From contig DAOUOW010000003.1 in the NCBI GenBank assembly GCA_030626475.1, positions 1 through 51,056 of the forward strand: 51,056 nt of DNA. Reading direction: 5' to 3'. Both the position numbers and the translations under genes were made by a program. The notes under the pieces are model-generated. The model saw nothing but the letters and a program-made list of their open reading frames with translations, was not told the DNA's origin and did no database searches. Positions 1-51,056 of the stretch are shown piece after piece; position 1 is the first letter of the stretch, and each line of letters starts with the position of its first letter. The stretch is from Chloroflexota bacterium (GTDB lineage Bacteria; Chloroflexota; Dehalococcoidia; E44-bin15).

Positions 1-1008
1 CTCAATGGGAGGCTCAGCACCCTTGATCGCCGTATCTGGGTCCTTGAGCCCAGCGCCAGTGATGATGCAAACCACCTTTTTGCCCTTGAGGCTGATACCC
101 TGTCCCGCCACCTTGATCAGACCGGCCACCGAGGCGGCTGAAGCCGGCTCGCCGAAGATGCCCTCCTCACGGGCAAGAAGCCTGTAGGCGGAAAGGATTT
201 CATCATCGGTGACGAGGTCAATGAGCCCGCGGGACTCATCCCTGGCGGCGACCGCCTCCTTCCAGCTTGCCGGATTGCCGATGCGGATCGCCGAAGCTAT
301 CGTCCTCGGCTCCTCGATAACCTTACCCTGAACGATGGGGGCTGCCCCCTCAGCCTGAAATCCCATCATGTGGGGAGTGCTCTTTGCCTTCCCCGCCCCA
401 TGATATTCCGCAAACCCCCTCCAGTAGGCGGTAATATTGCCCGCATTACCCACGGGAATGAAAAGGTAGTCAGGGGCATCGCCCAGGCTATCGACGATCT
501 CGAAGGCAGCGGTCTTCTGCCCTTCGAGGCGATGGGGGTTGATGGAATTGACCACAGTTATGGGATGCTTCTGGCTCAGGGTGCGCACCAGGCTCAATGC
601 CTGATCGAAGGAGCCATCGATGGCGATGATCCTCGCCCCATAAACTAAAGCCTGGGCCAGCTTCCCCAGGGCAATCCCTCCCTGAGGCACAATGACAAAG
701 GTGCTAAGCCCGAATCCGGCGCCATAGGCTGCGGCCGAGGCGCTGGTATTGCCCGTGGAGGCGCAGATAATGGCGCGGCTCCCCCCTTCCACCGCCTTGG
801 CCACTGCCACCACCATCCCCCGATCCTTGAACGAGCCTGTGGGGTTGCACCCCTCCAGCTTGAAGTAAAGCTCGCAGCCAAACTCCTTCTCTATTTGCCG
901 CGACCGGACCAGGGGTGTATCCCCCTCGCCCAGGGTTATCATCGGGGTCTTGGCGGTGATGGGCAAGAATTCACGGTATCGGGCTAAAACGCCTTTTTCA
1001 ACCGCCAT
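1..1008 (-). CDS. thrC: Threonine synthase, 3' end runs off the window (absent from ORF track)
   Basis: Manual translation from ATG at 1008: [34 protein letters not shown]...[17 protein letters not shown]...[13 protein letters not shown]; PLP lysine motif SFKDRG; follows hom. Confidence 0.95.
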
Positions 1009-1010
1009 AG

Positions 1011-2309
1011 CTAATCCTCAACCCGGACGAAGTTGGAGACCTCCTTTACCACCTCAAGTCGCTCTATCTCCGCCATAGCCTTTTGCATCGCGCTCTCCTG
1101 AGCGGGGTAGGTCATGAGCACAATCTGGGCACTCTTGGTGGCGACATCGGTCTCCCTTTGAATCACCGAGGAGATGCTGATCTGGAGGTCGCCCAGAATC
1201 TTGGAGATCTGCGCCAGCACGCCGGGGAGGTCGACGGTGCTCAAGCGGAGATAATATCTGGTCTCGATTTCAGAGATTGGTCGTATCTTTTTCCCCGGTT
1301 CCAGCCTGAGGCTGGAGGTGATGCTCACCCCGAGGTTGATTCTCTGCCCCAAATTGATGACATCGGCGATTACTGCGCTTGAGGTTGGCGAGGCACCAGC
1401 CCCCTGGCCATAGAAGATAACCCTGCCCACCAGGTCGCCCTCCACCTGAACGGCATTATAGACACCATCCACCTTGGCCAGGAGGAGGTCTTCAGGAATA
1501 AATACCGGATGAACGCGAACTTCAATCGAGCCGTCCTTCTCCTTGGCAATGGCGAGCAGCTTTATGGCGTAGCCCAGCTCCCTGGCATATCTGAAATCGC
1601 GGGAACTGAGGCGGGAGATGCCTTCGTGGTAAACGTCCTGAGGGCGAACCTCAGCGTGAAACGCCAGGGTGGCCAAAATGGCAAGCTTATAGGCGGCATC
1701 AATGCCCTCGATATCGTTTGCCGGGTCAGGTTCAGCGTAACCCATCTTTTGCGCTTGCTTTAGCGCCGATGAGAAATCCAGCCCCTCGGATGCCATTCTG
1801 GTGAGAATATAGTTAGTGGTACCGTTGATGATGGCATAGATGGCCGAGATCTTGTTAGCCAAAAGGTCCTGCTTGAAGGGGGCAATGAGCGGGATGCCTC
1901 CACCTACGCTGGCCTCATAGAGGATGTCGACCCCCTTTTCCTGAGCCAGGGAGATGAGCTCCGGGCCATGCTTTGAGATGACCTCCTTATTGGCGGTGAC
2001 CACATGCTTCCCCTTAAGGATAGCTTCCTTTATCAACTCAAGCGCCGGGCTCTCGCCACCGATAACCTCAATCACGATGTCTATCTCAGGGTCGTCGAGG
2101 ATCTCCCGAGGATCAGTGGTAAGGAGGTGAGGCTCCACCTTCACCGCCCGCCTCTTGGCCGGCTCACGCACCAGTATTTTCCTCAGCCTTAGCGGGCATC
2201 CCACCTGGCTGGCGATAGCCTCCTCCCTCTCCATCAGGGCCTTAGCCACGCCGCTGCCAATAACCCCCAGCCCCATCAGCCCAATGCCAATGCTCTCCCT
2301 TTCCCCCAA
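1011..2309 (-). CDS. hom: Homoserine dehydrogenase with C-terminal ACT domain
   Basis: GLGVIG Rossmann motif, [41 protein letters not shown]. Confidence 0.97.
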
Positions 2310-2321
2310 GATAGAACCTCC

Positions 2322-3305
2322 CTAATCGAGCCGCCCTATGGCCCATTCATATACCTCGTCCAGATCGAGGTTGGACTTGCGCTTCACCTTCTCTTCTCTC
2401 TCCGCTGCGAGCCAGTCGCTAAATGCTCTGGCTTTAAGCTGCTCCCTGGTCGCCTCATCCAGCGCCCGGTTCTCCTCCCGCTCCAGTACCTTGATTATAT
2501 AGTATCCCCCGTCTGGGGCAAAAGGCTGGCTCACTTCATCCAGCTCAAGGTTGAAGGCAACATCATCGAACACCTCGCCCCTGAGCCCCTCGGGGAACCA
2601 GCCCAGGTCGCCACCATTTTCCTTGGACACCGGATCCAGATTAAATTCCTCCGCGGCAAGAGATGCGAAATCCTCGCCCCCTTCCAGCCTCTCGAGCACC
2701 GTTTGCGCAACCTCCTCAGTAGCTACCAGGATGCCCTGAACATGAAGCTGAAGCATCTCCTCGGGCACCTGCTCCCTGAGGTATTCATCCAGCCTGCCCT
2801 GCAACAGATCATACCCCACAAACCATCGATAGTGCTCATCGGAAACCCCCTGAAGAGCAAGCTCCTGCTGGTAGCGCTCCTCAAACTCCTCCTCAGTTAC
2901 CTCCTCATCCTCGGGGAAGAGTATGCTTTTGATCTCCTCGGTGATATCATCATCGGTGACACCAAACCCAAACTCCTCAGCCCACTGCCTCATCAGCTCA
3001 TGGTGCTCCAACATGAGGAGGGGGGTTGCAGGAGAACCCTGGGGATAGGCACGAAGCATGTCAAGATAGTCACTACGGGTGAATTTGACGGTAGCTATCG
3101 TACCATGCACTGTTGACAGCACCTCTCTTGGCATGGCAATCCAGTAGCGATAGGCTCCGACAGCTATGATTCCTATGACTACGGCAATGACCAGAGCGCC
3201 AAGTACAACAATAAAGCGCCGCCTTCGCCTCTCCTGCTGCCACCGCGCCAGGCGACGCCTAGTGGTGATCTCCCGGCTGGGCGGTGCCTTCCGCTTTTTC
3301 GCCAT
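2322..3305 (-). CDS. Membrane-anchored PpiC/parvulin-type peptidyl-prolyl isomerase (PrsA/SurA-like foldase)
   Basis: N-terminal TM helix; rotamase motifs GEDFASLA, SKENGGDLGWFP, GYYIIKVLE. Confidence 0.85.
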   Translation of the reverse strand: MAKKRKAPPSREITTRRRLARWQQERRRRRFIVVLGALVIAVVIGIIAVGAYRYWIAMPREVLSTVHGTIATVKFTRSDYLDMLRAYPQGSPATPLLMLEHHELMRQWAEEFGFGVTDDDITEEIKSILFPEDEEVTEEEFEERYQQELALQGVSDEHYRWFVGYDLLQGRLDEYLREQVPEEMLQLHVQGILVATEEVAQTVLERLEGGEDFASLAAEEFNLDPVSKENGGDLGWFPEGLRGEVFDDVAFNLELDEVSQPFAPDGGYYIIKVLEREENRALDEATREQLKARAFSDWLAAEREEKVKRKSNLDLDEVYEWAIGRLD

Positions 3306-3366
3306 TTTTTCGCACTAAGGCACAAGAGCAGTTGAGCGCTTTGGGAGGGGTCTTAAACTGGGAAAG

Positions 3367-3666
3367 TTAGTCCCTTACCCCCACCCCTCCGGTCTTGCGG
3401 ATATGAGTTGGGGTAAACGGTAATAAGGCAAGATGCCGCGCCCTCTTCACCGCCACCGCTAACGCCCGCTGGTGCTTGGCACAGGTGCCCGTCCTGCGCC
3501 GAGGCTCGATCTTCCCCCGATCTGAGATATAGCGGCGCAACTGCGAAGGTTCCTTATAATCGATAATATCAACCTTAGCCACACAGAAGGCGCACACCCT
3601 GCGCTTGGGTATATATCTCCTGCCCCCGCCTCTAACTTTTCTCGGCTTTCCCCGCTTTATAGGCAT
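3367..3666 (-). CDS. rpsR: 30S ribosomal protein S18
   Basis: [30 protein letters not shown]; rpsF-ssb-rpsR order. Confidence 0.97.
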
Positions 3667-3728
3667 TTTTCGATGCTATCCGCCTTGCTTCTAAATTTCG
3701 ACTTCGCCCCCCACGGTGTCCAACCGTC

Positions 3729-4146
3729 TTAGAATGGGAGCTCCTCAGGCTCGACCTCCCCCTCTACACCCTCCTCAGGAAGAGGAGCAGCCTCTTCAGG
3801 AAGGGGAGCAGCCCCAGGGCGATCGAGGAAAATTACACGATTAGCCACAATCTCATTGGTAAAACGCCGCTGCCCATCCTGCCCCTCCCAGGTACGGGTT
3901 CTCAGCCTGCCCTCAACATAGGCCCGCCGACCTTTAGCTAGAAACTGATTGCAAGTCTCCGCCAGCCTTCTCCAGGCAACCACTCTGAACCACTCCGTCT
4001 CTTGCCTTCTTTCCCCTTCAGGGGTAGTGGATGTCCACGAGGTAGCAATAGAAAAAGTGGTTACCGGACTTCCGCTGGGGGGTAAAACGCATCTCAGGAT
4101 CGGTCCCAAGGTTGCCAATGACCATAACTTTGTTCAAACTCGCCAT
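3729..4146 (-). CDS. ssb: Single-stranded DNA-binding protein, split by a +1 frameshift in a C6 run at 4077-4082
   Basis: ATG at 4146 reads MASLNKVMVIGNLGTDPEMRFTP; removing one C rejoins it to SGSPVTTFSIAT...ETEWFRVVAW...VEGRLRTRTW...EELPF. Confidence 0.93.
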
Positions 4147-4175
4147 GCCCCCGCGCTCCTTTCCAAAATGATTCT

Positions 4176-4463
4176 CTACTCGCTCAACCTCACCAACAAA
4201 TGGCGCAGGACCTCCTCCGAGATCCTCAAGCTTGCTTCAAGGTCAGCAGTCAACCCGGGGTCCATCTTGAAGTGAGTCAGTACGTAGTTGCCCTCCATAA
4301 AATCCTTTATCGGGTAAGCAAGCTTCCTTCTCCCCCATTGACTCACTTCAGTGATAGAACCACCTCTCTCAACGATGAATCGGCTTATCTTGTCCAAAGT
4401 GGCAGGGATCTCCTCTTCGGCGACCTCTGGACTGATAATCACTACCAGCTCATAGTCGCGCAA
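4176..4463 (-). CDS. rpsF: 30S ribosomal protein S6 (likely TTG start at 4463; ORF track start 4496)
   Basis: RDYELVVII, WGRRKLAYPI, EEVLRHL; GGGGTGA SD before TTG. Confidence 0.95.
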   Translation of the reverse strand: MRDYELVVIISPEVAEEEIPATLDKISRFIVERGGSITEVSQWGRRKLAYPIKDFMEGNYVLTHFKMDPGLTADLEASLRISEEVLRHLLVRLSE

Positions 4464-4535
4464 GCTATCACCCCCTACATTCAATGCCGACTCCATTTTT
4501 GGCCATTATACATGAAAAAGGCACCAGCAACAACA

Positions 4536-5786
4536 CTAATCACTGAGACCAGGCACAGGGAAACGGCTACAGAGGTCTTCTACCTCCTGGCGCACTTCCT
4601 TATATGTCTTGTCATCACCGATATTGGTGACGACCTTGATGATGAGCTGTGCAATGCGCGTCATCTCATCAGGGCCAAAGCCGCGGCTGGTCACTGCCGG
4701 CGTGCCGAACCTGATGCCACTGGTGACCCGGGGGGGACGAGGGTCGAAGGGAATGGCATTGCGGTTAGCAACGATGCCTGCAGCCTCAAGGGCTTCCTCT
4801 GCTGCCTTGCCCGTTATCCCCAGGTCGCGGAGATCAACGAGCAGGAGGTGATTGTCCGTGCCCCCAGAGACGACGCGAAGCCCCCCTCGCTGAAGCTCGC
4901 TGGCCAAAAGCCGAGCATTGTCGAGCACGGCCTGCTGATAGCTCACGAACTCCGGCTTCATCGCCTCGCCAAAGCAAACCGCCTTGGCGGCTATGATATG
5001 CATCAAAGGACCACCCTGAGCCTCAGGGCAGACCGCATCATCTAAGCGGGAGGCAAACTCTGCCGTGGACAACAGGAAGCCACCTCGCGGACCGCGCAGG
5101 GTCTTATGGGTGGTAGAGGAAACTATGTCAGCGTGGGGAACAGGGCTGGGATGCATCCCTGCAGCGACAAGCCCTGCGATGTGAGCCATGTCCACCAGCA
5201 GCCTGGCTCCGACGAGGTCGGCGATGTGACGAAAGCGCTCAAAGTCGATGACCCTGGAGTAGGCACTGGCCCCAGCGAGGATGAGCTTGGGTCTGTGCTC
5301 CCGGGCGATCCTTTCCACCTCATCATAGTCCAGGAGTTCCGTTTCACGGTCGACGCCATAGGGAATAAAGCGATAGAGCTTGCCCGAGAAGCTGACTAGG
5401 CTGCCATGGGTGAGATGCCCACCATGGTCTAGCTTCATTGCCATGAAGCCAGACCCCGGTTGGAGCAGGACGAAGTATGCCGCCATGTTCGCCTGGGTCC
5501 CGCTGTGGGGCTGGACATTGGCATACTCAGCGTGAAAGAGTCTCTTTGCCCGCTCCCGGGCCAGCTCCTCCGCCACGTCAACCTCACTGCACCCGCCGTA
5601 ATAGCGATGCTGAGGGTAGCCCTCAGCATACTTGTCAGTGAGCACAGAGGCCATCGCTTCCAGAACCGCCCTCGAGGCATGGTTTTCGGCAGCGATGAGC
5701 CCGATGGTATCCTGCTGCCGCCTCTGCTCGCGACTGATAACCTGCCAAAGCTCTGGATCGCTATGCTCTAAAACACCCATTGACAT
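4536..5786 (-). CDS. glyA: Serine hydroxymethyltransferase
   Basis: [56 protein letters not shown]. Confidence 0.98.
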
Positions 5787-5794
5787 TACCTCTT

Positions 5795-5826
5795 AAAAAA
5801 GAAATCCACGCAATTTCTTGGCGTGG
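5795..5826 (-). terminator. Intrinsic terminator-like hairpin with U-tract immediately upstream of the glyA SD
   Basis: Minus strand CCACGCCAAGAAATTGCGTGG followed by ATTTCTTTTTT, about 10 nt before the ATG. Confidence 0.6.
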
Positions 5827-5935
5827 CAGTTGAGTCCATTAACTATTCTCGCTGCTTTTCACCAAAATAAGCTTTACCACCCTGGCGCCCAATCCGATAC
5901 TTCTCTTCCAGTTTCGACGGTAGTTTACCTCCCCA

Positions 5936-7069
5936 TCACTTCCTTGTCAACAACCCGATCTCGATGAGGGCCAGGAGCCCGCCAGAGACCAGGGAATGCC
6001 CGCCGAGGATGACCGGGATCGGGGCCCCCAGGGCTGCCTCGGTAAACTGGCGAACAAAGGGATTATCTATCTTCTCCGGCTGCCCCAGGTCGGAATAGAA
6101 GCGGTCAGGACGTGAGGGCTCAAGCCCGAAATGGGCAAAGATGACCCTGGAGTCGATAAAGGCGGCATCGCCGAGGCGAGCCAAGGTTTCAAAGAAGCGC
6201 TGAGGTGTTACCTGCTCCCAGTAGAAGCCGAGGATGGAACAAGCCTCGCCCCGCCGCTGGCGCTCATCGGCACGCAGGCTCCGCTCCTCAGCCAGCAGCC
6301 GCACCCGGCAAGCGGTCCCGGTCTCCATTTGCGACCAAACATGGCTGCCAACCCGCCCCGCCACCACGACCTGAGCATTCTCATCGTTGAAGCAGCTTAT
6401 CACTCGCTCCAGGCGAGAGGTATCGAGGTCTAGGCCCGCCACACAGGCTTGGGTGTAGCTGCCGACGCCGGGGTGCAGCTTGAGGATGAAGAGGTCAGCG
6501 GGGGTATCAATGTCAAACTGGTAAGCGGCGGTTCGAGGGAGGCAAACCTCTCTCAGGCCCGCCTGGCCGACCAGAAGCTGCGCCAGGGGATTATCTATAG
6601 CCGGGAGATCGATGTCCGCTATCGCTTTTCCCGGGGTGAAGGCGATGAGGTCGGCAGAGAAGATGTTGTTGGTGATCACCGTATTTGTCGCCGAGGATAG
6701 CTGCTGGGCGAGGGCACCAAGTTCACCGGAAGAGAGCAGGGGAACACTACCTCGGCCAATATAAAACGGCTTCTCAATCCCGTGCTTCTGGATAACCTGC
6801 TTCAGCTTTTGGCCAAAATGAAACGGGCCTGAGCTCTCCTCGACCACCACCGAGGGACCGAGCTCCTTGCCCAGCTCCTCCACATCGGTAACCAAGATCA
6901 CCCGTGAGAAGGCACCACTCTCCAGCGCCCGCTCTATGACGTCTCGGGCGATGGCACGGTGGGCAAAAGCGACCATCTCCTCCCCAGGGGTGCCGCCAAT
7001 GTCACCGAGGAAAAGGATGAGAGTGGGATCCGCTTTTATCCTGCCACCTCCGCCCCAGAATTGGTGCAC
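5936..7069 (-). CDS. Hypothetical protein with CofC/MobA-like nucleotidyltransferase-fold N-terminus
   Basis: FDIDTPADL motif resembling the DVDTxxDL of CofC/GT-A proteins; start uncertain. Confidence 0.5.
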   Translation of the reverse strand: MHQFWGGGGRIKADPTLILFLGDIGGTPGEEMVAFAHRAIARDVIERALESGAFSRVILVTDVEELGKELGPSVVVEESSGPFHFGQKLKQVIQKHGIEKPFYIGRGSVPLLSSGELGALAQQLSSATNTVITNNIFSADLIAFTPGKAIADIDLPAIDNPLAQLLVGQAGLREVCLPRTAAYQFDIDTPADLFILKLHPGVGSYTQACVAGLDLDTSRLERVISCFNDENAQVVVAGRVGSHVWSQMETGTACRVRLLAEERSLRADERQRRGEACSILGFYWEQVTPQRFFETLARLGDAAFIDSRVIFAHFGLEPSRPDRFYSDLGQPEKIDNPFVRQFTEAALGAPIPVILGGHSLVSGGLLALIEIGLLTRK

Positions 7070-7079
7070 CAGTAGCTTC

Positions 7080-7823
7080 TCACACCTCTCTCGCCACCGT
7101 CAAGCCCCAGACCGAGGTCGCACCTGCCGCTTTCAGGGCGGTGGCACAGGCGTCAAGGGTTGCCCCAGAGGTGCACACGTCATCGATGAGCAGTACGCCT
7201 TTGCCCGCCAACTCTTCATTGCGGCAGAAAAAGGCCTGGGCCACATTGCTCTGGCGCTCCTCCACGCTCCTGGTTCTGGTTTGGGCCGGGGTGTCTCGAA
7301 GGCGAACCAGCGAGCCATCAACCACAGGCATTGAACTCAGCCGGCCAAGCTCCACAGCCAAAAGCGATGCCTGATTGTAGCCACGCTGGCGCAGGCGGCG
7401 CCGGTGAAGCGGCACCGGGACGAGCACCTCAGCGAGCAAGGGGTTGGCCACCAGATATTCCGCCATTAGCTGAGCCAGGAGAGGGGCGATGGCTTTCACA
7501 TTCCTGTATTTGAAGGACAGAATCGCCTCGCGCATCGCACCATCAAAGCGAAAAGGGGATCGAATGCCATCGATTTCCATCGACCGCTGCTCACACCATG
7601 AGCACAGGGTTCCTGAAGCAAGCGGCCGGCCGCACTTGGCACATAACGGAGAGTAAAAGCAAGGAAGCGACAATCGGCAGGATGAGCAAAGGAGGCTTCC
7701 CCTCACCCCACAACCGACACACCGGGGAGGAAAGAAGAGATCTAGAACTATCCCTTTGAGCTGATTTAGCTCGGCGAATAAGTTCACAGAAAAAGGGAAC
7801 CCGCTTCCCCTGATATCAAGCAA
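7080..7823 (-). CDS. comF: ComF family protein (double zinc ribbon + phosphoribosyltransferase domain)
   Basis: CxxC pairs, PVPLH..R.RQRGYNQA, VLLIDDVCTSGATL. Confidence 0.92.
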   Translation of the reverse strand: MLDIRGSGFPFSVNLFAELNQLKGIVLDLFFPPRCVGCGVRGSLLCSSCRLSLPCFYSPLCAKCGRPLASGTLCSWCEQRSMEIDGIRSPFRFDGAMREAILSFKYRNVKAIAPLLAQLMAEYLVANPLLAEVLVPVPLHRRRLRQRGYNQASLLAVELGRLSSMPVVDGSLVRLRDTPAQTRTRSVEERQSNVAQAFFCRNEELAGKGVLLIDDVCTSGATLDACATALKAAGATSVWGLTVAREV

Positions 7824-7832
7824 AAGGTTATT

Positions 7833-8066
7833 TTAACTACGCGACCTGGGGACGTGCGATACCCCGCTGATAATGGGCTCATTGACATAAAGATCGCCAT
7901 TCCTGATCTTTAAGTTGAAGCCACAATCGGGATTGGTACAAACCCAGGCCTTGTAGTGGATTGCCGCCCCTTGGCTGCCAAAGTCTGACAAGGGGACAAG
8001 ATCACCGACGTTACACTTCAGACATTTGGGAAAACTACCGTTCTCCAAGAGCCACCTCCAGGCCAA
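7833..8066 (-). CDS. Small zinc-ribbon hypothetical protein
   Basis: CLKC...CTNPDC; in-operon position between thpR and comF. Confidence 0.7.
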   Translation of the reverse strand: MAWRWLLENGSFPKCLKCNVGDLVPLSDFGSQGAAIHYKAWVCTNPDCGFNLKIRNGDLYVNEPIISGVSHVPRSRS

Positions 8067-8089
8067 AAATCAACGGCTCAAAGTATATA

Positions 8090-8692
8090 CTAAAAATTTG
8101 ATGTGCGCAACCCACTTTCCAGCGAGATGGAGGAAATTCGATTATAAATTGCTCCTTTGGGAGTGAGAGTGCTCCTCATCAGGCTGACCTCCGCCACGTG
8201 AAAGGGAACACCCTCCTCCCCCTTGGCAGCCAGGAGCGCTTCCCCCATCCTTCGTCGCTCCTCAGCAGAAGCTCTCTCCCTAAGGCGTCCCAGGGTCAGA
8301 TGCGGGGTGAAAGGACGGGTCTCCGCAGAGAAACCAAGGGCAACCAGGGAATGGTCAATTCCACGTTGCAAAGAGGCGAGCTTTTCCACCTCCCCACCTA
8401 CAGCCACCCAGATAACCTGGGGTCGCCCCCGGCTGGGGAACGCACCCAGCCCACTGACCTCCAATCGAAAGGGGGATACACCTTGAGCCGCCTCGGCCAT
8501 CGCCTCCGCTATTGGCGATACCTTCTCCCTATCGATATTGCCCAGAAACTTCAGGGTGAGATGAATGCCATCCGCAGACACCCACTTCACATAGGGATGC
8601 TGCTCCGGCCTCAATTTACTTTGCACCGAGGACAGCCAAGCCTGGACCTCCTCGGGCAACTCTATGGCGATAAAGGCACGAATCTTTTCCAT
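8090..8692 (-). CDS. thpR: RNA 2',3'-cyclic phosphodiesterase (2H phosphoesterase); likely start ATG 8692
   Basis: RAFIAI start, two HLTL (HxT) motifs, RPFTPHLTLGR. Confidence 0.93.
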   Translation of the reverse strand: MEKIRAFIAIELPEEVQAWLSSVQSKLRPEQHPYVKWVSADGIHLTLKFLGNIDREKVSPIAEAMAEAAQGVSPFRLEVSGLGAFPSRGRPQVIWVAVGGEVEKLASLQRGIDHSLVALGFSAETRPFTPHLTLGRLRERASAEERRRMGEALLAAKGEEGVPFHVAEVSLMRSTLTPKGAIYNRISSISLESGLRTSNF

Positions 8693-8702
8693 GACCCTCC
8701 AT

Positions 8703-9542
8703 CTAGAGACCAAGAAGCCTCTCTGCATTCCCACCCAGGATCAGGCCTTCTGCCTCCTGCCCCAGGCCGAGGGAGCGAAGCTGCGATGTGATCCTGGAGG
8801 GCGCAAGCAGCGGATAGTCGCTGCCGAAAAGGATTTTATCAAAGCCCACAATCTGCGCCACATGGGTGAAAATCTCAGGCCGGTAGAGAAAGGGGGTGGC
8901 TGCGGTATCGAAGAAAACATTTTCTAACGCCTGGCTCACCTCGGGCATCAGGGCATAGAAAGGCAGGCCACCACCCCAGTGGGCGCAGACGATGGGAATC
9001 TGGGGAAAATGGCAGATAAAGCGATAAAGGATATCGGGGGTGATATTCCCTTTCCCCGAATACAGGTGCCCCACTGGCTCGGAGGCGTGGGTGAGGAGGA
9101 TGAATCGGTGCTCTGCTGCCGCCTCAACGATAGGCCTCATGGTCGCCTCGTCCCCGAGGTCAAACCCCTGGGTATCGGGCCTCATCTCGCCGATGCCTCT
9201 CATCCCTCCCCGGGCGCAGCGCTCGAGCTCGGCGATGGCTGCCTCCCCCGCCTTTGGCTGGAGGGCGCAAAAACCCACTAGGCGCTCCGGGTAGCGAGAT
9301 ATCGCCTCCATGATGTAGTCGTTGGTCTCCACGCACATCTGGTGACTAACCCAGCCAATGTTGAGCACGATGGAGCGGTCGATGCCCTCTTGATCCATGC
9401 TGGCGATGAGTTCTTCAGCGGTGGCGAGCTCAGCTTTGGGGTCGGAATAGAGGTGGGCAAAGCATGGGTCGCGCCCCAGGTATTGCTCCCGATTTTCCCT
9501 CAGCCGCGGCGAGAAGATGTGAGTATGAAAGTCGATAATCAC
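8703..9542 (-). CDS. Amidohydrolase_2 family TIM-barrel metal-dependent hydrolase
   Basis: IDFHTH, GIGE, AHWGGG, FFDTA, ILFGSDYP. Confidence 0.88.
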   Translation of the reverse strand: MIIDFHTHIFSPRLRENREQYLGRDPCFAHLYSDPKAELATAEELIASMDQEGIDRSIVLNIGWVSHQMCVETNDYIMEAISRYPERLVGFCALQPKAGEAAIAELERCARGGMRGIGEMRPDTQGFDLGDEATMRPIVEAAAEHRFILLTHASEPVGHLYSGKGNITPDILYRFICHFPQIPIVCAHWGGGLPFYALMPEVSQALENVFFDTAATPFLYRPEIFTHVAQIVGFDKILFGSDYPLLAPSRITSQLRSLGLGQEAEGLILGGNAERLLGL

Positions 9543-9628
9543 TGTTCAGATTTTAAAGAACCTTTCTCACCTAGTCAATATGCCTATCTAGTCCAGCCAA
9601 ATGGAGCCTCTCAGGTCAAAGAAATCTC

Positions 9629-9657
9629 TAGACAGGCAATGAAAGCTACTGTATAAT
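9629..9657 (+). promoter_or_regulatory. sigma70-type promoter of the transketolase genes
   Basis: TAGACA-17 nt-TATAAT. Confidence 0.65.
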
Positions 9658-9683
9658 GACCTGACAAGGCATGGAGGTATAGA

Positions 9684-10598
9684 TTGCCTTCAAAGAAGCG
9701 AGGAGCCAAGAGAGTAAATCCCTTAGCCTCGGCACCGAAAATTAGCGCCGAGGCTACTTCTTCAAAACGGGCCTCGATAGCAAAGCCCCTCTCCGAGGAA
9801 GAGATGAGGATGGTGGCGAAGAAATTGCGCCGCCACATCATCACCATGACGGCAACGGCGGGCAGCGGACATCCCGGAGGCTCCCTTTCCTCGGTGGAGA
9901 TTGTCACCACCCTGTTCTTCAATGTCCTGCGCCATGACCCCAAAGACCCTCGCTGGCCTGAGCGCGACCGATTCGTGTTGAGCAAAGGGCATGGGGCACC
10001 GGTTCTCTATTCTGCGCTGGCGGAAACAGGCTATTTCCCGGTTGAGGAACTCCTTGAACTGAGAAAACTGAATAGCCGGATGCAGGGCCATACTGACATG
10101 GCCACCACCCCCGGGGTGGAGATGACTGCCGGGGCTTTGGGGCAGGGGCTATCCTTCGGCATCGGCATTGCCCTCGCCGCTCGCCTCGACAGCCGCGATT
10201 ATCGGGTCTATGTTCTCCTCGGGGACGGGGAGTGCGATGAGGGGCAGGTGTGGGAGGCAGCAATGGCAGCCGCCCACTATAATGTGGATAACCTGGTTGC
10301 CATTGTCGATCGCAACCGACAGCAGATCGATGGCTGGACCTATGAGGTGATGGATACCGAGCCCATGGCCGAGAAGTGGCGCTCCTTTGGCTGGCATGTT
10401 ATTGAGGTCGATGGGCATGACCTGGGCCAGATCCTTCCCGCCTTCAATAAGGCAAAGAGGATGAAGGGGAAGCCCACGGCAATCATCGCTCATACCATTA
10501 AAGGCAAGGGTGTCAGCTTCATGGAGAATAACCCCGATTTTCATGGCAAGGCGCCCACCCCTGAGGAGGCAGAGAAAGCACTGAAGGAGCTGGAGTAA
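9684..10598 (+). CDS. Transketolase, N-terminal (TPP-binding) subunit
   Basis: SGHPGGSLS, DRFVLSKGH, GDGECDEG TPP motif, HTIKGKG. Confidence 0.95.
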   Translation: MPSKKRGAKRVNPLASAPKISAEATSSKRASIAKPLSEEEMRMVAKKLRRHIITMTATAGSGHPGGSLSSVEIVTTLFFNVLRHDPKDPRWPERDRFVLSKGHGAPVLYSALAETGYFPVEELLELRKLNSRMQGHTDMATTPGVEMTAGALGQGLSFGIGIALAARLDSRDYRVYVLLGDGECDEGQVWEAAMAAAHYNVDNLVAIVDRNRQQIDGWTYEVMDTEPMAEKWRSFGWHVIEVDGHDLGQILPAFNKAKRMKGKPTAIIAHTIKGKGVSFMENNPDFHGKAPTPEEAEKALKELE

Positions 10599-11539
10599 TG
10601 GCTTCAGAGATGTCCACCAGGGAGGCCTACGGGCACGCTCTGGTTGAGCTGGGTAAGGAGAACGAAAATATCGTTGTCCTCGATGCCGACCTCTCTCGGT
10701 CAACCATGACCAGCTTTTTCGCCGCCCAGTTCCCGGAGCGATTCTTCGATTGCGGCATTGCCGAGCAGAACATGATGAGCATTGCCGCCGGTCTTGCCGC
10801 CTCGGGAAAGACCGTCTTCGCCAGCACCTTCGCCGTTTTCGCCTCGGGGCGCTGCTATGACCAGGTCCGCATGTCCATCGCCCAGCCCCGTCAAAACGTG
10901 AAGATTGTGGCCACCCATGGCGGCGTTACCGTTGGCGAGGACGGCTTCTCCCATCACTCAATCGAAGACCTGGCACTCTTCTGCTCCTTCCCCGGATTTA
11001 CCGTGGTCGTCCCCGCCGATGCAATAGAAACGACACAGGCGGTGAGGACGGCAGCCAATACCTATGGCCCCTTCTATATCCGATTGAGCCGCCCCAAGAC
11101 GCCCCTGGTCTACGCCGATAATTATCGCTTCGTTCTGGGCAAGGCGGTGACCATGAGAGGAGGGAAAGATGTCACCATCATCGCTTGCGGGCTGATGGTG
11201 GACAAGGCGCTTCAGGCTGTCGATGACCTGGCACGTGAGGGCATCGAGTGCCGCGTGGTGAACATGCCAACCCTCAAGCCCCTGGATGAAGATGCCATCA
11301 TCAGGGCAGCCGAGGAGACTGGCGCCATCTTAACCGTGGAGGAACACCTTCAGCATGGAGGGCTGGGGAGCCGGGTCTCCCAGGTGGTAGCCAAACACCA
11401 CCCCGTTCCCATGTCCTTCCTCGCGATAAAGGACTTCTACTCGTCTTCGGGAAAGGGAGAGGAGCTCCTTGAGGTGCACGGGCTAACGGTGGAGGGAATC
11501 CAGAAAGAAGTGCGCGCGCTGGTGGAGAGAAAGGGTTAA
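10598..11539 (+). CDS. Transketolase, C-terminal (pyrimidine-binding) subunit
   Basis: DADLSRST, GIAEQNM, GEDGFSHH, TVEEH. Confidence 0.95.
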   Translation: MASEMSTREAYGHALVELGKENENIVVLDADLSRSTMTSFFAAQFPERFFDCGIAEQNMMSIAAGLAASGKTVFASTFAVFASGRCYDQVRMSIAQPRQNVKIVATHGGVTVGEDGFSHHSIEDLALFCSFPGFTVVVPADAIETTQAVRTAANTYGPFYIRLSRPKTPLVYADNYRFVLGKAVTMRGGKDVTIIACGLMVDKALQAVDDLAREGIECRVVNMPTLKPLDEDAIIRAAEETGAILTVEEHLQHGGLGSRVSQVVAKHHPVPMSFLAIKDFYSSSGKGEELLEVHGLTVEGIQKEVRALVERKG

Positions 11540-12804
11540 GCCCTCACCTGGCCGCTGCCCATGATGACCCATTTGTATGTGGTGAGCTCCCTGAGCCCCA
11601 TTGGACCACGGGCATGAAACTTCTGAGTGCTAATTCCCACCTCAGCTCCCAAACCAAACTGACCGCCATCGGTGAAGCGGGTGCTGGCGTTGGCATAGAC
11701 GCAGGCGGCATCAACCTCATCCAGGAAGCGCATGGCGGCAGAATAGTCCTCGGTGATGATGGCCTCGGAATGCCCCGAGCCATAGCGTGCGATGTGCTCC
11801 AGCGCCTCGTCCAGAGAATCCACAACCTTTATCGCAGCAATCAGAGCGAGAAATTCCTTTCCCCAATCGGCATCGGATGCTGGAGCAACCTTAAAGTTCG
11901 AAGAAAGAATCCCAAGCGCCCGCTGATCGCAGTGCATCTCCACCCCGGCCTTGGCCCACTCCCCGGCGACCATAGGCAGGAAGCGCTCGGCAATATCGCT
12001 ATGAACCAGAAGACAGTCCAGGGCGTTGCATACCGTAGGGCGCTGCACCTTGGCGTTGTAGGCGATGGCCACTGCCTTATCCAGATCAGCGCTGCTATCG
12101 ACATAGGTATGGCAAACGCCAACGCCGCTGGCAAGGACGGGCATGACGGCATTCTCGGTGACCAGTGCCACCAGCCCCTCCCCACCACGAGGGATGATGA
12201 GGTCGATGGCGTCCTTCATCTTCAGCATCTCGTTCACCAGCGCCCGCTCCGTGGACTCGATGAACTGCACCACATCCTCGGGGACCCCCGCCTCTTTAAT
12301 GGCGTCCTTTATCACCCTGACCAGCGCCCCATTGGAGCGCAGCGCCTCCTTGCCCCCGCGCAGGATGACCGCATTGCCCGACTTGAGGCAAAGGGTGGAG
12401 ATGTCAACGGTAACATTGGGGCGGCTTTCATAGATGACGCCGATGACCCCCAGGGGGACCCTCCTCCTCGAAAGGTGCAGCCCATTGGGAAGCACCCTGG
12501 CATCGAAGCTCTCGCCCACGGGGTCGGGGAAGGAGGCAACGGTGCTCACATCCTGAGCCATGGCCTGAAGCCGGGACGAGGTGAGGAGCAGCCTATCGAG
12601 CATGGCTTCGCCCATCCCGCTGGCTTTGGCCTCATCGCAGTCGAGGCGGTTGGCCTCAAGTATCTCCCCCTCCCTTAAGCTGAGGCTTTGAGCGATACTC
12701 AAGAGAGCGTTGTTCTTCACCTCAGTGGGAAGGTGAGCCAGCTTTCGTGAGGCCGCCTTAGCCGCCTTCCCCTTCTTTTCGAGCTCTGCGACGGCAGATT
12801 GCAT
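11536..12804 (-). CDS. proA: Gamma-glutamyl phosphate reductase
   Basis: VPLGVIGVIYESRPNVT, CNALD, NASTRFTDG, ISTQKFHARGPMG. Confidence 0.98.
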   Translation of the reverse strand: MQSAVAELEKKGKAAKAASRKLAHLPTEVKNNALLSIAQSLSLREGEILEANRLDCDEAKASGMGEAMLDRLLLTSSRLQAMAQDVSTVASFPDPVGESFDARVLPNGLHLSRRRVPLGVIGVIYESRPNVTVDISTLCLKSGNAVILRGGKEALRSNGALVRVIKDAIKEAGVPEDVVQFIESTERALVNEMLKMKDAIDLIIPRGGEGLVALVTENAVMPVLASGVGVCHTYVDSSADLDKAVAIAYNAKVQRPTVCNALDCLLVHSDIAERFLPMVAGEWAKAGVEMHCDQRALGILSSNFKVAPASDADWGKEFLALIAAIKVVDSLDEALEHIARYGSGHSEAIITEDYSAAMRFLDEVDAACVYANASTRFTDGGQFGLGAEVGISTQKFHARGPMGLRELTTYKWVIMGSGQVRA

Positions 12805-12813
12805 ACTTCCTCC

Positions 12814-13947
12814 TTATAGCACAACCAGGTTATTTCTGTGCACTACCTCGTCCCCGTATCCATAGCCGAGGAGGCTCACGATTCTGTCGGAGCGAGCGCC
12901 CTTGATGATGGCGATCTCCTGGGACGAATAATTGGAGATGCCGCAGGCGATCCTTTCGCCCCCAGCATCAACGATGTTCACCGCATCGCCGCGCTCAAAA
13001 TCGCCCTCCGCCTCCTTGATGCCTGCGGGAAGGAGACTCCGGTTCTGCTCCTTGAGCGCCATCACCGCCCCCTCATCCACCACCAGCCTCCCCCTGGCAC
13101 CAAGCCCGGTGAGCATCCACCGCTTCCGGCTCTCCATCTTGCTCGTCGCCGCCGGGAAGAGGGTGCCCATGGCTTCGCCAGCCATCAGCCGGGAAAGGAT
13201 GTCATGCTCCCTGCCATCGGCGATGATCACGGTGGCTCCAGAGGCGGTGGCCAGCCTTGCTGCCTGAATCTTGGTCGCCATGCCGCCCCGACCCCTTCCC
13301 GGGCCGCCAGCGAGGCGCTCGATCCTGGCATCGATCCTCTCCACCCGTGGGATAAGCTCGGCGCTCTCGTCCTTGAGTGGGTCGGCGGTATAGAGCCCGG
13401 CGACATCGCCCAAAAGCACCAGCAGGTCAGCATCTACCAGATTGGTCACCAAGGCAGAGAGGTTGTCGTTATCGCCGAAAGTCGCCCCTTCAAGCTCATC
13501 CACAGCTACCACATCGTTCTCATTGACAATGGGCACTACTCCCAACTCCAGGAGAGCGAGCAGGGTGTTTCTGGCATTGAGATAGCCCAAGCGGTCGGAG
13601 AGGTCTGACTTGGTGAGCAGGGTCTGGGCTACGATAATGCCATGCCAGCCAAAGAGCTGCTCATAGGAGTGCATCAGGGCATTTTGCCCCACGGCCGCCA
13701 TCACCTGCTTGAACGGAATGTCCCTACGCTCCTTGTCTAGCTCCAGCTTCTGCCTGCCAGCAGCGATTGCCCCCGAGGAGACAATGATCACCTCATGCCC
13801 CTGTTGATGAAGCCGCGCTATCTGGCCTACCAGTGCTGCCATCACATCCAGGTCGAGACGATCGGTGCCTGCGGTGAGCAGATTGGTGCCCAGCTTGACC
13901 ACAAGGCGTCGGTAAGGCGCCATCGCCGCCTGCTCACTCACCCTCAC
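12814..13947 (-). CDS. proB: Glutamate 5-kinase with PUA domain
   Basis: VVKLGT, VSSGAIAAG, NENDVV, FGDNDNLSA, GGMATKI. Confidence 0.98.
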   Translation of the reverse strand: MRVSEQAAMAPYRRLVVKLGTNLLTAGTDRLDLDVMAALVGQIARLHQQGHEVIIVSSGAIAAGRQKLELDKERRDIPFKQVMAAVGQNALMHSYEQLFGWHGIIVAQTLLTKSDLSDRLGYLNARNTLLALLELGVVPIVNENDVVAVDELEGATFGDNDNLSALVTNLVDADLLVLLGDVAGLYTADPLKDESAELIPRVERIDARIERLAGGPGRGRGGMATKIQAARLATASGATVIIADGREHDILSRLMAGEAMGTLFPAATSKMESRKRWMLTGLGARGRLVVDEGAVMALKEQNRSLLPAGIKEAEGDFERGDAVNIVDAGGERIACGISNYSSQEIAIIKGARSDRIVSLLGYGYGDEVVHRNNLVVL

Positions 13948-14950
13948 CCTCCTCAGCTTCCTCTTGGATCAAGACCGCTACCATCCCTTGCTCTATCCTT
14001 TCCCTTGCCTCCTCCAGCAAGGCTGCGCCCAAGCTATACCTGCTTATTATCAGGTCTGTGTCCTCAGCAACCAGGGTGTAATCAAGGGTGCAGGGCTCAT
14101 CGTTATTCAAAAGCCTGAGCGTCAGGTCAGCAATGAGAGTTTTTTGCCCCGTGGGATGCAACACGCGATCGGCGCTGTCCCACTGGATGGAGGGCATGCC
14201 ACCTCGGATTTCATCGCTCCTGAGCACATTCCCTCTATCTATACTATCGATCTCAGCGTTGGCGAAGGATGCTGTAAACTGGACATATCTTGCAGTTGCC
14301 CCACCGTTATTGGCCACGCAAAGCCTCAAGCAAAAGCGATAGGTGGAATCTTCCACCTTGACCTCGGTGAGCTCTGAAGTCAGAGCCAGTGAAGGCTGCT
14401 TTCTCCTGCCCAGGAGTTCCGCAATCTCGTAGTGACTCATGGCATACTTTGTGCTACCGACCCTGCGATAATACTTGCCGTCGCTTGCCTGATAAGGGGG
14501 GTCATCGCCACGAGGAATTTCCACCAGGTAAATAGCCTTGGTCACCTTCTTGGGGTGGTGGACTGAATATACCTTGAGCGGTGGTTTGGTGCTAGAACCG
14601 ATATTGGCTATGATCAGTCCTTCCACCTTTTCACTGGAGTATTCTTTGGGGGCAAAGACTACTCTAGCAGGACGTATATTCTGGGGGGGCTGTTCTCTCT
14701 TTTGCTGTTCCTTCTTTTGCTGTTCTTTCTTTTTCGGAGTGGTCTCGCGTAGCCCAATAATGATCAAGCCCCCCTCAGCATTGAGAAAGGCAGACACCCA
14801 CTGAGAGAGCTCCTCAACATTGCGCAAAATGCCGGGGTCTTTATACTTCAGGAAGCGGTCTTCCTCCCTGCGCATGGAGATTAGCTGCTGAATATCGCCC
14901 AGGGTAACCTCATCCGCTTCCCTGCCAAATAGGTCCTTTATGAAACCCAC
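13934..14950 (-). CDS. Schlafen/AlbA_2-domain protein with C-terminal beta-sandwich (Ig-like) domain; likely start GTG 14950
   Basis: VSAFLNAEGGLIIIGL and PPYQASDGKYYRRVGS are AlbA_2 motifs; AGGAGG SD; own promoter TTGTCT-17-TATAAT. Confidence 0.75.
   Translation of the reverse strand: MGFIKDLFGREADEVTLGDIQQLISMRREEDRFLKYKDPGILRNVEELSQWVSAFLNAEGGLIIIGLRETTPKKKEQQKKEQQKREQPPQNIRPARVVFAPKEYSSEKVEGLIIANIGSSTKPPLKVYSVHHPKKVTKAIYLVEIPRGDDPPYQASDGKYYRRVGSTKYAMSHYEIAELLGRRKQPSLALTSELTEVKVEDSTYRFCLRLCVANNGGATARYVQFTASFANAEIDSIDRGNVLRSDEIRGGMPSIQWDSADRVLHPTGQKTLIADLTLRLLNNDEPCTLDYTLVAEDTDLIISRYSLGAALLEEARERIEQGMVAVLIQEEAEEGEGE
14689..14733. repeat. Three imperfect 15-nt tandem units inside the Schlafen gene (encode KEQQK-like repeats)
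   Basis: GCTGTTCTCTCTTTT / GCTGTTCCTTCTTTT / GCTGTTCTTTCTTTT. Confidence 0.85.
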
Positions 14951-15117
14951 TAAAGCCTCCTCCTGACGACAATATGATATAAAAATCCCCGCAATTATAA
15001 CAACAAACGGGGGCTCAGACAAGCGAGGCAATACCACGCTGAGCTTGCCCCCAGGGGAAGGCTGTGCTAGAATTTCGATAGGGCTAGTCATAAGCGGCTA
15101 GCCCTTTAGGTGTTTCC

Positions 15118-18565
<3,448 letters not shown>

Positions 18566-18579
<14 letters not shown>

Positions 18580-20128
18580 TGCAGCAGATTAGTTGATTCA
18601 TCTCGTTATTCTGACCTTCGCAAAGCTGGTAGAAGCGGTTTCTTTGGACTGGGTTAAGCTTCTCGCATGCAAGCACAATTGCATACTGAATTTCCAACTG
18701 TGGCTCATCGTCATAGGATTCCATCAGGGCTCTCCTATCTTGGTCATCCCCATAGAGACCACAAATGCGAATTGCCTTGAACCTGCAAATCCAATGTCTA
18801 TTTTTGTCGTTGGCAATTCCTCTAACCACTTTCATGTCGCCTGCATCCAGTATTGCCTCGCCTTCGAATCTTTCCTTTGCTCGGATCAAATACTCTAAAG
18901 CCCACATCTCTGACCATTCGTAGATATTCTCTTCGCTGGCCAAGTAACCAATGAGAGCATCCTTTATCTTCTTGAAGTAGTTTGAAGTCCCTAAATAATT
19001 AACCAACAGCTTTGTCTCCGCAGGGCAATGCGGCAACCAATGCAACACCTCATCTTCTGCTACGGAGCTACCTAGTCTTGTTAAAAGGCCAATACAGTAC
19101 CTAAGCATCCTAGCATCATATTTGTCATCACTTCGAAAGACATGTTTCCGCAAATATTGGAGCAGCAATTCTTCAGACTTCTGTATATCCTCCACTGTGA
19201 CATCCTGTTCTTCAACTTGGACATCTCCTCCGTATTCGTAGTTAACTATTATGACTGGCGGCAGGGTTTTTGAAAATTCCTGAAGCCTGCTGTGTCTGTA
19301 ATCTACATACTTCTTGAGTTGAGTCCCATGGAGCAACAGGGTTTTCTCAGTCTGCAAATTGAGATGTAGGCTGCGTAACTCTACTGTCAAGTCCTTCAAG
19401 GCTCTATGGAGTTCTAACTTAGAATTGCCAAACACGCGAATATCGTCTCCATACCTGAAGTAGTCATGACCACGCCTCAGCATGTACTTGTCTAGAGGAT
19501 CCAGGTATATGTTTCCTAAGAAATCGCTGGGCCAAGTGCCTTGCGGCAGACCGTGGTACTTTGTGCCGTTCCAGGCAGTTATCACTTCCAATATGTTGTT
19601 CGTTGTCCCACTTTCTACACCGAAGCCGCTGAGTATAGCTGCCAACCTCCCCATATCTACGTGCTCAAAGTAGGCTGCTATGTCGGTCTCTAGCAGATAC
19701 CTCTCACCAGATTGTAGACCACTAAGGGTTCTTTCCTCAAACCTCTCGTAGCCGCCCAATTTGAATAGGTGTTCATCACCGTTCTTCTTCACTCTGTGAC
19801 TAAACACCACATTATCGCTATCTGGTATCAACTGGTCGCCGACTGTCTCAGCTATGCTATCAATCAAGGCCTGTAGCACTATCCTGTCCTTGAGCCTGGG
19901 GACGGCGCCGGGCCTTAGGGTGCGGTTCTGCTTGGGCACATCTATTCGCCTCACGAGGACGGGCTTATAATCATCCTCCATTTCAAATCTCAATTGTTCT
20001 AAGTTCTCTTCCCTCCTGTAGTCGAAGACCTCTTTCTCAATGGGATAGTGTATGAAGTCAGTTTTGAGGTCTTCCTTCAATCTCCTGTAAGCTAGATGCA
20101 AGTCAAGCAACTCGGCTGGTATCTTCAT
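18566..20128 (-). CDS. Standalone bacterial reverse transcriptase, UG/Abi-like, with C-terminal alpha-helical repeat region
   Basis: IDVPK..RTLRP, TDIAAYFEHV, GLPQGTWPSDFLGNIYL, FRYGDDIRVF; about 250 aa helical tail; AT-richer than flanks. Confidence 0.88.
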
Positions 20129-20175
20129 GACGCCCTCTTCTTAAGCAAAGTCACAATGAAGTTTCTTGTGAGAGG

Positions 20176-20204
20176 AACATACACCAAGATTTGCAGCTTG
20201 TCAA
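20176..20204 (-). promoter_or_regulatory. Promoter copy 1 (drives RT)
   Basis: TTGACA-AGCTGCAAATCTTGGTG-TATGTT. Confidence 0.75.
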
Positions 20205-20262
20205 TCTGCCCCCATCAGGTGGCGGGTCAGAGGTGCCCTAAAACCTCGCCCAGGCATAGGCA

Positions 20263-20291
20263 TTGACACACTGACGCCAAGTTGTTATATA
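20263..20291 (+). promoter_or_regulatory. Promoter of lipoprotein gene
   Basis: TTGACA-17-TATATA, then AGGAGGTGAT SD. Confidence 0.65.
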
Positions 20292-20320
20292 CTAAGCTCG
20301 CATTCGAGAAAGGAGGTGAT

Positions 20321-21268
20321 ATGAGGCGCAAAAAGCTGTTATTGGTTCTTGTTGGGGTCTTAGTCGCAAGTTTGGCAATCGTCGGTGTTAGTTGCGGCGG
20401 ATCGAAGGCTAAATTTGAGGTGTCAAATCTGGTCATCTCACCCGCTGAGGTGGGGTTCGAGCAGACGGTCACGGTCACCGCAGATGTGGAGAACGTAGGG
20501 GATAAGGAGGGTACCACTACTCTCGAGTTCAAAATCGATGACACTGTTGAGCATTCAGAGGAAGTGACCCTGGCAGAAGGGGAATCTGAGATGGTGACCT
20601 TCACCACCACAAGAGATGCTGAGGGTACGTACACCGTTGAGATCAACGGATTAACAGCAACCTTCACGGTTCAGGAAGGGGCACTCCCTACTCTGAATTT
20701 GGGAGACCGGTGGGTGTATACCATAACCACTGACGGACATCGTCATACATGGACTGAGGAAGTGACGGGGGAGGAAATGCTAGCCGGCAGGGATTGCTAT
20801 GTTGATGATGTTTCCATCGATCCACCTTTTGCGGGCATTGTGTCGAGCGCGAGAGGATGGTTTGAAAAAGAGACGCTTATGACACTCGGTCTTCAGATGT
20901 CAGGGGAGTTCATGGGATTTCCCTACGTAGTCTCCGAGGATACGTCCTACGAGGGACCACCCTTATTCCCGCTGGAGGTTGGCAAGCAGGTCGAGTCGAC
21001 TGTAACTAGTACGGTGACAATGACCATCATGGGCGAGACTGAAACTGAGACCGAAACGTCCTCCAGTACACTTGAAGTAGAGAAAATCGAAGACATCACC
21101 GTCACTGCTGGCACCTTTCGATGTTTCAAGATTGTCCGGTATGATGAGTACGGCACTGCCGTGTGGACTACGTGGTACTCAGACAAGGTGAAAAATAGCC
21201 GCGGCGTGAAGAGCATCGACAATGAGACCGGGGAAACCATGGAGCTTCAATCCTATTCAGTGCGGTAA
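20321..21268 (+). CDS. Putative lipoprotein with CARDB/Ig-like domain and C-terminal beta-rich domain
   Basis: Signal peptide ending VSC-GG; VTADVENVGDKEG CARDB pattern; EDITVTAGTFRCFKI; strong SD before ATG 20321. Confidence 0.75.
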   Translation: MRRKKLLLVLVGVLVASLAIVGVSCGGSKAKFEVSNLVISPAEVGFEQTVTVTADVENVGDKEGTTTLEFKIDDTVEHSEEVTLAEGESEMVTFTTTRDAEGTYTVEINGLTATFTVQEGALPTLNLGDRWVYTITTDGHRHTWTEEVTGEEMLAGRDCYVDDVSIDPPFAGIVSSARGWFEKETLMTLGLQMSGEFMGFPYVVSEDTSYEGPPLFPLEVGKQVESTVTSTVTMTIMGETETETETSSSTLEVEKIEDITVTAGTFRCFKIVRYDEYGTAVWTTWYSDKVKNSRGVKSIDNETGETMELQSYSVR

Positions 21269-21303
21269 TCGACCCTTTGGTGACAATGCGGCGGGGACTT
21301 ATG

Positions 21304-21364
21304 AGGTGGCAGATCAGAGATGTTCCTCCATGCTGCTGATCCGGGGGCAGTCGCTGATTTCCTG
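21304..21364. repeat. Junction repeat copy B
   Basis: Core GGGGCAGTCGCTGATTTCCTG at 21344-21364; CCATGCTGCTGA shared with copy C; left part 16/19 identical to 20217-20235. Confidence 0.85.
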
Positions 21365-21407
21365 TCCATGCCCCCTTTCTTTCTTCGACTTATGCGGTCT
21401 ACCAATC

Positions 21408-21839
21408 TTAAAATAGGCCTATTACCCTGCCAGCACTTTCTGCAATTGTGGCACATTGCTTCTTGTAACTCTCATCTAGGTATCCCTTTCCATGACCTAG
21501 CTGCAGGTCCTTTGAAACTATTGCATTGACCTCGTCCACCTCCACGTAGTGTCGACGTAAAGCATCTGGCAGTTCCCCGGGAAATTTGGAAGCTTCGTCC
21601 TTGTACTCCTTCCAAGCGTCGGTTGAGAGGGGCACCATTCTGCCGTCCCAGGGCTGCTTGGCCAGGTCTTGGTGACTCTGCACCTCCATTAGCAGACCCT
21701 GTTTAACCCCTTTTTGGCGGTCTCTTTCCGACTCTCTTCTTTGTCTCCTTACTAAAAGCAGATGAAAGAAGAAGCCGGCTATGAACCCAAATAGTGTGGT
21801 GAGAAAACAGGCCAGAATCACTTGTTGATACAGTTCCAT
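21408..21839 (-). CDS. Hypothetical single-TM protein (143 aa; start ATG 21839)
   Basis: Hydrophobic VILACFLTTLFGFIAGFFFHLLLV then RRQRR; lies downstream of promoter copy 2. Confidence 0.7.
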   Translation of the reverse strand: MELYQQVILACFLTTLFGFIAGFFFHLLLVRRQRRESERDRQKGVKQGLLMEVQSHQDLAKQPWDGRMVPLSTDAWKEYKDEASKFPGELPDALRRHYVEVDEVNAIVSKDLQLGHGKGYLDESYKKQCATIAESAGRVIGLF

Positions 21840-21912
21840 TGGTTGTGTTCTACTTTCCTTGCCCCGCTCTACGGCCTTATCTGCCAACCCGACATTGAAT
21901 TCTTGTGCGAGT

Positions 21913-21941
21913 AAAATACACCAAGGACCGCTGCTTGTCAA
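21913..21941 (-). promoter_or_regulatory. Promoter copy 2
   Basis: TTGACA-AGCAGCGGTCCTTGGTG-TATTTT. Confidence 0.72.
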
Positions 21942-22024
21942 CCATCCTTGAGAGCTTGAACTCTACGGGGCAGAGCAATCGGTCTTCTGGGGCTAATGGC
22001 CGCAGTAACTTATAAAGGGCAGTT

Positions 22025-22082
22025 TAGAGGTGCTTGTCCATGCTGCTGAACATGGGGCAGTCGCTGATTTCCTGATGCAAAT
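22025..22082. repeat. Junction repeat copy C
   Basis: 30 nt TGGGGCAGTCGCTGATTTCCTGATGCAAAT at 22053-22082 identical to 22382-22411. Confidence 0.9.
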
Positions 22083-22102
22083 TGTGGCGGTCTATATTGA
22101 GG

Positions 22103-22249
22103 CTACTGGCTTTTCTCCCTCTCTCGTCTCCACCACCACATGTGTAAATCCGACTGGCCGGGATGATGCCTTCTCCTCTTCCTTGCGAGGAAAGTCAGAT
22201 ACACTCCCTTTACGACTAGCGCAATTATTAGAATATACCACCAGTTCAA
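22103..22249 (-). CDS. Small 48-aa membrane peptide, not in ORF track
   Basis: GGAGG SD, TTG start: MNWWYILIIALVVKGVYLTFLARKRRRHHPGQSDLHMWWWRREREKSQ; TM helix then basic cluster; downstream of promoter copy 3. Confidence 0.6.
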   Translation of the reverse strand: MNWWYILIIALVVKGVYLTFLARKRRRHHPGQSDLHMWWWRREREKSQ

Positions 22250-22290
22250 CGTTTTCGCCCTCCAAATCCGTTCTAGTTCCTTGTACTGGG

Positions 22291-22319
22291 AGAATACACC
22301 AAGATTTGCTTCTTGTCAA
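22291..22319 (-). promoter_or_regulatory. Promoter copy 3
   Basis: TTGACA-AGAAGCAAATCTTGGTG-TATTCT. Confidence 0.75.
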
Positions 22320-22342
22320 CCATCCCCTACCCTGGGTGCCGT

Positions 22343-22411
22343 TTCAAAGATGCCCCACCACCTCCCCCGTGCTCCTGATCCTGGGGCAGTCGCTGATTTC
22401 CTGATGCAAAT
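22343..22411. repeat. Junction repeat copy D
   Basis: Core at 22383-22403; TCAAAGATGCCC left end resembles TCAGAGGTGCCC of copy A at 20227. Confidence 0.88.
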
Positions 22412-22450
22412 CGTCGTGGTCGATGGGCAGCGGCGCGATAAGCTAGAACG

Positions 22451-22479
22451 TTGACAAAGGGCGAGCAAGCTAGCATAAT
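22451..22479 (+). promoter_or_regulatory. Promoter of second CARDB gene
   Basis: TTGACA-17-CATAAT. Confidence 0.7.
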
Positions 22480-22507
22480 AAATCCTCGCCCGATAAAGGA
22501 AGAGGAT

Positions 22508-23194
22508 ATGAAGACCAAAAGGTTTATAATATTCAGGAATGTCTTCTTTATCCTCATGGCCCTGGTACTGGTTGGAGGCTTGACCGCGGGCTGGCGTGCC
22601 GCCACTCGCCCTTCCACGGCGGAGCTACGGGTGACGAACCTGGTCATCTCCCCAGCCGAGGTATACGTGGGAGAGCAGACCGCCATCTTCGCGGAGGTCA
22701 CCAACAACGGAGACTCAGACGACACCCATACGATAGTGTTGACGGTCAACAACAGCAACGGCCAAGAGGTAGAAAAAGGTGAGACGGAGGTCCCGGTGCC
22801 AGCAGGGAAGATGACAACGGTGGAGTTCGCCATCACTCTCAATATACCGGACACCTACAAAATCGAGGTCGATGGGTGGACGGGCACCCTGGAGGTAATG
22901 GAGCGGCCCACTGGCGCCGAGTTCCGAGTGATAGGCCTAGCCATTACCCCTCCCACAGTGGAAGTGGGGGAGATGGTAATTGTCAGCGCCACTATCGAGA
23001 ACATCGGACAGACAGACGGCACCTACATCCCAACATTAAAGATTGACGGCACGGAGATAGAGGAGAAGCCGGAGGTTCCAGTGGCAGCGGGGGGGACGGC
23101 AACAGTGGAATTTACCCTCGCTATCAATGTAGCGGGCACCTACGAAATCGAGGTCGATGGACAGAGGGACTTCCTGGAGGTGACCGCTCCCTAA
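22508..23194 (+). CDS. Secreted/membrane-anchored protein with two tandem CARDB/Ig-like domains (start ATG 22508)
   Basis: N-terminal hydrophobic helix; duplicated EVPV.AG...TVEF...N..GTY.IEVDG units. Confidence 0.72.
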   Translation: MKTKRFIIFRNVFFILMALVLVGGLTAGWRAATRPSTAELRVTNLVISPAEVYVGEQTAIFAEVTNNGDSDDTHTIVLTVNNSNGQEVEKGETEVPVPAGKMTTVEFAITLNIPDTYKIEVDGWTGTLEVMERPTGAEFRVIGLAITPPTVEVGEMVIVSATIENIGQTDGTYIPTLKIDGTEIEEKPEVPVAAGGTATVEFTLAINVAGTYEIEVDGQRDFLEVTAP

Positions 23195-23369
23195 TACTTA
23201 ATGTTCGAAAAAGCAAAAGCCAAAAAGGAGGTGAGTAAGCAAAGAAGCCTTACGATCTGACACAGCAATTAGTTCGAAATATTCGAAAAAAGCGACGGCT
23301 AAGAAAGGCGACGAGACAGCAAATAGCCTTTCCATCAACCACAGCCAGTAGTTCAAAAAAGGAGGACGA

Positions 23370-24725
23370 ATGGAGACAAAGGTTATATTGACGGAAAAGG
23401 AGATGCCCACCTCCTGGTACAACATCCAGGCCGACCTTCCCGAGCCACTACCACCGGTGCTTCACCCCGGCACAGGTCAGCCGATAGGGCCGGCAGACCT
23501 CGCCCCTCTCTTTCCCATGGAGCTAATCAAGCAGGAGGTGAGTCAGGAGCGCTACATCGACATCCCGGAGGAAGTGCAGGAGATTTACCGGATATGGCGC
23601 CCGACCCCTGTGGTTAGGGCTTATCGCCTGGAGAAGGCGCTGGATACCCCGGCAAGGATTTACTACAAGTATGAGGGGGTGAGCCCCGCCGGGAGCCACA
23701 AGCCGAACACCGCCGTGGCCCAAGCCTATTACAACATGAAAGAAGGCGTCAAGCGCATAGCCACGGAGACGGGAGCCGGGCAGTGGGGGAGTGCCCTGGC
23801 AATGGGCTGCATGTTCTTCGGTCTTGAGCTAAAGGTCTATATGGTCAAAATCAGCTACCAGCAGAAGCCATATCGCCGGGTGATGATGGAGACCTGGGGG
23901 GCAAAATGCGTGCCCAGCCCTAGCGAGGATACCAAGGCAGGGCGAGACGTCCTTGCCCGGGACCCCGATTGCACCGGAAGCCTGGGCATCGCCATCAGCG
24001 AGGCAGTGGAAGACGCCGTCAGCCGAGATGATACCAAGTATGCATTGGGGAGCGTGCTCAACCATGTTCTTCTGCACCAGACCATCGTGGGGCAGGAGGC
24101 CAAAAAGCAACTGGAGAAGATTGATGCCTATCCCGACATCATCATAGGCTGCATCGGCGGGGGCTCAAACTTCGCCGGCGTTTACTTGCCCTTTGTAAAG
24201 GATAAAATTGAAGGCAAGAAGCCAGACCTGCGAATCATCAACGTCGAGCCTGAGGCCTGCCCTACCGTTACCAAGGGCCCTTATGCCTACGATTTCGGGG
24301 ATGAGGCTATGCTCACCCCACTGATCAAGATGTACACCCTGGGCCATTCTTTCGTCCCACCCCCAGTCCATGCCGGCGGGCTGCGCTACCACGGGATGGC
24401 GCCCATCATCTGCCACCTTCACAAGCTGGGGCTCGTTGAAGCCAGGGCCGAATACCAGATCCCGGTCTTCCAAGCTGCCCTCCAGTTCGCCCGCACCGAG
24501 GGGCACATCCCTGCCCCCGAGCCCGCTCATGCGATCAAGGTGGTCATCGATGAGGCGCTTAAATGCAAGGAGTCGGGGGAGAAAAAGACCATTCTGCTGG
24601 CAAACAGCGGGCATGGGCACTTCGATCTGGCTGCCTATGATGAGTTCCTCTCGGGCAGGCTCCAGGACTACGAGTACCCCAAAGAGAAGGTAGAGGAGGC
24701 TCTGGCAAAATTGCCGAAGATGTAA
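23370..24725 (+). CDS. trpB: TrpB2-type tryptophan synthase beta chain (standalone)
   Basis: [13 protein letters not shown] motif, [33 protein letters not shown]; no trpA adjacent. Confidence 0.93.
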
Positions 24726-24740
24726 GCTGGAGTCAAGGGG

Positions 24741-27700
24741 CTACTGGAGCTTCTTCACCCCCAGCACCACCTCATCGCCATCGATGCGGTGGCTCTCGGT
24801 GTAGGCTTCCTTCTCTGGAACCCCTTCGATGAGGTCCCGAGAAAGGGTCTCTTGCCTGATGTAGGGGGCGAAGCCGGTTATCACTCGCTTTATCGCCTCC
24901 CCACCCTGGTAATAGGTGACGATGTAGTCGGCGATGTCGAAGTCGGCTCGCTTGCGCATTGTCTGCAGGCGATGTACCAGCTCCCGCGCCTTGCCCTCAT
25001 CGGCAAGCTCCTGCGTTATCTCCATGTCGATGGCGACTGTGGGACCACTTGCATCAGAAGCTACTGCAAACTCTCCTTCATCGGCGAGGAACGATAAAAC
25101 TCTGATATCGGGTTCCATAAACTCCATATCCTTTACGTTCAGCTCCTCCAGAACCTGGGTCTTAACCCGCTCCAGCCCCTCGCGCTCCCCTTTCGACCGA
25201 GCCTTGACCAGCACCCTTCTCAGCGGCTGGCGCACCTTGATGCCCTTCATGCTCCTCGCTGCCCGACCCAGGCTTGTCACCTTCATTGCCAGGGCGATGT
25301 CGCTTGCCAGTTGCTCATCGACCTGGGAGAGGTCAGCGACGGGAAATTCTGTCAGGTGCACGCTCTCAGGCTCCTCGGGATAGAATGAGCGCACCAGGTT
25401 CTGGTATATCTCTTCGGCGACAAAGGGGGTGAAGGGAGCAAGAAGCTTGGCCAGGGTGACGAGACAATGGTAGAGAGTGGTATAGGCCGCCAGCTTATCG
25501 GCATCGCTCTCGCTCTTCCAGAAACGCCGCCTCGATCTTCTCACATACCAGTTGGAGAGGTCATCGACGAAGCCCTGAATCCTGCGCCCAGCAGTGGTGG
25601 GATCGTAGCCCTCCAAAGCCGTGGTCACCTCATCGATAAGCAGGTTAAGCTCGGAGAGGATCCAGCGGTCAAGCTCCGATTGATAACGAACCTCAGCAGT
25701 GGAGCGAGGGTCGAATTTGTCAATATTGGCATAGGTGATAAAGAACGAATAAACATTCCACAGGGTCAAGAGGAACCTTCTCAAACCCTCACTTACCAGT
25801 TCCACGGAGAAGCGGCGCACGTTCCCCGCCGCCGAAGAGGTGATAAGGTACCACCTCAGGGCATCAGCGCCCTGACCATTGAGGATGAGCCAGGGGTCAA
25901 CCACGTTCCCCTTGGACTTGCTCATCTTCTCCCCCTGGGCATCGAGGATATGGCCGAGGCAGATGACATTCCTGAAGCAGGGGCGGTCAAAGAGCAGGGT
26001 TGACAGGGCATGAAGGGTATAGAACCAGCCCCTGGTCTGATCCACCGCCTCGCAGATGTAGTCAGCGGGGAAGAACTGGTCGAAAAGCTCCTTATTTTCG
26101 AAGGGATAATGCCACTGGGCAACGGGCATTGCCCCGGAGTCAAACCAGGCATCGAGGACCTCGGGGAGGCGGTGCATCACCCCCTGGCAACTGGGGCAGG
26201 CAAAGCTGACCTTGTCGACGAAGGGGCGATGAAGGTCCAGGGGCTCCTCCAAGCCAGAGAGCCCCTTCTTGCCTTTCAATTCCTCAATGCCACCGATGCA
26301 ATCATACGCGTCACAGGAGTCGCACTGCCACACAGGAAGGGGCGTCCCCCAGTAGCGCTCCCGGGAGAAGGCCCAGTCAACATTGTTCTCCAGCCAGTCG
26401 CCGAAGCGCCCGTATTTGATGTGCTCCGGATACCAGTTGATTTTTGCGTTCCCGGCGATGAGCCGGTCCTTTTTTGCCGTGGTCCTAATATACCACGAAG
26501 GCTTGGCATAGTACAGGAGGGGAGTTTCGCACCGCCAGCAGAAGGGGTAGGTATGGCGGATGGTCTCGCTACGGTAGAGCAGCCCCCGCGACTTGAGGTC
26601 TTCGATAATTAAGGGGTCAGCATCTTTTACAGGTAGGCCGCCAAACCGCCCTAGGGTATCATCCATTTTGCCTGTCAAGCGCACAGGATGTAAAAACCAT
26701 AAACTCGCCTTCCGCCCCAGTTCCATATCTACTTCACCGTACGCTGGGGCGATGTGAACAATGCCTGTGCCATCCTCCATCGATACAAACTCTCCAGCGA
26801 CCACTTGATATTGACCTGGTTCCGTCGAGTCCAGATCATACCTTGGGCGCGTCTCCCCTTCAGTGAATTTGAACACATATGGAAAGTCGTCATCCGAGAG
26901 AGCCAAGAGATCGTAGAGACACTCATATTCTAGGCCTAGCAGATCCTCACCTCTTAGAGTGGCGACGACCTCGCATCCATCCTTTACGGCGCTTTCCAAG
27001 AGTGCCTGTCCCAAAATCAGATGTTCGGCACCTGCTCTCCCTTTTAATTCGACCAAGACATACTCGGCATCCTTTGCTACAGCAAGGGCGGTGTTACCCA
27101 ACAAGGTCCAAGGAGTTGTGGTCCAAACAAGAAAGAAAGTGTCAACGCTATCCTGTTCAAGGCCAAGCTTACCAGTTAATGTCTTTTTGGATGCTGCAGT
27201 TAGCTTGAATTTTATCCAAACTGAAGGGTCGTCGGTCTCCTCATAGCCCAGGGCGACTTCGTGCGAAGAGAGCGAGGTGCCGCATCGGGGGCAGTGGGGG
27301 GTAACCTTATAGCCCTGATAGATAAGCCCCTTCTCCCATAGCTGCTTGATCACCCACCAGCAGGACTCGATATAGCCATTCTCCAGGGTGATGTAGGGGT
27401 GCTCCATATCGAGCCAGAAGCCAATTTTCTCGGTGAGCTCCTCCCACTCCTTTTGATAGCGGAACACGCTCTCCCGACAGTGCTCATTGAACCGGGAAAC
27501 CCCATAGCTTTCGATTTCAGCCTTGGAAGAAAACCCGAGCTCCCTTTCCACCTCCAACTCCACGGGGAGCCCGTGGGTATCCCATCCCGCCTTGCGTGGG
27601 ACGCAGAACCCTTTCATCGTCTTGTAGCGGGGGATGACGTCCTTAAAAATGCGGGACAACACATGATGCACCCCAGGGCTGGCATTGGCTGTGGGCGGCC

Positions 27701-27845
27701 CCTCATAGAGGACAAAGAGGGGCGCCTCTTTTCGCTCCTCGATGCTTTTTTCAAAGATGCGCTTCTCCTGCCAGAACTTGAGTATGCGCTGCTCAAGCTC
27801 AGGGAAGCTCACCCTGCTCGCCACCTTTTTGAACATTTTTTTCAC
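24741..27845 (-). CDS. ileS: Isoleucyl-tRNA synthetase (type 2-like)
   Basis: GPPTAN..PGVHH, GWDTHGLPVE, WTTTPWT, SRERYWGTP, KMSKS; Ile T-box upstream. Confidence 0.97.
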   Translation of the reverse strand: MKKMFKKVASRVSFPELEQRILKFWQEKRIFEKSIEERKEAPLFVLYEGPPTANASPGVHHVLSRIFKDVIPRYKTMKGFCVPRKAGWDTHGLPVELEVERELGFSSKAEIESYGVSRFNEHCRESVFRYQKEWEELTEKIGFWLDMEHPYITLENGYIESCWWVIKQLWEKGLIYQGYKVTPHCPRCGTSLSSHEVALGYEETDDPSVWIKFKLTAASKKTLTGKLGLEQDSVDTFFLVWTTTPWTLLGNTALAVAKDAEYVLVELKGRAGAEHLILGQALLESAVKDGCEVVATLRGEDLLGLEYECLYDLLALSDDDFPYVFKFTEGETRPRYDLDSTEPGQYQVVAGEFVSMEDGTGIVHIAPAYGEVDMELGRKASLWFLHPVRLTGKMDDTLGRFGGLPVKDADPLIIEDLKSRGLLYRSETIRHTYPFCWRCETPLLYYAKPSWYIRTTAKKDRLIAGNAKINWYPEHIKYGRFGDWLENNVDWAFSRERYWGTPLPVWQCDSCDAYDCIGGIEELKGKKGLSGLEEPLDLHRPFVDKVSFACPSCQGVMHRLPEVLDAWFDSGAMPVAQWHYPFENKELFDQFFPADYICEAVDQTRGWFYTLHALSTLLFDRPCFRNVICLGHILDAQGEKMSKSKGNVVDPWLILNGQGADALRWYLITSSAAGNVRRFSVELVSEGLRRFLLTLWNVYSFFITYANIDKFDPRSTAEVRYQSELDRWILSELNLLIDEVTTALEGYDPTTAGRRIQGFVDDLSNWYVRRSRRRFWKSESDADKLAAYTTLYHCLVTLAKLLAPFTPFVAEEIYQNLVRSFYPEEPESVHLTEFPVADLSQVDEQLASDIALAMKVTSLGRAARSMKGIKVRQPLRRVLVKARSKGEREGLERVKTQVLEELNVKDMEFMEPDIRVLSFLADEGEFAVASDASGPTVAIDMEITQELADEGKARELVHRLQTMRKRADFDIADYIVTYYQGGEAIKRVITGFAPYIRQETLSRDLIEGVPEKEAYTESHRIDGDEVVLGVKKLQ

Positions 27846-27958
27846 TCTTTAAGGTATTTCTTAAAGATAGGCCTATCCCAAAAGAAGCCCTTAGGCGACA
27901 AAGACATGCTTAGTAAAGAAAGCCGTAGGGCTTTTCGACCTGGCTCAACATATAGTTC

Positions 27959-28230
27959 GAAAAAAGCTCGTCCTCAAGGGACGAGCTTCACTAGCCCGCG
28001 GTACCACCCTATTTCCCCGATGACCGGGGCTCTCTTTAAGGCACAACTATGCCTTCGTCATCGATAACGGTTGACGACACCGGCCAAGTCTACTGGGTGC
28101 CCAGGTTCTACCTCTCACCGTTCGGTTGGCGGCTCAGGAGGGATTTTCGGAAGGGAAGGGCGCATCTGCTCCCACCGTACCAGACTCGCTGAACGCCTTC
28201 TCCCCCTACTCTTCTCCGTCACTGCCTTTG
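27959..28230 (-). ncRNA. T-box riboswitch, Ile (AUC) specifier
   Basis: AGGGTGGTACCGCG T-box at about 27997-28010; terminator AAGCTCGTCC..GGACGAGCTT plus U-run 27959-27988; GAAAATC specifier loop near 28142; promoter TTGACT-17-TAATCT at 28238-28266. Confidence 0.93.
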
Positions 28231-28277
28231 CTACTAGAGATTAACATCCGCTAGGGATAAAGTCAAGTTTTGGCCCG

Positions 28278-28937
28278 CTACTTTTGGGCGAGGATGGTTA
28301 CCTTGCGAGCTTCGCCCTCGCCGATGCTGTGAGTGGTCACATCGGGGTAGTCCTGCAGCGCCATGTGGATAATGCGGCGCTCCCTTGCTGGCATCGGCTC
28401 CAGAGTGACCGAATGTCCTGTAGCCTTAACCCGCTCCGCCATGCGCAGCGCCAGATTGCGCAGTGCCTCCTGTCGCCGCTCCCGATAGCCCTCCACATCC
28501 ATGCTTAGATACACCTGAGCCTTCATCTGATGGCTCACCATGAGGTAGACAAGGTACTGAAGCGCGGATAGGGTCTGACCCCGTCTCCCGATGAGAATGC
28601 CCAAGTCCTCGCCACTAATATCCAGGGCAATAGGGACACGCCCGGTCGTTGCTCCTGACAAGAGAGATTCCCTTACGCTGACGGAAGCCGGGACCTTCAT
28701 TAGGTCGAGAAGCCTCCCTAGTATCTCCTTAGCCAGGATAATCGAGGCGCGGTCCGTCTCCTCCGCGGGAAGTTTTGTCACCCTTACCCTAGCTTCCTCA
28801 GCGCCAAAACTCAAAAACCCGGGCTTGCCTTTGTTGAGGACCTCCACCTCCACCTGTTCACGAGGAATGCCGAGCTCTTTTAGGGCGAGTTCGATGGCGT
28901 CTTCTACGGTCTTTGCGCTTACTTCCAGACTTTCCAT
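28278..28937 (-). CDS. jag: Jag/EloR RNA-binding protein (Jag_N, KH, R3H)
   Basis: AKTVEDAI, GILIGRRGQTLSALQYL, ERRIIH. Confidence 0.93.
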   Translation of the reverse strand: MESLEVSAKTVEDAIELALKELGIPREQVEVEVLNKGKPGFLSFGAEEARVRVTKLPAEETDRASIILAKEILGRLLDLMKVPASVSVRESLLSGATTGRVPIALDISGEDLGILIGRRGQTLSALQYLVYLMVSHQMKAQVYLSMDVEGYRERRQEALRNLALRMAERVKATGHSVTLEPMPARERRIIHMALQDYPDVTTHSIGEGEARKVTILAQK

Positions 28938-29811
28938 GCTCAGGCCTCTTTTCTTGTCTCGCCTCTTGAGGCGCTAATTCCTCTTCTGTTGTTGGCACCG
29001 GAGCCCCAGGGGTCTCAGTTATAGGCGAAAGGGGTACCGGAGCCGGCGTTGGCGGAGCCGGGGCTCGCGTCAATATAGCCTTCCACCTCTGGACAGTGAC
29101 CTCAAGACCACCCCACCCAGTGATAAAGTATTGCATCACGATGCCAATAATATTGGAGACGAGCCAGAACAGGGCTAAGCCAGTGGGGAACTGCATGGTG
29201 AAGAAGGCAAACATGAGGGGCATCATCCAAAGCATCGTCCTGCTCATCGACTGTTGCTTGGGATCGGTAGTGGGCGCGGTCATCATCTTCTGCTGAATCC
29301 ACATCGTGCCCCCAACAAGGATGGGCATGATATAGAAGGAGTCGGGAATGGCAAGGTTGAGCCAGAGAAAACCTGACCCCATGGGCACCGCCTGATGCAC
29401 TATGGATAGAGGATAAAGGTTCTGAGACAGATGCAACAGGTCTTCAGGGCTTGCTGCCAGGGCTCTCAGGACTGACTGGTAAAGGGCAATCCAGATCGGA
29501 AGCTGAATCAACATCGGCCACAGGCAACCCAAGGGGTTTACGCCACCCTCTTTATAAAGCTTCGATACTTCCTGCTGCATCCTTTGCTTATCCTTGGCAT
29601 ACTTCTTCTGAATTTCCTGCAACTTGGGCTGGAGCGTCGTCATCGCCTTCGTGGAACGAATCTGCCTCAAGGTAAAGGGCAGCATGATGAAGCGCACAAT
29701 AATGGTGAGGGCAATGACGGCCAGCCCAAAGCTACTGAACAGCACGTGGGACAGCACGATCAAGAAATTGAGCATCGGTTGGAGCAGGAGAACATTCCAG
29801 AGTTCTGTCAT
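28858..29811 (-). CDS. yidC: Membrane protein insertase YidC/Oxa1
   Basis: LQPKLQEIQKKY, NPLGCLWPMLIQLPIW, GLALFWLVSN; basic tail overlaps jag start. Confidence 0.95.
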   Translation of the reverse strand: MTELWNVLLLQPMLNFLIVLSHVLFSSFGLAVIALTIIVRFIMLPFTLRQIRSTKAMTTLQPKLQEIQKKYAKDKQRMQQEVSKLYKEGGVNPLGCLWPMLIQLPIWIALYQSVLRALAASPEDLLHLSQNLYPLSIVHQAVPMGSGFLWLNLAIPDSFYIMPILVGGTMWIQQKMMTAPTTDPKQQSMSRTMLWMMPLMFAFFTMQFPTGLALFWLVSNIIGIVMQYFITGWGGLEVTVQRWKAILTRAPAPPTPAPVPLSPITETPGAPVPTTEEELAPQEARQEKRPEHGKSGSKRKDRRRRHRTRPKRARHSS

Positions 29812-29826
29812 GACCTAAACTTTACC

Positions 29827-31008
29827 TCAGGGCTCACGAGTAACTTGCTCCCAAAGTTTTTTGCCGTTATCTGTATCCAAAGCATAGAGGGTTCCGGCAG
29901 TGGTATAAACATAGACCGTATCCTCGCCAGCAAAAAGCGGGGCCCGGATGTGACCATCCACGGTTTTGGGCGCGGGCCATGCCGCCTCCCCGGTGCCGGC
30001 ATCCAAAGCATAAACCTTGTCATCTTTAGAGCCAATAATCACCAGGTCGCCCACGATGACGGGGTCGGCTCGAATCTGCCCCAAGGTCTCGAAATCCCAC
30101 TGTTTATCACCCGTCTCAGCATCGAGGGCATAAACCCAGTGGTCAAGACAGCCAGCGATGACAATATCATCGTAGACCACAGCTTTGACCCAAAACCAGC
30201 TGTCCGCCTCATCAAAGCGCCACTTCTCGGTGCCATTGAGGTTGATGGCGTAGAACTTGCTATCGAAGGCGCCAATGTAGATGGTGTTGTTATAGATTAG
30301 AGGGGTGGAGCCAATACCCCCTTGGGTCTCAAATCGCCAGTTCTCAGTGCCGGTTTCAGCATCTATGGCATAGAGGTTCTGGTCGAAGGAGCCGATATAG
30401 ACCACGCCGTCATGAACGGCAGGGGTGGCCCAGATTTTGTCATCAGTTTGGAAGGGCTGCGGCCAAACCTCGTGCCCGCTCTCAGCATCGAGGGCATAGA
30501 GCTTGCCATCAGAGGAGCCAATATAGAGGACGCCATCCTCCACCACCGGGCTGCCGACAATGGGACCTATATCTCCCTTCTCGGGATATGCCCAGCCATT
30601 TATCTCTGTTGTCATCTCTTGGGCATCGATGGCATAGACCTTGCCATCGTAGGTACCGATATAGACCCTGCCATCATAAACAAAAGGAGTGCCATAGATG
30701 CTCTTTGGCACCGGAGGGGCACAGGAAAGGAAGCCACCCCCGACACCAGCGCCAAACCCCGGTTCACCCCGCTCTGGAAACCATTCCCGGAGGGCCACGT
30801 GAGGCTTAGGGTCGTTAGACAAAATGCCTTTGAAGACCTTCCCCCCCCTGGTGCCGACATAGAGGACATCATAGGTGTCACCTTCTTCCGACACTTCTTG
30901 AACCACCACCGGTCCCGACCATCCTTTGGAAGAAGCTCCAGTGCATCCCGAAAGGAGCAGGCAACCTGCTAACAGAAGAGCAAATATGAGCCAAAACTTC
31001 GGTTTCAT
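29827..31008 (-). CDS. PQQ-like beta-propeller repeat lipoprotein
   Basis: LSGC lipobox; repeated YIGS.D..LYA.DA.TG...W units. Confidence 0.88.
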   Translation of the reverse strand: MKPKFWLIFALLLAGCLLLSGCTGASSKGWSGPVVVQEVSEEGDTYDVLYVGTRGGKVFKGILSNDPKPHVALREWFPERGEPGFGAGVGGGFLSCAPPVPKSIYGTPFVYDGRVYIGTYDGKVYAIDAQEMTTEINGWAYPEKGDIGPIVGSPVVEDGVLYIGSSDGKLYALDAESGHEVWPQPFQTDDKIWATPAVHDGVVYIGSFDQNLYAIDAETGTENWRFETQGGIGSTPLIYNNTIYIGAFDSKFYAINLNGTEKWRFDEADSWFWVKAVVYDDIVIAGCLDHWVYALDAETGDKQWDFETLGQIRADPVIVGDLVIIGSKDDKVYALDAGTGEAAWPAPKTVDGHIRAPLFAGEDTVYVYTTAGTLYALDTDNGKKLWEQVTREP

Positions 31009-31041
31009 GAATACATAACTATTTGCCGAGAGGCTGAGTCA

Positions 31042-31251
31042 TCAAGGCACGGGGTCAAACCCACGATGGTGGAACGGATGACATCGAGCGAGGCGCTTTG
31101 TCCCCAGCCAAACACCCCTCAAAAACCCATGCTTCTCGATAGCCTCAAAGGTATACTCAGAGCAGGAGGGGACAAAGCGGCAGGAAGTGTAGGTCACCTG
31201 GGAAATAGTCAACTGATAGCATCGGATCAAACCTAGGCCAATCCTCTTCAT
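31042..31251 (-). CDS. yidD: Membrane protein insertion efficiency factor
   Basis: CRFVPSCSEY, RLARCHPF..GFDPVP. Confidence 0.95.
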   Translation of the reverse strand: MKRIGLGLIRCYQLTISQVTYTSCRFVPSCSEYTFEAIEKHGFLRGVWLGTKRLARCHPFHHRGFDPVP

Positions 31252-31607
31252 GTCCCTCTCCTCCCCGAAACCTCCCCATCAGCTAGAAGTTGCGCCCGGG
31301 ATAATAATTGCGCCATCGCCCTCCTCAAGGTATGATAATCGGCCTCAGCGGCTGCGGCGCGGGCGATGAACACCACGTCCCAGCCATCCTTTACCGGCGT
31401 CAACCTGACCCCCTCTCGAAGCAGCCGCTTCACTCGATTTCGCACCACCGCCTTGCCCAATCGCTTCCCCACAGCAAAGCCACATCGCGTCCATCCCAAT
31501 TCGTTGGGCAACGCCCTCAGCACCACCAGACTATTAGACCAAGACCTCCCGTTATTAATGACAGCCTCAAACTGTGTTTCCTTAGTCAGCCGCTTTTCTC
31601 TCCCCAT
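31248..31607 (-). CDS. rnpA: Ribonuclease P protein component
   Basis: GKAVVRNRVKRLLRE motif. Confidence 0.95.
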   Translation of the reverse strand: MGREKRLTKETQFEAVINNGRSWSNSLVVLRALPNELGWTRCGFAVGKRLGKAVVRNRVKRLLREGVRLTPVKDGWDVVFIARAAAAEADYHTLRRAMAQLLSRAQLLADGEVSGRRGT

Positions 31608-31608
31608 C

Positions 31609-31746
31609 TCACACCGTGAGCCGCTTCCGCCCTCTAAGCCGCCTCCGCCTCAGCACGGCGCGACCACCCCTTGTCGCCATTCGTGCCAGGAACCCATGCT
31701 CCCGCTTTCTCGGTATCCTCTTCGGCTGATAGGTCCTCTTTGGCAT
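31609..31746 (-). CDS. rpmH: 50S ribosomal protein L34 (45 aa; below ORF-track cutoff)
   Basis: [45 protein letters not shown]. Confidence 0.97.
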
Positions 31747-31756
31747 TACTTGCAAA

Positions 31757-31785
31757 ATTATACTTCACCCCACCCAGGGTGTCAA
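31757..31785 (-). promoter_or_regulatory. Consensus promoter of the rpmH operon
   Basis: TTGACA-17-TATAAT perfect. Confidence 0.85.
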
Positions 31786-31870
31786 TTTTCAGCCAATAAC
31801 TGGACGGGCCCTTGAGGCAGTAGTATAATCCCTATGACCAGATTTGAAAGTGTCCTTTTGGGGGTAGACT

Positions 31871-32656
31871 ATGAAATTTAGGGACATGCTATATACCAAA
31901 GAGGATGGCATCGCCACTATCACCTTTAACCGCCCCCGGGCGTTAAACGCCCTAACAGCAAAGATGATGCAGGAGTGGATGACAGCAATGGAGGATGCCG
32001 CCAATAATGACCAGGTGAAGGTGGTGGTGCTCACGGGAGCAGGGCGTGCCTTCTGCTCAGGAAGGGACATGAGGTACGGCGAGGATGAACCTGAGTCTTT
32101 CTCCCCTTTCGGGGAATCGAAATCCAGAGAGCAGAATATCGCCAGTGTCCTGGCAGCCCTGGACAAGCCCTACATCGCAGCAATAAATGGGCCTGCTGTG
32201 GGGGCGGGGATGGATTATGCCAGCATGTGCGACATCAGGATCGCCTCGGAGCGAGCTAGATTCAGCATGGCCTATGTGAGAATGGGGCTCCCCCCAGCCA
32301 TAGGGGGGTGTTATTTTCTGCCTCGCATTGTGGGCATAGCTAACGCCTGCGATTTGATCTGGACGGGGAAGATGATCGACGCCCAGGAGGCGCTACGCAT
32401 TGGCTTCGTAAGCCAGGTGGTGCCCCACGATGAGCTCGAGGCGGCAACAAAGGAGCTGGCAATGAGACTGGCCATGGGACCCTCGGTAGCCATCAGGCTG
32501 GCAAAGCGCCTCATCTACGGCTGCCTTGAACTCGACCCAGAAAAAGCTCTGGAGGAGCACCAAAAAGCGATACTCACCGCCCTGAGCACCGAGGATGCTA
32601 AGGAAGGACCCCGGGCCTGGATAGAGAAAAGAGAACCCGTTTTCAAAGGGAGGTAG
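31871..32656 (+). CDS. Enoyl-CoA hydratase/isomerase family protein
   Basis: LNRP-like FNRPRALNAL, GRAFCSG, AINGPAVGAG, CDIRIASE. Confidence 0.92.
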   Translation: MKFRDMLYTKEDGIATITFNRPRALNALTAKMMQEWMTAMEDAANNDQVKVVVLTGAGRAFCSGRDMRYGEDEPESFSPFGESKSREQNIASVLAALDKPYIAAINGPAVGAGMDYASMCDIRIASERARFSMAYVRMGLPPAIGGCYFLPRIVGIANACDLIWTGKMIDAQEALRIGFVSQVVPHDELEAATKELAMRLAMGPSVAIRLAKRLIYGCLELDPEKALEEHQKAILTALSTEDAKEGPRAWIEKREPVFKGR

Positions 32657-32658
32657 CA

Positions 32659-33300
32659 GTGGAAGAGCGAGAAAAACTCAAGGTTAAAATTAGGCACATC
32701 TTGGGAAAGAAAGTTAGATTTCTGCGCCGCCAGGGGCTGACGCCTGCCAACCTCTATGGACCCAAGACCGAGTCCATCGCCCTCGAGGTGGAGTCCCCTG
32801 TCCTCGAGCGCCTCATCGCCAGGGTGGGAAGGAACGCCCTGATCAACCTCATGGTTGATGGGGGCAAGAAGCCGAGACTGGTGATGATTCGCGATATTCA
32901 GCGCCACCCTCTGACTGGCAACTTGCTCCACGTGGACTTTTTCCAGGTAGAGGTGACCCACAAAGTGAGGACTGAGATACCGCTCATCTTCCTCGGCGAG
33001 GCACCGGCAACCAAGAAGGCCAGGGTGATGCTAATCCAGAATCTAACCTCACTCAACGTGGAAGGCCTGCCTACAGATCTGCCCCGAAGCATCGAGGTCG
33101 ACCAATCGATGCTGGAAGAGGTGGATCAAGTAATCCACGTCAGGGACATCGCCATCAGCGATAAGCTTGAGCTTCTTACTGATCCCGATGCAGTTGCGGT
33201 CTACCTGGAAGAGAGCCGCGTTCCTGTGGAGGAAGTGGAGGTAAAGGAGGAGGTGGAGGCTGAGGCTGAGGTTGAGGCAGAAGAGGAAACAACGGAATAA
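32659..33300 (+). CDS. rplY: 50S ribosomal protein L25/CTC
   Basis: LRRQGLTPANLYG, DIQRHP....LHVDF. Confidence 0.93.
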   Translation: MEEREKLKVKIRHILGKKVRFLRRQGLTPANLYGPKTESIALEVESPVLERLIARVGRNALINLMVDGGKKPRLVMIRDIQRHPLTGNLLHVDFFQVEVTHKVRTEIPLIFLGEAPATKKARVMLIQNLTSLNVEGLPTDLPRSIEVDQSMLEEVDQVIHVRDIAISDKLELLTDPDAVAVYLEESRVPVEEVEVKEEVEAEAEVEAEEETTE

Positions 33301-33318
33301 AGTGCTCGCCCTCTATTG

Positions 33319-34260
33319 TCATCGCTGGCTGGGCAGAATCGCTCCCACAAATCCCCTTTGCCCGCGAGAGAACTCCTCAGCGGACATCGCCCTTCTGCCT
33401 TCAAGCTGAACTCGAAGCAGGCCGAGGATTCCGTCACCGGTCTCCACCCCTAAAGCAGCGCCAGCATCGGGAGCTAGAGCCCTGACCCGCCCCGGCTCCC
33501 CCCTCCCAGGGAGAGCGATAGCCTCCAACACCTTGACCATCTTCCCCTGCCACCAGGTATAGCAACCGGGCCAGGGATAAAAGGCTCTCACCCGGCGCCA
33601 GATCTCGAGGGCGGATAAATGCCAATCGATTTCTCCCTCCTCCTTGGAAATAAGCTTGGTATAGGTAGCACCCTCCTCCGGTTGCGGTTGGGGGGCAAGG
33701 CTACGGGAGAGCCAGAGAGGCAATGTTTCTTGTAAAAGCTGGGTCGCTATTGGGGCCAGCTTCTTGGTGAGCGACTCTGTGGTATCCTGAGGCTCAATGG
33801 CGACTCTGCGCTGTGAGAGGATCGGGCCGCAATCAACGCCCTCCTCCATAAGCATGATGCTGACCCCTGTCCATTCATCGCCAGCAAGTATCGCCCCCTG
33901 CACCGGTGAGGGGCCGCGATGGCGGGGAAGAAGGGAGGGGTGAAGGTTGATGCAGCCAAAGGGAGGCAGGGCGAGCACCTCTGAGGGCAAGATGATGCCC
34001 AAAGCAGCTACGACAATAACATCGGGCCGCGAGTGAGACAGAGATTCCGTGACCCCGGGCTCTTTGAACCTGGGGGGTTGAACCACCGTCAGCCCATGTT
34101 CCAGAGCCACCCTCTTTACCACAGGGGGGGAGGGAGCACGCCCCCTACCCACAGGCCTATCAGGTTGAGTGTAGATTGCAATCAGCTCATGCTCACTACC
34201 AATAAGCCACTCCAGGATTGGCAGGCTGAACTCAGCGGCACCCATGAAAACGATGCGCAT
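33319..34260 (-). CDS. fmt: Methionyl-tRNA formyltransferase (likely start ATG 34260)
   Basis: MRIVFMG, TQPDRP, INLHPSLLPRHRGPSP. Confidence 0.95.
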   Translation of the reverse strand: MRIVFMGAAEFSLPILEWLIGSEHELIAIYTQPDRPVGRGRAPSPPVVKRVALEHGLTVVQPPRFKEPGVTESLSHSRPDVIVVAALGIILPSEVLALPPFGCINLHPSLLPRHRGPSPVQGAILAGDEWTGVSIMLMEEGVDCGPILSQRRVAIEPQDTTESLTKKLAPIATQLLQETLPLWLSRSLAPQPQPEEGATYTKLISKEEGEIDWHLSALEIWRRVRAFYPWPGCYTWWQGKMVKVLEAIALPGRGEPGRVRALAPDAGAALGVETGDGILGLLRVQLEGRRAMSAEEFSRGQRGFVGAILPSQR

Positions 34261-34584
34261 AATCACTCCCAATGACATTCTATCATTGACGAGCAGCATC
34301 AACAACCAAGGGGAATTAATCTCCAAAATAACATAAAATTGGATAAAGGGAGCAGTTTTAAAAATTGGGCATAAAATGTGCAAAAAACCCTTGACCGCAG
34401 GCTCAGTTTTTGTTATTGTTCATGGCGTTCCCGCGCAAATCTTCAAACTAGCCCATTGGAATAATACCGGACCTTTTCAAGTGTTAAGTGTCGGAGACCC
34501 GACACTTCCTCTTAGTGCCAAGAGGCACTCTCAGAATGGTGATCGAGGATTGCTATAGTTCATCTCCTAGGCTCGGAGGAGCTT

Positions 34585-35943
34585 GTGAATGTGAAAGAGA
34601 GGTCAGCCAGAGAAATTTGGGAGGCGGTGCTTGGGGAGCTACAGCTACAAGTGACAAAGACAAACTTCGATACTTGGCTGCGAGAAACTGTCGGCCTCGG
34701 TTATGAGGATGAGCAGTTTGTGGTAGGGGTGTCATCCCCTTTCGCTGTAGAGTGGCTCGACAAGCAGCTACATTCTTTGATCGAGAAGACCCTTATCTCG
34801 GTCACCGGGCATAGCCCAAAAGTTCGTTTCCAAATCCACAACAATGAGAATGGTACGATGAGCATAGGAGGCGCCAAAGCAAGTTCCCCAAGCCTTGCAC
34901 TAAGCACTCGGAGGACAAACACCTTCAACCCTAAGTATACTTTTCAATCGTTCATCGTGGGCAATTGTAATCGCCTGGCTCACGCAGCCGCGCTAGGGGT
35001 GGCGGAGAAACCAGGCGCTTTCTACAATCCGCTATTCATTTATGGCGGGGTGGGGTTAGGAAAGACCCATCTGCTACATGCTATCGGACATTTCGTTTCG
35101 GCAAGCAACCTGCGAGCGCTTTATGTAAGCACTGAACAGTTTACCAATGAGTTCATAAAGGCGATCCGGGAGAGGAAAACGGAGGATTTTCGCAAGAAGT
35201 ATAGAGGGGTAGATGTCCTCCTCGTAGATGATATTCACTTTCTTATTGGCAAAGAACAAACTCAAGAGGGCTTCTTTCACACCTTTAATGACCTTCATAA
35301 TAACAACCGCCAGATCGTGATCACCAGCGATCGCCCCCCGAAATCGATGCCCTTACTTGAAGACCGGCTGCGCTCGCGCTTTGGATGGGGGCTGATAGCT
35401 GATATCCAATCCCCAGACCTTGAGACCCGCCACGCCATCCTGCAGGCGAAGGCAGAGGAACAGGGGGTGTCTATAGGGCAGGATGTTCTGGATTTAATTG
35501 CTCGCAAAGCCCAGAAAAGCATTCGCGAGCTGGAGGGGTCACTCAACCGGGTCATTGCTTTCGCCAGGCTGACCAAGGCAGCCCTAACCGTAGAAATTGC
35601 GACTCAGGCTCTCACTGAGTTCCTTGATCCCGCGCCGCGGCGCAGCGTGAGCCCATTAAAAATCATCCGCACCGTAGCCAAATACTTCGACCTTGAGCCC
35701 GAGACCCTGAGGGGCAAGAGACGGGACAAGCAGATAGTCTTAGCCCGGCATATTTCCGTTTATCTCATCAGAGAGGAGATTGGGCAAGCCTTTGCTGAGA
35801 TCGGCAAGCAGCTTGGTGGCAGAGACCATTCAGCAATTCTACGCGGCTACGAGAAAATCGTTAACTACATCAATATCAGCCCTCAATTGCGCCGCGATAT
35901 CTTGGACATCAGAGAGAGCCTGTACTCTAAGACCAGTTCTTAG
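34585..35943 (+). CDS. dnaA: Chromosomal replication initiator
   Basis: NPKYTF, YNPLFIYGGVGLGKTHL, LLVDDI, RELEG, GGRDHS. Confidence 0.98.
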   Translation: MNVKERSAREIWEAVLGELQLQVTKTNFDTWLRETVGLGYEDEQFVVGVSSPFAVEWLDKQLHSLIEKTLISVTGHSPKVRFQIHNNENGTMSIGGAKASSPSLALSTRRTNTFNPKYTFQSFIVGNCNRLAHAAALGVAEKPGAFYNPLFIYGGVGLGKTHLLHAIGHFVSASNLRALYVSTEQFTNEFIKAIRERKTEDFRKKYRGVDVLLVDDIHFLIGKEQTQEGFFHTFNDLHNNNRQIVITSDRPPKSMPLLEDRLRSRFGWGLIADIQSPDLETRHAILQAKAEEQGVSIGQDVLDLIARKAQKSIRELEGSLNRVIAFARLTKAALTVEIATQALTEFLDPAPRRSVSPLKIIRTVAKYFDLEPETLRGKRRDKQIVLARHISVYLIREEIGQAFAEIGKQLGGRDHSAILRGYEKIVNYINISPQLRRDILDIRESLYSKTSS

Positions 35944-36264
35944 TCCCGCTTATGCACCGTGAGCCAAGCTCAGGCGACATAAAATCGTGCACAAATCGTT
36001 CCATTCGGTGCATAAGTGCGTGGAAGTGTGCACAAAATCTGGCCTCTTATGTTAACACCCTGCTACCGCGGTGTGTTCATCTTTTCCTCCATAGCCAGTC
36101 TGGATGCACTTTTGTGTCACCTCACATGCACCAAAAAGACGCTTATAACGCTCCCTTATTCACAAGATAGGCCTATCTGATAGTCACTCTGTGACTTAGT
36201 TATTATTAAGTATTATTATTCTTAAACTTATCAAATAATAGATAGATGATTTATAATAAAGTCA
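35944..36264. other. Probable replication origin oriC
   Basis: TTATTCACA at 36156-36164, several TGCAC-core boxes (e.g. TTATGCACC 35950-35958), AT-rich unwinding tract about 36197-36260 with TAGATAGAT; directly downstream of dnaA. Confidence 0.8.
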
Positions 36265-37539
36265 GTGAGAAGAATGATGGACACTGTTGAGGTCCGTGTT
36301 AGAGCTGGCGATGGTGGTGATGGTGTAGTGAGCTTTCGCCAGGAGAAGTTTGTTCCCTGGGGTGGGCCTGATGGCGGTGATGGAGGTAACGGCGGTAGCG
36401 TTTTTTTGGAAGCTGATGCCCGCGTTAACACACTACGCTGGTTTTGGAGGAGAAGGCATTTTCAGGCACAGCGTGGGGGGAATGGTGCTGGTGGGCGGAT
36501 GCATGGCAAGAATGGTGACGATCTGGTGGTGAGCGTGCCGTTGGGCACTGTGGTTTTTAACAAAGAAAGCGCTGGCGAGAAGCTTTTGCTTGCTGATTTG
36601 GCCGAGGAAGGGCAAAGGGTGTTAGTAGCCCAGGGGGGTCGGGGAGGCTGGGGCAATACTCGGTTTGTATCTTCCACCCGCCAGGCGCCACGCATTGCGC
36701 AAAGAGGGGAGAAAGGGGAGGAAGCCACCTTAATCCTCGACCTAAAGCTCATAGCTGACATCGGGCTAATCGGCTACCCTAATGTCGGTAAGTCCACTCT
36801 CCTCGCTTCAGCCTCGGCGGCACGCCCCAAGATAGCTGAGTACCCCTTCACTACCATAGAGCCTGTGCTGGGGGTGGTAGATGTCGCCAATCGCTCGTTT
36901 GTCCTGGCCGAAATACCGGGGCTGGTCGAAGGCGCTCATCGTGGTGTGGGCTTAGGCCATGATTTTCTGCGCCACGCAGAGCGGACCAAGGTGCTCATTC
37001 ACCTGCTGGACGGCACCTCCCGGAGCCCGCTTTCTGATATGCAAAAGCTGAATCAGGAGCTTTCGTTATATAACTCTATCCTGGCAGCAAAGGCGCAGCT
37101 GTTGGCAGTAAACAAGATCGATCTCCCTGAGGTCAAGGCGCGCATCCCTGCCCTTGAGCGAGAGCTAGCTTCCCTTAAGGAGCCCCTCTTTTTTATCTCA
37201 GCGGCGACCGGGGATGGCGTTCCCCAACTGATGGCCAAGGCCGCTGAGATGCTAGATTTTATTGCTGCCCAACCCCGAGCTGAGGCGGCGCCGGTGGCTG
37301 TGTTTCGCCCCCAGCCGAAAAAGGAGCGCATCTCGGTATCAAAGGAAGGGGAGGTCTTCGTCGTCTCAGCACCAAAGATTGAAAGCTTGGCCCTGCGAAT
37401 GGACCTCAAAAACCCCGAGGCACGCTCCTACCTCTGGAGGCAGTGCCAAAAAGCGGGGGTTAGCGCTGCGCTGAAAAAGGCGGGAGCCAATCCCGGGGAT
37501 AGGATCCGCCTCGGCGAAATAGAATTGGAGTGGGATTAA
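36265..37539 (+). CDS. obgE: GTPase ObgE/CgtA
   Basis: GGPDGGDGG, GYPNVGKST, YPFTT, NKID. Confidence 0.97.
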   Translation: MRRMMDTVEVRVRAGDGGDGVVSFRQEKFVPWGGPDGGDGGNGGSVFLEADARVNTLRWFWRRRHFQAQRGGNGAGGRMHGKNGDDLVVSVPLGTVVFNKESAGEKLLLADLAEEGQRVLVAQGGRGGWGNTRFVSSTRQAPRIAQRGEKGEEATLILDLKLIADIGLIGYPNVGKSTLLASASAARPKIAEYPFTTIEPVLGVVDVANRSFVLAEIPGLVEGAHRGVGLGHDFLRHAERTKVLIHLLDGTSRSPLSDMQKLNQELSLYNSILAAKAQLLAVNKIDLPEVKARIPALERELASLKEPLFFISAATGDGVPQLMAKAAEMLDFIAAQPRAEAAPVAVFRPQPKKERISVSKEGEVFVVSAPKIESLALRMDLKNPEARSYLWRQCQKAGVSAALKKAGANPGDRIRLGEIELEWD

Positions 37540-40068
<2,529 letters not shown>

Positions 40069-40148
40069 CTACCTACGCGTAAAGCTATGGCAGAGCTTCA
40101 CCAAAAACAAAAGTCAATTGCCGAGCAATTAGTGGTATACATTTAATT

Positions 40149-40177
40149 ATTATAGCACAAATTGGCGATTATGTGAA
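40149..40177 (-). promoter_or_regulatory. gyrB promoter
   Basis: TTCACA-17-TATAAT; only about 5 nt from the stop of the last phage-like gene. Confidence 0.7.
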
Positions 40178-40181
40178 GGTT

Positions 40182-40394
40182 TTAACTGTAAACCGCCACC
40201 AGAACTGCGTCCTGGGGGTTGGTCTCTTCGAAGAATATGAGGGCACAGTGGCGGCCGGTAACCATCTCAGAGGAAGGGATGTTTCTCGCCACCGGCACCC
40301 CTTCGAGCCAGACGGAAAGGCTGCCGGCAACCTGAACCGTTGCCCTGTAGGTTCCCGAATCAAAGCCCTTTATTACACCCTTTCTCACTTCCAT
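40182..40394 (-). CDS. Small putative OB-fold tail-tip/spike protein
   Basis: G.I..FD..TYRATVQ pattern; last gene of cluster, coupled to the previous gene. Confidence 0.5.
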   Translation of the reverse strand: MEVRKGVIKGFDSGTYRATVQVAGSLSVWLEGVPVARNIPSSEMVTGRHCALIFFEETNPQDAVLVAVYS

Positions 40395-42373
40395 TACACC
40401 CCTCCCAGGCGAAGCCTCTGCTCATAGCGGGCCTCGCGCCCTGAGGTGGAGTAGCGAAGCGTCATCCCCACCACACGCCGCCTCACCGAGGACAGCCCCG
40501 CCCGCTCATCGGTGATTTCGACCACATCGTAGAGGTCCTGCCCACAGTTTAGGGGCACCAGAATCTCGCCGCCACTTGCCGCTATCGCCTGCTCCCTGAG
40601 CTCGGCTTCGCCCCGAGCCTTAGCCTTGGCCAGTGTATCCAGATTCAGGTCGTGAACCTGACCCAGGCGGTCATAGATCTTGGCGATCTCATCCCAGTCG
40701 AATGTTTCTCTCATAATGCCATCGCCGTAGACCTGCACCCGATTAATCTCCTGGGTGCCAGAGGTATAGCGAGCCTCAAAGATGGCATGGTCGGTTCCAT
40801 AGCTATAGACGCTCTCCTCATCGGAAACGGGATTCTTTAAATAACCGCAGTCCCTGAGGAAGAAGAGGACATCGGGAACCATCTCCAGCAGGCGGCGCAC
40901 TGCTGTAGCGCCACTCTCCCTGGGGTGGATGGTGAAGGCGGGGTATTGATTGACCAACGCCTCGCTGGTGCTGAAGGCTGAGACTTCGAGCCCTGCCCGG
41001 GCAAGAAGGAAGGAAAGCAGCTGGAAGATGTTCTTCTCCCCCTGAGCCCAACTGAACTGTCGCCGTGCCCGCCAGTGATCGAGAAGCCATCGGCCATCGC
41101 GGCCGTGAAGCACAAAATAGGAGCGGCCGGCTTCGGAGACATATTCCCAGCTCTCGATCCAATAGGCAGGACCCAGGGAAAACTCGGCTCCAACGGTGGT
41201 TCTATAGCCGGGGTAAACCAGGAGTTCGGAGCCTGCTTTGATCGCGGCATAGTCTCCACTGCCAGCCTCCTTATAGCGTCCATCATCGTTGCGAAGCACC
41301 ACAGCAATCCTGCCCGAAAAAACCTCGGTCACGGCGCTAATCTCGACCACATCATCGGTGAGCTCCACGGCAGCGGGGGAACGCGGTGCCCGCCACACGC
41401 CAAAGGCGGTGCAGAGCCAGACATAGGAGTCATGATGGGTGATGGCTACGCCGTAGCTACTGGCGAGGTTGAATGGGACCGGCTCGCGCCAGAGATTGGA
41501 GATGAAATCGGCGGTGACTAAGGAATGAGACCACAGGGGGCGACTATAGACATCAGGCCCCTCATACTTCTCGACGAAGAAGGCTCGGAAAACGTCGGGG
41601 CATGCAAGATATGGGTAGTGAAATTCCACTCCTGAGCCGGCGCTGGAGAGGATGAGCTCGGCTAAAGGGGACCAAGTGCCCGGGGTGGCAGAATAGCCAT
41701 CGCCGTAGACACAGGTGCAGACCTTGTAGTTGTTGGAGCTGTCCTGTCCGCTGACAATTACGTTCCAGTCCCAGTGATAGACAACCGAAACCCCGCTAAT
41801 GGAGGCAAGGCTGTTGGTCCACGCCGCCCACGACCCCCAGTCATCGCCTACTCGCAAGCGTCGGTAGAGGATGCCCTGGGCGGCATAAAGGAAAAGGATC
41901 GTGGTGGAGTCCTTGTAGGCTACTGCGACCCGGACATCGAAAGCCGGGCCTGCAGTGGAGCCGAAGTAGCTCCACCCGGTCCAGTTTTGGCCATAATCGC
42001 TGCTGTGGCTCTCGGCGAGCCAGCCGTTGGCCGCAACGCGAAGACAGAATACGTGCTCGCCAAAGGAGGCCAGGGCGACGGCGTAGGTAGAATTAGACCA
42101 TAGCGTCCAGGAAGAGAAATCGCTTTCAGGGCCGGGGCTGGTCACCCGCTGCCGGTAGAGATTGTGGGTATTGGGGTCAACCCTGAGCCGCACCAGCGAG
42201 CCATCGCCGGGCATGGTGGCTGCATGGTAGAAATCGGGCTCAATCCCGGTGTAAAGGCGGCTCCAGATGAGCCGGGTGACCCCGCCCACCCTTTCCACCA
42301 CCTCCACCCTGACATAGGGCAGCCTGGACTCGCTCTTCTGGGCATCAAGCAGAGTGCTCGATAGATACTTCAC
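40394..42373 (-). CDS. Tail nozzle/hub-like protein (beta-rich N-half, baseplate-hub-like C-half)
   Basis: Trp/Ser/Tyr-rich beta repeats; C-terminal ESGATAVRRLL, INRVQVYG, PLNCGQDLYDVVEITD resembles hub proteins. Confidence 0.55.
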   Translation of the reverse strand: MKYLSSTLLDAQKSESRLPYVRVEVVERVGGVTRLIWSRLYTGIEPDFYHAATMPGDGSLVRLRVDPNTHNLYRQRVTSPGPESDFSSWTLWSNSTYAVALASFGEHVFCLRVAANGWLAESHSSDYGQNWTGWSYFGSTAGPAFDVRVAVAYKDSTTILFLYAAQGILYRRLRVGDDWGSWAAWTNSLASISGVSVVYHWDWNVIVSGQDSSNNYKVCTCVYGDGYSATPGTWSPLAELILSSAGSGVEFHYPYLACPDVFRAFFVEKYEGPDVYSRPLWSHSLVTADFISNLWREPVPFNLASSYGVAITHHDSYVWLCTAFGVWRAPRSPAAVELTDDVVEISAVTEVFSGRIAVVLRNDDGRYKEAGSGDYAAIKAGSELLVYPGYRTTVGAEFSLGPAYWIESWEYVSEAGRSYFVLHGRDGRWLLDHWRARRQFSWAQGEKNIFQLLSFLLARAGLEVSAFSTSEALVNQYPAFTIHPRESGATAVRRLLEMVPDVLFFLRDCGYLKNPVSDEESVYSYGTDHAIFEARYTSGTQEINRVQVYGDGIMRETFDWDEIAKIYDRLGQVHDLNLDTLAKAKARGEAELREQAIAASGGEILVPLNCGQDLYDVVEITDERAGLSSVRRRVVGMTLRYSTSGREARYEQRLRLGGV

Positions 42374-42726
42374 CCCTTCCCCCCGATCAGCGCCTCCAAG
42401 GTATGGGGAAGCTCCCTACCTGCCTTTTGGTAGTGGGAAGCAAGGTGCCGGGCGGCGTGAAGTATCTGCTCTGCGGTGGCCTCGACCCTCTGCCCTCGGT
42501 AGCCGCCGGGGGAGAGGGCCGCCACTGCAGCCGGCATGCGATCCCAGTCCACAGTCCTTTCGATGTCCAGCTTTCCTGCCAGTGCGCGGAAGATGGCCCG
42601 GGTATGGTGGGGGAGCTTCCAGGTCTCCGGGTCTTCAGGGTCGCCAACGATGGCGAATGCTTCTAAGGGCAATCCCCCCTTCAGTTTGCCCAGCCCGTTT
42701 CGTATCTTATCCTGTGCTGTGGTCAT
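42370..42726 (-). CDS. Phage-associated helical domain protein (WKLPHH family)
   Basis: AFAIVGDP..PETWKLPHH...AAVAAL...HLASHY. Confidence 0.55.
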   Translation of the reverse strand: MTTAQDKIRNGLGKLKGGLPLEAFAIVGDPEDPETWKLPHHTRAIFRALAGKLDIERTVDWDRMPAAVAALSPGGYRGQRVEATAEQILHAARHLASHYQKAGRELPHTLEALIGGKG

Positions 42727-42736
42727 TGTTTACCTC

Positions 42737-43372
42737 TTAAGGCCCCCAGTCGGTGGTTTGGCTCGCCCCTGGCTCATAGGCGCGGTAGAGGCGACGGGCG
42801 CGCACCCTGTTTTTCCGGCTGTGCCTGGCTAAGGCGCGGAGGAAGGAAGCCAAGCGGTCCTGTCCCCAGGTGAGGTAGCTTTTCCAGGTGGAGCTGCCGC
42901 CAAGGTTCACCCGATTGGTGGCAAAGCTGGCCCACTCCACTGCGGCGTAGCCCTCAGCCCCTACAGCCACCACATCCTCAAGGGGCGAGGGGAGGGTAGA
43001 GGTGGCTTCATCCAGGGTATGGAGCTTGCCGTAGTAGATATCTACCTCTTCCCCCTCACCCGGAGTTCTATCGGTGAGCAGGGTCAGGGTATCGCCCCAG
43101 AGGCTGAAGCGAATGTATTGCGGCGGGTACTGCCCCGTGGGGTACTCCACGGCCTCGATGGCAACCAGGTCGCTGAGGCTGGAGATGGAAAGATCTCGGC
43201 TGCCGGCGGTGGTATACAGGGCGGCCTTGGTCTCAATGGGAACGGCGATGCTCAACTCCCTCACCGCGTGTTCGATGTGGCGATTCAGCTCCTCATCTGT
43301 CCAGCGATAATTGTTGGCATCCTCGTCATGCAGGTCCTGGCGCACCCGCGCCCTCATCTCCGCCAGGTTCAT
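42737..43372 (-). CDS. Head-tail adaptor-like protein
   Basis: MNLAEMRARVRQDLHDED...RWTDEELNRHI helical start typical of connector proteins. Confidence 0.6.
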   Translation of the reverse strand: MNLAEMRARVRQDLHDEDANNYRWTDEELNRHIEHAVRELSIAVPIETKAALYTTAGSRDLSISSLSDLVAIEAVEYPTGQYPPQYIRFSLWGDTLTLLTDRTPGEGEEVDIYYGKLHTLDEATSTLPSPLEDVVAVGAEGYAAVEWASFATNRVNLGGSSTWKSYLTWGQDRLASFLRALARHSRKNRVRARRLYRAYEPGASQTTDWGP

Positions 43373-43535
43373 ATCTCCTCCTTTGCGGCGCTATCAACCG
43401 AAGCTCCCCTGCCCTACATGAGGGACACTCCCCTGCCTTCAGCTCACGGATTTCAGGGAAATGTAGCCTTGCCGTATCCTCGGTCATTTCAAAATCCTGG
43501 GTATAACCGCAATTGGGACAACTCCAGGTGGTCAT
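43326..43535 (-). CDS. Small zinc-ribbon protein
   Basis: CPNC...CPSC. Confidence 0.5.
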   Translation of the reverse strand: MTTWSCPNCGYTQDFEMTEDTARLHFPEIRELKAGECPSCRAGELRLIAPQRRRYEPGGDEGAGAPGPA

Positions 43536-43771
43536 GGCACCTCCTCTAGAGCTGGCATCGTTTCTGGAGTTATGTCCATTCCCTTCTCTTTAACCGCCAG
43601 CCCTTTGCCTATCGCGTGCTCATTTAAGCGCCTCTGTTCATCAGGTGACAGTTGTGGCTCAAACTCCAGGATTATCTCATCGCCTGATTGGATAATGGCT
43701 TGAGGCGCCCTGCCGATGGCCGCTTCCATCTCTTGCCAGATGTCTTGCTTGATGAGTTTGTATCGCATCAT
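43532..43771 (-). CDS. Hypothetical protein (possible fibre chaperone)
   Basis: Overlapping stop/start with fibre gene. Confidence 0.5.
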   Translation of the reverse strand: MMRYKLIKQDIWQEMEAAIGRAPQAIIQSGDEIILEFEPQLSPDEQRRLNEHAIGKGLAVKEKGMDITPETMPALEEVP

Positions 43772-45417
43772 CGATCCCTTTCATACGCGATTCTGCCCAA
43801 CCGCATATATTTGTTGGCAGCTTCGTTTGTCGTAAAGCCCATGTTCAGACGATACTGACCCGCCGCCGGCAAATTGTCGGTATGGGTTACTTTCAGCACA
43901 CCATCTACGTAGAACTTAACGTTGGTCCCCTGGGTCACCACCGCTCTAAGCACTGTATGCTGACTGCCTGACGATATATTGACCCCTGTGTCGGTGATCT
44001 TCTGGGTAGTGTCGTCTCCATTGCTGGCGTAGAGGTCGCCGTTCACGATCTTAAACCCAAAATGGTTATCCGTTTCCGTAGGAGGCGCGTTAGTGTTCTG
44101 ACACTGATGGAGGTAGGTGGTCTGATTTGCAACGCTGATGGTGAAGCTATAAAGCAGCCACTCCACAGTGGTAACTTTCCCTGTCTCCACTAACCTGTAA
44201 ATATCACATTTGGCATACAGGTATGCTTTGTTCCCTGAGACGTTGCCAGTCTTTAAGTAGATATTGTGGCCATCAGCACTTATGGAACCGCCTGTGTCGA
44301 TAGTGCTCGTAAAGCCGTCCTTGCTCACCCAGCACAGGATTTCTCTGAACTTATCGAAGAAATCAAAAGAGCCACCGCCATCAACGTCTGCCCAAACTGG
44401 GTTCGCTCCGGCACCCTGGGTCTTGAGGAACTGACCAGAGGTACCAGCGCCAAGCCTTGTCGGCCCGGCGGCATCCCTGATTAAGATATCGCCCTGGGTG
44501 GTGAGGACACCACCAAGCCTGGCGGCGGGGAGATTTCCCGTGGTGAGTTCCGAGGCATCTACGGTCTTTTCATGGTGGTCGGACGCTCCGATCCCGGTCA
44601 GGCTTGAGTGAGCCCGCTCCGTCAGGTTTGCCAGAGCATCGTGGGGAACAACGGTGCCCAGGGGGTGGCGCTCAGTGGTATCGTGCCGAGAGGTATTGAG
44701 ATATTGAGTGTGGTCATCATCCCCCAGGCCGTCCAGCGCCAGCCCATGATCCAGCTTGCCTCCAGTCCCACCTCCAGATGATTGGTGGGTATGGTCTTTC
44801 GGCTTCTGGAGATCGGCAAGCTCACCGCTCAACCCCTCCACGCTGATCTCATCAGCACCGCCGTCCTGGTGGCTTGCGGCGTGTGCCTTAGGGTCATGGT
44901 CCTGGACTTGCGCCTTTGTCGCGCCCTCCAACTTCTCGGAGTTGTCCACAATGCCGTCATCATCGGTATCATAGACGGATTTGAGCATGTCTCCGCCACC
45001 AGCCGGGGTTTTCGGCTTCCACTTGCTGGTAGTCTGCTCCCATGTCACCACCTGCCCATCGGCAGGTGCGCCGCTATCGAGGTCTCTTCCCTGGAGCTTC
45101 ACCGCATCATGTTCGAGATCGGTGATCTCACTTTCAGTATGCGTATGAGCTTTAGGGTCATGGTTCTGGACTTGCGCCTTTGTGCTCCCCTCCAGCTTCT
45201 CGGAGTTGTCCACAATGCCGTCATCATCGGTATCATAGACGCTCTTGAGCATATCGCCCCCACCGCTGGGGGTGTCAAATTCCAGGGCGTTCTCCGCGGC
45301 GTGCACCTTGGCATATTTGCCCCCCTCCCCCGCATAGCTACCGGGTGTATCGGAGAGTCCCAGGAATTCGGTGACGCCGCCTTCAGCGTATCCCTCACCG
45401 GCAAGTCTTAGTGCCAT
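43768..45417 (-). CDS. Fibre protein (head or tail) with repeated His/Asp-rich shaft and C-terminal beta-sandwich
   Basis: FLGLSDTPGSYAG motif, HxH repeats, GTSGQFLKTQGAGANPVW, lectin-like tip. Confidence 0.7.
   Translation of the reverse strand: MALRLAGEGYAEGGVTEFLGLSDTPGSYAGEGGKYAKVHAAENALEFDTPSGGGDMLKSVYDTDDDGIVDNSEKLEGSTKAQVQNHDPKAHTHTESEITDLEHDAVKLQGRDLDSGAPADGQVVTWEQTTSKWKPKTPAGGGDMLKSVYDTDDDGIVDNSEKLEGATKAQVQDHDPKAHAASHQDGGADEISVEGLSGELADLQKPKDHTHQSSGGGTGGKLDHGLALDGLGDDDHTQYLNTSRHDTTERHPLGTVVPHDALANLTERAHSSLTGIGASDHHEKTVDASELTTGNLPAARLGGVLTTQGDILIRDAAGPTRLGAGTSGQFLKTQGAGANPVWADVDGGGSFDFFDKFREILCWVSKDGFTSTIDTGGSISADGHNIYLKTGNVSGNKAYLYAKCDIYRLVETGKVTTVEWLLYSFTISVANQTTYLHQCQNTNAPPTETDNHFGFKIVNGDLYASNGDDTTQKITDTGVNISSGSQHTVLRAVVTQGTNVKFYVDGVLKVTHTDNLPAAGQYRLNMGFTTNEAANKYMRLGRIAYERDR
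44888..45264. repeat. Intragenic direct repeat, about 113 nt x2, offset 264 nt (44888-45000 and 45152-45264)
   Basis: Both encode GGGDMLKSVYDTDDDGIVDNSEKLEG.TKAQVQ.HDPKAH. Confidence 0.9.
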
Positions 45418-45428
45418 CTCTACCTCCT

Positions 45429-45812
45429 TTAACAGAGCACGTAGTCAGCGCTGAGGCTGAAGGATGTGCCCGAAAATTGGGTCACTTTGAGGAAGATGGT
45501 GGAGCCTCGGGCATCGGGCACCGCCAGAGCATAGCGACCGGTCTCGGTGAACTGCCGCGAAGCCCCGCCGAACCATATGGATTGGCGAGAGTTCCAGAAG
45601 ATGACCTGCACCGTAAGGCTGGTGAAATCTACGCCGTCAATGGTTAAGTCCAGGCGGCAGTATTCATAGCCACTGCAATCGATGGCGCCACTGGTATCCT
45701 CTGGGTCGGCGGCATCGACAGCGGTGACACCGCTCCGATGCAATCCCGGCTCCGTTGTCTCATAGACCGGACCCTTGGGGATCCCGTTCTCATCAATGCG
45801 TACATTTGCCAT
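45429..45812 (-). CDS. Putative capsid decoration/spike-base jelly-roll protein
   Basis: All-beta 127 aa protein right after the capsid gene. Confidence 0.45.
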   Translation of the reverse strand: MANVRIDENGIPKGPVYETTEPGLHRSGVTAVDAADPEDTSGAIDCSGYEYCRLDLTIDGVDFTSLTVQVIFWNSRQSIWFGGASRQFTETGRYALAVPDARGSTIFLKVTQFSGTSFSLSADYVLC

Positions 45813-45868
45813 AGCTCACCCCCTGTTCAGGTGGAGGGAGATAGAGCAACGCCCTACCCCCCTCCTTT

Positions 45869-46756
45869 CTAGTCGCGAACTCCAATGAGTTTCGCGAGCT
45901 TTATGGTGTTGAACGCGGCGATGGAGACGTACCACTTGACTCTGGTCCTGGAGGCGTCCCTGGTCTCAAGGCTGCCCACCCGCTCTACCTGGAGCCCTCC
46001 GGGGCTGGTGAGCCCGGCTACTGCCCCCTCGCCGAACTTAAGGGCGTAGATGGTGGAGCAGTCTTCGGAGCTGCCAACGGTGTTGTCATCTGCGATCCAA
46101 TCGCAAACCCCGATGGGGGTGGCGTCGTAAAACTCCACCATCTGCCCAAACTGGTTGCTATCGGTGACCAGAACCCCGCCTGCGGCCCGGCTCAAAGCGG
46201 TGAGCTTGCGCCTCGAGCGCCGGCTCATGAGAAGCATCTCCGGCTTGCCCCCCTTGAGCTTGTCGATGAGCTCATCGAGCTTCTCCAGGGTGAGGGTGGC
46301 TCCATTTGCGCCCATGCTCACCGTCTGGTTGACATCGCAGAGCGTATCGATGCCATCGAAGGACTTGGGATCGGATGTGGTATCGCCGTTGATGAACGTG
46401 TCCTCGAACTTCTGCTGCACCGCCTTGGCCTTGAGCTGAACGACGGCGGCCTCCAGGTCCTGGATATTGCTCCTGGTTGCCTTGAGGAAGTTGTCAACAT
46501 CGGCGTCGCCGCCCAGGATCTTGAGCGTGGCCGTCTTCTGGGTGAAGGTCGGCGTGGACTCAGCCCAGGTATCGCCAACGTCATAGAAGGCTGCGGTGGC
46601 TGCTTCGTTCTCCTGGTTGTAGGTCAGCCCATTGCCCACGATCTCGATGAACGGCATAAGCTGAAGGATGGGGCTATCATAGATGATGGTCTCGATAACC
46701 CCCACGAGCAAAATGTCGTTGGAAAGCTTTGCTGCTTCGGCTAGAGTAAGTGCCAT
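45869..46756 (-). CDS. Major capsid protein, HK97 fold
   Basis: SPILQLMPF, FINGD....SFDGI, LEKLDELID, LLMSR; 295 aa after scaffold. Confidence 0.85.
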   Translation of the reverse strand: MALTLAEAAKLSNDILLVGVIETIIYDSPILQLMPFIEIVGNGLTYNQENEAATAAFYDVGDTWAESTPTFTQKTATLKILGGDADVDNFLKATRSNIQDLEAAVVQLKAKAVQQKFEDTFINGDTTSDPKSFDGIDTLCDVNQTVSMGANGATLTLEKLDELIDKLKGGKPEMLLMSRRSRRKLTALSRAAGGVLVTDSNQFGQMVEFYDATPIGVCDWIADDNTVGSSEDCSTIYALKFGEGAVAGLTSPGGLQVERVGSLETRDASRTRVKWYVSIAAFNTIKLAKLIGVRD

Positions 46757-46812
46757 GTTTGCCTCCTTTGGTTATTTGCGTTTTTCCTTGGGTTTCTGGC
46801 CTTCCCACTGAG

Positions 46813-47283
46813 CTATGTGGTTTGTTGTGTGTGAGAAAGGGCGTAGGCGATTTTTTCCTGTGGGGAGAGCGCCCCGAGATCGGGAGGCGTCCTTGCCGGA
46901 GCCCCGGTGGGTACCCTCTCCGCTTCAGCCTGAGCCTCAAGCTGCGTCTTCACCTTCTCCACCATCTCCCGAGCGGCAGCAAAGGAGGCCTCCACCTCCT
47001 GGGGGGTCTCTCCCGTGATCAGCTCTTGGGGCACCTCGGGGGCGGTGGTGAGGATGAGGGCTCGATATTTGGCTGCGGCGCCGGATAGCTGCTCCCTGAG
47101 CGCCGTCACCTCGCTCTCAACCTCCTGCTCCCGCTCCGCCATCTGCTGCTGAAGCTGGACCAGTGTCGCCTCCAGCTCCCCGATCCGCCTCTCCTGTTCG
47201 TTTTCTGTGCCCTCGCCCCCGCCCTCGCCCTCGCCCTCGCTCTCGGCCTTCATCTCCTCGACCTCTTTGGTTTCCTCGGTCAT
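46813..47283 (-). CDS. Scaffolding protein
   Basis: Acidic coiled coil, C-terminal GAPART...LSPQEKI..AL; immediately upstream of capsid. Confidence 0.7.
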   Translation of the reverse strand: MTEETKEVEEMKAESEGEGEGGGEGTENEQERRIGELEATLVQLQQQMAEREQEVESEVTALREQLSGAAAKYRALILTTAPEVPQELITGETPQEVEASFAAAREMVEKVKTQLEAQAEAERVPTGAPARTPPDLGALSPQEKIAYALSHTQQTT

Positions 47284-47329
47284 GTTCCACCTCCTTTTTT
47301 CGCCAGAAGGGTGCAGGTGTGCTACTCTC

Positions 47330-47359
47330 TTTATAGAACATCTGTTCTCATGCTGTCAA
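47330..47359 (-). promoter_or_regulatory. Capsid-operon promoter with LexA (Cheo-type) box in the spacer
   Basis: TTGACA (47354-47359), AGAACATCTGTTCT (47335-47348), TATAAA (47330-47335). Confidence 0.75.
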
Positions 47360-47375
47360 GGGAAAGATGGCACAG

Positions 47376-47404
47376 TTGACTATTTAGAAAGGGATGGTTA
47401 TATT
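47376..47404 (+). promoter_or_regulatory. Divergent promoter for accessory genes
   Basis: TTGACT-17-TATATT. Confidence 0.6.
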
Positions 47405-47460
47405 TTGGGTGGGGAAAAGGATGCTGAAAAAGATAAAGGTTTCATGCGGGGAGGTGAGCC

Positions 47461-47913
47461 TTGACAACAGCCATGCCATTTGAGAGAGGGCCCTACCTGT
47501 TAGCGGCCTTCATTTGTGAAAAGGTATTGGAAGAAAAGGATGGGGTTAAATCGGCTATTCGCATCATCGACCGGGTAACACGCACCGTGGTAGACCCTAG
47601 TCCCCCAGAGAAGATGGAGCCTTTCGACCACGAGTTGACGCTGTTAATCAAGCTGAAGTCGGGCAACGCGCGTGGTGTTTATCCCATTCAGGTTCGCTTA
47701 GTGAAGCCGTCTGGTGAAAGCCCCACGCCCTTTGCTCAGAACGTTTTATTTGAAGGTGAGGAGGATCGGGGTGTGGACATTGTGATGAATATGAAGGTCA
47801 GATTTGACCAGACTGGTATTTACTGGTTTCATATATATCTTGGAGACGTGCGCTTAACCCAGATTCCGTTCAGGGTTAACTATGTGCCTCAGGTCAGGCA
47901 GGTACCGGGATAG
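47461..47913 (+). CDS. Hypothetical protein (DUF6941-like beta-sandwich)
   Basis: AAFICEKVLEE..GVKSAIRIIDR...FDQTGIYWF pattern; GGAGG SD. Confidence 0.6.
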   Translation: MTTAMPFERGPYLLAAFICEKVLEEKDGVKSAIRIIDRVTRTVVDPSPPEKMEPFDHELTLLIKLKSGNARGVYPIQVRLVKPSGESPTPFAQNVLFEGEEDRGVDIVMNMKVRFDQTGIYWFHIYLGDVRLTQIPFRVNYVPQVRQVPG

Positions 47914-48211
47914 TCTTATCGGAAGCTGTCGTAACAGCGGTAGCAACAGGCTCTATATCAGGAGAAGAAACCAGGATGGTATCCCTCTCGCTAATGAAAC
48001 CCTGAAGGTGCTTTTGGAGTGTTAGTTCATCTATTATGCCCTCGCCAAGTTCAACAAGGTCAGCATCTATCTCATTCGCATGGGCAATGGCTTTTTCATC
48101 GCCCGAGTCTAGGATTCTTTGAAGGTTGGACAACAGCCAGGCCTCCAAGTCTTGGAGGGTGCACTGGTCATTCAAGTAATCTCGTATATGATCTAGGAGC
48201 TCTTGATCCAT
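47894..48211 (-). CDS. Hypothetical helical protein (start ATG 48211)
   Basis: GGAGG SD 7 nt upstream; MDQELLDHIRDYL...LEAWL. Confidence 0.5.
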   Translation of the reverse strand: MDQELLDHIRDYLNDQCTLQDLEAWLLSNLQRILDSGDEKAIAHANEIDADLVELGEGIIDELTLQKHLQGFISERDTILVSSPDIEPVATAVTTASDKTIPVPA

Positions 48212-48545
48212 GACAAAACCTCCGCGGTCAGACAAGGTTAAATACGTATCCCGTAATAGTATACGTAAAATGTTCAACGAAAGTCAATATCCAGACATGA
48301 TAGCACGTGGACAGTTGGCACCGGAGCACCCCTACCTGCGCGATGACCACTTGAAGGAACCTGAAGAATATCAAGGGCCGTATTGTACACGTAGCCAAAC
48401 GATCCGCTATTATGACAGTAATGGCCAGTGGGTTGTGGTGGTTCACCAATATCTGCGCCCAGACAAGACGCTCGGGGCAAGTGGCATGCCAGACCCTAAA
48501 AGGTTGCGATTTGGAAACACAGTTTTCAGTGTTCCTCCCAAATAG
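48210..48545 (+). CDS. Hypothetical protein
   Basis: AGGAG SD; TRSQTIRYYD...VVVHQYLRPDKTLGASGMPDPKRL. Confidence 0.6.
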   Translation: MTKPPRSDKVKYVSRNSIRKMFNESQYPDMIARGQLAPEHPYLRDDHLKEPEEYQGPYCTRSQTIRYYDSNGQWVVVVHQYLRPDKTLGASGMPDPKRLRFGNTVFSVPPK

Positions 48546-48587
48546 AATCAGGCATCCCGCATTTGCCTTAGCTTGATCGATTTTCGC

Positions 48588-49889
48588 CTATGTTCCCCCC
48601 TTCTCCTCCATCCACCGCTTGAACTCGCCCTCGGGGTCGTCCACCCCCAGCTCCTCCATGGCGCGGCGGCGGCTGTGAATCCCGGCCTCAACCAGTATCT
48701 GCTCCTCCCTCACTAGCCGGCCCCGGTCCTGGGGCAAGACCGGACCCCAGATTATCCGCGAGCGGTAGGGGCTGTAGCCCACGCCGGTCTTCTGCTCCAG
48801 GATGCGCAGGATCATCTCGTTTCGCTTCTTATAGACGGCGGTGCGGATGAGCCGCTTTCGCCTCACCTTCTGCAGCAGGGGGTGAAGCTCCATCTCCAGC
48901 GCTACCCCTGATAGACCCCTCTGGTTATCGCCAAAGCTGGTTCGCGGCGACTCCGACAGGTCGTGGAGGGTGCGATAGATGAGGTCGATGTAGTCCACGT
49001 GGAGCCTTACTCCGCCGCCCTGGAGCAAATCCAGCAGATAAGCCCTCGCCTTCTCCGGAAGCTCCCATACCGCCCCAGGTTGGACCGCGATGTCGGAAGC
49101 CTCCTCCACATTTTCCAGGACGGCGATGGGATTGCCCGAGAGCTCGAGGATGGTGGAGAGCTGGGACATGGCGCGGTTGAGCTCCTGCGCTGGCTCCTTT
49201 ATCGCCGTGATGTCGGAGACGCCCCAGAACTTCTTCGGCTCGCGCAGGTTGGGGTAGATGATGAACGGGATGAAGCCGTAGGGATTGGGTTTTCGCCTGA
49301 GGAGGTCGTTATCGATCCAGAGCTCGAAATCGCGGGCGGTCCACACCTCTACCACCGTCGATTCCTTCTTCCGGTTTTTCACCCCGTAGAGGAACTCCAC
49401 CTCGTCGGCGGAGAGCTGGTAGCGGCTGGCGACCCGCCATACCCGGCTCACATCGTCGCCCACCCACCAGGCAAAAAGCCCCTGGACATCGGGCGCCGAT
49501 ACCCTGATCCGCTGTTCCTCGCTGTCCCAGGTTACCTTGAAGCAGCCATCGCCGAGGATGGCGGTATCGAGCTCGGTATCGAAGTCCAGTTGCTCCAGGT
49601 TATTGCCCCCGTAAACCTGATTTAGCGCCTCCTCCGCTCTCCTCGCCCTCTCCTTGGCCTCGGTGGAATCATCAACCGGATCAACGACGAAGTTGAGCCC
49701 GCTTATCAAATAGGAGGTCGCCTTTTCCACGAACGCCTTGGCGTAGTTGATGGTGATGCGCCGCTCCCCCCGTCTTCGATTCCCCAGCCACTGCATTCCG
49801 TTATAGAACTCCAGATTCTCGCGATAGGCCCTGATGCGCTGAAAGTCCTTGCGCCCGAGCTGCTGTGGAAGAGAAATATTATTCGTCAT
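48588..49889 (-). CDS. Phage portal protein (SPP1 gp6-like)
   Basis: INYAKAFVEK, AILGDG, WGVSDI, SGVAL; between terminase and scaffold. Confidence 0.85.
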   Translation of the reverse strand: MTNNISLPQQLGRKDFQRIRAYRENLEFYNGMQWLGNRRRGERRITINYAKAFVEKATSYLISGLNFVVDPVDDSTEAKERARRAEEALNQVYGGNNLEQLDFDTELDTAILGDGCFKVTWDSEEQRIRVSAPDVQGLFAWWVGDDVSRVWRVASRYQLSADEVEFLYGVKNRKKESTVVEVWTARDFELWIDNDLLRRKPNPYGFIPFIIYPNLREPKKFWGVSDITAIKEPAQELNRAMSQLSTILELSGNPIAVLENVEEASDIAVQPGAVWELPEKARAYLLDLLQGGGVRLHVDYIDLIYRTLHDLSESPRTSFGDNQRGLSGVALEMELHPLLQKVRRKRLIRTAVYKKRNEMILRILEQKTGVGYSPYRSRIIWGPVLPQDRGRLVREEQILVEAGIHSRRRAMEELGVDDPEGEFKRWMEEKGGT

Positions 49890-50142
49890 GGTTCCTCCCG
49901 ATAATGCGATAAACAGTCCTTTTGCTCACGCCGAAGCGCTGCGCTAGGTTTTCGACCTTTAGCCCTTCCTTCTGGTGGAGGTGTACTATCTCCTTATTTC
50001 TCAAGTCCTTGGCTGTTTGCCTCCTCCCTGGCTCATCGTAGCGACACCGGGGAAGGGGACAGTTGAGGCACGAAGCAAATAGATCGCAGCCATCGTCCCG
50101 ATACCCTAAGTGCTCAGGAAGCAACTCGTGCTTCGATTTCAT
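49879..50142 (-). CDS. Cys-cluster plus helix-turn-helix protein
   Basis: C-x5-C-x2-C-x4-C then LAQRFGVSKRTVYRII HTH. Confidence 0.75.
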   Translation of the reverse strand: MKSKHELLPEHLGYRDDGCDLFASCLNCPLPRCRYDEPGRRQTAKDLRNKEIVHLHQKEGLKVENLAQRFGVSKRTVYRIIGRNHDE

Positions 50143-51056
50143 TTGTCCCCTCCCAAGCGACCTTTTGCGCTCCGGGGCCGGTATTCTGCCGCCTCGATGA
50201 GCAGGGCCAGGCTCATCAGGAAGTCATCGTGCCCCTGGTGGGGGTCAACATAGAAGTTCATCGTCTGGCTGGGGCGAAAGACGCTCTTTGCCCTTTCCAG
50301 CTCAAACCAGAACTCCTGACATTCCTCCGAGCCGTCGGCGGCATACATCTTCGCCCTTCCCGAATTTACTGCCGCCAGCAGATTGAACCCCAGCCTGGAT
50401 TTGCTTTGCTGGGTGAAGGGGAAAGGCGCAACCACCGCTTTGCCCAGGGCTTTGGTCAGGAAGCTGGCTACCCCGGCGCCGACCCCGGTGCTATCCACCA
50501 CCACACGCCGGCAGCGCCAAACGTTCTTCAAGACGTCCACCAGCTGGGGGTAGAGGGAGGCATGGGGTTTGCCCGTCCACCAGTAGTGCTCCACTATGTT
50601 TACCCTGGGTTGTTGGATGATCTCGTTATAGGTCGAAAAATCCAGCTCCCCGATGGTCACCACTGTGGAATCCTGCCTCGGTTTCAGGGCGCGAAGCATG
50701 GCATCCTCCCCCTCCTCCGCCTCCCCGGCGAGGTCAATCCCGGCAACGTAGACCTTTCCCTCCTCGGGAAGATGGCGGCGGCCATGAGCACCTTGAAGTT
50801 GCGCCTGCTGCTGAGGGCTGAGGAAGCCACCGCCGCCGTGGATCGGCTTCAAGCAATATTGGGTCTGAAACAGGGGATGGCTCTCCCCCAGCCTCTCTCT
50901 TTCGCCCTCTACGTAGCGAAGATAGTGAGGATTGTATTGTGCTACTTCTTGCCAATCAAAATGGAAATGGCGCTTTATTCCATCCCTGCGCTCCAGTTCC
51001 AGGTTGGTCTGCTTCACCTCCTCGAGGAGGGTGGCATCGTCCCAGGTGGTGCCGTA
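50139..51056 (-). CDS. Terminase large subunit, C-terminal nuclease part (5' end outside window)
   Basis: FQTQY, YVAGIDLAG, VVVDSTGVG, HDDFLMSLAL RNase H-type motifs; frame open to the window edge. Confidence 0.85.
   Translation of the reverse strand, partial: YGTTWDDATLLEEVKQTNLELERRDGIKRHFHFDWQEVAQYNPHYLRYVEGERERLGESHPLFQTQYCLKPIHGGGGFLSPQQQAQLQGAHGRRHLPEEGKVYVAGIDLAGEAEEGEDAMLRALKPRQDSTVVTIGELDFSTYNEIIQQPRVNIVEHYWWTGKPHASLYPQLVDVLKNVWRCRRVVVDSTGVGAGVASFLTKALGKAVVAPFPFTQQSKSRLGFNLLAAVNSGRAKMYAADGSEECQEFWFELERAKSVFRPSQTMNFYVDPHQGHDDFLMSLALLIEAAEYRPRSAKGRLGGDK

Follow-up and report, generated by a model that had tools for sequence, protein, structure and literature searches.

Repeated junctions in a Dehalococcoidia gene array are tails of a HAD hydrolase gene and probably scars of recombination in a small variable islet

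The locus considered here lies in the window, i.e., the whole analysed stretch of 51,056 nucleotides. On its minus strand, a recurring junction and a recurring promoter separate short genes in a row that ends in a reverse transcriptase (RT) gene, which raises the question whether such an array is built by a dedicated cassette-capture device or is the residue of other processes. Read along that strand, the order is junction D, promoter, a 48-aa open reading frame (pep48), junction C, promoter, a 143-aa membrane protein (TM143), junction B, an inverted lipoprotein gene, a partial junction A, promoter and RT (Table 1). A preliminary description of the sequence read this order as serial capture of genes at a conserved site, possibly linked to the RT, and named decayed tandem duplications as a fallback. 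Its sequence observations were reproduced by our checks: the element order is as described, the core GGGGCAGTCGCTGATTTCCTG occurs exactly at 21344, 22054 and 22383 (0.01 matches expected by chance), junctions C and D have an identical run of 30 nt in common, and junction A matches B at 16/19 nt. Cargo stop codons also fall shortly before the next junction, that of pep48 7 nt before tail C and that of TM143 5 nt before the degenerate HAD-like arm of B and 43 nt before the B core. We favor a different reading, to which we assign an overall probability of roughly 70%: the array represents scars left by duplication, by deletion and by recombination between homologous flanks, with no dedicated cassette-capture device, in a small hotspot of horizontal gene transfer (HGT) that carries strain-variable accessory genes between mfd and a CARDB-trpB-ileS block in this Dehalococcoidia/Chloroflexota lineage, and the RT is horizontally acquired cargo that uses putative promoter A and had no part in building the array.

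Table 1. Features of the variable islet and its flanks, in coordinates of the window.
Feature	Position	Strand	Description
mfd (transcription-repair coupling factor)	15118–18579	+	conserved left flank; from ORF and translation
RT, group UG21 (Class 1 UG/Abi)	18566–20128	-	RT domain and putative HEAT-like helical C-terminus
Promoter A	20176–20204	-	TTGACA-17-TATGTT; ~45 nt upstream of RT start
Junction A	20205–20255	-	HAD tail remnant (last 8 codons LGEVLGHL and stop, 20227–20255) and 22 nt post-stop; from frame and translation
Lipoprotein gene (20321–21268, 315 aa) with putative promoter	20263–21268	+	CARDB and DUF3108-like (Pfam)
Junction B	21269–21402	-	post-stop 45 nt (21269–21313); HAD tail QEISDCPRISSMEEHL and stop (21314–21364, core 21344–21364); degenerate upstream arm (21365–21402)
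TM143, 143-aa single-pass membrane protein	21408–21839	-	92–96% conserved in MTase-type strains
Module C	21855–22102	-	HAD tail C IDRHNLHQEISDCPMFSSMDKHL and stop (22024–22095); B-like post-stop (21979–22023); lipoprotein 3'-end fragment (~21952–21978); promoter C (21913–21941); 5' UTR
pep48, putative 48-aa ORF	22103–22249	-	TTG start, GGAGG Shine-Dalgarno, one TM helix then basic tail
Promoter D	22291–22319	-	TTGACA-17-TATTCT; before pep48 here, before MTase-TM143 in other strains
Junction D	22320–22436	-	post-stop (22320–22343) and HAD tail remnant APLPIDHDDLHQEISDCPRIRSTGEVVGHL and stop (22344–22436)
Promoter (22451–22479) and CARDB2 gene (22508–23194)	22451–23194	+	conserved right flank; followed by trpB, ileS

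The junctions are remnants of a known gene. The syntenic site of the same-genus genome G001 holds an intact 236-aa HAD gene that ends in IDRDDLHPEISDCPRIRSLEEVVGYL and a stop codon, and each junction of the window consists, on the minus strand, of the last 8–30 codons and the stop codon of a HAD-family hydrolase gene followed by ~20–45 nt of downstream sequence. Translated in frame, the junctions read IDHDDLHQEISDCPRIRSTGEVVGHL, IDRHNLHQEISDCPMFSSMDKHL, QEISDCPRISSMEEHL and LGEVLGHL, each with its stop codon kept. A profile built from only six full-length HAD 3' ends matched D, C and B in nhmmer searches with E-values of 5.7e-24, 2e-9 and 1.2e-8, and matched A only weakly (0.028); junction D and the end of the intact G001 gene have 85% of positions in common. 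Serial capture at a conserved site is at odds with this origin of the junction as the 3' end of a HAD hydrolase gene. A dispersed repeat or MITE is likewise rejected, since both the 21-nt core and the promoter sequence are confined to this locus within the 1.12-Mb, 68%-complete metagenome-assembled genome (MAG). As the preliminary description had noted, the junctions have no attC-like ends: no inverted repeats were seen at them, and they fold no better than shuffled sequences on either strand (z -0.3 to +1.2). The Rfam scan matched no family save for a chance snoRNA match (E=0.44), and we reject a structured RNA, an attC site or a noncoding RNA serving the RT.

Comparison of the tails with one another shows how irregular these remnants are. 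Junctions B and C have a left breakpoint in common, and the left breakpoints are otherwise unlike, at roughly codons -30, -23, -8 and -12. Module C aligns to junction B of strain L046 over 137 nt (score 96 vs. a null of 17±2), in an alignment that extends to the 3' end of the lipoprotein gene, and because junction C holds this piece of the lipoprotein gene we take it to have originated by segmental duplication of junction B. Junctions B, C and D agree at every position of the 21-nt core, where neighboring tail sequence is only ~60–77% identical; the core is missing from tail A and from the second tail of G001. Junction B itself is found in all strains, and its core has been deleted in L045 without any rearrangement. 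At junction D, the deletion of the HAD body (~670 bp) has GCAGCGG microhomologies as its endpoints. The post-stop segments of B and A show weak similarity to antisense mfd, 16/19 and 11/12 nt at the same mfd position (p ~0.01–0.03 by shuffling). The differing breakpoints, the lipoprotein fragment in C, the ends of strain-variable segments away from the core and the loss of the core from B in one strain together argue against the dedicated, site-specific capture mechanism that had been proposed. The suggested fallback of decayed tandem duplications came nearer the truth.

Each tail other than B is followed by a promoter. The three sigma-70-like sites on the minus strand (22319–22291, 21941–21913 and 20204–20176) conform to TTGACA-17-TATnnT with 10/12 matches each, and they are copies of the putative promoter that follows the HAD gene. 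The P2 promoter is identical at 28/28 positions between two genera, and the promoter cores, including the spacer, are unusually conserved, a possible sign that the module itself is under selection. The nearest relative of promoter A is the promoter before the glycosyltransferase (GT2) gene in L028.

Comparison across strains and genera locates the variation between stable flanks. The order ileS-trpB-CARDB, HAD and mfd is kept across the order, with CARDB2 divergent from the HAD gene in relatives, and the islet that varies is ~4 kb in size. The HAD tail and its promoter are kept in relatives while the cargo behind them changes: it is the RT in the window, Yip1 and a three-gene set in G001, a GHKL ATPase in G004, PspC and GT2 in L028, and a methyltransferase (MTase) with TM143 in L030 and the 10 further contigs shown, of 12 with the MTase. 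Overall, cargo types among relatives comprise methyltransferase, GT2 glycosyltransferase, Yip1 protein, GHKL ATPase and a HEPN-like trio. The expectation that cargo would differ among close strains and the junction and promoter persist was borne out, and in this purely descriptive respect the region is cassette-like. The putative pep48 ORF sits in place of the 218-aa SAM methyltransferase of other strains, and module C is limited to window-type strains; L030 and the 10 further contigs lack it, and alignments to them stop at 22264 and 21854. TM143 had no Pfam or PADLOC match. The lipoprotein gene is a CARDB2 paralogue, the two having a 33-nt repeat (D4) in common, and it is the counterpart of the CARDB-type gene beside HAD and trpB in G026 (43% identity over 316 aa in a tblastn comparison with the gene next to trpB).

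The left flank has its own irregularities. The Pfam domains of mfd were read from L041, whose copy of the gene is identical. Where mfd meets the RT segment, its final codons are changed and lengthened (ending in AMAGCSPPTYS and a stop), its 3' end overlaps the RT stop by 14 nt, and alignments to mfd of G001, L028, G004 and G006 all stop at ~18551–18555. Duplicates of the mfd tail also occur in G001 (169 nt, 92%) and in G006, and in the latter a HAD tail is joined head-to-head to an mfd tail. Most related contigs are short and end at the repeats. Scans of metagenome and genome collections for the exact core returned 18 loci, mostly chance 19-mers, the useful ones being L028, L030, L039 (= G001) and L040/L027. 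A 92-nt difference between L041 and L042 was rejected as a variant because it is a scaffold gap of Ns.

Identity between the window and the MTase-type strains is a mosaic: 97% in CARDB2, 95–96% in TM143 and 81–88% in the lipoprotein. In a search for MTase-type sequence beyond tail A, only one 2.3-kb contig carried that lipoprotein. At tail A, strain L046 has the left breakpoint of the window and agrees with it at 39/39 bases up to the middle of the tail, after which the two diverge. We read the mosaic identity and this crossover inside tail A as probable signs of recombination in the alignments. Tandem duplications that were purely local and decayed where they arose, with strain differences produced by differential loss and no exchange, would agree with C being a copy of B, with the paralogous promoters and with the loss of HAD bodies via microhomology deletion. 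The mosaic and the sharp change inside tail A speak against such a closed history, as do the relationships of the copies, which are not mutual closest relatives: tail and promoter A are nearest to L028, and D is nearest to G001 and L030. Furthermore, cargo genes such as MTase, RT, GT2 and Yip1 are insertions unrelated to one another and do not reflect loss from one shared set, and no relatives of the RT were found in the order. We therefore regard strictly local decay as improbable.

Direct repeats of a gene 3' end that bound successive unrelated cargo, three of them with an identical short core, also recall CIMEs and tandem accretion, a class that would include the ssrA-linked tandem islands of Dehalococcoides reported by McMurdie and colleagues in 2011. 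The array would then be made of decayed site-specific integrative elements, each brought in by a tyrosine or serine integrase that targeted the HAD 3' end and used the 21-nt identity as att core; successive elements would each have supplied a surrogate gene tail, and the subsequent loss of their integrases would have left remnants flanked by att sites. Tandem accretion and CIMEs at target-gene 3' ends, including integrase-less ones, are on record (Pavlovic et al. 2004; Bellanger et al. 2011; reviewed in PMC5704250), and the junctions fit in that they are target-gene 3' ends with their own divergent surrogate tails and stop codons, with diverged arms around an exact core in B, C and D. However, no integrase was found in the locus versions of G001 and 7 sister contigs, G004, G006, L028 or the MTase-type contigs, nor on the window contig, the search among relatives covering the genomes in the collections used. 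The statement that no recombinase lies nearby likewise holds, as the window contig (C30) carries no tyrosine recombinase and the four PF00589 matches of the genome lie on other contigs (C51 and C26). The core is absent from A and the second G001 tail, the starts of strain-variable segments (22264, 21854 and a point in tail A on the 3' side of the core) do not fall at the core, and the lipoprotein fragment and breakpoint that C has in common with B indicate a segmental copy. The duplicated mfd tail would require a second site specificity, the supposed elements measure just 330–710 bp, and, unlike in CIMEs, each repeat comes with a promoter. Decayed integrative elements are accordingly an unlikely source of the array, if somewhat less so than local decay.

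The identity of the RT bears on the remaining proposal. Its translation matches the PADLOC profile RT_UG21 with E=9.4e-103 (residues 6–515 vs. profile positions 3–497 of 503) and Pfam RVT_1 with 1.1e-13, and contains the YGDD motif. This assigns it to the UG21 group within the Class 1 UG/Abi classification of Mestre et al. 2022 (PMC9226505), which it resembles in the full-length profile match, the RT palm with YGDD, the putative helical-repeat C-terminus, the stand-alone gene and the variable, defense-island-like context. No relative of the RT was found in the family or order, and a class-wide search returned distant homologues only (≤36% identity). This cargo is probably defensive. Unlike a retron, the RT has no msr-msd or associated noncoding RNA seen beside it (its 5' UTR measures ~45 nt, and its 3' end runs into mfd), and both DGR and retron are rejected because the repeats consist of HAD tails and promoters and form no TR/VR pair with adenine-specific differences, and because the RT profile is UG21 and not that of a retron or DGR enzyme.

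An undescribed integrase-less cassette system, possibly driven by the RT, would treat the junction as a dedicated site at which the RT aids capture, e.g., via cDNA. The locus invites the idea: cargo varies among strains, junction and promoter persist, cargo begins right after the conserved promoter, and the RT stands at the array end. It also resembles integron cassette arrays as a linear row of short unrelated same-strand genes split by a recurring sequence. Yet intI, attI and an attC hairpin are all absent, the cassettes have their own promoters, and the recurring sequence is an unstructured gene remnant that decays freely, as in the core deletion at junction B. The suggested RT link is also not borne out by the distribution of the gene, as arrays with the same junction occur without any RT: the junction-bearing loci of G001, G004, G006, L028 and the MTase-type strains all lack one. 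We know of no role in gene integration for the Abi/DRT-type class to which UG21 belongs, and the cargo genes appear to carry no marks of retro-processing. We consider a cassette system of this kind very improbable.

HGT hotspots without mobile-element genes, in which recombination takes place at the flanking core genes, have been described (Oliveira, Touchon, Cury & Rocha 2017, PMC5635113). The islet resembles them in that gene content varies between the same flanks across strains and genera, mobile-element genes are absent and the flanks bear signs of recombination. It differs in that one flank, the HAD gene, is dispensable and has been cut to short tails, in that tails and promoter are duplicated 3–4 times in an array-like manner, and in its very small size.

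From these comparisons, which cover few genomes, we infer a possible order of events, in which RecA-type or illegitimate recombination would have acted. The ancestral HAD hydrolase gene would have been divergent from a CARDB gene and convergent with mfd, and a strong promoter ~20 nt after its stop codon would have driven whichever gene came next. Two diverged alleles of the unit formed by a CARDB-type gene and HAD, promoter and cargo may now stand in tandem, the first represented by lipoprotein, tail A, promoter A and RT, the second by CARDB2, tail D, promoter D and what follows. The HAD bodies would subsequently have been lost, at D between the GCAGCGG microhomologies. Pieces of promoter and cargo flanked by duplicated HAD tails (D to B) could reflect exchange within the tail, either unequal or by a single crossover (Campbell-type), and junction C would be a further segmental copy of B, with ~30 nt of the lipoprotein gene end, fused to a promoter copy. 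Between strains, cargo would be exchanged by homologous recombination in conserved flanks, namely the HAD tail, promoter, TM143 and mfd tail; the RT segment starts at the crossover inside tail A and ends in the last codons of mfd. The unusual conservation of the promoter cores counts against the hotspot reading, and so does the core identity in B, C and D, which is more sharply bounded than one would expect from simple neutral decay and looks like the identical core of att sites. The core identity may stem from conserved EISDCP codons under strong codon bias, from gene conversion, or from favored crossover in the longest identical stretch.

A related idea assigns a function to the repeats. The HAD tail and promoter might form a selected, portable landing pad, in which the tail serves as a homology handle, with the core as preferred crossover, and the strong promoter gives immediate expression, so that short pieces of foreign DNA, which might arrive by transformation, could be inserted, stacked and swapped without a dedicated recombinase. 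This is doubtful, being no better placed than decayed integrative elements and perhaps slightly less so. If it were true, the locus would be an integrase-independent, homology-driven functional analogue of the integron platform in streamlined Dehalococcoidia.

With hotspot recombination as the probable source of the array, the main value of the analysis is corrective: what appeared to be a new integrase-less, RT-linked cassette system resolves into truncated gene ends and copied promoters within such a hotspot. Turnover at such sites leaves gene-tail repeats that are able to mimic att or cassette sites. The locus thereby offers a clean, small case of accessory genes, including a candidate defense RT, being swapped among strains behind a reused promoter in uncultivated Dehalococcoidia, and it flags the UG21 RT and several small genes as strain-specific cargo and candidates for phage defense.

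The repeated junctions in the islet, the variable region between mfd and the CARDB-trpB-ileS block, are 3' remnants of a gene encoding a HAD-family hydrolase, together with the promoter that follows this gene. The gene order ileS-trpB-CARDB, HAD, mfd is kept across the order (G003, G018, G026, G004, G001), with the HAD gene patchy (5/36 genomes) and absent from the MAG carrying the window. In a genome of the same genus (G001, "Chloroflexota bacterium C2.bin.45", contig C158, JADFVG010000039.1), the syntenic interval between mfd and the CARDB gene holds an intact 236-aa HAD gene (Pfam Hydrolase, 9e-26), divergent from CARDB and convergent with mfd, whose 3' end reads ...CCGGAAATCAGCGACTGCCCCAGG... 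(protein ...IDRDDLHPEISDCPRIRSLEEVVGYL, then stop). All four junctions, translated in the HAD frame, carry a stop codon at the homologous position and continue into ~20–45 nt of related post-stop sequence. An nhmmer profile for which only 3' ends of full-length HAD genes were used, six in number (G001, L028, G004, G003, G018 and RBG_16_60_22), served as an independent check and matched every junction, A weakly, at an E value of 0.028. The core, GGGGCAGTCGCTGATTTCCTG, encodes QEISDCP of the hydrolase, so the junction is a known gene's 3' end, an outcome that the preliminary description had itself listed as refuting its reading. Junction D lost ~670 bp of HAD body between two GCAGCGG microhomologies, and junction A lost the body between the lipoprotein promoter and codon -8, a deletion also found in strain L046.

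Features of the islet and of related loci (window coordinates unless a locus is named; translations in the HAD frame end at the stop codon)
Feature	Coordinates	Strand	Detail
Junction D		minus	APLPIDHDDLHQEISDCPRIRSTGEVVGHL; E=5.7e-24; from codon ~-30
Junction C		minus	IDRHNLHQEISDCPMFSSMDKHL; E=2e-9; from codon ~-23
Junction B		minus	QEISDCPRISSMEEHL; E=1.2e-8; from codon ~-23
Junction A		minus	LGEVLGHL; from codon ~-8
Core, exact copies	21344, 22054, 22383		
Promoter repeat	22319-22291	minus	before 48-aa ORF
Promoter repeat	21941-21913	minus	before 143-aa membrane protein (TM143)
Promoter repeat	20204-20176	minus	before 520-aa RT
Alignment break to methyltransferase strains	22264		right behind -10 box
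Alignment break to methyltransferase strains	21854		right before TM143 ribosome-binding site
Junction B hairpin	21344-21385	plus	
Post-stop sequence, tail B	21269-21313		
Post-stop sequence, tail A	20205-20226		
Lipoprotein N-terminal part	20321-20675; L046 2104-2235		
CARDB2 internal duplication	22782-22896; 23067-23181		
End of mfd alignments	~18551-18555		
mfd/RT overlap region	18551-18579		
Hairpin in overlap	18549-18566		
Promoter P2	L012 ~6340-6375 (G001); L013 ~1045-1080 (G004)		
mfd-tail copies, G001	L012 (C158) 3096-3264; 3623-3791		
HAD/mfd-tail fusion, G006	L014 (C80) 142-380; L088 (C158) 2516-2768		
Core deletion in junction B	L045 ~2180-2215		

The repeats themselves are real: three exact core copies (0.01 matches expected by chance), a 30-nt identical run between C and D, 16/19 matching positions between A and B, and three copies of a 53-nt repeat with a TTGACA-17-TATnnT promoter. 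Within the MAG (1.12 Mb, 68% complete) core and promoter repeat are exclusive to the islet, which argues against a dispersed repeat. As initially described, the junctions lack attC-like structure, with no inverted repeats found, folds on either strand no better than those of shuffled controls and no family matched in Rfam; nor does a recombinase lie nearby, the genome's four tyrosine recombinases all being on other contigs. At junction B, core and B-specific arm can pair (GGGGGCA...TGCCCCC, then TTTCTTTCTT) into a terminator-like hairpin with a 19-nt loop directly downstream of the lipoprotein gene, not kept in L046. The post-stop sequences of tails B and A weakly resemble, in antisense, a segment within the mfd tail, GGCGGGGACAAATCAGGTGCGG (16/19 and 11/12 matches; shuffle p ~0.01–0.03); a HAD tail and an mfd tail may once have been fused here, or the likeness may be chance.

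Cargo varies between strains while junction and promoter persist. Behind HAD, G001 carries promoter P2, Yip1, a second HAD tail, a promoter, three genes of unknown function (one weakly HEPN-like), a second mfd tail and a 47-aa TM peptide; G004 carries P2 and a 655-aa GHKL-type ATPase; and the metagenomic locus L028 carries an inverted PspC gene, an A-like promoter and a GT2 glycosyltransferase. In locus L030 and 10 further contigs (of 12 with the methyltransferase; several samples, flanks 89–97% identical), the order is tail D, promoter D, a 218-aa SAM methyltransferase, TM143, junction B and the lipoprotein. Related contigs are mostly short and end at repeats. In the window, 409 nt comprising the 48-aa ORF, tail C and promoter C replace the ~820-nt methyltransferase. 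The array is thus a variable, cassette-like region, as first proposed, and not a new acquisition system, its junctions being HAD remnants. Promoter P2 (TGGACAATAGGTCTAGCGGTGCTATAAT) is identical at 28/28 positions, 16-nt spacer included, in the two genera represented by G001 and G004; the adjoining HAD tail is only ~76% identical and downstream genes differ. This identity would suggest an operator within the spacer or a recent transfer. The N-terminal part of the lipoprotein is itself strain-variable (315 aa with signal peptide and CARDB domain in the window, 241 aa with signal peptide and a short Pro/Thr-rich linker in L046), a domain-level swap within cargo. CARDB2, the right-flank gene, contains a 115-nt duplication (77% identity) corresponding to its two CARDB domains.

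Neither RT nor recombinase occurs in the islet versions of G001, G004, L028 and the methyltransferase-type contigs, and the islet is independent of the RT. By its PADLOC match (9.4e-103, full length) the RT falls into RT_UG21, among the Class 1 UG/Abi RTs with HEAT-like C-terminal repeats (PMC9226505). That the RT drives capture, a link raised in the preliminary description, is essentially excluded, since relatives have the same junctions without it and it has no relatives in the family or order (best class match 36% identical). There is no apparent space for an ncRNA, the 5' UTR being ~45 nt and the 3' end overlapping mfd. The most fitting description of the RT is a stand-alone enzyme, acquired horizontally and probably defensive, that lies behind promoter A. 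Window and L046 are identical (39/39) up to mid tail A and differ from there on, in the remaining tail, post-stop and following sequence; the RT-bearing segment therefore starts at a crossover within the HAD tail. At its other end, mfd and RT are convergent with a 14-nt overlap, and a private C-terminal extension of mfd overlaps the RT stop. The window protein ends in ...AMAGCSPPTYS and those of relatives in ...AMARE, ...AMTGE or ...AMAKD, indicating that the final codons of mfd were rewritten when the RT segment inserted.

Junction C aligns over 137 nt to junction B of L046 (score 96 vs null 17±2), through upstream arm, core, tail and post-stop sequence into ~30 nt of the lipoprotein gene 3' end, and the HAD sequence of tails B and C sets in at one shared codon. 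Hence C arose as a segmental duplicate of the boundary between B and the lipoprotein gene, joined to a promoter copy, and was not captured independently. The left ends of the remnants differ (about codon -12 in the second G001 tail), and the nearest relatives are L028 for A with promoter A, and G001 and L030 for D; the tail copies stem from different lineages. Lipoprotein and CARDB2 are paralogues, each with a body-deleted HAD tail and promoter in front, and in G026 a lipoprotein-type gene sits in the CARDB position beside trpB; the window thus holds in tandem two divergent alleles, each a CARDB-type gene next to HAD, promoter and cargo. Junction B is decaying: in L045 a ~45-nt deletion (21-nt core plus 24 bases) between G-rich microhomologies removed the whole core and left gene order unchanged. 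The fallback offered initially, decayed tandem duplications, accordingly describes the copies well. Local duplication alone, without inter-strain exchange, is contradicted by the unrelated cargo and by mosaic identity to the methyltransferase-type strains (CARDB2 97%, TM143 95–96%, lipoprotein 81–88%).

Like the HAD tail, the mfd tail is duplicated, in G001 (169 nt, 92%) and G006 (255 nt, 85%). The G001 copies comprise the last 169 nt of mfd and ~30 nt downstream and bracket a 358-nt insert whose opposite strand encodes the 47-aa hydrophobic peptide; together with the 48-aa TM peptide of the window, this raises the question whether such scars carry small membrane peptides that may resemble type I toxins. 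In G006, a HAD tail, degenerate and ending at an in-frame stop, abuts a copy of the last ~53 mfd codons in a head-to-head fusion; an ABC-transporter operon follows, and the real mfd lies on another contig. Judged by its arrangement, the fusion is the joint expected of a circularised or tandemly duplicated segment running from mfd tail to HAD tail. The main rival explanation is CIME-type accretion, a documented process (PMC5704250), by integrase-borne elements aimed at the HAD 3' end and since decayed. It would fit a 21-nt core that is exactly identical amid arms only 60–77% identical, but no integrase was found in the islet versions examined or on the contig, some junctions lack the core, C includes a lipoprotein fragment, breakpoints fall off the core and mfd tails are duplicated in parallel.

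Breakpoints lie in the tails, at promoter and UTR edges and in the mfd tail. We propose that cargo would be swapped by homologous recombination in conserved flanks, that tail and promoter would be duplicated by occasional additive events (perhaps unequal exchange, or fragments that circularised and inserted by a single crossover), and that HAD bodies and cargo would be lost by microhomology deletions. Promoter copies were probably retained because cargo is expressed from them. The sharp conservation of core and promoter spacers (P2 28/28), for which scars do not account, leaves some weight on a less likely view, that selection maintains the unit of tail and promoter as a handle for both recombination and expression. 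HGT hotspots without mobile-element genes, in which recombination takes place at the genes on either side, are a described class (PMC5635113), and the islet fits it: the locus is an HGT hotspot with gene-tail scars, neither a new acquisition system nor linked to the RT.

Follow-up and report, generated by a model that had tools for sequence, protein, structure and literature searches.

Gene transfer agents (GTAs) have been characterised in only a few lineages. RcGTA, the type found in Alphaproteobacteria (Rhodobacter capsulatus and also Caulobacter), derives from a phage and comprises head, packaging and tail genes but none for an integrase or for replication; it passes vertically through a large clade under purifying selection, has ties to host regulators, is influenced by LexA, and is split between loci in some genomes. 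BaGTA (Bartonella), VSH-1 (Brachyspira), Dd1 and VTA (Methanococcus) are independently domesticated particles, some of them multi-locus. PBSX of Bacillus is fixed in the chromosome and induced by the SOS response; its phage-like particles package host DNA, and it has a full contractile tail, lysis genes, its own repressor and a single contiguous locus of about 28 kb. In the Bacillus phage GIL01, promoters are repressed directly by host LexA (PMC4551915). Our literature searches returned no GTA described in Dehalococcoidia or Chloroflexota; a 2026 preprint on IME1 concerns a different, filamentous-type element.

The window analysed here, a stretch of 51,056 nucleotides that forms one entire contig of a Dehalococcoidia genome, contains at positions 40182-51056 a virus-derived gene set on the minus strand, beside gyrB and dnaA. 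The set resembles RcGTA in the features listed above. RcGTA also has a prohead protease, a tail tube, a tape measure and an RcGTA-type baseplate, none of which is among the window proteins by family matches, and on these matches the element would fall outside the RcGTA type (Rhodogtaviriformidae). Unlike RcGTA, it encodes a separate scaffold-like protein, an SU10-type adaptor and a predicted gp27-type hub with a β-propeller, carries LexA-type boxes directly in its structural promoters, and belongs to a different phylum. The probable SOS link and the chromosomal fixation recall PBSX and PBSX-like defective prophages, from which the element differs in its stub tail, in modules that are sometimes far apart, and in an operator that is a host LexA box. 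Its likeness to BaGTA, VSH-1, Dd1 and VTA is one of functional class only, and no sequence relationship is expected. GIL01-type phages likewise couple expression to the SOS response through a host LexA box inside a phage-type promoter, but they self-replicate and place LexA on a lysogeny switch, whereas the boxes described here lie at structural operons of a chromosomal set. We consider it probable that this phage-derived set is owned and chromosomally inherited by Dehalococcoidia, is not a prophage, and encodes a GTA-like particle carrying host DNA. Because over half of the class inherits the set and conserves it as host genes, the element appears to be a strong candidate for a new kind of GTA.

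Gene Content and Domain Architecture

From the contig end, the genes follow the order TerL, HTH protein, portal, scaffold-like protein, HK97-fold capsid, SU10-type adaptor, hub and OB-fold plug (Table 1), and in this genome the set is contiguous, at about 12-13 kb. The preliminary description had proposed packaging and head genes with a minimal tail and intact reading frames; Pfam and PHROG matches, backed by folding for the tail part, bear out the former, and every element frame is intact and aligns over its full length with relatives. Neither a tube, sheath, tape measure, integrase nor lysis enzyme was found in the window by Pfam and PHROG searches, and neither an endolysin nor a prohead protease was found.

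Table 1. Positions in the window of the gene set, its promoters and the neighbouring gyrB promoter-like site
Feature	Position	Strand	Basis or remark
gyrB promoter-like site	40149..40177	-	TTCACA-17-TATAAT with TG, 11/12 matches
70-aa OB-fold protein (g70)	40182..40394	-	AlphaFold2 pLDDT 92
Tail hub, 659 aa	40394..42373	-	N-terminal β-propeller fused to gp27 / Mu gp44-type hub (predicted)
118-aa conserved protein	42370..42726	-	75-82% identity in several relatives, missing from others
Head-to-tail adaptor, SU10 type	42737..43372	-	PF24175 (SU10_adaptor) 9e-9; phrog_399
Two small genes, 79 aa and 69-aa zinc-ribbon-like	43326..43771	-	weak zinc-ribbon matches
549-aa fibre-like protein	43768..45417	-	weak N-terminal matches to tail/virion PHROGs
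127-aa accessory protein	45429..45812	-	after the capsid gene in many, not all, relatives
Major capsid protein, HK97 fold	45869..46756	-	phrog_212 6e-72, PF05065 7e-9
156-aa acidic coiled-coil protein, scaffold-like	46813..47283	-	composition; position directly upstream of the capsid gene
Head-operon promoter	47330..47373	-	GTGCCA-N8-TTGACA-N5-AGAACAGATGTTCT overlapping TATAAA
Variable slot, three small genes between portal and head operon	47461..48545	mixed	content differs among relatives
DUF6941 gene (variable slot)	47461..47913	+	DUF6941 9e-10
127-aa gene (variable slot)	47894..48277	-	
111-aa gene (variable slot)	48210..48545	+	
Portal, SPP1 gp6 type	48588..49889	-	SPP1_portal PF05133 5e-23, phrog_64 9e-39
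87-aa HTH protein, Mor/late-activator-like	49879..50142	-	HTH_23 2e-7, Mor 4e-5
TerL, C-terminal 305 aa	50139..51056	-	weak Terminase_6C / phrog_38 matches

The TerL part is 96% identical to that of G001, of the same genus; in relative G004, whose TerL is complete at 457 aa, it corresponds to residues 158-456 with 82% identity. The N-terminal ~155 residues are missing at the contig end and were found on no other contig of the metagenome-assembled genome (MAG). The HTH protein, kept between TerL and portal in relatives, also matches the late transcriptional activator family phrog_836 (1e-6). The variable slot has promoter-like sites of its own, and its genes gave no PHROG, NCBIfam or convincing PADLOC match. 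In the head module, the capsid protein is at most 41% identical to that of any cultured phage, the nearest being Pseudomonas and Caulobacter siphophages (~40%). The 156-aa acidic coiled-coil protein, which is conserved in relatives (33-91%) and has no family match in Pfam, PHROG or NCBIfam, is probably scaffold-like. A decoration role for the 127-aa accessory protein is a guess from its position; Pfam, PHROG, NCBIfam and PADLOC gave no family match.

The SU10-type adaptor is kept in nearly all relatives, and its SU10_adaptor match scores 36.4 bits against a cut-off of 27. The hub was folded because a PDB sequence-profile search gave only weak hints; profile matches to sialidase and All3320 were also weak. 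In the AlphaFold2 model (pLDDT 93, pTM 0.88), the hub adopts the gp27 / Mu gp44 baseplate-hub fold over ~340 residues, with Foldseek matches to AlgoCIS (7aef_q, 2.7e-17), Mu gp44 (1wru, 1.2e-16, TMt 0.72), T6SS VgrG, T4 gp27 and tail proteins in BFVD. The N-terminal β-propeller is an addition to this fold, and its BNR/sialidase signal is weak. The gene for g70 always lies immediately 3′ of the hub gene. Its best Foldseek match is the P2 gpV spike (1.4e-3), with Mu gp45 and T4 gp5 also found, and generic OB folds score about as well; we read the modelled protein as a putative minimal spike or plug on the hub. The 549-aa fibre-like protein contains a duplicated internal segment of ~90 aa, visible in the sequence, and varies between lineages: identity is 74%, 60% and 28% in the three closest relatives, and elsewhere the protein is absent or replaced. 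The 79-aa and 69-aa proteins have no TM segments and are limited to the closest relatives, with homologues in G001 and G003. The 118-aa protein has no reliable family match in Pfam, PHROG, NCBIfam or PADLOC, and for the unassigned element proteins NCBIfam and PADLOC returned nothing useful.

At the left end, the g70 stop codon (40182-40184) sits 4 nt from the gyrB promoter-like site (40177-40149) and no terminator-like site lies between them, in agreement with the earlier estimate of about 5 nt to the gyrB -35 box. Two other parts of the preliminary description stood in part. The GC content, called host-like, is near the host value yet not typical of it: at 57.5%, where the genome has 54.9%, it ranks at about the 97th percentile among segments of equal size, and both GC and tetranucleotide usage fall within the upper 3-4% of host segments. 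The distance of ~4 kb to oriC holds for dnaA (4.2 kb), whereas oriC itself is only inferred, since a DnaA-box scan found no cluster of such boxes. Across the class, oriC proximity of the element is restricted to some families.

Distribution and Inheritance in Dehalococcoidia

The preliminary description stated that similar capsid and adaptor proteins recur in Dehalococcoidia, and this is borne out. The capsid gene is present, once per genome, in 229 of the 401 genomes of the class (205/371 among those of high quality) and in 50 of 101 relatives, where portal and TerL occur in 56 and 62 genomes, respectively; portal accompanies capsid in 46 of the 50 capsid-positive relatives. Presence, at ~55-57%, is not universal, and the patchy distribution that the preliminary description had named as counter-evidence applies in part: the capsid gene is missing from about 43% of class genomes, and element-free genera exist, such as g11, of the same family, where some complete genomes do not carry the set beside gyrB. 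G002 and G012 only seemed to lack it, because their contigs are cut, and absence calls in fragmented MAGs are therefore less certain. Synteny with gyrB, a check put forward in the preliminary description, holds in several families: the set abuts this gene in family f1 (G003, G004, G005, G010, G015, G018, G022, G023 and G025) and also in G035 (f2) and G070 (f37), at least 11 species of three families in total. In complete genomes, the head/tail and packaging modules are separated by 32 kb (G041), 47 kb (G040), 66 kb (G083), 170 kb (G062) and about 564 kb (G097) of cellular DNA, with capsid, portal and terminase still together in the genome and their frames intact; in these genomes the geometry would bar one particle from carrying the complete set, and for the contiguous set of the present genome this would depend on head capacity. 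Among 160 matches in IMG/VR, all are fragments of 2-27 kb, and none is a complete phage genome.

All core element genes show dN/dS of 0.05-0.3. Between this genome (G000) and G004, dS is 0.62 for capsid, 0.71 for portal and 0.87 for TerL, like that of the neighbouring gyrB (0.58). The element and gyrB trees have 9 of 30 splits in common, where shuffling gave 0.26 on average and never more than 3, and the Mantel correlation is 0.58 (rho; 0/5000 permutations as high). Trees of TerL and of the head-tail genes each recover the host clade of f1 with G049, G048 and G085. On the concatenated element tree, however, the AU test rejects monophyly of f1 (p = 0.0005), and in G005, G010, G022 and G023 the head-tail genes fall among the sister families rather than f1. 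A first concatenated tree placed other families beside part of f1; once TerL and three long-branch rows had been removed, a single conflicting node was left, and the drastic first topology is therefore not relied on. Over a wide clade, the set passes on with its host and is maintained by purifying selection. The tree congruence, proposed earlier as a check, is far above chance, but inheritance is not strictly vertical, with one significant family-level conflict with the host tree.

LexA-Type Operators and the Proposed Particle

In the head promoter, the LexA-type box AGAACAGATGTTCT (47335-47348) lies between TTGACA (47359-47354) and TATAAA (47335-47330), with the operator GAAC-N4-GTTC at 47336-47347. 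The same motif stands upstream of lexA in all seven relatives examined and upstream of dinB in this genome, which fits the earlier proposal of a host LexA box at the capsid operon. An exact box occurs upstream of the head module at 25 of 98 loci, compared with 1.9% of random windows, and a box with at most one mismatch at 64 of 98, compared with 13%. Genome-wide the bare motif is not enriched (11 sites, 16 expected), so that the operator argument rests on the positions of the sites. A composite promoter, GTGACA-N8-TTGACA with the LexA box in the spacer and overlapping the -10, is specific to element modules, and the operator is conserved at two to three module promoters. This shared promoter also turned up in a direct-repeat search of the complete copy L036. 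These sites suggest that element expression is under host LexA control.

In the proposed working, DNA damage would lead to LexA cleavage and derepression of the promoter design common to the element modules. The head/tail operon would run from 47283 to 40182 in this genome, and the packaging operon (membrane protein, TerS, TerL, HTH protein and portal) would begin past the contig end. Built of HK97-fold capsid and scaffold-like proteins, proheads could then form on the SPP1-type portal, to be filled with DNA by TerS and TerL. The adaptor, a trimeric gp27-type hub with its β-propeller and the OB-fold plug would close the portal as a tubeless tail tip, and the variable fibre-like protein would mediate adsorption. 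Release would occur by lysis, for which the conserved 3-TM protein upstream of TerS is a candidate holin, and the particles would take host DNA to related cells in the fashion of a GTA. Assembly, the kind of DNA packaged, lysis and transfer are all predictions from the gene set. More tentatively still, and with less than even confidence, Dehalococcoidia and perhaps some other Chloroflexota may possess an ancient, independently domesticated, SOS-induced GTA of a new particle design, which joins a podovirus-type adaptor directly to a myovirus-type hub, is tubeless and moves random chromosomal DNA between relatives; the conflict between head-tail and host trees at a fixed site would then reflect allelic replacement by transfer.

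The evidence for domestication fits equally a host-owned particle that transfers no genes, whether an SOS-triggered PBSX-like killer or agent of altruistic lysis, a means of exporting or releasing DNA, or a defence against phages that works by diverting packaging. Direct SOS control, as the operators suggest, is typical of PBSX-type defective phages, and the tail has neither tube nor tape measure, so that it is not obvious how DNA would enter a recipient. Terminase, portal and the full capsid set are nevertheless under purifying selection, and DNA packaging therefore matters; the variable fibre-like protein and the β-propeller of the hub suggest adsorption to cells, and tubeless DNA delivery occurs in podoviruses. 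We regard a particle without gene transfer as unlikely, though it is the foremost alternative to a GTA-like one.

The Far Flank and Mobile Alternatives

An ordinary temperate or defective prophage, with its integrase, regulatory, replication and lysis genes hidden past the contig end, is quite improbable. Such a prophage could account for a contig that stops inside TerL, as MAG assemblies frequently break at prophages, and for a GC content slightly above the host mean. Because the window spans a whole contig, position 51056 is an assembly break and not a boundary of the element. No continuation was found in the MAG by k-mer overlap or by tblastn with full-length TerL and TerS, and the window is linked, indirectly, only to contig C5, through the HIT flank seen in G001. 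C5 terminates, unlike the G001 flank, in an unrelated G000-specific ORF, and extra content may therefore lie in the gap. In G001 (93% nucleotide identity), however, TerS and a small membrane protein are the last element genes before HIT; the far ends in G004, G034 and L039 are similar, and the far flank is cellular in L039, G034 and G001, with acyl-CoA dehydrogenases and HIT. A search restricted to tyrosine recombinases covered 40 kb around every module in 10 genomes and found none, and no att-like direct repeats flank the complete copy L036. The earlier statement that integrase and att repeats are lacking extends beyond the window for tyrosine integrases in those genomes and for att-like repeats in L036; that on lysis genes holds within the window only, as relatives keep a 3-TM holin-like gene just past its right end. 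The dispersed modules of complete genomes, dS equal to that of gyrB, low omega and a single copy in 57% of class genomes also speak against a prophage. As predicted from its genes, the element combines structural with packaging functions and has none for integration, replication or lysogeny, as in a GTA, and appears to lack the contiguous combination of integrase and att sites, repressor or switch, replication and lysis genes of a temperate prophage. Presence, synteny, trees, dN/dS and the right flank as seen in the same-genus relative all favour domestication over an active prophage, in line with the GTA-like traits first proposed.

Least probable of all is a mobile satellite or integrative element, such as a capsid-forming PICI-like island, that targets a conserved gyrB-side site and so mimics synteny: capsid, portal and terminase with little tail are found in such PICIs, the gyrB-side site recurs, one tree conflict is significant and IMG/VR lists element fragments as viral, but integrase, primase/replicase and att repeats were not found, the element apparently encodes its own adaptor, hub and plug in place of dependence on helper tails, its far boundary varies with modules dispersed in other families, and its dS matches that of gyrB.

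Viral-contig catalogues such as IMG/VR list these host genes as viruses, which is a warning for their use. If the preferred reading, a host-owned GTA-like particle, is correct, the element would add to the known domesticated phages one that LexA controls directly and whose minimal tail is unusual. Dehalococcoidia include abundant subsurface and ocean bacteria and organohalide respirers used in bioremediation; they grow slowly and have small genomes and few known routes of exchange. A class-wide GTA would provide them with a mechanism of gene exchange, and possibly of damage-induced recombinational repair.

Gene content and ends of the element

The window is the entire contig C30 of its source MAG (G000; 1.12 Mb, 60 contigs, 68% complete), and position 51056 is therefore an assembly break and no biological boundary. 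Nearly all genes from 40182 to the contig end lie on the minus strand, and their content and arrangement (Table) confirm what the preliminary description had observed. The element part of the window has no recognisable integrase, repressor, replication gene, protease, tube, sheath, tape measure or lysin, which agrees with the absence of integrase and lysis genes described earlier, and none of its small ORFs contains a transmembrane segment. The GC of the core genes had been called host-like; the GC content of the element (57.5%) is near that of the host (54.9%) but falls on the upper tail (97th percentile), and the tetranucleotide distance lies at the 96th percentile.

Table. Features of the window and of compared contigs; element genes are in transcription order
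Feature	Position	Description
fmt		left of element
dnaA	34585-35943	left of element
obg, nadD-like gene		left of element
gyrB	38128-40062	left of element
gyrB promoter region	40063-40181	between gyrB and last element gene
TerL		C-terminal 305 aa only
HTH protein		87 aa
Portal		SPP1-type
Slot	47461-48545	three small unrelated genes, with own promoter-like sites
Head operon promoter		between slot and scaffold-like gene
Scaffold-like protein		156 aa, acidic coiled-coil
Capsid protein		phrog_212, 6e-72
Protein		127 aa
Fibre-like protein		549 aa, internal duplication
Two small proteins		between fibre-like gene and adaptor
Adaptor		SU10-type
Protein		118 aa
Hub protein		659 aa
Plug protein		70 aa, last gene
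DUF6941 gene, distant relative	L054:1175-1582	same position as in window
Capsid gene with insertion (G023)	L200:6716-7786	in-frame, ~40-50 codons
Capsid gene with insertion	G088:C17:15397-16401	in-frame, ~40-50 codons
Convergent ORF	C5:49512-49968	at least 152 aa
Rad52/Sak-like gene	C4:38240-38875	182 aa, outside window
TerL-portal-capsid set of G029 (L229)	G029:C48:1-6000	36-60% identity

The "minimal tail" proposed earlier is real and, judging from predicted folds and gene positions, consists of the adaptor, the hub, the plug and a variable fibre. The AlphaFold2 model of the 659-aa protein, built on a 26-sequence alignment, is confident (pLDDT 93, pTM 0.88). Its C-terminal ~340 residues are predicted to form a gp27/Mu gp44 baseplate hub, with Foldseek matches to the AlgoCIS baseplate (2.7e-17) and Mu gp44 (1.2e-16, TMt 0.72) and also to VgrG and T4 gp27, and its N-terminal half is modeled as a β-propeller, with weak BNR/sialidase profile signals. 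The 70-aa protein is predicted to fold into an OB barrel (pLDDT 92). Its top match in the PDB is the P2 gpV spike (1.4e-3), with Mu gp45 and T4 gp5 next. Because ordinary OB folds reach comparable scores, the case for a plug on the hub depends on the location of its gene, always right behind that of the hub. Of the slot genes, the DUF6941 gene, transcribed away from the head promoter, has a counterpart at the same position in a distant relative. The capsid genes of two lineages contain an insertion between residues ~130 and ~145.

At the left end, a gyrB promoter-like site begins 4 nt past the last stop codon of the element, and the intervening stretch has no terminator-like site, in agreement with the abutment (about 5 nt, no terminator) described earlier. 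Transcription of the head/tail operon, including any that is SOS-induced, could therefore run on into gyrB. A DnaA-box scan did not locate oriC.

At the right end, the N terminus of TerL is found on no other contig of the MAG. In G001, a relative of the same genus whose homologous stretch is 93% identical in DNA, TerL is followed outward by a 111-aa TerS-like protein, a ~50-aa ORF, a ~100-aa protein with three hydrophobic segments, a promoter and a cellular HIT gene. The HIT gene and two or three acyl-CoA dehydrogenase genes sit near the end of contig C5 in the MAG; C5 and C30 are therefore probably adjacent, with at least ~1.5 kb between them and possibly an extra insert. Downstream of HIT on C5, where G001 has the element's end, lies an unrelated convergent ORF with no match in any locus compared. 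The dehydrogenase-HIT flank likewise follows the TerS end in G034 and on a 540-kb contig of another relative (L039), and a different cellular gene does so in G004. Inspection of the sequence right of the window, proposed in the preliminary description, thus leads in these relatives from the TerS end into cellular genes. In ten carrier genomes searched, tyrosine recombinases are absent from the contigs that carry the element and from the 40 kb on either side of each module, and no direct repeats flank the complete copy in G004. Many MAG contigs start or stop inside the element (L035, L038, L045, L056, L066, L076, L083 and the window at 51056), frequently in variable slots or directly ahead of the capsid gene. 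This pattern points to heterogeneity among strains at these places and means that an absence scored in a fragmented MAG cannot be relied on.

Distribution and arrangement in relatives

Of 101 sampled relatives, 50 carry the capsid gene, 56 the portal and 62 TerL; 46 of the 50 capsid-positive genomes also contain the portal, the four exceptions being fragmented assemblies. Presence across Dehalococcoidia, an earlier expectation, is borne out by an even class-wide sample, in which 229 of 401 genomes (205/371 high-quality genomes; 127/207 genera) carry the capsid gene, nearly always as one homologue per genome and at 57-98% identity. Scanning species representatives with a pattern yielded 358 confirmed loci. 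Carriers include complete genomes of 1.7-2.1 Mb in family f48, genus g93. In other classes of the phylum, 20 genomes from several families have a single capsid homologue (46-55% identity). The 160 IMG/VR matches are fragmentary throughout (2-27 kb), none being a complete phage genome, and the closest cultured-phage capsid is 41% identical.

Synteny with gyrB also holds: the contiguous set lies beside gyrB, as in the window, in 11 relatives of three families, namely G003, G004, G005, G010, G015, G018, G022, G023 and G025 of the same family, G035 of a sister family and G070 of another. In G062 and G083 the head/tail module is ~10 kb from gyrB. In complete genomes the head/tail module, comprising scaffold, capsid, adaptor, hub and plug, and the packaging module, comprising TerS, TerL, HTH and portal, are separated by 11.6 kb (G055, inverted), 32 kb (G041), 47 kb (G040), 66 kb (G083), 170 kb (G062) and about 564 kb (G097), with all frames open. 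A prophage cannot work that way.

Genus g11, which belongs to the same family, has cellular genes upstream of gyrB in place of the element, encoding a nitroreductase, a clostripain-type peptidase and a PAS-GGDEF protein; the position of g11 amid carriers in the gyrB tree suggests loss of the set. Absence in G002 and G012 is only apparent and results from contig cuts inside the element. Each genome of genus g40 (G055:C1, G093) contains four full-length TerL homologues (58-59% identity) and several fragments, giving 8-9 matches, where other genomes have a single copy; the terminase may have expanded separately here or may be used by a mobile element. The genome G029 (4.9 Mb, 7% contamination) has an empty gyrB site and a divergent contiguous set on a 15-kb contig, whose origin may lie in a genuine phage, a second lineage or misbinning.

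LexA-type operator and promoters

The LexA box reported earlier at the capsid operon promoter is present as a LexA-type box, AGAACAGATGTTCT, between TTGACA and TATAAA and 53 nt upstream of the scaffold-like gene; it has the same motif as the sites at relatives' lexA. The MAG (68% complete) is missing lexA, and in seven relatives examined each copy has exactly one box immediately upstream. Dehalococcoides LexA has reportedly been shown to bind a Gram-positive-type box. The bare motif is not enriched genome-wide (11 sites observed versus 16 expected), and three sites have promoter context: the head operon, dinB and a Rad52-like gene. In front of the Rad52/Sak-like gene on C4, AGAACATCTGTTCG comes immediately after a TTGACA-17-TATAAT promoter, and with a box nearly the same as that of the capsid promoter this gene is likely an SOS gene.

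Across relatives, the box lies upstream of the head module in 25 of 98 loci exactly and in 64 within one mismatch, and upstream of HTH-portal in 12 and 15 of 40 loci, respectively; random 350-nt windows give 1.9% and 13%. Upstream of the adaptor, hub, TerS and gyrB in relatives' loci, the box does not occur beyond chance. The strongest direct repeat in G004 is a ~40-nt composite promoter in three copies, before the membrane-protein/TerS operon, HTH-portal and the head operon. Matches to GTGACA-N6-9-TTGAC[AT] number 22 when both strands of about 2 Mb of loci are counted; at least 19 of them precede an element module, and 14 include the box at its position. The window's head copy has one mismatch (GTGCCA), and the HTH copy is absent because the TerL and HTH genes overlap; G001 likewise has no HTH copy, and a one-mismatch box lies at the start of its packaging operon.

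Divergence and interpretation

The dN/dS check proposed earlier gives 0.05-0.3 for every core gene (NG86, eight genome pairs). Synonymous divergence of the element matches that of gyrB (dS for gyrB, capsid, portal and TerL of 0.58, 0.62, 0.71 and 0.87 for G000-G004; 0.17, 0.27, 0.24 and 0.17 for G004-G006; 0.54, 0.73, 0.96 and 0.83 for G040-G083), so in these pairs the element has diverged in step with its host gene.

Tree congruence is partial. Trees of gyrB and of the concatenated element (capsid, portal, TerL, adaptor, hub) from 33 genomes share 9 of 30 splits (label shuffles: mean 0.26, maximum 3), and their patristic distances correlate (Spearman 0.58; 0/5000 permutations as high), but monophyly of family f1 is rejected on the element alignment (AU test chosen after the tree was seen, delta lnL 77.7, p = 0.0005). 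With three long-branch rows and TerL removed, the head-tail tree recovers the host clade of f1, G049, G048 and G085 with full support. Within it, the head-tail genes of G005, G010, G022 and G023 group with sister families and not with the remaining f1; the TerL tree keeps f1 together save one intruder, and in all four genomes the set is still located at gyrB. The conflict can be read as either head-tail module replacement or a strong rate change at a fixed locus. The gyrB frames of G002, G009, G023, G055, G082, G083 and G040 are open over 800-1222 aa, their match to the window's GyrB being broken near residues 490-580, probably by an intein or other insertion.

The element is not a member of the RcGTA family, and the literature searched contains no description of a GTA in Dehalococcoidia or Chloroflexota. 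The proposal of a domesticated GTA-like system passes the tests put forward for it on distribution, synteny, selection and phylogeny. Its main rival is a PBSX-like, non-transferring role. The element is best read as a host-owned, SOS-wired, phage-derived system of independent origin for a predicted particle; on genomic criteria this candidate would work like a gene transfer agent.

Follow-up and report, generated by a model that had tools for sequence, protein, structure and literature searches.

The window, that is, the whole stretch of DNA analysed, is an entire contig of 51,056 nucleotides from the 1.12-Mb, 68%-complete metagenome-assembled genome (MAG) of a Dehalococcoidia bacterium; position 51056 is the contig end, and the contig terminates within a large terminase gene. 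The terminase ORF and the ensuing HTH and portal ORFs overlap as one packaging operon, which is followed on the same strand by a capsid operon encoding a scaffold-like protein, an HK97-fold major capsid protein, four accessory structural proteins, a head-tail adaptor, and three tail-tip proteins, the last of which directly abuts the host gyrB gene (Table 1). The scaffold-like protein did not return any Pfam or PHROG match, and its presumed scaffold role is drawn from its position and composition. Likewise, Pfam, PHROG, and PDB-sequence searches assigned no function to it or to the 659-, 118-, and 70-residue tail-tip proteins. Neither a tRNA nor an integrase gene is present within the window. 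Between the portal and scaffold-like genes, a joint of ~1.3 kb (47461-48545) holds the DUF6941 gene and overlapping ORFs of 111 and 127 residues that are not conserved in relatives. In genome G042, 5.5 kb of other genes occupy this joint, which seems to be an insertion hotspot.

Table 1. Features of the particle gene set and its promoter region (positions are those of the window)
Feature	Position	Strand	Remarks
Packaging operon	48588-51056	-	Terminase, HTH, and portal ORFs
Large terminase	50139-51056	-	Truncated at the contig end
Mor-like HTH "late transcriptional activator", 87 aa	49879-50142	-	PHROG families (1e-6); Pfam Mor just below cut-off
Portal	48588-49889	-	Packaging operon
DUF6941 gene	47461-47913	+	Variable portal-scaffold insert; homologue in 1/80 loci
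Divergent promoter TTGACT-17-TATATT	47376-47404	+	Consensus scan; drives the DUF6941 gene; context, outside the system
Upstream element TGTGCCAT (consensus TG.GACAT)	47367-47374	-	~8 nt 5' of the -35; capsid and packaging promoters
-35 hexamer TTGACA, capsid-operon promoter	47354-47359	-	TTGAC motif kept in 57 aligned promoters
Putative LexA (Cheo-type) operator AGAACATCTGTTCT	47335-47348	.	Palindromic; 20.7 bits; kept in orthologous promoters
-10 hexamer TATAAA	47330-47335	-	Read on the sequence; 18-nt spacer to the -35
Scaffold-like protein, 156 aa	46813-47283	-	Acidic, helix-rich; first operon gene; homologues before the capsid gene in 43/80 loci
HK97-fold major capsid protein, 295 aa	45869-46756	-	phrog_212 at 6e-72; PF05065
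Four accessory structural genes	43326-45812	-	ORFs; found in some relatives only
Accessory, 127 aa	45429-45812	-	ORF
Accessory, 549 aa	43768-45417	-	Weak tail/virion PHROG matches
Accessory, 79 aa	43532-43771	-	ORF
Accessory, 69 aa, zinc-ribbon-like	43326-43535	-	ORF
Head-tail adaptor, SU10 adaptor family	42737-43372	-	PF24175 at 9e-9; kept in 64/80 loci
Tail-tip, 118 aa	42370-42726	-	ORF
Tail-tip, 659 aa	40394-42373	-	Kept in 52/80 loci
Tail-tip, 70 aa	40182-40394	-	Kept in 45/80 loci; last particle gene
Host gyrB	38128-40062	-	Abuts the last tail gene

The first-pass annotation of this DNA had reported a perfect LexA box lying between the -35 and -10 hexamers of the capsid-operon promoter. 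The palindrome AGAACATCTGTTCT is indeed found at this place, and its GAAC-N4-GTTC core (47336-47347) is the sole occurrence of this motif in the 51-kb window. On the minus strand, the region reads TGTGCCAT-CTTTCCC-TTGACA-GCATGA-GAACAGATGTTC-TATAAA-(36 nt)-AGGAGGTG-GAAC-ATG: the TTGACA hexamer is followed by 6 nt, the 12-nt core box, and the TATAAA hexamer, and positions 47330-47359 are the exact span from the -35 to the -10. The first T of the TATAAA hexamer is also the last base of the 14-mer operator. The Shine-Dalgarno sequence AGGAGGTG precedes the ATG of the scaffold-like gene at 47283, which is located 52 nt from the box. A consensus promoter scanner missed this minus-strand promoter because its -10 is devoid of the usual final T, as is that of the same-genus locus L011, and we retained it because it is conserved in orthologous loci. 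Transcription is predicted to start near 47323. The position of the operator within the predicted promoter, in the spacer and touching the -10, would suit interference with RNA polymerase, and the box lies 27 nt outside the divergent plus-strand promoter. Upstream of the -35, the TG.GACAT element, also present at the equivalent place in loci L011-L090 and L121-L130, is missing from the lexA and dinB promoters; it persists in promoters with a -35 decayed to TTCCC or TTGCC, and may represent an activator site.

The bare core motif carries little information on its own. It is expected 0.49 times per window, 40 of 100 shuffled windows contain it at least once, and the whole 1.12-Mb genome holds 11 copies as compared with ~16 expected, so that its occurrence is not significant in either the window or the genome. 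For this reason, we relied on a matrix built from independent lexA sites. A perfect GAAC-N4-GTTC is located 19-31 nt upstream of lexA in 8 of 10 relatives, and the box or a one-mismatch variant of it, mostly GAAC-N4-GTAC, is located 27-137 nt upstream of lexA in all 24 further capsid-carrying genomes. The symmetric position weight matrix trained solely on 32 such lexA-upstream boxes of relatives has the consensus ATAGAACATATGTTCTAT. With this matrix, the capsid-promoter site scores 20.7 bits, more than any of the training sites (12.0-20.1 bits), and ranks second in its genome, between a site at C4:38299 (21.2 bits) and one at C58:28014 (19.6 bits). For shuffled windows (200 shuffles), the best score has its median at 12.5 bits and its 95th percentile at 17.5, and peaks at 21.5; 20.7 bits is reached by at most 1 of 200 shuffles and, in a filtered scan, by 0 of 300. 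The score of the extended site is therefore significant.

The C58:28014 box is directly upstream of dinB, encoding DNA polymerase IV (PF00817 at 5e-50), while the C4:38299 box precedes a gene for a 182-residue protein, and a high-scoring box just upstream of this gene is kept in 11 of 11 relatives examined. The presence of dinB and of this conserved gene among the top matches indicates that the matrix finds real regulon members. The next match, at 14.7 bits, is intragenic, and the lower ones on contigs C42, C41, C38/C33, C26, and C45 were dismissed as intragenic or located at contig ends. Within the 1.12 Mb assembled, dinB, the 182-residue protein gene, and the particle operon appear to be the only members of the LexA regulon. 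The 182-residue protein (C4:38299-38875; locus L214:1473-2046) is encoded between gatB and pcm and matches phrog_27776 at 4e-23, with no Pfam domain above cut-off and no PDB relative. Its box, the best in the genome, is just downstream of a TTGACA-17-TATAAT promoter, those of relatives being located 28-87 nt upstream of the gene. The distribution of this gene does not track that of the capsid gene; it is apparently a conserved SOS gene of Dehalococcoidia that is still uncharacterised.

The annotation had also taken GAAC-N4-GTTC to be the operator of Gram-positive and Dehalococcoides LexA, and the recurrence of the same motif upstream of relatives' lexA genes and of the source genome's own dinB agrees with it. 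Fernandez de Henestrosa et al. (J Bacteriol 2002) reportedly found that the LexA protein of Dehalococcoides ethenogenes binds the Gram-positive motif. LexA of B. subtilis uses CGAAC-N4-GTTCG, and cyanobacterial LexA the related AGTAC...GTACT (PMC3091678). The GTAC variants of Dehalococcoidia fit this relatedness between the cyanobacterial-type and B. subtilis motifs. A search of the 1.12-Mb assembly did not find a lexA gene; as the assembly is 68% complete, this is weak evidence against LexA. The recA gene is present (C11:6143-7400), and the lexA-trained matrix detects no LexA-like site upstream of it, its best score being -3.8 bits. Among the relatives, every capsid-positive genome that is at least 80% complete contains lexA, and two near-complete family members devoid of lexA are also devoid of the capsid gene, a small sample. 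Altogether, the palindrome is very probably a LexA operator, as judged from its match to these sites.

Among species-representative genomes, 358 relatives of the capsid protein were found; the best 80 are 72-98% identical and come nearly all from Dehalococcoidia MAGs. More than 6000 metagenome protein clusters match the capsid protein. In orthologous loci, the box precedes the scaffold-like gene, at -450 to -860 relative to the capsid ATG, or lies at -48 to -81 in loci without an intervening scaffold gene. Fifty-seven promoters stack gap-free on the consensus tG.CAt....C.CTTgaC......aGAACa..tGTTCTAt.cT, in which a TA...T directly following GTTC is kept. We considered a locus as testable if its upstream sequence reached at least 700 nt, which was the case for 70 loci, and searched the 870 nt before the capsid gene for sites of at least 12 bits. 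Such a site is present in 48 of the 70 loci, at a density of 0.775 per kb as compared with 0.034 per kb elsewhere; the formal P of ~1e-36 overstates independence, because the compared loci are related to one another. Absence of the box from orthologous loci, which the annotation had named as the observation that would speak against its proposal, is thus not borne out. The other 22 loci are devoid of a site of at least 12 bits, and some lineages exhibit weakened half-sites (GCAC or GTAC); with weak or absent boxes in about a third of the loci, LexA control would be common, not universal. The 25 perfect boxes exhibit 16 different central tetramers with invariant arms. Similarly, the source locus and its same-genus counterpart differ at 5 positions in the 100 nt from TGTGCCAT to the ATG, 2 of them in the central tetramer and 0 in the arms, while the sequence 5' of TGTGCCAT is unrelated even between these two loci.

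These data bear on two explanations that dispense with LexA. That a short palindrome arose by chance in an AT-rich intergenic region and is devoid of function is consistent with the expected frequency of the bare core and with its lack of enrichment in the genome, but the score of the extended site is hardly ever reached by shuffled windows, and the site holds the same promoter position in dozens of species. In practice, this conservation refutes chance, which we regard as scarcely credible. Alternatively, the palindrome may be bound by another regulator, such as the 87-residue Mor-like HTH protein or some other repressor, or be a mere conserved spacer, its likeness to LexA boxes being coincidental. 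The HTH "late transcriptional activator" does travel with the system, and both the TG.GACAT element and the fusion of GTTC to the -10 are features that the lexA and dinB promoters do not share. However, 32 lexA genes, dinB, and the conserved SOS gene carry a motif with which the arms agree, and a free central tetramer between fixed arms is the signature of a dimeric operator. Moreover, the site is centred near -18, in the spacer, a position that is typical of repressors and not of activators in bacterial promoters. Half-site variants of the capsid promoters and of lexA's own operator show no clean covariation, but GTAC variants occur in both, which also argues against a different protein. Binding by another regulator is consequently an unlikely explanation, and the identification of the box as a LexA operator is preferred.

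The annotation further held that LexA control of the structural genes is separate from terminase and portal. This part of the proposal did not hold, since the same promoter and box also precede the packaging operon of relatives and, in some cases, their activator-portal pair. The terminase-HTH-portal module is conserved in nine closed or large (near-closed) genomes, and in 9 of 9 a similarly designed promoter, whose LexA site scores 12.7-17.9 bits, is found 230-2040 nt upstream of the terminase gene, from which two or three small genes separate it. Among the closest relatives whose modules are contiguous, loci L019 and L028 contain three copies of the promoter and box, preceding the terminase operon, the HTH-portal pair, and the scaffold-capsid operon, respectively, and L013 contains at least two (22.1 and 20.1 bits). 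The same putative switch being present on the packaging genes, LexA control is not peculiar to the capsid operon. In the source genome, the corresponding promoter would lie beyond the contig end, and neither it nor the missing N-terminal part of the terminase was found in the other contigs of the assembly; control of its packaging operon is therefore deduced from the relatives.

Several observations concern the packaging module itself. The 87-residue HTH protein is found in every packaging module seen, with 40-77% identity, and its gene has its own LexA-box promoter in L013, L019, and L028. Directly 5' of the terminase gene, the 250 nt upstream encode a small protein with a C-terminal hydrophobic helix (...NGLVFLV.GAV.AQ...) in L121-L125 and L129, which could be a holin-like or a small-terminase-like component. 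In genome G043, the terminase-HTH-portal module (C1:1482215-1485486, locus L121) ends 1.4 kb upstream of lexA; the other genomes checked differ, and this closeness is probably a coincidence.

Whether the operator serves a prophage or a host gene set depends on the nature of the genes that it precedes. The case for a true prophage, in which a functional temperate podophage would use host LexA, and not a repressor of its own, at its late promoter, starts from the window itself, in which all modules, from terminase and portal to capsid and tail, are contiguous, and in which the contig ends inside the terminase gene, so that extra phage genes may be present upstream in the source genome. It is also consistent with the temperate tectivirus GIL01 of Bacillus thuringiensis, in which LexA boxes at the P3 promoter directly repress the virion and lysis genes (PMC6182141). 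In closed chromosomes, however, a single-copy portal gene is located 50-730 kb from the single capsid operon: ~457 kb in G043 (capsid operon at ~1.025 Mb, portal at 1.482 Mb), ~727 kb in G054 (~0.53 and 1.257 Mb), ~350 kb in G058, ~354 kb in G059, and ~53 kb in G060. Host genes flank the separate modules. Two acyl-CoA dehydrogenase genes are located 1-3 kb upstream of the terminase gene in G041, the closest large contig, and CorC and TilS are encoded directly beside the capsid-adaptor pair in G054. The adjacency of the operon to gyrB is kept in six related species with 74-89% capsid identity. The flanks examined revealed no integrase, replication, or repressor/lysogeny genes, and the gene set spans only about 11-13 kb.

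The evolution of the capsid gene also argues against a prophage. Over 24 genomes, capsid distances track those of the host LexA protein (Spearman 0.45, a value reached by 0 of 2000 permutations), the capsid has diverged less than LexA (24% versus 37%), and its copies are all intact at 295-296 residues. The dN/dS ratio of the capsid gene is 0.10-0.16 in close pairs, indicative of purifying selection, and the nearest capsids of cultured phages are at most 41% identical. In favour of a phage, IMG/VR classes capsid-carrying fragments as viral; these fragments are only 2-27 kb long, and no full-length viral contig was found in this database. The patchy distribution of the capsid gene, present in 23 of 41 relatives, also favours a phage, and some same-family capsids are more diverged (63-65% identity) than copies from other families (71-82%); taken together, patchy presence and non-monotonic identities point to losses and probably some lateral transfer. 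Broken genes were seen in a few genomes: in G048 (C1:628437-643985), ~15 kb separates two pieces of the portal gene, which contains internal TGA and TAG stops; in G053 (C1:2744109-2745443), the portal gene is fragmented into six frames; and the capsid gene of G023 (C20:149715-150785) is in two pieces. Judging from these disrupted copies, the particle system is being lost in some lineages.

What defines a prophage, namely a contiguous genome with an integrase or attachment sites, replication genes, and a lysogeny switch, was not encountered, the contig of the source genome ending in the terminase gene. In contrast, phage-derived genes inherited by the host without means of self-propagation, as expected of a gene transfer agent (GTA), are what the split modules and housekeeping flanks present, the upstream end of the source locus being missing, and their vertical inheritance has been long-term and under purifying selection. 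A functional prophage is hence improbable, and a host-fixed, non-prophage element is a highly likely description of the gene set, considering its gene content and distribution. A capsid-forming satellite of the PICI type was rejected for want of an integrase or replication module. The presence of a terminase and a portal led us to reject a tailocin and an encapsulin as well. The annotation had argued for domestication from direct repression of structural genes by the host SOS regulator; domestication itself is supported by the split loci, host flanks, single copy, and purifying selection, whereas direct LexA repression alone is no proof of it, as GIL01 illustrates. Combining the two lines of evidence, we estimate at roughly three in four the probability that a LexA operator controls a host-fixed, phage-derived, GTA-like gene set.

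Comparison with known systems delineates what this locus shares with them. As judged by its sequence, the operator is unremarkable among LexA boxes of the Gram-positive type: it has the same dyad as the Gram-positive LexA (Cheo/DinR) box CGAAC-N4-GTTCG, and likewise overlaps core promoter elements. It differs from this box by the A/T flanks of the local consensus (AGAAC...GTTCT) and by its target, a capsid operon instead of a repair gene, in a genome whose own recA is boxless. GIL01 resembles the present system in having a LexA box in a structural promoter. Its small phage activator gp6 acts at or next to the -35 of P3 (PMC6182141), and the upstream element and Mor-like HTH protein are possible counterparts of this activator arrangement. 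GIL01 is, however, a replicating and infectious linear-plasmid prophage, and its repression needs the co-repressor gp7 and tandem boxes (PMC6182141). Unlike GIL01, the present set is chromosomal, split, devoid of integrase, and class-wide, with one box per promoter.

The GTAs of the RcGTA type from the alphaproteobacteria Rhodobacter capsulatus and Caulobacter crescentus (PMC5026251, PMC9632790, PMC6363796) are likewise small (~12-15 kb), host-inherited, multilocus sets of phage-derived head, packaging, and tail genes. Both they and the present set are under purifying selection and contain no integrase or replication genes, a likeness established by gene content. RcGTA is siphovirus-like and controlled by CtrA, GafA, and quorum sensing, whereas the present set encodes a short tail and would have a direct LexA operator on each module. 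For the present set, particle production and DNA transfer are predictions. Work by Kuchinski et al. in 2016 is said to have found no more than an indirect action of LexA on RcGTA. The closest published podovirus-like case, here compared by description, is FpGTA of Faecalibacterium prausnitzii (~10 kb; PMC12946183), which resembles the present set by its terminase, portal, scaffold, and capsid genes, by a second distant locus, and by its Gram-positive-type lineage. FpGTA particles with ~9 kb of packaged DNA have been shown experimentally, and the term LexA has 0 occurrences in the FpGTA paper (PMC12946183). In PBSX of B. subtilis, in the R and F pyocins, and in the colicins, DNA damage leads a sacrificial subpopulation to make a lethal or phage-like product that the host encodes. 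Control of PBSX and of the pyocins is exerted by repressors of their own (Xre and PrtR, respectively), while colicin operons have direct LexA boxes and their products are not particles. Unlike in these systems, the LexA boxes here are located directly on capsid and packaging operons. No account of a Dehalococcoidia or Chloroflexi GTA, or of this system, emerged from full-text literature searches. What appears to be new is therefore a class-wide, split particle gene set in which each module would be under a direct LexA operator of its own.

With a LexA operator on a host-fixed gene set as the preferred reading, the following scheme can be proposed. A LexA dimer bound to the spacer, from about -25 to -12 and abutting the -10, would block the formation of the open complex by RNA polymerase. 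Upon DNA damage, RecA activation would trigger LexA self-cleavage, and the capsid/tail operon would be transcribed, the packaging operon being expressed in parallel. As a copy of one promoter-operator arrangement is present on each of the split modules, LexA would coordinate them as their shared switch despite their dispersal. The genes, encoding terminase, Mor-like activator, portal, scaffold, capsid, adaptor, and short tail tip, would most likely yield a short-tailed, podovirus-like DNA-packaging particle of the GTA kind, which may transfer DNA, kill other cells, or have another role. A second input is conceivable, if speculative: the 87-residue Mor-like protein might act at TG.GACAT, 5' of the -35. 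The persistence of this element in many lineages whose -35 hexamers are poor (TTCCC, TTGCC), together with a Mor-like activator encoded by the system, makes a two-step circuit plausible, in which LexA release would be followed by activation. LexA binding, damage induction, particle assembly, the packaged cargo, and the role of the activator are all predicted here from DNA and protein sequences. On these grounds, DNA damage probably switches on an undescribed GTA-like particle, the gene set of which is found across Dehalococcoidia. That this class carries an independently domesticated podovirus-like GTA, whose dispersed modules lie within an otherwise apparently tiny SOS regulon and each start at a copy of one promoter design (TG.GACAT element, -35, LexA box, and -10), is a more tentative proposal, to which we would give somewhat less than even odds.

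Only a few lineages have well-characterised GTAs, whose regulation is for the most part indirect and particular to each lineage. Here, a single cis-element would link dispersed phage-derived genes to the universal DNA-damage response, in a major lineage of subsurface, groundwater, and ocean environments that is abundant and mostly uncultured. The promoter-plus-box signature could serve to locate the remaining modules, such as lysis and tail-fibre genes, in any Dehalococcoidia genome. It also calls for caution in virome studies, as pipelines of the IMG/VR type score such host genes as viral fragments. If the more tentative proposal of a domesticated GTA is true, DNA damage would cause a subpopulation of Dehalococcoidia cells to package and release chromosomal DNA, thereby tying the SOS response to gene exchange or to template-based repair.
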